Source: an uncultured virus (IMG/VR IMGVR_UViG_3300046798_000046)
Taxonomy: Duplodnaviria; Heunggongvirae; Uroviricota; Caudoviricetes
Direction: 5' to 3' (one strand)
Length of the DNA: 23,110 nucleotides
Virus record (IMG/VR): IMGVR_UViG_3300046798_000046
Shown here piece by piece: positions 1 to 23,110 of this stretch. Numbering within the stretch: the first letter of the stretch is position 1; every line of letters begins with the position of its first letter. Under the pieces are notes generated by a model. That model ran no database searches and had not been told where the DNA came from. It worked only from the letters and a program-made list of their open reading frames with translations. A program made the position numbers and the translations under genes.

Positions 1-2291
1 GTAAAGGTGCGCTGCGCCCCATCGAGAAAGACGCCCCGTGAGGTGGCGTACCGGCCCGCCGTGAAGCCATTCGGAATCCGGATAGCGAACGAATTGCCAT
101 TGAAATTGCCGTCGCACATCCACGTCATGTGCAGCATATTCTTGAACCAATAGTAGATGGCTGCGTAGACGGTCGTGGGCGTCCAGGTGCCGCCCGTGTC
201 CACGGTGAAGTCCGCTGGCCCGCCACAGTTGTCGAGGTAATTCGGGTTCAAGTACCCGTAAAATCGTGGGGCCGTGATCCCTCCCAAGGCACCGAGACCG
301 GTGTTGGTGTAGAGGCCATAGGAGCCGTGGCTGGCGAGGCCCCAATCCGTTTGCCCCCCGCCGATGTCGGCGCGACCACCATAGATCCAATTCGCGGTTT
401 GGATGACGCCAGAGGCATTGACGCCACCGGCGGTGATAGTGACGCTCCCGGCGTTGACGAGGACATCGTTGACGACCAATTGCCCGGTCAGAGACGCGCC
501 CCCGCCCGACACGGTGAAGCCGCTGCTCATATTCACTCGGCCCCCGAAGCTAGAAACGCCACTGACGGTTGCAGGACCGGTGACCCACAATCCGCCGCCC
601 CTGTCCAAGTACAGCCCCGTGTTGGCATAGAGGCCATACGACCCATGAGAGGCGAGGTACCACGCCGTTTGGAGGCCGCTGATGCCATCTATTCGACCAG
701 GGAAGACATACCCGCCCAGGAACAGGTTCGAGCTTCGGTCGAGCTTCATGGAGATGTCCGGGTTCCAACCAATCGCGTCATCAATGGAGGGCGCAATCCA
801 GAAGCTCTCCGTCCAGTTCAATAGCTGCCACGATTGCCGGGACGCGGCGGACAATGTTGACCTGAGATTGAGCCGGGCATACCCCGTCCCGATCAGGTAG
901 TGATCCAGCGCGCTCGCGCTGATCGGGCCTGCCAGCGTCAGCCCTCCGTCTCGATCAAAGATGGCCCCCTGATGCACTACGGCGGACTCGGCATCGTTCA
1001 CGGCGTACAAGATCATCTTCCCCGCCGTATCAACGTACTGGTGCCACACCTTGGCATCCACCGGGCCGCTCAGGTTCTTCCAGGACATGAACGCGTTGTT
1101 CATTGTGAGCTTGCTGGACAGCGTCAGATTTGGGGAGACTAGCCCGCCGGTCAACGACAAGGTGCCATCGCGCGCCAGCGTCATCCCCCCGGTCGTCAGG
1201 ACGGTCTCGGCATCGTTGACGGCCTGAAAGGTCAACACGGCGTTCGCATTGACGATGCGGAATCGCCGGTTGTCCACGGGGTCCGTCAAATTCTCGAACG
1301 AGATTTGCGCGTAGTTCGGTCCCGCGCCCCCGGCCACCCGGCTGAGGAAGATGCTCTGGCCGAACACGCGAGCCGGGACAAACAAATCGCCCACGCGCGC
1401 AAACTTGAAGCGCGGGCCGATGTAGGCCGTGTCGGCGTCGTTGGTGGGCGAGATGTAGAAATCGCCGAAGCCCTCGACGCGCATGTTCTTGGCGTCCACC
1501 GGAGCGGTCGTGGCCGAGAACGTCAGGAACGGATTCGGGTTGGCGAAGATCTGATTTGTCGCGGTAAACCTGTTGACCAGATTCGTCCACGCCGCATTGA
1601 CGATCGCGTCCGTTCCGCCCGGCTCGTGCTGCGTATGGTGCGAGGTCGTTGGGTCCCCGGTGTCGCCCTTGACGCCCTGGGGTCCCTGCGGCCCGGTCGC
1701 GCCCGTGTCCCCCTTGTCCCCCTTCGGGCCGGTCGCTCCGGTGTCGCCCTTCTCGCCTTGAATCCCCTGCGGCCCGATGGGGCCGACCACGCCCTCGATG
1801 ATGAGCAGGACGGCGATCGGCGCGTTGTGCGGGAACGTCCCGTCCCCACCAGGGCCTGACTGCTCCACGAAGACGACCCGGATCTCAAACCAGTCCGAGA
1901 ACTCGATGACCTCCAGCACGTCCCAGGTCTGGCTTTTCACCGCCAGATCCTTGTCCTGAATCACAAGTCGGGTCGCTGGCGTGGTCAGCCCGAACAGAAC
2001 GTGAGCATCGAACCCATCGCTCGTCAGCCAGTCGAAATACAGGGACGTGGCGTCCTGCTGGATGGCGTCGTTCCACTTGATCTTGCCCGCACCCGGATCG
2101 GTCGCCGACTGGTCGTTGGTGTCCGTCCGGTAGAAGAACACCGAGGACGAGGGGGTGGGGTCCCCCTGGTCGCCCTTCTCGCCTTGGATCCCCTGCGGCC
2201 CGACCGGCCCGACCGGCCCCGTCGAGACCGGGTTCCAGATCGGGATCCACTCTGTCGTCGCGGGGTCGGGCGGGACAAACGGGTCGGCCAT
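1..2291 (-). CDS. Tail fibre / receptor-binding protein with collagen-like repeats; 3' end truncated by window edge (>=763 aa); absent from supplied ORF track
   Basis: Manual translation from ATG at 2289-2291 is open to base 1: [44 protein letters not shown]...[26 protein letters not shown]...[14 protein letters not shown]...; Gly-X-Y tracts, repeated fibre modules, starts 4 nt after the upstream stop. Confidence 0.9.
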
Positions 2292-2295
2292 TGGT

Positions 2296-2685
2296 CTATT
2301 CCAGATCCAGGTCGTTGTCGCGAGTAGACGGCGCTTCCGGCGTCCCCGCGACGGTGCCTGGAATGAAGCCATCAGCGGACAACTTCTCAAGAATCCGGCG
2401 CTGCATCGACTTGGTGGTCAGGTTGGCGGTGTTCAACTGCTTGATCATGTTGGTCGCCAGCTTCCCTGTGTACTGATAGAAGCTGTAGTTGCCCGCGTCG
2501 TCCTTCAGCTTGACCGTCACGAGGCCCGGCTCAGGCGTGGGTGGGACCGCTGGCGGCGGCGGCGGCAGCGTGGTGGTCGCCATGACCGTCTCCAAGTCCA
2601 TCGTGAAGGACGACACCCGGTACTTGGTCGTGGACGCCGGGGTCGGCGGGACGATCGGGTCGGTCAGAATGAGTTCTTCGGCCAT
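2296..2685 (-). CDS. Hypothetical tail-module protein, 129 aa, Pro-rich linker
   Basis: Tightly packed between neighbouring genes (3-4 nt gaps), protein-like composition. Confidence 0.8.
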
Positions 2686-2688
2686 CGG

Positions 2689-3069
2689 TTACGCTCGGCT
2701 TTCTCGCTGGATCTTGTCCAGCCAATCAATGGTTTCGACGGCGTGCTTGGTCGGGGACCCCGATTGCCAGGGCACCGCGCCCAGGTAGTTATAGAGGAGG
2801 TCGTACTCCTGCATCGTCACCTGGATCGATGCGGACGGCGGCGGGCCGTCCTCGGGAGCCGTCTTCAACTGGCGCTGCGGCTCCCCGTTCACCAGCTTCT
2901 TGCCGCAGGGCATCGGCTCGCTGATGCTCTCCAGCTTCTCGAAGAACCCGACTTCCGTGCGAAGGACCTGCATCCCCTTCTTCTCTTGCAGGCTCCCGCC
3001 CAACACGAAGCCGACGAACACGAACTCGAAATGCCGCTTGCCGGTCTCGTCTGAAAAATCAAGAATCAT
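2689..3069 (-). CDS. Hypothetical protein, 126 aa (possible fibre assembly factor by position only)
   Basis: ATGA overlap with upstream HNH stop, 3 nt gap to next gene, globular composition. Confidence 0.78.
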   Translation of the reverse strand: MILDFSDETGKRHFEFVFVGFVLGGSLQEKKGMQVLRTEVGFFEKLESISEPMPCGKKLVNGEPQRQLKTAPEDGPPPSASIQVTMQEYDLLYNYLGAVPWQSGSPTKHAVETIDWLDKIQRESRA

Positions 3070-3704
3070 CGTCGCCTCATGTGTTTCGGCAAGCCTTCAC
3101 GCAACCGGTACAGCGTGCGCCTGCCGATTGCCAAGTAATCCGCAATTTGCGCCATCGAAATTCGCTCGCCGTCCAGCGTCCATCGGCGACGTGGGCCGTC
3201 CAGACGACGGCTTTGGCGCGTGTTCAGGCCCTGCTCGCTTCGCGTGGCCCAGCGACAGTTGCCCGGCCTATAGTGCCCGTCGTTGTCAATCCTGTCTAGT
3301 GTCATCCCTTCCTGGCACCGGCCCATGTCCGCGAGGAAATTCTTGAATGACTCGCGCCAACGATCACAGACCGTGATGCCGCGACCGCCGTAGTTCTCGA
3401 AGCCCGTCGCCGTAGGGTTCAGGCACCGCCCCTTCATTGCCCGCCAGATACTGTACTCGCGGCTCATTCCGCCCCCGCCGTGGCGGCCCGCTTCCCCGTG
3501 TTTCGTTGCACGAGCGCGGGTGCTGTCGGACAGAAAACATCCGCAACTGCTCGCGTGTCCGCTCCGCAGTCCGTCGCCACGCACGCGACATATCACCCCA
3601 CACGCGCACTGACACATCCAGAACGCGCCGTGACCTCGGTGAGCACTCGTGTCCCGCGACAACACCGTCAACCGACCGTAGACGTGACCCGTCTCGTCTT
3701 TCAT
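3066..3704 (-). CDS. Free-standing HNH-type homing endonuclease with N-terminal Cys cluster and C-terminal HTH-like tail
   Basis: Family motifs YGRLTV, WxCxCxCG, SCGC, YGGRGITVCDRW..F..F..DMG, TLDRIDNDGHY.PGNCRWAT..EQ..N. Confidence 0.88.
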   Translation of the reverse strand: MKDETGHVYGRLTVLSRDTSAHRGHGAFWMCQCACGVICRVRGDGLRSGHASSCGCFLSDSTRARATKHGEAGRHGGGGMSREYSIWRAMKGRCLNPTATGFENYGGRGITVCDRWRESFKNFLADMGRCQEGMTLDRIDNDGHYRPGNCRWATRSEQGLNTRQSRRLDGPRRRWTLDGERISMAQIADYLAIGRRTLYRLREGLPKHMRRR

Positions 3705-3745
3705 GGGCCAAGTGTGTCACTGTTTTCGTCATTTCCCTAGCAAAA

Positions 3746-6070
3746 TCAGTTTTTCTGGCAAAGAAAAATATCAACAAACGGGGGCAAATGCCCCACGTCT
3801 TGGGAGGTCCCGGTGATCCCCAGGCCGCGATCGGACCCGCCGGTCGCCCCGTCCACTTGCTGTGATTCGGTGGCGATCCCGCCGTAGCCTGACCCGGAGC
3901 CGCTGAACGAGTGCGTGTGCCCGCCGACCGGGTCCGTGGCCCCGCCGACCGACACCGAGAAGTTGTGCTGATGGCCGTCCCGGGTCATCACGCCGCTGCT
4001 GCCGCCATCGACGTTCATCGTCTGGCCGTTGTTGCCGCCCGTGGTCCCTGACCCGTTGAGATTCACGGTGTGGCCGTGCCCGCCGTCGTTCGACGTGCCG
4101 CCACTGATCCCGATGTCGATGCGGCCGGTCTGGCCGCCGTGCGAGTGATCGCGGGCGCGGAGGGACCCGGCGCTGTGCAAGTGGTCGGGCGCACCAAAGC
4201 TGCCTGGGCCGTGGCTGTGGCTCCACGCGCCTCCGGTCGCCCCTGCGGTCGGCCCCACGCGCAGGAAGTAGTTGTCCCACATCACGCGGGACCAGCCGGG
4301 GGGACACGGGGACACGCTGATCACGATGAGACCGGACGGGAAGGTGGGCGGGGCCACCCACTGCGAGTCTCCGCGCAGGAAGGTCGCGGACGAGGGCGCC
4401 CCCCCGCCCAGGAGCGACGGCGCGACCTGTCCGTGCGTCAAATACGACGCATTGAGATTGGTGAGCGGGGACCCGTCGCCGAACAGCGCGGCAGCATGGA
4501 AATACCCGTTCCGCTCGAAGATGTAGGCGTTCGCTTCGCCTGACCCGTCATAGTTCGCCGCTTGGAAATAGAGCGTGGAGTCCTGGTAGGCGTAGAACCG
4601 CCACTGCGTATTGGCCCACGGATCCTTGAGCAACAGGAACGCATTGGGGCCGTCGATGACCTGACTCGCGCTGAACACATTCATCCGATTGAGCAGCGCG
4701 ACGTTGGCCGAGAGCACGGCGTCCGGGATCTGGCCGTGCGTGATCTGCGAGGCGTTCAGGTTGGTCAGGTTGGACCCGTCGCCGTAAAACGTCGAGACCA
4801 CATAGGTCGAAGAGATCGTCCCGCCCGTGATTGCCACGTTGTCGGCGTTCTGCGTAGACATGGTCCCGAGGCCCAAGTTCGTCCGCGCGCCCTGCGGGAA
4901 CGTGGACCCGGTCCCGCCTTCGGCCACGGGAATGACCGGAATCGTGCTCGGCTCGCCGCCATTGCTCTTCACGTAGCCGTTCGCGAGCGTATTCATCGCC
5001 CGCTCGTTGGTCAGGACGCCATGCGCGGCGACGACCCAGTACGCCGCATCGACAGCGGCATCCGTCCCGTGAACCCCCTGCGGGCCTTGCGGCCCTGGAA
5101 TCCCTTGCGGCCCTTGTGGCCCGGTGGGACCCGGCACGCCTTGAATCCCTTGCGGGCCAATGGGACCCGGGGGGCCGACCGCCGACGCCATGCCGACCCC
5201 GGGCCACGGTTCGGGCGGGGTCGTCGTGCCGTCCACGACGCACATATAGGCGATGTTGTCCGGGCCGATGACGATGTCGCCGTCGTTGTAGGTAACAGGC
5301 GGCTGGTAGGTCCCGAGGTAATCGAGGTCCGCGCCCCCGCCGCCACTCCCCGAGGGCGCTGCGCCCGCCACGCGGATGAGGACGGTCTCGTTGTGGGCAA
5401 TCGCGCTCGGCCCCTCTTGCATGAACTGGACGGCGTATTCGACATACCCGCCCTTGTCCACCGGTTCGCCGATCGTGCGAAACTCCGCGAAGTTGGTGTG
5501 ATCCACGTTGTTCTGGATCACGATTTCCGCCCCGACGTGAATGAGCATCAACCCCCAAAAGATGTCCTCCGCATCCCGGGTCAGGTTGTGGAACCAGAGC
5601 TTGGTGACGGCGCTGTAGGGGAACAGCGCATCGAAGCGGACCTGTCCCGCCGTGGGCGGTTCATTGATCGCCGACGAGTAGCGGTACGGGAAGACGGAGG
5701 CCGCGCCTCCGGGGCCGACTGGCCCTTCGGGACCGGGAATGCCTTGGTCGCCTTGGGGACCCGCCGGGCCGATGTCGCCTTGTTGCCCTTGCGGGCCGGT
5801 TGATCCGGGCGGGCCTTGCGGCCCTGGAGGGCCATCGTCGCCTTGGGGACCGGGCGGGCCAGCGGTCCCGCCGCCGCCGCCCGTGAAGCTGGCATCGGCC
5901 AGTTCCTCGAAGAACGCTTGCCAGACGGTCGGAATCCGCTGATCGTCCTTGCTGGTGGTGATGGCTTCCCGCGCCGGGACAAAGAACGGCGCATCGCCGT
6001 TCACGTCGTAGGTGCCGGTCGCGGGATTGATCCGACGACGGCGACCCGCATAGGGCGACCGGATCGGCAT
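3746..6070 (-). CDS. Tail fibre protein, 774 aa: two collagen tracts, CBM5/12-like motif, collar-like C-terminus with six HxH motifs
   Basis: Start moved to ATG 6068-6070, which overlaps the gp10-like stop (TGATG); GPxGPQG repeats; [13 protein letters not shown]...YMC; FPSGLIV...CPPGW...FLR...HSH/HLH/HSH/HGH/HQH/HTH...[12 protein letters not shown]. Confidence 0.9.
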
Positions 6071-7494
6071 CAGCCTTGCCCACCGATCGTCAGGTACGCA
6101 TCGACAATGCGCCAGGGGATCGGGTCCGTCGTGGAAATCTCGAACACGCGATCCCGCGACGTACCGAGCCGCGCCCACCGGACGGGTTGTTTGTATTTGC
6201 CGAGTTTGCCGGTGCCGCCCAGCCGTTCGGCCTGCCACGTCTTCCCGCCGTCGTTGCTGTAGCGCATCATGATCTGCGGGGTGTGGCCCTGGATGGGATC
6301 CACCAGCCCGACGCCGACTTCCAGGTCGAGCCGCAACTCGTCGTACCGGATGTAGTTCAGTTCGTTCGCGATGTGCGGGGCACGACGGACCCGGCGAATC
6401 GTCGCGCCGTTGTCAGTGAACGCGAGCGGGCCGAGCGCGTACAGGTTGCCGTTGTCCCGGTCGCCAATCAGGTATCGGTTGAACCCGTGGCAGTGACAGA
6501 TCGCCCGGTGCGCTTCGTAGACGCCGTCGTCCTCGTTCCAGAACAGCCATTCGGTCCACAGCCCCGTGGCGGCATCGAACACCCAGGTCGCCCCTTCGTT
6601 CCGGAACGACAGGACGTAAAACGTGTGGCCTTGCCATTGGATGGTGAAGGCGATGGCGTCTTTCACGACGCCGTATTGAGCCATCGTCCATTCGAGCGCG
6701 TGGGTGCTGACCCGCTCCGGGTGGTAGCCGTTCGAGCGGAATACCGTCCGGGTGCCTTGCTGGTTCTCCCCGAGCCAGAACAGCGACTGGTCGAGTTGCG
6801 CGACCGAGAACGGCGCGGCGGTGCCCTGCTGCATCAAGGCGCTGCTGATGGGGGCAAACGGCATCTGGCCCTGGCCGATGTTGACCCACACTTCGGACGA
6901 CTGACTGCCGAACAGCCAGACCTCGCGATGAATGACCGCCATCCCGATCCACCGGTCGGACGCCGTCTGGCGTTGGGCGACCTGGAGACCGGGCCAGGAG
7001 ATGCCGTTGACGAGCGAGGAGGCTTTGAGCGTCGAGGTCGCCGTGTCGAGCGCCACGAAATACCCGTCGCAGTACCCGCCAATCGTCGCGCCCGCGAGCA
7101 CCGTCGTCAGCGTGTTGGACAGCAGGTCGAAGATGTAGCCCGTGTTCCCGGACGTGATGAAGAGTTGGTGGCCCGCATCGCCGTTGCTCGCGAACGTGGC
7201 GGGGTTGTCATCGCGGAGCACGTCCCCCCGGTCGGTCGCGACCCCGTTCTGGTCGAACTCGTAGAGCTTGAAGCCCACCACGCCAAACGTGCGCCCGTCC
7301 TCGGAGAACAGCCCCCGCACTGGGCCGTCCGTGATGCTGGAAAAGAGCGAATAGCCCGGGGTGGGATAGAGCACGGCCTGGGCCTTCGCGCCTTGGGCCT
7401 CGGTGCGTTCGACGTAGAAATTGATCGTCCGCTGCGAATCGGCGGTGCTGCTTTGGGACGGATTCGATCCGCCCACGAAGGCTTGGTATCTCAT
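6070..7494 (-). CDS. P22 gp10-like packaged-DNA stabilization / tail hub protein
   Basis: 474 aa; [74 protein letters not shown] motifs; follows gp4-like gene. Confidence 0.9.
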
Positions 7495-7506
7495 CGCGCG
7501 TCCGAA

Positions 7507-8226
7507 CTATTGATCGCTACGCCAGTCATAGACGCCCGTGCGCGAGATGATCGCGCGGTCGCAATGCAGCAGGTCATCGGGAATGTTCTGAATCTTGACG
7601 ATCATGATGGCGTCTTTCGCCATGGCGACGATGTCCTGGAGCCGGTTGCTCGCCGGGTATTCCATCGAGAGCCGCACGGCGAGGCTGTAGAGGATCGCTT
7701 CCTCAAATCCGGGCGGGAAGGTGTAGTGCGTGGAGAGGTTCGCGAACGCCGTGATGGCGGTCGGCACGTAGAGGACCGCTTCCAGGTTCGCGACGTTCGG
7801 GATGGGCCAGTAGTGGAGTCGTCCGAGCGGCCAGAACCGCTCGTAATAGACCGACTGCGGCAGCGCACTCTCGACGTTCTTGACCGGGACCGTCGTCTGC
7901 CAGTCCTGCTGCGTGAGGACGACCAGCGGCAGTTCGAGCGGCTGGACGGCGTTGTTGAACGAGGTCACGCTCGCGCCCGAGAGGGACTCCGGACGCGGTC
8001 GATCCCAGTCGCCGCCCGGCCCGATGGTGTACATCTGTTTGCCCACGGTCATCGTCAGCGTGGCCCGCTCGATGACCGGGATCATCAGCCGTTCGGCGGC
8101 CCAGCGATCCACCATCATGTTGAGCGCGACGAGGCCATCAGTGGCCTCCTGCGGGTCGAGGCTCTCCCCGGGACCGATGGCCCCCAGCATCCGGAGCGCG
8201 CGGGTGATGAGATCGAGCGCGGTCAT
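7507..8226 (-). CDS. P22 gp4-like head-to-tail adaptor
   Basis: TALDLITRALRMLG...GE.......DGL.ALN.M.D.W N-terminus; FPPGFEEAI.Y.LAVRL..EY; synteny before gp10-like gene. Confidence 0.85.
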   Translation of the reverse strand: MTALDLITRALRMLGAIGPGESLDPQEATDGLVALNMMVDRWAAERLMIPVIERATLTMTVGKQMYTIGPGGDWDRPRPESLSGASVTSFNNAVQPLELPLVVLTQQDWQTTVPVKNVESALPQSVYYERFWPLGRLHYWPIPNVANLEAVLYVPTAITAFANLSTHYTFPPGFEEAILYSLAVRLSMEYPASNRLQDIVAMAKDAIMIVKIQNIPDDLLHCDRAIISRTGVYDWRSDQ

Positions 8227-8511
8227 TTATTCCCCGCGCTTCCTGAATTGCCCCTTCGCCGTGCGCTTCGGTGGGTCCTCGCCGGTCTCGGTCTCGGCCT
8301 CGGGGACGCCTTCCGACATATCGTTGGGCGGGCCATCCGGCGCCACCGGGGGGTCCGGGGGCGTCAGAGACGGCGTGCGGGCGAGCGCCTCATCCGGCGT
8401 GCCGTACCAGCCGGGCGGCAGGGCGTCATGCGCCTCTTTGTTCGGCACGATGACGCCATCCACCGTGCCCGCTTCGGTCTTGCGATACACCCACGCCGGA
8501 TACCCACTCAT
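8227..8511 (-). CDS. Small phage protein of the YPxWxY...GW..P type usually found after P22-like coat genes
   Basis: YPAWVY...GVIV...EAHDAL..GWYGTP; TAA directly abuts the next ATG. Confidence 0.78.
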   Translation of the reverse strand: MSGYPAWVYRKTEAGTVDGVIVPNKEAHDALPPGWYGTPDEALARTPSLTPPDPPVAPDGPPNDMSEGVPEAETETGEDPPKRTAKGQFRKRGE

Positions 8512-8520
8512 CCTGACCCC

Positions 8521-9609
8521 CTAGAAATTGAGAAAGCCGTTGTTGTCGGGCACGCTGCTGCCCCCGCCGTCTTCGCCGCTCCGCGTCAGAAACGTGAGCG
8601 GGGCGTTCTGATTGCGGTATTCCGTTGTCATCCATCCCGGCGTTTGGTTGGTGTACGCCACGTACATTTCATCGTAGATCCCGGGGGCCGAATAGGTGGT
8701 CGCCCCGCCGTTGTTGTAGATCCCGAAGTCGAAGAAGAAGTTGCTGGCCTGCGGGTTGACGTGGGTGCCCGCCACGGCGGTCACGTCCACGCCGTTCGCG
8801 AGGATCCGAATCGAACTGCCATTCCGGAGGAAGGCGAGCCGCACCCAACTGCCGACGACCGCCACGCCAGCGGCGGTGCCCGAGGCTTGCTGGATGCCGG
8901 GCTGGTTCGTGGTGAAGGACATCGATCCATCGTTGTTGACGACGACGTAGTACCCCTCCGATTGATACCCGCCCTTGAAGACGGGCATCTCGGCTCCGGA
9001 CGCATTGTTCAGCGAGGACGGCTTCCACCAGAAGGCGATCGTGAAGTTGTTGCTGGTGAAATCGTAGAAGCCCGGATCGGTGGTCCGGAAGAACTTGCCA
9101 AAGGTGTCGGAGTAGCCGGGGTCGGTCGTATCGATCCCGACGCCGATTTTGCCGGGGACATTCGGGCTGCTCCCGGCATTGACCAGATACCAACTGCCCT
9201 GCGCGGTCGCGTTCAGGACGGCCCCGCCAGACACGATCCCGTGGTAGGCCCCGGCATACCCGGCGTTGTCCCAGGGGGTCGTCGTGCTGCCGTCGGTCGT
9301 GATCGTCGCGTCTCCGTAGTAGAGATAGACCGCCGACCCGTCCGCGAGCGAGGCGACCGAGGCCCACACAACGATGGCGCCGGTGGCGCTGTTGTAGCTG
9401 CCCGACTCCAACTCGAAGGGCAGCGCCGTCCCGGCCAGTCCGTTGTAGGGCCGCAGGTCGAAGCCCGCCGCCGACTGGACGTGCCCGCCGCTCCCGACAA
9501 TCTTGTACCGGGCGTCCTGGTCGCCGATCAACAGCGGGAAGCTGCCGTGCGGCCCGCCCGAGACCTGTCCCGGCTTGACCGTGTAGGACGTGAAGTGCGC
9601 GAAGGCCAC
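8521..9609 (-). CDS. DUF2341-like plus LamG/concanavalin A-like lectin-fold virion protein
   Basis: FPLLI...GGHVQ...GFDLR...LPFELE..Y...TG...VW...YLYYGD; GKIG; FTIAFW, W..LAFLRNGSSIRI..NG, G.YDE...W..TEY.NQ; GTG start overlaps upstream TAG. Confidence 0.82.
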   Translation of the reverse strand: MAFAHFTSYTVKPGQVSGGPHGSFPLLIGDQDARYKIVGSGGHVQSAAGFDLRPYNGLAGTALPFELESGSYNSATGAIVVWASVASLADGSAVYLYYGDATITTDGSTTTPWDNAGYAGAYHGIVSGGAVLNATAQGSWYLVNAGSSPNVPGKIGVGIDTTDPGYSDTFGKFFRTTDPGFYDFTSNNFTIAFWWKPSSLNNASGAEMPVFKGGYQSEGYYVVVNNDGSMSFTTNQPGIQQASGTAAGVAVVGSWVRLAFLRNGSSIRILANGVDVTAVAGTHVNPQASNFFFDFGIYNNGGATTYSAPGIYDEMYVAYTNQTPGWMTTEYRNQNAPLTFLTRSGEDGGGSSVPDNNGFLNF

Positions 9610-10136
9610 TACGGCTCCTCGACCACCTGGGTCACGGCGAGGGCCTGTCGGACCAGGAGGTCCAGCATGATGTCCAGCCGCCGCTTGAGGACGGAGAGTT
9701 CGGCCAGATCGATGTCCGCGCCCGCCTTCTGAAGGACGTTGATCTGCGAGGCGAGCGACGTGCCTTGCGCGACCGCGCCCGCGACCGCTTGCGCGTGCAA
9801 CTGCTCAGGCGTGGGCGGTGGGGGCGGCGGCGGCGGATCGACGCGGGACAGGTCCAGCGTCGTGCCGATCGGCACCATCGACCCGGCCTCGACCACGTTG
9901 AACTGCCGCACATGATCCCCCACGCTCCGGTAGAGCACGTCGTCATTGGGGCACTGGAAGCGGACATCTTCGACCACGGTCGAAATCATCTTCGAGACGC
10001 CGTCATCCACGCGGAAGCGCCCGCTCCGCAGGTACTGATGCAGGGTGGACCGGTCATCGTTGGCAAACTCGACCTCAAAGAGGAAGCCGAGGCCGTAGAC
10101 GCTCTCTTCGCGGGTGAGGACGGTGGCGTGGAACAT
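9609..10136 (-). CDS. Hypothetical protein, 175 aa, poly-Pro linker plus helical C-terminus (fibre chaperone-like architecture)
   Basis: AGGAG RBS just before ATG at 10136 (MFHATVL...); PPPPPPPPTPEQ linker. Confidence 0.75.
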   Translation of the reverse strand: MFHATVLTREESVYGLGFLFEVEFANDDRSTLHQYLRSGRFRVDDGVSKMISTVVEDVRFQCPNDDVLYRSVGDHVRQFNVVEAGSMVPIGTTLDLSRVDPPPPPPPPTPEQLHAQAVAGAVAQGTSLASQINVLQKAGADIDLAELSVLKRRLDIMLDLLVRQALAVTQVVEEP

Positions 10137-10144
10137 GGGAACTC

Positions 10145-11377
10145 CTAGAATCCAGTCGCGAGCGCGGTCAGATCCCACTTGGTATCCGCCGCGTTGTACC
10201 GGAACCCGATGTACATGGTCTTGCTGGTGGTCGTCGTGATCGGCAGGGCCACGCTCCCGGCGCGATAGATGGCGTTCCAGGCGAGCGTTTGCGGCGTGCC
10301 GTTGTCCTTGACCCGGATGGTCAGATAGCTGCCATCGACGGGGGTGCCGGTGGGCGCGGCGAAGGTCGCGGTCGCGGCGAGGGCCGTGAGCAGATAGAGG
10401 TTGCGAGCACCCGCACCGACAGGAGCCGGGGTCGCGGACGAGACCGCCGACGTAACCAGTTCGGTGGGGGCACCCGCGACCCCGCCGATGACGATCCAGT
10501 TGGTGCCGTTCCAGCGTGCGAGGACGCCGTTCGTGCCGCCGGTCGTCACGATGGCCCCCGCCACCGCCGTCGTGCTGTTGTTGACATTCACAAGATCGCC
10601 AACGACCCCTGGCACAATCCCGGCGAACGGACGCTCCCCCATTTGGATTTGGGCCGTGATGATCTGATTCGCGTTCACGTTACCCGCAAATATCCCCGCG
10701 CCCCCGCGAATGAGATAGAAGGGTCGCCGCGTCGAGACGCCTGCGTCTGATTCTTCATCAATCGACAAATACCCGCCGGTCAACGTCCCAATGCGCCATC
10801 GCCGCGCATCCACCGCAGCGGAAGACTCGATCAGGACGACCGACGCGGGCGATCCGATCAGGCTCGGACTATTGCTGAACACCGGAGCCGTCCCCGCGCC
10901 CTGCGAAATCAAGACCTGACCGAGCGGAGCCGTGGGGAGGGAGGCCCCGCCGCCTCCACTCCCACTCGCCGCACTGAGATGGGTCCCGACCCCGCGTGTC
11001 ATCGTCACCGACGCCGAGCCGCTCGTGAACGCCGTCGCGCGCACGCGGACGCGCACGATCCCCCAATTCGGGAGCGCGAACTGCCCCGGCGCGGTCGTGG
11101 TCGTCGCAGACGCGCCGGTCGCGGGATTGACCAGCCCGATCGCGAGCCAGTTGGTCCCGTCCGAGGTCGCCTCGAAGGTCAGCGTCCCGGTGAATGTCCC
11201 GCTGACCTGAAGGGTCAGGGACGGGACGCTGCCGACCTGGAAGTTCGCGCACGCCGCCGCCACGGAGCAGGCGGCTCCGCTGTCCACCACCGTAATCGAG
11301 ACGGGTCCCGTGACCTGCGCGCCGACCCGGCTCGTGAGGAGCAGGGCGGCCAGTAGGCCGATACTGAGTCGTCGCAT
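10145..11377 (-). CDS. Head fibre / capsid decoration-like protein with predicted N-terminal signal peptide
   Basis: AAGGAGG RBS; MRRLSIGLLAALLLTSRVGA|Q; beta-sandwich motif QVSGTFTGTLTFEATSDGTNW...RVRVRATAFTSGS; fibre motif GQVLISQGAGTAP; directly after the coat gene. Confidence 0.8.
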   Translation of the reverse strand: MRRLSIGLLAALLLTSRVGAQVTGPVSITVVDSGAACSVAAACANFQVGSVPSLTLQVSGTFTGTLTFEATSDGTNWLAIGLVNPATGASATTTTAPGQFALPNWGIVRVRVRATAFTSGSASVTMTRGVGTHLSAASGSGGGGASLPTAPLGQVLISQGAGTAPVFSNSPSLIGSPASVVLIESSAAVDARRWRIGTLTGGYLSIDEESDAGVSTRRPFYLIRGGAGIFAGNVNANQIITAQIQMGERPFAGIVPGVVGDLVNVNNSTTAVAGAIVTTGGTNGVLARWNGTNWIVIGGVAGAPTELVTSAVSSATPAPVGAGARNLYLLTALAATATFAAPTGTPVDGSYLTIRVKDNGTPQTLAWNAIYRAGSVALPITTTTSKTMYIGFRYNAADTKWDLTALATGF

Positions 11378-11440
11378 GGGTCCCTCCTTGTCCGCGACGG
11401 ACCTCCGGCCGCATCGAGCGACCAGAGGTCCCCGAGGACG

Positions 11441-12664
11441 TTAGCCTGCGATACGGCAGGCCAGTTCGGGACGCAGCACGGCCCACCCATAAAGGATGTC
11501 CAATCTGCAAGGAAAGCGGTCGGTGTTGATGTCGTAGGCCCGAATCATCCGGATGGACAGCCCCAACTGTTTGTCCGACATGCGGGCGGCCTGCACGACG
11601 CCGGATTCCGGCAGGGGCAGGTCGGCGCACGCCAGGGTGAACGCATCCGGGTGGAAGGCCACGCCGGTCGGGGACACCGTGCCCGCGACCCCGCTCCCGC
11701 CCGTGATGATCGCGCTATCGGCGGCGAGCGCCGTCACGGTCTGACCCGCGCCGGTCGCGACGATCGCGGGCGAAATCGGCATCGCCGCCTTGCCTGCCAC
11801 GTCGCTCGCGACATTGGCGAGCACCGTGAACTGCTGGAGGGCGCCCGTGCTCTGATGGTTCTGCACGTTGGTGCCGAAGACCCCGGCAATCGTGAACGTG
11901 TCGCCCTTGTTCAGCCGGGGGCCGACCGCCGCCGTGAAGCCCTTGACGAGCAGGGTGCCGCCGGTCTGGTTCGGGCCATCGACGAGCAGGTTGGCGCCCG
12001 CCAGCCCGCCGGGACCGGCCGTCAGGCTCGCGCAGTTCTGATCCATGTAGAACTTGAACCCGGCGGCCCGCCCCATCATGCCCTTCGCGTACTGCTCGGC
12101 AATCAGGTTGGACTGCTGGAACAAGCCCTTCAAGGCATCGACGAGCGTGGCTTCCATGAGGGGGGTGATGACCACGGTCAACTGCCCGTCGAGCGGGACG
12201 CTGGCGTCCTTGAGCTTGACCCCGGCCTTGAGGTAGGTGAGCAGATCGGCGGGGGTCACCCCGGGGGTGCCGACCGAGGCGTAAATCTGCTTGGTCAACT
12301 GCAAGCCGTCGTAGTCGAGTTTGTTGGCGATGGTCGCAATCGCGGGGGTCAGGAATCGCTTGGAGAAGTCATCGATCGAGAGCGCCATATCCTGCGAGGA
12401 CGGCGAGATGTCCACGCCGAACTGCGTATCGAGCGTGACGGGCACGCTCGTTTCCACCATGTCTTCCAGGATGAGCGTCTGCCCGAGGCGGCCCTGGTAG
12501 CGGGGCGGCTTGCGGACATTCAGCACCGTGCCGATTTTGGCCCCCGAGATGCCAAATTCGCTGCTGTACTGCCGGGTGATCTGCTTGGTGAAGGTGAGCG
12601 AGTTTTCAAGGACCCGCAAGGCTTCGCGTGTGATCATACTGATCGTAAGGAACACATTGGGCAT
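11441..12664 (-). CDS. Major capsid protein, P22 coat (gp5) family, 407 aa
   Basis: MPNVFLTISMITREALRVLEN, GAKIGTVLNVRKP, LSIDDFSKRFL.PA, G.MGRAAGF.FYMDQN, GDTFTIAGV, AFH.DAF.LA..DLPLP, YDIN.D....RLDILYGW..LRPELACR; GGAG RBS before ATG 12664. Confidence 0.96.
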   Translation of the reverse strand: MPNVFLTISMITREALRVLENSLTFTKQITRQYSSEFGISGAKIGTVLNVRKPPRYQGRLGQTLILEDMVETSVPVTLDTQFGVDISPSSQDMALSIDDFSKRFLTPAIATIANKLDYDGLQLTKQIYASVGTPGVTPADLLTYLKAGVKLKDASVPLDGQLTVVITPLMEATLVDALKGLFQQSNLIAEQYAKGMMGRAAGFKFYMDQNCASLTAGPGGLAGANLLVDGPNQTGGTLLVKGFTAAVGPRLNKGDTFTIAGVFGTNVQNHQSTGALQQFTVLANVASDVAGKAAMPISPAIVATGAGQTVTALAADSAIITGGSGVAGTVSPTGVAFHPDAFTLACADLPLPESGVVQAARMSDKQLGLSIRMIRAYDINTDRFPCRLDILYGWAVLRPELACRIAG

Positions 12665-12925
12665 TGGACTGACTCCGACGCGCGCAGGGGCGCATCCCAG
12701 CAAAACCGGTGGTGTCGCTGGCCGAGGCGACGGCAGGGAGCGGCCGGAGCATCACGTAGGGGCGGGACGTGATGAACCCGTCGTGCAGGCGTCTGACCGT
12801 GAGACACTCACGGGATCGGGGACGAGGCGATCCGCCGGGTCGTCCAACGTACGTCGCGCGTTCTGGGGGCTGGGGCGCGCGGCGAGGTCCCCGTTCGGCC
12901 CGGAGGCCGATCCGCCCGATGTCGC
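12665..12925 (-). promoter_or_regulatory. Structured intergenic leader between scaffold and coat genes
   Basis: At least six short inverted repeats in 260 nt (see findings). Confidence 0.5.
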
Positions 12926-13936
12926 TTACCGGCCCCCGCCTGCCGCCCTCCAGGCGGCATACTCGGCGTAGGTCATTTGTTCCGGGTCTTTCGACGGCGT
13001 CACCGCGCTCGGATTCACGCGCGGGGGCGGCGCCGGAGCACGCGAGGCCACGGGGCGCGGGGCGGGAACACCGGCCGGGGGTCGCACGTCCGCACCGGGC
13101 CGACTCGTCGCCGGGGGGGCAGACGGAGTCAGCAACCCGCGCTCGTGCAACGCCTCAAGTTTCCCCATCTCGATAAACTGCGCGGCGGGTGGCAACCGGG
13201 TGATCCGGTCGAGTTCCGCTGGGTGCTTCATCAAGTGGTACCCAAGATCGACCCCGACCGGCGAGTTCTGAATGACCAGTTGCACTTCGGCGGTGACCGG
13301 CAGATGGGTCGCCGAGGCCAGGACCTCGTTGTAGTCCGGGTACGCCTCGCGCGCCTGGGCGAGCCGTCCCAGGTAGTCCTGTTCGGCCTGGACCTGGACG
13401 GCGCGTTGCTGGGCGTCCCACTGCTGTTGCGCCGCCTGCTGCCGTTCCTGCTGGAGCCGGGCGATCACGCGCTGTTCGGTCGCGGCGGTATTCTGCGCGA
13501 GCTTCCAGTCGGTCAGCGCCTCCATGTAGTCGGCAAAGCTCGGGTAGTCGTCTTCGGTCGGCTTGGGCGCGACCTCGACCGCCGGGACCGCCTCGACCGG
13601 GGCCGGGACGGATCCCGGCGTCCCCTCCGCTGGCGGGGCCTGGGGAATCGCGCGAATCCGGGCGAGTTCGGCTTCGAGTTGGTCGGCGCGGGCCTTCTCT
13701 TCGTACCGCTCGCGCGTCAATTGATTGATGCGGAGTTCGACCGGGGCCTTCTCTTTGGGTTCCTCGGCGACCGGCGCCGGGGTCGCCGGGGTCACCGGAT
13801 CGGGCGGGGTCGGCGCGTCCACCGGCGGCAGGCCGAGCGTGGCGCGCAGTTCGGCTTCGGTCTCGCTCACGGAACTGAGCACGACCTCGTTCTGGTTCTG
13901 GACCGGAGGAATCTCAGCCGCCATGGTGGTCTGCAT
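12926..13936 (-). CDS. Capsid scaffolding protein (start 13936 or 13924)
   Basis: Between portal and coat; RINQLTRER, P..DDY...DY.EAL.DWK, YPDY.EV, L.YHL.KHP.E..RI..L......E.GKLE, MTYAEYAAWR C-terminus. Confidence 0.9.
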   Translation of the reverse strand: MQTTMAAEIPPVQNQNEVVLSSVSETEAELRATLGLPPVDAPTPPDPVTPATPAPVAEEPKEKAPVELRINQLTRERYEEKARADQLEAELARIRAIPQAPPAEGTPGSVPAPVEAVPAVEVAPKPTEDDYPSFADYMEALTDWKLAQNTAATEQRVIARLQQERQQAAQQQWDAQQRAVQVQAEQDYLGRLAQAREAYPDYNEVLASATHLPVTAEVQLVIQNSPVGVDLGYHLMKHPAELDRITRLPPAAQFIEMGKLEALHERGLLTPSAPPATSRPGADVRPPAGVPAPRPVASRAPAPPPRVNPSAVTPSKDPEQMTYAEYAAWRAAGGGR

Positions 13937-13942
13937 CAATGA

Positions 13943-16216
13943 TTAGGGAGTCTGCCCTGAATTGGGGGCGGGCGCAAGGGCCGCGTCCCGGATCGCGGCC
14001 TCGCGGGCCTGCTGCGCGTCGTGCTGCGCGAGCGCGGCCTCGTGGCCGTGATCGAGGTGCTGGGTCAGCCGCGCGTGGTCGGTCTCGAACCGGTGCGCGG
14101 CCTGCTCGGTCTGGAGCTTGATCTGCGCGATCTGGACCTCGACGTTCAGGCGCATCGCCTCGATCCGTTCTTTCGACTGGATCTCTTCGCGGGCGATGAC
14201 GATCTTGGCCTGCGCGTCGGCGTGCCGCTGATCGACCTTCAGTTGCATGTCCTTGAGCGCCTGGGTGGCGGCCTGAAGGGCCTGTTCCTGCATCTGGCCC
14301 ATCTGTTTCATCTGCGCCATCTCGGCCTGGGCCTTCGGCGGGATGGGCGGGTCGTCGCCCTCGTCCTGCAAGTTCGGCGGCAGCGCCTTCTTCAGGCGGG
14401 CCGAGGCGGTCGCCGCCCCGGGCCAATCCATGTTCTCGACCATCAGGTCGCCGAGCAGTTGGAAGGCGGTGTCGTTGCTCGTGCAGATTTGGGTCAGCGC
14501 CTCCAGGGCTTCCTGGCGCTTGCTCGCCATCGACGGGCCGGTGCTGATCGCCACGTCGTACCGGCCGACCGACAGGTCGTAGACGTGTTTCACATCGTCG
14601 GGGAGCACTTGGCCCTCCAGGTCCTGGGGCGGCGCCCCGGCGTGAACCATCACGGTCTTCGGCTTGTCGTCCAGGCCGAGGATCCGCAGGACGCGCGGCT
14701 CATCATAGATGTGGGGGATGAGGTCCACGATGATGCGGCCGACCGCCCGAATGGCCCGCGACAAATTGTCGAGGAAGTTGCTGTTCGCCATCTCGCCCTG
14801 CTGTTGCAAGGCGGTGATGGCTTTGCCCGATTGTTCCCCCTGGCGCTGGCCGAGCGATGGCTCGAACAGGCCCATCGTCGCCTTCAGGTCGCTGTCGGCT
14901 TGGCTGATGGCGTGGGTAATCGCCATGATCGCCGGTTCGGCCACGTTGCGCTGGGGCAGCGGGGCCAACTGGCCGTTGACCATGACGGGCTTGACTTGGA
15001 GGTACGGGAACGAGCGGCGGTTGGCTTGCCGCCACTGGGCCTCGAACCCCTCGAACTGACCGGCGTAGCCCACATACGGGGCCTTCGGGGCCAGGGCGAG
15101 GGTTTCCGCGAGCGCGGTATTCTGGAAATTATACAGCCGCTGCGGATCCTTGGCGTCCCGGACCATGCCCCGGTAGTCGAGTTCCCCGTTCAGGTCCAGT
15201 TCCTCGCCAATCACCGGGATGATGGGGATGCGGTTGCCGGGCCACGCGCGGCCATCGGTCCGATCGTCGTTGCCTTCGAGGATCGCGACGGCATTGATGA
15301 GCGCGCACTTGATCTGCTTGGTCGGGACCGTGCGGCGTTTGAGTTCCCGGGTCGCCAGTTGGTCGGCGGCGGGCCACTTCCGGTAGATGTCCTCGAACAC
15401 CGATTGGCGTTGGCCGTCCGGCCATTCGACCAGCAGGAGTTCCCGGTCCACGACATCGGCCAGCCAGTAGGCCGCCGTCCGGACCTTGCCTTCGGGCATC
15501 CAGTCCTGCGCGCGTTCCCCGCCCGCGACGAACTCGGCGAGGCTCGCCATGTCGCCGTCGTCCTTGAACCGCTGTTGGTACTCGTGCTTCGGGATGTCCT
15601 CGATGATGAAGCCGAAGCGGGCATCCGACCCGTCCGGTTCCTGAATCGTCGGGTCCAGGTAGATCGAGAACGGGTTGCGGACCCGCTTGATGCGGATTTC
15701 CTGCGCGAAGGAATCTTCCGCCGAGTATTCGGTATCGACCAGCAGGTACCCGCGTCCGATGCGGGCCTGGGCTTCGGCGGCGGTCGTGTAGGCGACCTGG
15801 GCATCGGACTGCGTCTCGATGTGCCGGATGATCCCCATGAGAATTTCCGCCGTCTTGGGGTCGGCGCCGCTGTCGATCGGATTGACTTCGATGCCGGGCC
15901 GGTTGGACCGGGTCGCGTTGACCACTTGGCGAATGAACTGCGGGAGGCGGTTGATGGTCAGGCAGGGGCGTTGATCGATGATGCGCTCGCGCTTGACATC
16001 CTCGGCCCACTGCTCGCTCGCCACGAACTGGAGGTCTTCCTGCTGCTTGGCCCGCATCGTCCCTTCGGCGGCCTGCACCAACTGGAACCGCTCGCGCGCC
16101 ACCTGGAGAAACTTGGCGACTTGCTGGCGCTTCCCGTCCTCGCCCGCCTGGATCGCCGCGCCGTCACTCGTGACGAGCGTCAGGGTGTCGCGGGCCGAGA
16201 GGGCGGTCTCAGACAT
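13943..16216 (-). CDS. Portal protein, P22 gp1 family, ~757 aa
   Basis: EDL.F...EQW, RPCLTINRLPQFIRQVVN, G.VRDAKDPQRLYNF, LAPKAP, EQSGKAI...QQQG, IP.IYD..R..RILG, DLSVGRYDV....GPS..SKRQEA, long C-terminal coiled coil. Confidence 0.96.
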   Translation of the reverse strand: MSETALSARDTLTLVTSDGAAIQAGEDGKRQQVAKFLQVARERFQLVQAAEGTMRAKQQEDLQFVASEQWAEDVKRERIIDQRPCLTINRLPQFIRQVVNATRSNRPGIEVNPIDSGADPKTAEILMGIIRHIETQSDAQVAYTTAAEAQARIGRGYLLVDTEYSAEDSFAQEIRIKRVRNPFSIYLDPTIQEPDGSDARFGFIIEDIPKHEYQQRFKDDGDMASLAEFVAGGERAQDWMPEGKVRTAAYWLADVVDRELLLVEWPDGQRQSVFEDIYRKWPAADQLATRELKRRTVPTKQIKCALINAVAILEGNDDRTDGRAWPGNRIPIIPVIGEELDLNGELDYRGMVRDAKDPQRLYNFQNTALAETLALAPKAPYVGYAGQFEGFEAQWRQANRRSFPYLQVKPVMVNGQLAPLPQRNVAEPAIMAITHAISQADSDLKATMGLFEPSLGQRQGEQSGKAITALQQQGEMANSNFLDNLSRAIRAVGRIIVDLIPHIYDEPRVLRILGLDDKPKTVMVHAGAPPQDLEGQVLPDDVKHVYDLSVGRYDVAISTGPSMASKRQEALEALTQICTSNDTAFQLLGDLMVENMDWPGAATASARLKKALPPNLQDEGDDPPIPPKAQAEMAQMKQMGQMQEQALQAATQALKDMQLKVDQRHADAQAKIVIAREEIQSKERIEAMRLNVEVQIAQIKLQTEQAAHRFETDHARLTQHLDHGHEAALAQHDAQQAREAAIRDAALAPAPNSGQTP

Positions 16217-16490
16217 GGATCGGCCCATCCGGGGCGAGCGCGTGCAGGTCCTCGCGGACGGTGTCACAGATCATCCGGAAGATGGCCCGGTAGTCCTCGT
16301 CGAAGAACTGATACGCCTCGTAGGCGCCCGACCGCTTCGCCGTCCGGACGAAGTCGCGCTCGCCCGCCAGACACACGGCGAGCCGGAGGGGGTGGTCGGT
16401 CGTCCAGACGAACATCATCGCGGCACACACCGCCCAGTCCCGCCGGGGCAGCGCCCGGATGACCTCGGGGACCGTCAGGATCGTCGGCAT
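16209..16490 (-). CDS. Hypothetical protein, 93 aa
   Basis: Starts 1 nt after upstream stop; its stop overlaps the portal start region. Confidence 0.72.
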   Translation of the reverse strand: MPTILTVPEVIRALPRRDWAVCAAMMFVWTTDHPLRLAVCLAGERDFVRTAKRSGAYEAYQFFDEDYRAIFRMICDTVREDLHALAPDGPIHV

Positions 16491-16491
16491 C

Positions 16492-16656
16492 TTATTGCTT
16501 GAGGGCGCGCGCCTTGTGGAGGGGGTTGGGCCGCGCCAGCGGGTGCGCGGTGTGGAGCGCGGCGGCGACCGAGGACTTCACCGAATGGCCGGTCGCGACC
16601 ATCTCCTTGATGTTCTTGGAGATGACTTTCCGGGACGTGCCCTTCTCAAGCGGCAT
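16492..16656 (-). CDS. Small basic phage protein of the MPL.KG.S.K.IS.NI.E....G.....AVA.AL type, 54 aa
   Basis: AGGAG RBS before ATG 16656; recognisable motif common near podovirus terminase/portal genes. Confidence 0.85.
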   Translation of the reverse strand: MPLEKGTSRKVISKNIKEMVATGHSVKSSVAAALHTAHPLARPNPLHKARALKQ

Positions 16657-16846
16657 CGGGGTCTCCTGGGGGCGGCACGTCAAAGGGGACAATCGTCGCG
16701 AGCAGCTTTCGCACCTCGGCCCGCATCGCCGGGGTCGTCTGCGCGACCAGGGCCTCCAGGTGGGCGAGGTCTCGAATCTCGCTCCCCAGGACCCGGAGCC
16801 GCGCGCCGTCGTCGGTCGGCAGTTCCGCCGTCAGGCGTCCCCGCAT
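16646..16846 (-). CDS. Hypothetical protein, 66 aa
   Basis: Fills the gap exactly (4 nt after previous stop, overlaps next start); helical composition. Confidence 0.62.
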   Translation of the reverse strand: MRGRLTAELPTDDGARLRVLGSEIRDLAHLEALVAQTTPAMRAEVRKLLATIVPFDVPPPGDPDAA

Positions 16847-16850
16847 GGCG

Positions 16851-17207
16851 CTACGCCTCGGCCTCGTCGGGGCCGGGGGCTTCGCCTGCCGGGGTCTCTT
16901 CCGCAGGCGGCTCGGTCGGCGCGTCGGTCGGCGTCGGGCTGAAGGCTTCCGTCATGTACCCGACCAGATCGTCGATCGAACTGAACGAGTGCTTGCTGGG
17001 CCGGGTGAAGGCCAGCGCATCGCCGATCTCCCCGCCTTTGGCGGGCGGGGCCTGGAAGGTGGTCACGACAAAGCCGCCGTTGTCCGTCCGCTCCACTTCC
17101 ATGCGCTCGATGTCGTGCGGGGCGGTCTCCCCGCCCGAATCCTTCGAGGCCGCAGGCGCCGTGGGGGGGCCACTCATCTTGACGACCGACATCGCGGGAG
17201 CAGGCAT
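16851..17207 (-). CDS. Hypothetical acidic protein, 118 aa
   Basis: AAGGAG RBS; globular core IERMEVERTDNGGFVVT...KHSFSSIDDLVGYM. Confidence 0.8.
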   Translation of the reverse strand: MPAPAMSVVKMSGPPTAPAASKDSGGETAPHDIERMEVERTDNGGFVVTTFQAPPAKGGEIGDALAFTRPSKHSFSSIDDLVGYMTEAFSPTPTDAPTEPPAEETPAGEAPGPDEAEA

Positions 17208-17245
17208 GGGTCAGACTCCTTGGGCTTCCGCCCGAAACGGGGGCG

Positions 17246-17254
17246 AGTATAGCA
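17246..17254 (-). promoter_or_regulatory. Candidate extended -10 promoter (TGnTATACT) upstream of the portal-containing unit
   Basis: Minus strand reads TGCTATACT in a 53-nt intergenic gap, followed by a CGCCC/GGGCG hairpin and an RBS. Confidence 0.5.
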
Positions 17255-17260
17255 CGGCCC

Positions 17261-17512
17261 TCAGTCGTCGTCGCGCGGATCGGGCGGGGGCCGGACGCCA
17301 TCGACGGTCCAGACCTCGAACCACTGGGGACCGTAGGTACACGTCAGGCCGCTCGGGCGGTAGGTGTGGTAGCCCCGGTCGGGCGTGGTCTGGGGTCCCG
17401 CGTCCGCGTCCGCGAAGGTGACGGGCACCGGCAACGGCACCCGCCACTCTCGCGCCTCCCGGACCTCTTGCAGCCGCGCGCGCGCGAACGGCAGCAGTAA
17501 CAGGACCTGCAT
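17261..17512 (-). CDS. Hypothetical protein, 83 aa
   Basis: Fills gap in the operon, ATG start; no recognisable motif. Confidence 0.55.
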   Translation of the reverse strand: MQVLLLLPFARARLQEVREAREWRVPLPVPVTFADADAGPQTTPDRGYHTYRPSGLTCTYGPQWFEVWTVDGVRPPPDPRDDD

Positions 17513-17527
17513 CCCTATCTATTGATC

Positions 17528-17932
17528 TTAGGGATGCCCGAAGATGTCGAACCGGCCCAGCCACACATCTGCCGACACGTCGTAGCTCCAGAGCAGCCGC
17601 ACGCCGCTCCCGCCCGGGACCACGCCCGTGAACACGTACCCCTCCGGCGGGGGTCCCCAGGTCGTCAGCCCCGCCGCCACCCAGGCTTCCGCGAGTTGGT
17701 CAATCGTCGGTCCCCACGCCGCGTCCTGGGCCTCGCGCGGATCCAACCGGCAGACCGCCGAGGCCAGCCGCGTCAGCGCCGGAGGCGCGGCCACGTCCCC
17801 GCCCGCCGCCGCGCAGACCCCGCCTTTCGCCGTCACCATCGCCGCGAACCGCTCATTGGCCGCCGTGACCAGCCCCGCCGCCGACTCCGCGCTCTTGCTG
17901 TCCTTCGTCTCGCGATCCTTCACCATCGCCAT
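17528..17932 (-). CDS. Hypothetical protein, 134 aa, whose C-terminus resembles the coat protein C-terminus
   Basis: GSGVRLLWSYDVSADVWLGRFDIFG versus coat GLSIRMIRAYDINTDRFPCRLDILYG; 3 nt after HNH stop. Confidence 0.75.
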   Translation of the reverse strand: MAMVKDRETKDSKSAESAAGLVTAANERFAAMVTAKGGVCAAAGGDVAAPPALTRLASAVCRLDPREAQDAAWGPTIDQLAEAWVAAGLTTWGPPPEGYVFTGVVPGGSGVRLLWSYDVSADVWLGRFDIFGHP

Positions 17933-17935
17933 GTG

Positions 17936-18310
17936 TCACCCCTGTCTATGCTCACGGCCATGACAGGCTCGACAGAGCCAGGAGACCGTGCGCCGTTGCG
18001 TGTAGTCCTCGTGATGCGCTTGCATCGCCGACGCCCGCCCACACCGGGTACACGTCGAAGGGGCCTGCACGCGGCCCCGCTTCCGGCCTTGCCGAATCGA
18101 CTCCCGCGCGACGTGCTTCTGCTTCTCCGCTGGCGTTTGCCGCCGTCGCTGCTGCGCGAGCCGATGCTGCTCGCAACACGCATCACACCGAATCGCGCTC
18201 CGTGAACTGCGCGGCTGACCGCAACACCGGCACCGCCCTGCCGCAATCTGTTCCCGCTGCCACTTGTAGACCGAGACCCGCCGCCCCTCGAATCGACGCG
18301 CTACATCCAT
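17936..18310 (-). CDS. HNH-family zinc-binding endonuclease-like protein
   Basis: CxxCG...AHHEDY...V.WLC..CH...H motif plus N-terminal CxxC pairs; overlaps terL stop. Confidence 0.82.
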   Translation of the reverse strand: MDVARRFEGRRVSVYKWQREQIAAGRCRCCGQPRSSRSAIRCDACCEQHRLAQQRRRQTPAEKQKHVARESIRQGRKRGRVQAPSTCTRCGRASAMQAHHEDYTQRRTVSWLCRACHGREHRQG

Positions 18311-19833
18311 CCCGCGAGTCTATCAACCCACAAGGCCGCGAGCACGAAGATCCCCATCCAGCTTTGGCCCTGCTGGCCCAGGTCGTACGGACTCGCCTGC
18401 ACGCGCCGCGTCGGCGTCTCCCCCTCCGGCGGCCGATGCCTCGTCGCCAACCCCCGCAAGGCATCGGCCCCGTGGGTCGCGAAGTTCCGCACCGGCGTCC
18501 CCGTGAACTGCCCGAGACTCGCGTTCCAGACTTTCCGGTAGTTTCGCAGACATTCGATCCCGCGCGCGCACTGCACGGCGTCGAACCAGCAGCGGGCCAG
18601 GAACGCCCGGGTCGCATTGATCCCGTCCCCGAGATCGAGCTTGGCCGTCACCTCGAAGTTGACCCCGAGCGCCCGCGCCGACTCAATGCGGCTCTTCCCG
18701 GTCCCCAACTCGCGCACCTTGATGTCATGCGGGCCATTATGCGTCCCGTACACATACGGCTTCTCCTGGAGCACCTTCACGTAGTGCGGGAGACCCTCGC
18801 CACTATTCTCGTAGTAATCAATGAGCCGAATCTCCCCGCTCCGGAGACTCTGGCTGAACCAGATGGTCGTGCTGTCATCCACCCCGAGGTCCCAGTCCGT
18901 ATCGACCGGCAGCGCCGGGTCATACGGCACCGCCCGAATCCGGCCCTCCGTCTTCGCGACCTGCATCTCCTTGGCGAAGAACGCCCCCTTGATCGCCGCA
19001 TCCGCCGACAGGTACCACTCCTGGTCGTAGTCGTCCTGACTCATCAACCCCTGCACAATCAAGTCCCGGTCATCGGCCATCGCCTGACTGAGCAGTTGGA
19101 TCGTAATGCCTTCTTCGGTCGCCAGACTCGTATCCACGTCCTGCCACAGACTGAACCACGTCTCGGGCGCCTTCGTCGCCGCCTCCCACGTCCGATACAA
19201 ATGATCCTTGCCCTTGATGGTGCCCAAAAAGATCGCATACCCGAGATGGTCCCCGAGCGCCTTGCTCAACACCGACCCGAAAATCTCCGGATCCTGCTGG
19301 CTATACTCATCAAAACTCAGCCCGCTGAACGCCGGACCGCGCAACGAATCCGGATGATCCGCCCCGAACAACTGAAACTTGTTCCCATTCGGATACCGCA
19401 CGAGGAGTTCCTGCTCGTTCAAGACCACGCCCCGCACCCCCCGCGCATAGTGCTTCACCTTGTCCCACACCGCCAGCTTCGCCACCTTGTAGGTCGGCAT
19501 CACATGCCCGTAATGCCTGCCCCCCGGCGGATGAATCAGTTCCTCCAGATCCTGCTCCTTCCGCGCCAACCCCGGCTTCAGAAACAGCAACCGCCCCCGC
19601 TCCCACGCGTCCACCAGCGCCGCCCGCTGATGATGGTTAATCACCGCCGTCGATTTCCCACACCGCCGATGCAACACGAGCACCGCAAACCGCTTGTAAC
19701 TGGCATGAAACGCCTTCGCCCAATTCCTCGGCCGATACGGAATCACCCGCGACTCCCCCGGCACCTCCTTCACCCCCGGCCGCCACCCCGGCGCCTTCCC
19801 CGGCCCCGACCGCACCCCCTTCTCAAACGCCAT
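18301..19833 (-). CDS. terL: Terminase large subunit
   Basis: IPYRPR; Walker A HRRCGKST; GAD.PDSLRG; Walker B LSFDEY; GT.KGK; nuclease WDLG.DD.T.IWF.Q, PHD..VRELGTG, HGADALR. Confidence 0.97.
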   Translation of the reverse strand: MAFEKGVRSGPGKAPGWRPGVKEVPGESRVIPYRPRNWAKAFHASYKRFAVLVLHRRCGKSTAVINHHQRAALVDAWERGRLLFLKPGLARKEQDLEELIHPPGGRHYGHVMPTYKVAKLAVWDKVKHYARGVRGVVLNEQELLVRYPNGNKFQLFGADHPDSLRGPAFSGLSFDEYSQQDPEIFGSVLSKALGDHLGYAIFLGTIKGKDHLYRTWEAATKAPETWFSLWQDVDTSLATEEGITIQLLSQAMADDRDLIVQGLMSQDDYDQEWYLSADAAIKGAFFAKEMQVAKTEGRIRAVPYDPALPVDTDWDLGVDDSTTIWFSQSLRSGEIRLIDYYENSGEGLPHYVKVLQEKPYVYGTHNGPHDIKVRELGTGKSRIESARALGVNFEVTAKLDLGDGINATRAFLARCWFDAVQCARGIECLRNYRKVWNASLGQFTGTPVRNFATHGADALRGLATRHRPPEGETPTRRVQASPYDLGQQGQSWMGIFVLAALWVDRLAGWM

Positions 19834-19859
19834 CCATCCCCCCTACCACATCCCGCGCC

Positions 19860-20040
19860 CCGTGTCCCGACACGATTTCCGATGTTCCAAAATTTGTGTC
19901 GGAAAATTCTGGCCCGATGATACCCCCAGGGGGGGTGTCAAGATATTGACAGAGGAAGATTTTCGGGTGAACGGGGGGCAAAAAGTAGTCCTAACTTTCG
20001 AGCCGCCCGGTCGGGCGCCCGATCCGGATCACCCCCCCCT
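19860..20040. other. Non-coding, locally AT-rich region with palindromes and G/C homopolymer tracts; candidate terL control or packaging/terminus region
   Basis: CCGACAC/GTGTCGG inverted repeat 19867-19902; TACCCCCAGGGGGGGT; TGTCAA-GATA-TTGACA palindrome 19936-19951; G6 and C8 tracts. Confidence 0.45.
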
Positions 20041-20285
20041 GCCCGGCCCCCCTCGCCGCTGTGCGCCTGCCGTCTTCGATGCCGTTTCGCGCGTCCTCGC
20101 CGCTCGCCGTCGTCTCGCCCTGGTCTCGCGCGCCGCTCGCCGCTCGCCGCGTCCTCGCCGCGCGCCCGCCCGTCGTCCGTCCGTCGTCCGCGTCCAGGCC
20201 GAGGCCGTCCGTCTCGCGCACGCGCCCGCGATCATGAATGACCGTGCTCGCTCGCCGCGCCGGTCGCGTCCCACCTCGCCGCGTC
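20032..20285. repeat. A-depleted low-complexity tract with iterated CTCGC
   Basis: One A in 20032-20195; CTCGC at 20052, 20096, 20103, 20114, 20125, 20136, 20143, 20154, 20213 and further. Confidence 0.8.
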
Positions 20286-20351
20286 CCTGGCCGTAGGACA
20301 TCGGACGACCCCGTGCCTGGAGCCGTCCGATGGTTCTCATGTCCTCGTCGC

Positions 20352-20549
20352 CTAGCCCGCGTGGGCCGGTCGCTTGCGCCTCCGTCCTTTGATGAGGAAT
20401 AGCTCCCACATCGCGCCGTGCATCCTCCGGTCCCCGGCTTCCCATTGCTGCCACGCGCGGGTCGAGGTATGGACGAGCCTCGCGGATTCCGCCTGGGACA
20501 GCCCGAACGCCGCGCGATGCGCCTTCACGTCCTCGCCGGTCGGTCTCAT
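20352..20549 (-). CDS. XRE-family helix-turn-helix regulator
   Basis: VKAHRAAFGLSQAESARLVHTSTRAWQQWEAGDRRM, a classic HTH_XRE pattern; ATGA overlap with upstream gene. Confidence 0.9.
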   Translation of the reverse strand: MRPTGEDVKAHRAAFGLSQAESARLVHTSTRAWQQWEAGDRRMHGAMWELFLIKGRRRKRPAHAG

Positions 20550-20779
20550 CGGAGCGCCTCTAAGGCGAAGTGTGCCGCGCGTCTCGCGTAGCTCACGGCG
20601 TTCTCGGCGTGCTGTTCGGCGCTAGCCCGGTAGCACGTCGCTCGCAGGCCGTCGAGGTCGTCGCCTGCCTTGTCTGCCTCTCGACTCCAGGATCGTGCCG
20701 CGTCGATTGCGATCCTGGTCCACTTCCCATAATTCCGCGCGTGCATCCGGAGATCCTTTTGCGCCTGGGTGAGTCTCAT
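20546..20779 (-). CDS. Hypothetical helical protein, 77 aa (MRLTQAQKDLRMHAR...)
   Basis: ATGA overlaps at both ends; GAGGAGG RBS. Confidence 0.75.
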   Translation of the reverse strand: MRLTQAQKDLRMHARNYGKWTRIAIDAARSWSREADKAGDDLDGLRATCYRASAEQHAENAVSYARRAAHFALEALR

Positions 20780-21081
20780 TCGCCGTCCTCCTCGTCGCGG
20801 TCCAGGCCGTCGTGGAAGCAGCCGACCTGCCCGCACTCGCCGCAGTAGTCGCGGCGTTTGAGCGGCCAGATGTCGGTGACGTCCAGAACGTGAATCCGGT
20901 CATCGCCCACCATGTAGGCTGAGACTTCGCCCGTGCGCTCCTCGATGCCGGTCCATTCGGTATCCTCGTCCGGCGCCGTCGTCCAGCCCAGGACGCGGAA
21001 GGCGATGCCCTGGTAGCCGCGAACCCCGTAGGCGGCAGCGGTGAATGTCGCGCGGTCAGCTTCGTAGTGTGTCTTTCTCAT
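20776..21081 (-). CDS. Hypothetical protein, 101 aa, C-terminal CxxC..CxH metal site
   Basis: Start reassigned to ATG 21081 (MRKTHYEADR...), 2 nt after previous stop; MVGDDR.H...D...L.R.DYCGECGQVGC.H. Confidence 0.78.
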   Translation of the reverse strand: MRKTHYEADRATFTAAAYGVRGYQGIAFRVLGWTTAPDEDTEWTGIEERTGEVSAYMVGDDRIHVLDVTDIWPLKRRDYCGECGQVGCFHDGLDRDEEDGE

Positions 21082-21083
21082 GG

Positions 21084-21218
21084 CTAGTACCCCGTAATCT
21101 CGACGACGTAGCAGTCGCCCTTGCTGAAGGCCCGGAAGGCAATCCCGCGCGTCGTGAGGCCCGCGCAGAACTCGGCCATCTCCGACAGGTTGACGAACTC
21201 GCAGCGGTTGCAGGTCAT
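21084..21218 (-). CDS. Hypothetical protein, 44 aa (MTCNRCEFVNLSEMAEFCAGLTTRGIAFRAF...EITGY)
   Basis: ATGA overlap with upstream microgene. Confidence 0.68.
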   Translation of the reverse strand: MTCNRCEFVNLSEMAEFCAGLTTRGIAFRAFSKGDCYVVEITGY

Positions 21219-21355
21219 CGCGCCCGCCTTCCCAGGTAGGACACCGCGAGCATTTCCACGGCCATCTCGACGACGGCGAGCGGCCAGTACGAGCCGAGCA
21301 TGAACGGGCCGGTTTCCGGCGTGTAGGACAGCATGACAATCAGTAGCGTGAACAT
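21215..21355 (-). CDS. Hydrophobic microprotein, 46 aa (MFTLLIVMLSYTPETGPFMLGSYWPLAVVEMAVEMLAVSYLGRRAR); not in ORF track
   Basis: GAGGAG RBS, first ORF after the leftward promoter, ATGA coupling to next gene. Confidence 0.7.
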   Translation of the reverse strand: MFTLLIVMLSYTPETGPFMLGSYWPLAVVEMAVEMLAVSYLGRRAR

Positions 21356-21390
21356 TTTGGCTCCTCAGTCGGCGTAATTGCCGTCCCTCA

Positions 21391-21420
21391 ATCATACGCG
21401 CAATGCGCGCCATAGCGCAA
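21391..21420 (-). promoter_or_regulatory. Leftward sigma70-like promoter TTGCGC-N18-TATGAT
   Basis: Hexamers read directly; lies ~35 nt upstream of a strong RBS and ATG. Confidence 0.65.
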
Positions 21421-21472
21421 GTTTATCCAGCCCGTGACGACTTGAGCCTTTTCCTAACGATTTTTTCGATTC
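21421..21472 (+). repeat. 52-bp direct repeat, copy 1
   Basis: 45/52 identical, ungapped, to 22220-22271. Confidence 0.9.
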
Positions 21473-21483
21473 GTCTCGGCGCG

Positions 21484-21512
21484 TTGCGCGTGCGATTGTT
21501 TGAGCGTATAGT
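21484..21512 (+). promoter_or_regulatory. Rightward sigma70-like promoter TTGCGC-N17-TATAGT
   Basis: Hexamers with 17-nt spacer, same -35 as the leftward promoter; upstream of AGGAG RBS. Confidence 0.7.
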
Positions 21513-21559
21513 TAGAACTCCTCGCGCCATATCGCCGCGAGACCCTAGGAGCCGACCGA

Positions 21560-21733
21560 ATGACCCTGACACTTACTGTCCTCGAAGCCACGGAATTGCA
21601 CGTCGCCGTCACCGAACGGATCGCCGCGCTCACCGTCTGGCATACCGCTGTCCATGAGATCGAAGCCCGCATCGCCCTGGCCGATCTCCTCGCCGCCGAT
21701 AACCGCATCCTCGCCAAGCTGGAGGGCCGGTAA
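21560..21733 (+). CDS. Hypothetical helical protein, 57 aa (MTLTLTVLEATELHVAVTERIAAL...); not in ORF track
   Basis: AGGAG RBS; 1 nt gap to next ATG. Confidence 0.72.
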   Translation: MTLTLTVLEATELHVAVTERIAALTVWHTAVHEIEARIALADLLAADNRILAKLEGR

Positions 21734-21734
21734 C

Positions 21735-21935
21735 ATGGCCGCGCTCACCGTTACCGCCATGCGCGCTGCCCTGGCCTCGCTCGGCTTGTCGGCACGCCGC
21801 ACGCCTGGAGGCGACATCCGGGTCGCCTTCCAGGGCCACGGACACGAAGCCAGCGCCTGCTATGAGACCGACTGGCGCGCGGCGTACGACACCGGCGTAG
21901 CGATGGCCGTCGAAGCGGCGAAGGGGGCCAAATGA
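21735..21935 (+). CDS. Hypothetical protein, 66 aa (MAALTVTAMRAALASLGL...)
   Basis: GGAGG RBS; ATGA overlap downstream. Confidence 0.75.
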   Translation: MAALTVTAMRAALASLGLSARRTPGGDIRVAFQGHGHEASACYETDWRAAYDTGVAMAVEAAKGAK

Positions 21936-22075
21936 GCCGCCGCACCCTCGCCGCGCTGCTCGCCCTGGCCGTCCTCTACAGCGTCTACACCGTCCTCGAC
22001 GCCCAGCGCCTTCGCGCGGGCGACCGACGAGACGCCGAGGCCGCCATCTACCTCGCATCCAGGGGGGCACAATGA
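21932..22075 (+). CDS. Membrane-anchored microprotein, 47 aa (MSRRTLAALLALAVLYSVYTVLDAQ...); not in ORF track
   Basis: ATGA coupling at both ends; basic N-terminus plus hydrophobic helix. Confidence 0.68.
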   Translation: MSRRTLAALLALAVLYSVYTVLDAQRLRAGDRRDAEAAIYLASRGAQ

Positions 22076-22176
22076 ACCGTCGCCAGCGTTCCGATCTCCT
22101 CATCGACAGCACCGTGCAGATCCTCGTCCTCATCATGCTGATGCTGCTCTGCTTCACGATTGGAGGGATTCTCTAA
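22072..22176 (+). CDS. Single-TM microprotein, 34 aa (MNRRQRSDLLIDSTVQILVLIMLMLLCFTIGGIL); not in ORF track
   Basis: ATGA coupling, G-rich RBS, ~20-residue hydrophobic C-terminus. Confidence 0.62.
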   Translation: MNRRQRSDLLIDSTVQILVLIMLMLLCFTIGGIL

Positions 22177-22219
22177 CGACACCCTGACGACATGGGGCGA
22201 AAGTCGGCACGGGTCCGGA

Positions 22220-22271
22220 GGTTATCCCGCCCGTGCCGACCTGAGCCTTTCCCTAACGATTTTCACGATTC
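22220..22271 (+). repeat. 52-bp direct repeat, copy 2
   Basis: 45/52 identical to 21421-21472. Confidence 0.9.
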
Positions 22272-22286
22272 ACGTTTTCGAGAACC

Positions 22287-22306
22287 GGGGCGAAAGTGCC
22301 CCTTTT
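22287..22306 (+). terminator. Weak terminator/attenuator-like hairpin abutting an RBS
   Basis: GGGGC-GAAAGT-GCCCC followed by TTTT, then GGAG. Confidence 0.35.
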
Positions 22307-22315
22307 GGAGCCAAA

Positions 22316-22699
22316 ATGAGCGAGACACAGACGAAAAACAGCCCAATCGACACTTGCGGGGCCTGCGGCGAGCCGTGGCCCTGCACCGTCGCGCGGGCGC
22401 CTGGAGCCTACCGGAGCCTCGTGCTGGCCGCGCATTACGTGCGGGCAGCGGTCGCGCCCGTGCCGAGCGTCCTGCGGGTCGGGGACACGGTGCTGTGGCG
22501 GGGGAACTTTGGGACGGCGGGGGCGATGCGGGCCAAGGTGGTTCGCATTGAGGAGACGGAGTATCCGAGGACCAAGTATGGGACGGAGGTGTCGGAAATC
22601 CTCTGGTCAGCCGTGCGGAACAATTACGCCTGTCTGGACCTGGACAATGGGTCCTGGTGCTATGGGGAACAGGTCAGCCCGCTGCTGGGGACGACGTAA
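22316..22699 (+). CDS. Hypothetical protein, 127 aa: N-terminal CxxC...WPC motif plus small beta-barrel-like domain
   Basis: GGAG RBS before ATG 22316; LRVGDTVLWRGNFG...AKVVRIE...KYG.EV...DLDNG.WCYG.QV. Confidence 0.78.
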   Translation: MSETQTKNSPIDTCGACGEPWPCTVARAPGAYRSLVLAAHYVRAAVAPVPSVLRVGDTVLWRGNFGTAGAMRAKVVRIEETEYPRTKYGTEVSEILWSAVRNNYACLDLDNGSWCYGEQVSPLLGTT

Positions 22700-22989
22700 G
22701 GGGCCAGCGGGCCTATCGACGCGGAGCGAGACCGGCTCGCGGGTCCTGGGGCAACCTGGGGACTGCGGGCCGGTTTCAGTTTCAGGGTCGGACGGGGCGC
22801 GGAGCGGGGGCGGGTCCGGGGCCAGGATCGCGCCGTCCGGGGCCGAGGCCGACCGGGGGCCAGGGGTCGGGAGCCGGGTCAGGGGCCGGTCAGGGAGGCG
22901 TGAGGAGGCCGGGGCGGGCGCCCTGGAGCGCAGGCGCGGGCGCGGGGTCAGGGAGCCGTCAGGGCCAGGGCACGCGAGGGGCGCGGCGG
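22700..22989. repeat. G-rich low-complexity tract with iterated CAGGG
   Basis: CAGGG at 22783, 22861, 22880, 22891, 22949, 22960, 22966; many G3-G5 runs. Confidence 0.7.
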
Positions 22990-23109
22990 TTACTGACACT
23001 TGGAGCCGCGCGGGAGTTGGAGTTTCGAGATGACGGCCAGCCCTTGCGGGGCCACGTAGAGACAGACGCCGGGATAGTCGAGGACTTGGACGGCGGCGAG
23101 CGGGGGCGG
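22990..23109 (-). CDS. Probable 3' end of a gene entering from the right (...LAAVQVLDYPGVCLYVAPQGLAVISKLQLPRGSKCQ*)
   Basis: Open frame with GC3-rich codons ending TAA at 22990-22992; only 39 codons visible. Confidence 0.45.
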   Translation of the reverse strand, partial: PPPLAAVQVLDYPGVCLYVAPQGLAVISKLQLPRGSKCQ

Positions 23110-23110
23110 A

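Follow-up and report, generated by a model that had tools for sequence, protein, structure and literature searches.

We analyzed a 23,110-nucleotide stretch of DNA from an uncultured virus (IMG/VR IMGVR_UViG_3300046798_000046; the window) and found, within its structural operon, a gene whose product joins a conserved leader of the Sec type to a jelly-roll domain folded like that of the prophage protein XepA and to a shaft and tip of the kind seen in phage fibers. The architecture of this protein, labeled P0001, is new and of a poorly understood kind. In the reading that we favor, and to which we give about an even chance, P0001 is an exported, envelope-directed, XepA-like late accessory fiber. 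A late phage protein would then pass through the Sec pathway and be cut by signal peptidase I after VGA, exposing Gln21, and the mature protein would be a homotrimeric fiber with a XepA/YomS-like jelly-roll, probably containing a disulfide, at its N-terminal end and a fiber-type tip at its distal end.

The gene and its probable export leader

P0001 is the 410-aa product of a real gene on the minus strand (10145–11377), which starts with an ATG at 11377–11375 and has no in-frame start upstream. The Shine–Dalgarno sequence AAGGAGG (11383–11389, minus strand), read directly from the DNA, lies 5 nt before this codon; the first-pass annotation had fixed the start by the same ribosome-binding site without giving the strand, and the placement holds. 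The gene directly follows a P22-type coat gene (PF11651 P22_CoatProtein, 3.1e-33; phrog_283, 1.9e-72) in the podovirus head–tail module of a soil phage, and the nearest record (G001), a 13.7-kb fragment, has the same gene order as the window. The 63 nt that separate the coat stop from the P0001 gene hold a strong stem-loop on the minus strand (11396–11434), which has a folding energy of –45.7 kcal/mol (z –3.88), with an equally good fold in 1 of 200 shuffles; it contains no U-tract, and a terminator scan made no call there. Downstream, an ORF of 175 aa with a proline-rich linker (9609–10136, minus strand) begins at ATG 10136 and is probably translationally coupled to the P0001 gene because its AGGAG overlaps the P0001 gene stop. 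This ORF matches no family in Pfam or PHROGs and is kept in two related loci (L002 and L003). PHROG and Pfam scans of 15 ORFs of the window identified no lysis genes beside the P0001 gene, a point against the reading that we favor.

The protein begins with MRRLSIGLLAALLLTSRVGA|QVTGP, and its first 20 residues (11318–11377, minus strand) form a leader with an n-region MRR, an h-region LSIGLLAALLL and a c-region TSRVGA, followed by Q at the predicted cleavage site VGA|Q. As judged by a purpose-made n-h-c heuristic rather than by SignalP, its positive n-region, an uncharged hydrophobic region in the usual range of about 7–15 residues and small residues at –3 and –1 give it the layout of a Sec/signal peptidase I substrate. 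It has Gln in place of Cys at +1, and it is neither a lipoprotein nor a Tat signal (S/T-R-R-x-F-L-K on a long leader). The Sec-type leader with basic, hydrophobic and cleavage regions that the first-pass annotation had described is thus borne out, and it occurs in relatives well above chance: the heuristic called a leader in 138 of the 151 family members examined and in 9 of 85 fiber-like control proteins, at least two of which (P0082 and P0087) bear the same N-terminal domain as P0001. Leader length ranges from 16 to 30 aa (median 20 aa), the h-region comprises 9–14 residues, and 134 of the 138 end in small-x-small|Q. Among these 134, A stands at –1 in 129, RR occurs in 49, a lipobox-like motif in 3 and a Tat-like motif in 1. 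The leader sequence drifts across the family with its hydrophobicity retained, and in comparison with a 95% relative it changes faster than the adjoining domain (3 of 20 residues differ, versus 3 of 115). Retention in homologues applies to most of the family and not to all of it: homologues without the leader, which the first-pass annotation had named as refuting its reading, form a minority. Truly leaderless members were found in 4 of 17 distinct viral loci and, among the 151 proteins, in 9 cases, and the Cys pair described below is missing from them as well.

The available text of two reports describes a "Q-rule" for signal peptidase I substrates in Bacteroidetes, with five unknown phage genes of P. 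gingivalis phages among the substrates (PMC5837995, PMC10367356). The family leaders resemble these substrates in the Gln right after the cleavage site; their loci, in contrast, have 60–70% G+C, and the residue may reflect either a rule of the host or a need of the family. By eye, Gln also follows the site in six unrelated leader-bearing fiber-like proteins.

A close Cys pair noted earlier in the predicted mature part was confirmed as C37 and C43 (CSVAAAC, residues 37–43; 11249–11269, minus strand). The pair is a candidate disulfide and is invariant in the family set A1. Across the 151 members, leader and Cys pair occurred together in 134, the leader by itself in 4, the pair by itself in 4 and neither in 9, the last being the truly leaderless proteins; the four members with a pair and no leader look like truncated or miscalled starts. 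The same pattern recurs in loci L024–L026. As oxidation is expected only outside the cytoplasm, the link between leader and Cys pair supports export. Together with the conservation of the leader and its Sec/signal peptidase I features, this co-occurrence supports well the earlier suggestion of export, and on these sequence grounds P0001 is very probably exported. Because a fiber protein carries a bacterial export signal, P0001 probably matures outside the cytoplasm.

A jelly-roll domain on a predicted trimeric fiber

The family is defined by the domain of about 110 aa that follows the leader (residues 21–135 in P0001; 10973–11317, minus strand), its conserved core, which was found in 2,923 sequence clusters at E ≤ 0.001. 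The AlphaFold2 (AF2) model of the domain has a pLDDT above 94, and the closest folds are XepA's C-terminal domain (6i56_C; Z 14.5, rmsd 1.9 Å over 105 residues) and YomS (6i5o_A; Z 14.1), from the Bacillus subtilis prophages PBSX and SPbeta, respectively. The modeled 4+4 antiparallel jelly-roll is superposable on both structures (rmsd 1.9–2.4 Å over 105–108 residues; Foldseek E 2e-6), and the next unrelated tier of folds reaches a Z of 9.6 or below. P0001 also resembles the two proteins in being encoded at the edge of phage structural genes.

The domain differs from XepA and YomS in sequence, with an identity of 16–18%. The family profile (A3) placed XepA first among PDB sequences, with a match that was weak and not significant (E 0.13); the signal is in register with the family profile, including the motif GTLxFE..D...W. 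That XepA is linked to P0001 only by fold and by this weak signal speaks against the XepA-like reading. The same profile aligned by hhalign with P0091 (98%, E 2.1e-13), a leaderless relative that looks like an ordinary fiber with the domain at its N-terminus. P0091 is labeled PF27453 XepA in a precomputed table, though our Pfam scan gave no PF27453 match for it; the closest clusters in the Atlas come from viruses, with PF27453 named for some of them.

In the available text of PMC6834076, the XepA of a Gram-positive host forms a pentameric dumbbell with two domains, and no leader is described for it, while the single-domain form of YomS resembles a family member of 141 aa in locus L011. P0001 departs from XepA in carrying the domain at its N-terminus, behind a canonical Sec leader and together with the Cys pair, and in continuing into a fiber that is modeled as a trimer. 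The Gram-positive host of XepA, its lack of an assigned function and the difference between the modeled trimer and the XepA pentamer are further points against the XepA-like reading, and a pentameric disc would not fit P0001 because its fiber part models as a trimer.

That fiber part consists of a Gly-rich linker and shaft (residues 136–310; 10448–10972, minus strand) and a C-terminal tip (residues 311–410; 10148–10447, minus strand). The shaft has a low pLDDT as a monomer and reaches 89–92 as a trimer, with dense inter-chain contacts. For residues 131–410, an intertwined homotrimer is predicted with a score of 0.87 (best control, 0.00), a mark that in our benchmark was reached by 20 of 30 proteins whose solved structures are pairs of one chain and by 1 of 23 solved as single chains. 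The model has 647–675 contacts, at least 87% of them shared by three runs, with a partner pLDDT of at least 89. As modeled, P0001 thus combines the homotrimeric intertwined shaft and the distal binding domain of a fiber, and the beta-sandwich base and fiber shaft proposed in the first-pass annotation are both supported by the structure predictions.

The tip resembles phrog_3030 (1.7e-13 over residues 334–406), which with a weak match to phrog_16217 was the only PHROG found for P0001; no Pfam family matched at E ≤ 0.01. Most of the 91 matches of P0001 span the tip only, some of them in proteins with collagen, pectate-lyase or SGNH domains, and the tip is common to the C-termini of many tail-fiber and tailspike-like proteins, leaderless fibers included. 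Its fold matches are moderate (Z 7.5–8.2) and include a phage capsid spike and parts of tailspikes. A reading of the tip as a T9SS C-terminal sorting domain was set aside because the same domain ends ordinary leaderless fibers. P0001 gave no Pfam match, and the tip makes contacts in the trimer model.

The shaft shares the modules LPTAPLGQVLISQGAG and ARWNGTNW with the fiber proteins P0005, P0062 and P0069. The first-pass annotation had proposed a module shared with the tail fibers, and this applies to fiber-like proteins of other phages but not to those of the window: BLASTP of P0001 against the two collagen-type fibers and the LamG protein of the window, the second fiber compared without its C-terminus, which lies beyond the window end, gave no match (best E 0.22, 0.41 and 0.51). 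In its intertwined homotrimer, exchangeable shaft and tip and head–tail operon, P0001 is like podovirus tail fibers and tailspikes of the T7 gp17 and P22 gp9 types and head fibers of the phi29 gp8.5 type. Proteins of these types are not known to have an export signal and are assembled in the cytoplasm. P0001 is further unlike podovirus tail and head fibers in that the conservation of its N-terminal domain is uncoupled from that of the virion proteins.

Genomic context and site of action

Gene calls in the related loci were GC3-based and rough; for the frames surrounding a match, the sequence itself was read again. P0001-type genes always lie on the structural strand in head–tail operons. They adjoin the coat gene, the place expected for a head decoration protein, only in the window and in L002 and L003, stand between the adaptor and hub genes in L004, L007, L009 and L011 and are elsewhere placed before the tail genes; a cultured relative, the Rhodoferax phage P26218, has no such gene between adaptor and hub. 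This variation in position favors the XepA-like reading. Coat genes of three or more types (phrog_283, phrog_212 and phrog_14242) occur in the operons. The location within head–tail operons, often exactly between adaptor and hub, speaks against the XepA-like reading, and so does the design of the protein, which, as in virion fibers, joins an N-terminal domain that is conserved to a distal fiber that varies. The leaderless, fiber-like P0091 is a further point against it.

The family is nearly confined to uncultured viruses. A tblastn search with the N-terminal domain gave one weak partial match in 50,697 records of cultured phages, and a search of 185,579 species genomes with one narrow pattern matched three MAG contigs; the relatives are nearly all on viral contigs. 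Any PHROG match was found for 6 of 89 family members, and Pfam matched 2 of 111, both leaderless and both with F5/8 type C.

Receptor masking, one of the functions suggested by the first-pass annotation, would make P0001 an exported receptor-binding decoy that covers the phage's own receptor, against superinfection or against adsorption of progeny to infected cells and debris. Tail fibers swap modules of the kind found in its tip and shaft, and an export signal on a fiber-like protein suits a destination in the envelope; exported receptor blockers encoded beside receptor-binding genes are known, as in T5 Llp and Cor. We nevertheless regard this function as unlikely. It found no support in BLASTP comparisons within loci, where the exported protein resembled another ORF of the same locus in 0 of 17 cases (flanks of up to 8 kb), just as P0001 is unlike the window's own fibers, the second of which is cut by the window end. 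Furthermore, a periplasmic protein of a diderm host cannot reach a surface receptor without a further secretion step, and the domain-only members have no receptor-binding part.

In the accepted view, particle assembly in tailed phages takes place wholly in the cytoplasm. A true virion fiber or decoration with the P0001 leader would instead fold and oxidize in the periplasm and dock onto finished particles after the holin opens the inner membrane or at or after lysis, which we consider distinctly unlikely despite the position of the gene, the fiber architecture, the resemblance of the tip to a capsid spike and to tailspike parts and the ordinary fiber P0091. The small homologues without a leader that L017 and L020 encode between portal and coat also fit a virion protein. 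The conservation of the N-terminal domain, however, argues against its docking on the virion: it is 48–61% identical between loci, versus 22–40% for coat, adaptor, hub and portal, candidate docking partners all less well conserved, and it remains 42–56% identical in four loci whose flanks are unlike the window's structural proteins, so that the domain is found with mutually dissimilar structural modules. The complete L011 member, with a leader and the domain, has no fiber at all. XepA, a late protein of PBSX, is in the available text of PMC6834076 reported to be exported and absent from mature particles. Among open-access papers and bioRxiv, we found neither a route of this kind nor exported phage proteins of a fiber-like kind. 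The "virion fiber-type protein" of the first-pass annotation hence stands as to its predicted trimeric shape and not as to presence in the virion. Periplasmic maturation, with a disulfide and an N-terminal pyroglutamate, and subsequent addition to finished particles after holin action or lysis is quite improbable, and an undescribed assembly route is a possibility and not a finding.

A lysogenic-conversion adhesin, expressed from the prophage and displayed by the host, is very improbable. An exported trimeric adhesin-like fiber would suit such a role, and exported morons within late operons are known, such as lambda lom, but a promoter scan found no promoter-like sites in 9500–13000 that could serve the gene as its own, and in its late operon the gene is tightly packed and probably coupled to the one that follows. 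A nonexhaustive search of the window identified no integrase or repressor, and the near restriction of the relatives to viral contigs points the same way, as do the mere three matches of the narrow pattern in species genomes.

The P22 virion protein gp7 loses its 20 N-terminal residues to a cytoplasmic peptidase and, because this processing is cytoplasmic, we dropped it as a precedent for an exported leader. The least probable reading, in which the hydrophobic N-terminus is no export signal and P0001 is an ordinary cytoplasmic virion fiber with the helix buried, membrane-associated or otherwise proteolyzed, could draw on gp7 and on P. gingivalis phage capsid proteins whose signal-peptide-like N-termini are, in the available text of PMC10367356, thought to be cut by a prohead protease, but all canonical signal-peptide features are present in the family, including the A at –1, and the leader is strictly linked to the Cys pair.

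In the reading that we favor, P0001 would most likely not become part of the particle during cytoplasmic assembly, and its target would more likely be the envelope of the host at a late stage of infection, as is thought for PBSX XepA. The functional part would be the conserved N-terminal domain, as the shortest family members retain this part alone, and the exchangeable fiber and tip would confer host specificity by attaching to a glycan or receptor of the envelope. P0001 could help in lysis or release, or it could block receptors of the dying cell and of debris from it. Genes for exported accessory proteins are known from the structural operons of other phages, as in lambda Lom and Bor and in T5 Llp and Cor. 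P0001 is like these in its signal peptide and in being encoded among virion genes, and the action of these proteins on the envelope agrees with the one proposed here; they are, however, small outer-membrane proteins or lipoproteins, unlike P0001, a predicted trimeric fiber with no lipobox.

Significance for uncultured phages

A fiber-shaped protein with a conserved export signal stands amid a structural operon; its family numbers about 2,900 sequence clusters and is nearly missing from cultured phages. If P0001 were found on the particle, the textbook assembly pathway would change: an extracytoplasmic step would for the first time have been described in the assembly of a tailed phage, and a periplasmic route, marked by a leader and a XepA-like domain, would be used by a large group of uncultured soil phages. 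The sole characterized relative, XepA, has had no function assigned since the 1980s, and the family therefore provides natural variants for a function of the XepA type, consisting of the domain only or of domain and fiber, with or without a leader. As a whole, the family points to a widespread, unstudied late function at the host envelope.

Leader, cysteine pair and predicted cleavage site

P0001, the 410-aa protein encoded at 10145–11377 on the minus strand, starts at the ATG 11377–11375, the first start past the upstream stop; the AAGGAGG by which the first-pass annotation had defined this start was confirmed by direct reading, with a spacing of 5 nt. The leader-like N terminus (MRRLSIGLLAALLLTSRVGA|QVTGP) and the Cys pair CSVAAAC (residues 37–43) are both present as described. 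An exhaustive phmmer search with residues 1–135 matched 2,923 representative clusters at E ≤ 0.001, of which 328 reached E ≤ 1e-10, and we surveyed the best 150 relatives plus P0001 (n = 151), using conservation and a simple n-h-c rule made for this analysis. Such a leader was found in 138 of the 151 versus 9 of 85 controls, which were fibre-like proteins from a word search and include at least two leader-positives (P0082, P0087) with the same N-domain. Leaders were 16–30 residues long (median 20) and ended in small-x-small followed by Gln in 134 of 138, with Ala at –1 in 129; among the 134, only 49 contain RR, one a Tat-like motif and three a lipobox-like motif. In six close relatives, R3, A20 and Q21 were the only invariant leader positions, and a 95% identical relative differs at 3 of 20 leader and 3 of 115 domain residues: judged from the sequences, the leader drifts while its character is kept.

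Leader and Cys pair occurred together in 134 of the 151 proteins, the leader only in 4, the pair only in 4 and neither in 9; the four pair-only proteins look like truncated or mis-called starts. At the DNA level, the leader was kept directly before the domain in 13 of 17 distinct viral loci, while the four leaderless loci (L015, L017, L018 and L020) all lack the pair. Of three loci from MAGs, one has both leader and pair and two have neither. An exception is the viral locus L021, with a leader and no pair. This coupling of a putative disulfide feature to an export signal is as expected for folding outside the cytoplasm, and P0001 is very probably exported.

The Gln at +1 of the predicted site is reminiscent of the Bacteroidetes Q-rule, under which a cyclase converts the new N-terminal Gln to pyroglutamate, Q-values averaging 71% in Bacteroidetes and being scattered in other groups (PMC5837995). 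Genes following the rule are noted in Porphyromonas gingivalis phages (PMC10367356). The family loci have a G+C of 60–70%. The Gln may reflect either the host or the protein family.

Domain, fibre and tip

An AlphaFold2 monomer model (95-row alignment) had pLDDT of 94–98 for residues 21–130 and about 90 for approximately 330–410, the middle being poor. A 12-sequence domain profile ranked XepA, a protein of the Bacillus subtilis prophage PBSX, first in the whole PDB, yet at E 0.13. With hhalign, the domain matched P0091, a leaderless fibre-like protein, at 98% (E 2.1e-13); P0091 carries the label of the XepA family PF27453 in a precomputed table and had no PF27453 match in the Pfam scan. In the ESM Atlas, the domain falls among viral clusters, part of them with PF27453. 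By fold, and probably also by common descent, the N-domain groups with XepA and YomS (prophage SPbeta). Domain copies are multiplied in some relatives: leader-bearing P0233 (2,504 aa) has 10 matched stretches (HMMER), and P0097, P0094 and P0128, among leaderless multi-copy relatives of 590–1,040 aa, contain it 3–5 times. Two of these leaderless multi-copy proteins, P0097 and P0140, give F5/8 type C matches, hinting at a lectin-like character.

Residues 131–410 in three copies were modelled as an intertwined trimer, scoring 0.87 versus 0.00 for the best of three controls, a mark attained by 20 of 30 proteins whose solved structures are pairs of one chain, and by 1 of 23 whose structures are single chains. 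Contacts agreed to at least 87% between runs, and partner pLDDT was at least 89, figures that are the model's own confidence. The C-domain fold is moderately like a phage capsid spike, a tailspike C terminus and parts of CBA120 TSP4 (Z 7.5–8.2).

The module said to be shared with the tail fibres was found in fibre-like proteins of other phages and not in this phage's two collagen-repeat fibres, which had no BLASTP similarity to P0001 (best E 0.22 and 0.41; the second is incomplete in the window). Of 91 word-search matches, the majority span the last 80–100 residues only, and several of the proteins so matched bear collagen repeats, pectate-lyase, beta-helix or SGNH domains; the middle part is common to P0005, P0062 and P0069. 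In the viral locus L005, from a related phage, the phrog_3030 tip is on a separate 242-aa protein just after the hub gene (11537–12265; 3.5e-16) and the exported protein has another type of C terminus, showing that the tip moves between leaderless and exported carriers.

The family is nearly absent from reference libraries: P0001 matched 0 Pfam families, any Pfam match was found in 2 of 111 members and any PHROG match in 6 of 89, and tblastn against 50,697 phage records gave one weak match. A Sec leader, Cys pair and XepA-like domain joined to a trimeric, tail-fibre-tipped fibre in podovirus head-tail operons was not described in the literature searched.

Gene surroundings

The window has a G+C of 66%, and its minus strand is a podovirus morphogenesis block: large terminase (18301–19833), P22-type portal (13943–16267; PF16510, 6e-160), scaffold (12926–13939), P22-type coat (11441–12703; PF11651, 3.1e-33; phrog_283, 1.9e-72) and, directly after it, the P0001 gene. 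A coupled ORF (9609–10136/10178) follows, then a LamG/concanavalin-like protein between the coat and adaptor genes (8521–9609; PF13385, 1.1e-13), a 94-aa ORF, an SU10/P22 gp4-type adaptor (7507–8226), a gp10-type hub (6070–7494; phrog_578, 2.3e-100) and two collagen-repeat fibres separated by an HNH endonuclease (3066–3704; phrog_374, 7.3e-64), the second extending beyond the window end. ORF 9609–10136 starts 9 nt past the P0001 stop, which an AGGAG overlaps; its product, with a proline run and a helical C-terminal part, is kept in L002 and L003, had no match in Pfam and PHROG scans, and could serve the fibre as a partner or chaperone. The LamG protein is a second candidate glycan-binding accessory of the head-tail block. 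The 63-nt gap between the coat and P0001 genes is filled by a strong GC-rich stem-loop without a U-tract (11396–11434, minus strand; –45.7 kcal/mol, z –3.88). Its candidate roles are attenuation after the coat gene and stabilisation of the RNA. The sole other membrane-type N terminus seen in the window is that of a 47-aa ORF, which has a single hydrophobic stretch (21932–22075, plus strand; MSRRTLAALLALAVLYSVYTV...); no lysis cassette was identified there. The gene order recurs on a 13.7-kb viral fragment, G001, which encodes the 95% identical P0001 counterpart. Portal relatives in cultured phages have diderm hosts (Rhodoferax, Xanthomonas, Vibrio, Pseudomonas and Chlorobiaceae).

In all 22 viral loci, the gene is on the structural strand. 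Its position varies. In the window, L002 and L003 it immediately follows the coat gene; in L004, L007, L009 and L011 it is flanked by the adaptor and hub genes; in L005 and L013 a single gene separates it from the hub downstream (in L013 the adaptor precedes it, with a 93-aa ORF in between); and in L023 it precedes the adaptor. Other structural lineages have it among their head and tail genes: L006 and L014 with a phrog_212 coat, and L021 with a phrog_14242 coat. In L022, it comes after a DNA-ejection gene (phrog_598) and two large ORFs without assignment. In a cultured relative, Rhodoferax phage P26218, the hub gene directly adjoins gp33, the predicted adaptor (annotated as hypothetical), with no gene between them. 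The L011 protein is complete at 141 aa, leader and domain alone; together with the varying position, the gene thus behaves like a mobile accessory, with the exported domain as its constant element. In a phage lineage that is unrelated and has a phrog_10 coat, domain versions of 117–118 aa, without leader or Cys, are encoded between portal and coat (L017 7890–8243; L018 frame 2099–2452; L020 5297–5653), and their role could be different from that of the exported form.

Envelope accessory or virion part

Across loci, the mature N-domain is 48–61% identical to that of the window, versus 23–33% for coat, 22–36% for adaptor, 30–40% for hub and 26–32% for portal, and it is still 42–56% identical in L006, L014, L021 and L022, whose flanks have no tblastn similarity to any structural protein of this phage. 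A domain that docks on a particle would be expected to change in step with its partner. No such tracking is seen here; the pattern speaks, at the level of sequence, against docking and would suit either a host target that is itself conserved or a self-contained activity. The XepA literature points in the same direction, against a virion role: XepA is reported to be late, to rise until lysis, to be exported past the membrane and to be absent from mature PBSX particles. It has no assigned function, and Bacillus lawns are killed by purified XepA but not by YomS (PMC6834076). The best explanation, to which we give about an even chance, is that P0001 would be an exported, XepA-like, envelope-directed accessory.

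A receptor decoy, masking the receptor, is unlikely: the exported protein resembles another ORF of its own locus in 0 of 17 loci (BLASTP, E ≤ 1e-3; flanks ≤ 8 kb), and the lack of resemblance to this phage's fibres, the second fibre's tip lying beyond the window, weakens the idea further. Attachment to virions after export is also improbable. The gene's place within the structural operon, the fibre design and leaderless relatives resembling ordinary fibres (P0091) favour it, but the N-domain's conservation is uncoupled from coat, adaptor, hub and portal, and XepA's reported absence from particles counts against it. A conversion adhesin is very unlikely, and so is a false leader, not an export signal, given its coupling to the Cys pair. 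These probabilities do not add to one, since decoy and conversion partly overlap the best explanation. The "virion fibre-type" reading is supported for fibre shape; a place in the virion is unproven and, all told, less probable than a role as an exported XepA-like envelope accessory. The original observation was largely right, and is stronger than sequence alone could tell.

Six other fibre-like proteins (P0014, P0017, P0018, P0081, P0083 and P0092) have the same C-terminal tip on unrelated N termini, and they too begin with leaders that end in Gln. Export may therefore be a wider trait of fibre-like phage proteins, not confined to the XepA-like family.

Follow-up and report, generated by a model that had tools for sequence, protein, structure and literature searches.

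A small, probably coat-derived P-domain protein encoded in the head module of a P22-related soil phage

Introduction

The shells of tailed phages, herpesviruses and encapsulins are all built from the HK97 fold. The vertex protein gp24 of phage T4 (PDB 1yue) is a full-fold paralogue of the capsid protein that is built into the shell. The evolution of the HK97 fold by domain accretion has been well studied; stand-alone derivatives at the level of single domains are almost unknown, and the only described case that was found is that of the cellular A-domain encapsulins. These Family 4 proteins are cellular and mostly archaeal, are encoded in enzyme operons and, within the available text of the source, were not found in phages (PMC8346489). 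A second gene with an HK97 fold, Ccm of SaPIbov5, is derived from an MCP; as far as the accessible part of the source describes it, Ccm is encoded by a satellite, has the full fold and redirects the capsid shape of the helper (PMC8569155).

The architecture of the P22 coat protein, gp5, serves as the frame of reference for the present analysis. In the domain map given in the available part of PMC9965877, gp5 comprises an N-arm (residues 2-30), an F-loop (34-50), an E-loop (51-78), a P-domain (31-33, 79-127 and 358-416), an A-domain (128-221, 346-357 and 417-430) and an I-domain (222-345). That source also locates the contacts of the scaffold on gp5: the C-terminal helices of the scaffold attach to the N-arm and, in the spine helix, to R101 (PMC9965877). 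In the accessible text of 10.1101/626804, W61 of the E-loop pegs into a pocket of the neighbouring P-domain formed by I366 and W410, and the C-terminal segment of the P-domain adds contacts between capsomers.

The subject of this work is a short gene, referred to here as the mini-coat gene, whose product resembles the C-terminal part of such a coat protein. A reading of the DNA made from the sequence alone had described it as a small paralogue of the coat C-terminus encoded as a separate gene, and it is compared below with the coat protein, with related loci and with the systems described above.

Genomic Context

The window, that is, the whole stretch of 23,110 nt that was analysed, is a virus record (IMGVR_UViG_3300046798_000046) of a P22-related soil phage. 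It contains a head module of P22 type in which every gene lies on the minus strand. The large terminase gene (terL, 18301..19833; phrog_2 and phrog_2472) is followed by a gene for an HNH-type endonuclease of 124 aa (17936..18310; phrog_2340, E 2e-12), which adjoins the mini-coat gene on its upstream side. The candidate mini-coat gene itself (17528..17932, 134 aa, taken from the ORF list) has a GC content at third codon positions (GC3) of 0.896 and a homologue designated P0123, and its ATG lies 3 nt from the stop codon of the HNH gene. The rest of the accessory island, 16209..17512, holds the ORFs o83 (17261-17512), o118 (16851-17207) and o93 (16209-16490) together with two ORFs of 66 aa (16646-16846, and 16492-16692, the latter matching phrog_2423). 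These are followed by the genes for a portal protein of P22 type (13943..16267; PF16510, E 6e-160), a scaffolding protein (12926..13939; phrog_8865, E 3.5e-28) and a major coat protein of P22 type (11441..12664; PF11651, 115.6 bits, E 3e-33). The coat protein has 407 aa counted from MPNVF and is 100% identical to P0002, also of 407 aa, while its ORF opens at a TTG at 12703 and is 420 aa long. No sigma-70-like promoter or terminator was found between terL and the portal gene in a simple scan. The mini-coat gene would be co-transcribed late with those for the terminase, portal, scaffold and coat.

Twelve of the 80 coat-related viral loci collected for comparison show both terL and the portal gene, and in 10 of these 12 the spacing between the two genes is only -41 to +257 nt. 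In the window lineage, the interval spans about 2 kb and holds seven small ORFs. Because terL and portal nearly abut in 10 of 12 relatives and are about 2 kb apart here, the mini-coat gene is assigned to a lineage-specific accessory island. Two other loci have an enlarged interval with ORFs resembling o118 and o93. In L008, it measures 1.2 kb and contains three small ORFs without a mini-coat gene; in L042, a comparable island is found without the HNH gene or a mini-coat gene. The L042 locus also carries a stray coat fragment, which is a copy of the N-arm. Throughout the 80 loci, a second coat-like C-terminus was found only in L016, which is discussed below.

The tempo of divergence can be approached through the closest relatives of the two proteins. 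The coat P0003 is 88% identical to the window coat, and the mini-coat homologue P0123 is 45% identical to the window mini-coat. Each of these relatives is encoded on a contig of 45,200 nt, and their placement on one and the same contig is suggested only by this equal length. If they do share a contig, the mini-coat apparently diverges far faster than the coat.

Coding Status and Selection

The mini-coat ORF starts with an ATG preceded by a Shine-Dalgarno sequence, GGGGTG, 8 nt upstream. Its GC contents by codon position, 0.70/0.58/0.90, resemble those of the coat and portal genes. A second haplotype (L012) differs from the window at 15 of the 405 nt of the ORF. In the annotated frame, these differences amount to nine synonymous and three non-synonymous codon changes, whereas the other five frames would give 0-4 synonymous and 8-12 non-synonymous changes. 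The mini-coat gene is real and is under purifying selection, since the nine-to-three synonymous bias is restricted to the coding frame and the ORF is intact in both haplotypes. The description of a separate gene is thereby borne out, and the neutral decay that would mark a pseudogene is not what the comparison with L012 shows. The L012 haplotype, with its mini-coat ORF intact, recurs in contigs from other soil or rhizosphere runs, and no variant beyond this haplotype was found in further contigs of other runs. The 24 runs listed include no RNA data set with the gene. Two haplotypes that otherwise are nearly identical differ in a few patches, and these include both the mini-coat and the coat gene.

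Resemblance to the Coat Protein

The part of the mini-coat that most directly resembles the coat is a C-terminal beta-hairpin at residues 108-132 (GVRLLWSYDVSADVWLGRFDIFG; 17537..17611, minus strand), homologous to the hairpin of the coat P-domain at residues 368-391 (11492..11563, minus strand); the match was obtained with BLASTP, hhalign and MAFFT. Mini-coat residues 108-131 align with residues 381-404 of the 420-aa coat ORF, equivalent to 368-391 of the 407-aa protein, with 8/24 positions identical and 15/24 positive (25.0 bits, pairwise E 6e-4 in BLASTP). In a search of the window's own six-frame ORFs of at least 50 aa (261 ORFs, 35,601 aa in total), the coat is the best match of the mini-coat apart from itself, at E 0.045, the next being at 0.72. 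Taken alone, this match is borderline, because reading a window all against all fairly often yields such matches. A longer MAFFT alignment with the coat C-terminus gives 16/48 identical positions and places PPPEGYV over PLPESGVV. The likeness to the coat C-terminus was thus correctly recognised in the sequence-only reading, and its extent of about 45 aa is backed by MAFFT and by the alignment to a bridging protein, L145mini, described below.

Profile methods point in the same direction with varying strength. When A2, a small alignment of the mini-coat family, was compared with 36 coats in hhalign, the hairpins were aligned at E 1.3e-4, with a probability of only 53.8% over 23 columns. The columns that are invariant in the hairpins of the 36 coats are R372, Y377, D382 and R387, and the hairpin motif ..R..R.YD[IV]..D.[FW]..R[LF]D[IVM] is present in the mini-coat. 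An HMM built from the collected coats matches the mini-coat at E 0.02 in a search of 20 sequences. No Pfam family matches the mini-coat at E<=0.01, so that it falls below the gathering threshold of PF11651 (24 bits), and no match was found in PHROGs. Nor did hhalign with alternative alignments find an N-terminal match between mini-coat and coat. In the ESM Atlas, 26 of the best 30 clusters carry PF11651, and the best three, short proteins of 95-133 aa, score 0.91; mini-coat residues 1-95 give PF11651 at only 0.81. These Atlas matches are a lead only, because few features are shared (140/256).

The family to which the mini-coat belongs is very narrow, and mini-coats are rare. An exhaustive search of 1.84 billion representatives returned five matches at E<=1e-3, namely two true relatives and three Kelch-repeat proteins. 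The only distant homologue among them is P0123 (179 aa), which shows 45% identity to the mini-coat from end to end, apart from two insertions; between the two, the hairpin is invariant, as are a number of columns near the N-terminus. Its match to the window coat is stronger than that of the mini-coat (9/21 identical, 30.4 bits, E 2e-5). Word-indexed searches with the mini-coat returned only its own 98% cluster, or that cluster and P0123. Searches of viral contigs with the mini-coat, terL, A2 or either of the bridging proteins gave near-identical copies only, or nothing, and A2 had no match in metagenome contigs. A tblastn search of 50,697 phage records with the mini-coat gave only three matches at E=8, in the NAMPT gene of a Vibrio phage.

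The six-frame ORFs of 86 loci, 12,699 in all, were also searched with an HMM of the mini-coat family. This HMM recovered 107 ORFs at E<=10, of which 75 are positive with the coat HMM; its own family occupies ranks 1-7, every ORF at ranks 8-59 is positive with the coat HMM, and the mini-coat hairpin is invariably aligned to the coat hairpin. Since the coats in this ranking are kin, it counts as one event. As a sequence comparison, it shows that the match falls on what the coat family conserves. The hairpin was further expressed as a 37-bit DNA motif, YD[IV]xxDxTnnxxRFD[IM]. Throughout IMG/VR, this motif has 20 sites: 16 in full-length coats (each with a coat HMM E<=2e-74), two in the mini-coat family, one in L016mini, the second bridging protein, and one that is unrelated. 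Metagenome contigs contain 39 sites, of which 18 resemble coats at E<1e-3; in bacterial and archaeal genomes (596 Gb), four of 15 are coat-like and the other 11 are unrelated, which is about the number expected by chance. A DNA pattern that combines the motif with a stop (five codons past the D, then TAA or TGA) occurs in IMG/VR only at the three known loci.

Bridging Mini-Coats

Two further proteins connect the mini-coat with complete coats. The first, L016mini (L016:1407-1859, 150 aa), emerged when the collected loci were scanned with the coat HMM. Its gene lies two positions upstream of the portal gene, and the coat of the same phage (6127-7353) shares 46% identity with that of the window. 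L016mini matches this coat at E 4e-14, with 23/48 identical positions in the C-terminal strands and a collinear spine-helix HSP at E 0.004. The source annotates it as a hypothetical protein of a Terriglobales MAG, and its neighbours include a GroES-like gene and no HNH gene. An association between HNH and mini-coat genes was considered and set aside, since L016mini has no HNH neighbour.

The second protein, L145mini (L145:264-905, 213 aa), has its own ATG and was found by the motif scan of metagenomes. Its residues 1-118 match residues 1-116 of the window coat (37% identical, E 2e-17), and a second, collinear block matches residues 127-184 to coat 343-402 (55% identical, E 4e-15). Its N-arm has been kept, as have the regions of GAKIG and of the E-loop, and a helical tail of 37 aa is present in addition. 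Because its blocks can be placed on the published domain map of gp5, L145mini is described as a coat minus the A and I domains. It aligns with L016mini continuously across the deletion junction (84 aa, E 4e-11). The mini-coat, too, aligns across this junction, with residues 79-131 matching L145mini (32.0 bits, E 1e-6, 20/58 identical) and residues 64-131 matching L016mini (29.3 bits, E 6e-6, 20/76 identical); the mini-coat family compared with L145mini in hhalign reaches a probability of 80% and E 1.4e-5 over 103 columns. Each of these bridging alignments takes most of its score from the one hairpin of 24 residues.

The architecture without A and I domains, in which the spine helix is joined directly to the C-terminal P-domain strands, is thus found in three lineages. 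The window and L016 carry a coat gene beside the mini-coat gene in the same genome (the L145 contig measures only 1.2 kb). The mini-coat, P0123 and L016mini stop no more than five residues past the hairpin and read RFD at the position of the RLD of most coats. Neither PHROGs nor Pfam has a match for L016mini, and L145mini has only a sub-threshold Pfam match of 19.8 bits. The mini-coat is only 26-34% identical to L145mini and L016mini over 58-76 aa. Independent origins of the mini-coats are possible, because in MAFFT alignments none has another mini-coat as its nearest neighbour, full coats being closer to each.

Domain Architecture and Fold

The alignments to the bridging proteins allow most of the mini-coat to be placed on the P-domain. 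Residues 54-95 (17648..17773, minus strand) would comprise a P-domain strand, the equivalent of the spine helix and the deletion junction, because the mini-coat alignments cross that junction to L145mini and L016mini; the structure model has a strand at 54-62 and a helix at 70-86. By alignment, residues 96-132 correspond to the C-terminal P-domain strands of the coat, and the mini-coat ends three residues past the hairpin, where the P-domain stops. The initial view that the N-terminal 85 or so residues are unrelated to the coat consequently needs revision. It may hold for residues 1-50, which show no coat signal in sequence, and fails for residues of about 54-95, which align with the strand and spine helix of the coat via the intermediates. 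The equivalents of the A and I domains (gp5 128-357 and 417-430) are missing from the 134-aa protein, with a junction like that of L145mini, where coat 116 is joined to coat 343. As judged from the sequences, the mini-coat keeps only the core of the P-domain, in which the spine helix stands between a single strand and the beta-hairpin of the C-terminus; no E-loop can be recognised in its sequence.

Structure prediction was carried out with AF2 on a three-sequence alignment and gave a model with a pLDDT of 65 and a pTM of 0.61. It contains helices at residues 2-35 and 70-86 and strands at 54-62, 110-118 and 123-132; the first of these is a predicted long N-terminal helix (17828..17929, minus strand). 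VIA aligned model residues 11-134 to residues 2-413 of gp5 in the P22 procapsid, with the N-terminal helix on the N-arm. The placement of the segment in the HK97 P-domain, as originally proposed, agrees with this result, since gp5 358-416 lies within the P-domain in the available text of the gp5 map and the last residue of the model aligns to gp5 413. The model of P0123 is a generic alpha/beta plait without an HK97 match, so that the likeness to the N-arm is confined to the mini-coat model. A Foldseek search with the mini-coat model found nothing at E<=1e-3 in PDB or BFVD, the best values being 0.59 and 0.065, respectively; the best BFVD entry is A0A6J5NY35, an uncharacterised phage protein of 116 aa. 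The predicted folds are consistent with the sequence argument and constitute no independent proof of it.

The resemblance could also have arisen without descent from a coat, either because the hairpin (YD...D.W..R.D) is convergent or because the C-terminus comes from a blade of a Kelch-type propeller. The comparison of mini-coat and coat is borderline by itself (25 bits, hhalign probability 54%), the P0123 model is generic, and the best pairwise match of mini-coat residues 97-132 is a Kelch blade of P0124 (17/36 identical, 32.3 bits), which outscores the coat; apart from the family, the exhaustive search returned three long Kelch-repeat proteins and nothing else. However, the likeness to Kelch is not a family trait, as P0123 matches P0124 at E 0.068 and the coat at E 2e-5. 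The library-wide E-values of the Kelch proteins are sums over 5-8 repeats that all fall on one segment of the query, as do all five HSPs of P0124 on mini-coat residues 82-134. Pfam finds no Kelch family (PF01344 and related) in the mini-coat, and neither the coat nor L016mini matches the Kelch hairpin. The alignments to L145mini and L016mini, moreover, extend through the helix upstream of the hairpin, and in viral DNA the hairpin motif is almost exclusive to coats. A Kelch origin was therefore rejected, since the likeness is not common to the family, involves a single segment and lacks a Pfam Kelch match, and it is read as convergence on a common hairpin pattern. An origin of the hairpin outside the coat family is highly improbable on this evidence, and the mini-coat is very probably a P-domain module derived from the coat.

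Proposed Role

Without an A-domain, the mini-coat would be unable to close a capsomer. Since closure is impossible for such a protein, it would act in solution, on a partner that binds the rim. The role proposed here, with roughly an even chance of being right, is that of a soluble protein that imitates the rim of a coat subunit before assembly and would act by competitive binding. One candidate partner is a host factor that recognises the coat protein, in which case the mini-coat would be a sensor antagonist or decoy; the other would come from the phage itself, as the E-loop of its coat or as its scaffold, in which case the mini-coat would modulate assembly. Defences triggered by structural proteins include CapRel and Lit/Gol. 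Sensors of capsid proteins are also documented, as in the MCP sensors Avs7/Dsr1 covered by the available part of 10.64898/2026.01.04.697583; the window itself encodes no such sensor. The accessory status and apparently fast divergence of the gene speak for a host sensor, and its place in the head operon, together with the GroES-like gene next to L016mini, speaks for a partner from the phage itself, either coat or scaffold; the two kinds of partner would be about equally probable. Each carries its own hazard, as a mimic of the trigger could activate a sensor instead of blocking it, and a mimic of the rim could poison the phage's own assembly. A more far-reaching proposal is that P-domain-only mini-coats form a new class of accessory proteins, made late, which would occupy rim-recognising immune sensors without triggering them and so effect counter-defence by self-mimicry. 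This proposal is offered tentatively and is rather doubtful at present.

Several other roles have to be weighed against that of a soluble mimic. The mini-coat could be a minor structural protein built into the capsid at special sites, either at the portal vertex or internally through recruitment by the scaffold. Such a protein would be expected neither to be missing in most relatives, in 10 of 12 of which terL abuts portal, nor to have its only counterpart among the 80 coat-related loci in L016, and it would hardly evolve, as the mini-coat apparently does, much faster than the coat. It would also have to enter the shell without an N-arm signal in its sequence and without an A-domain for joining a capsomer. 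A structural role is consequently unlikely, and the variable island together with the apparently fast divergence fits an accessory role better than a fixed structural one such as that of a portal-vertex adaptor. Alternatively, the ORF could be the relic of a partial coat duplication or of illegitimate recombination, an open frame without a function of its own. The very narrow family, with two true relatives among 1.84 billion representatives, the adjoining gene of a mobile HNH endonuclease and the stray copy of the coat N-arm in L042 would suit such an origin. However, the frame-restricted bias of nine synonymous to three non-synonymous changes, an ORF that has stayed intact in the two haplotypes and in P0123, where the hairpin is invariant despite an overall identity of 45%, a GC3 of 0.90 like that of core genes, and a tightly coupled start with a Shine-Dalgarno sequence are those of a gene that is maintained, and the same deletion architecture has been retained in three lineages. 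It is therefore quite improbable that the ORF is a relic.

A further reading sees in the mini-coat a weapon against competing phages, that is, a dominant-negative fragment that would cap the capsomers of related phages in the same cell, or cause them to mis-assemble, but would be tolerated by the coat of its own phage. It draws on the retention of the surface that accepts the E-loop in P22, as described in the accessible text of 10.1101/626804, in a protein that could not complete a capsomer. It would also suit a gene that is accessory and apparently quick to diverge, and one that shares with the coat gene a place among the few diverged haplotype patches. However, a fragment expressed from the late operon would come into play only when the phage has already begun its own assembly, and the hairpin is no nearer to foreign coats than to its own, with 16-17/48 identical positions for all. 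A weapon of this kind is thus very unlikely, and the soluble rim mimic is retained as the working proposal.

The significance of such a protein would depend on its partner. As a P-domain core under selection, the mini-coat would be a natural reagent that isolates the rim surface for contacts with the E-loop, between capsomers and with the scaffold. If it modulates assembly, it would offer a handle on the capping or nucleation of capsomers; if its target is capsid-sensing immunity, no counter-defence before it would have been built from a piece of the very trigger.

Comparison with Known Systems

No description of an HK97 protein without an A-domain, or of a truncated capsid copy acting as decoy or modulator, was found in open-access papers and bioRxiv. 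On that literature, the suggestion of the sequence-only reading that this is possibly an undescribed gene class stands. To our knowledge, no anti-defence protein that targets a sensor of structural proteins is itself a shortened version of what that sensor recognises. In being a small accessory protein that would counter a defence competitively, the proposed mini-coat resembles DSAD1, which acts against DSR2 (available text of PMC11087589).

The closest relative in sequence is the coat family itself, including the phage's own coat. With P22 gp5 and other members of PF11651, the mini-coat has in common the P-domain hairpin, the strand and spine helix recognised via the intermediates, and the same late operon. 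It differs from them in being one third of their length and in lacking the A-domain, the I-domain, the terminal A-domain strand and a recognisable E-loop. Because it scores below the Pfam threshold and has neither the A-domain nor the I-domain, the mini-coat is regarded as a derivative and not as a shell-forming member of PF11651. T4 gp24 and SaPIbov5 Ccm, in contrast, retain the full HK97 fold and sit in shells, whereas the mini-coat has the P-domain core only. The Family 4 A-domain encapsulins (PF08967/DUF1884) are the nearest parallel in architecture, as each is a stand-alone protein of about 100 aa that represents a single HK97 domain after the remainder was lost (available text of PMC8346489). 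The mini-coat has no Pfam match to PF08967, and the parts that it retains align to P-domain segments of the coat. According to the same part of PMC8346489, the Family 4 encapsulins retain the A-domain and lose the P-domain; the mini-coat is the opposite.

Coat fragments, and confirmed and possible relatives of the mini-coat

Coat-derived sequence is also found in L042, a related viral locus that has no mini-coat. In a 93-aa ORF upstream of terL (L042:1112-1393, + strand), the coat N-arm recurs as a clear copy (positions 5-37 of the coat HMM, E 3.7e-11), fused to a twin-arginine-like N-terminus, RRGFLAALG...ALDPERLLWVPGAKT. This ORF is a further stray coat fragment within the same phage group. 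The next ORF (143 aa, L042:1645-2076, + strand) shares the N-terminus of about 35 aa with the 93-aa ORF and is without the coat part.

P0123, a distant homologue of the mini-coat (179 aa), carries a Pro/Gly-rich insertion of about 35 residues (within residues 108-155), for which disorder is predicted (pLDDT <50). Because part of this insertion lines up with PLPxG, a segment shared by coats and other mini-coats, the segment preceding the hairpin may have been duplicated in P0123. Among viral predictions, the closest structural neighbour of the mini-coat model is A0A6J5NY35 (BFVD), an uncharacterised 116-aa protein of an uncultured phage (E 0.065, probability 0.90, TM 0.42-0.47 over 111 columns), and this protein may itself be another mini-coat. 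The top pairwise score for the last 36 residues of the mini-coat (residues 97-132, window 17537-17644) comes from a bacterial Kelch-repeat protein, in which single blades are identical to this segment at 17 of 36 positions (47%), a resemblance read as convergence.

Haplotype mosaic and neighbouring genes

The haplotypes of the window and of L012, the second haplotype, form a mosaic. Identity is 100% in HNH, the small island ORF o93 and portal, and at least 99.8% in scaffold and terL. The diverged patches comprise the mini-coat gene (17528-17932), with 15 differences in 405 nt, the island ORF o83 (17261-17512), where identity is 86% and indels occur, and the coat gene (11441-12664), which is 97.4% identical, with 27 synonymous and 2 non-synonymous changes.

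A second HNH endonuclease gene (3066-3704, - strand; 212 aa; phrog_374, E 7e-64), larger than the first, lies among the tail-fibre genes, so the window phage has two free-standing HNH genes in its structural region. Downstream of the coat gene, a 410-aa protein (10145-11377, - strand) combines a hydrophobic, signal-like N-terminus with a C-terminal phrog_3030 match. It is separated by a 189-aa ORF (9609-10178) from a 362-aa protein (8521-9609, - strand) that contains a lectin/glucanase domain of the concanavalin-A-like type (PF13385, E 1e-13). The 410-aa and 362-aa products may be accessory proteins of the capsid surface or of the tail.

In L016, a related locus with its own mini-coat, a 133-aa ORF (L016:1856-2257, + strand) lies between mini-coat and portal; it has weak similarity to GroES, a co-chaperonin (phrog_3188, E 9e-4). 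In phage T4, folding of the capsid protein requires a phage-encoded GroES analogue.
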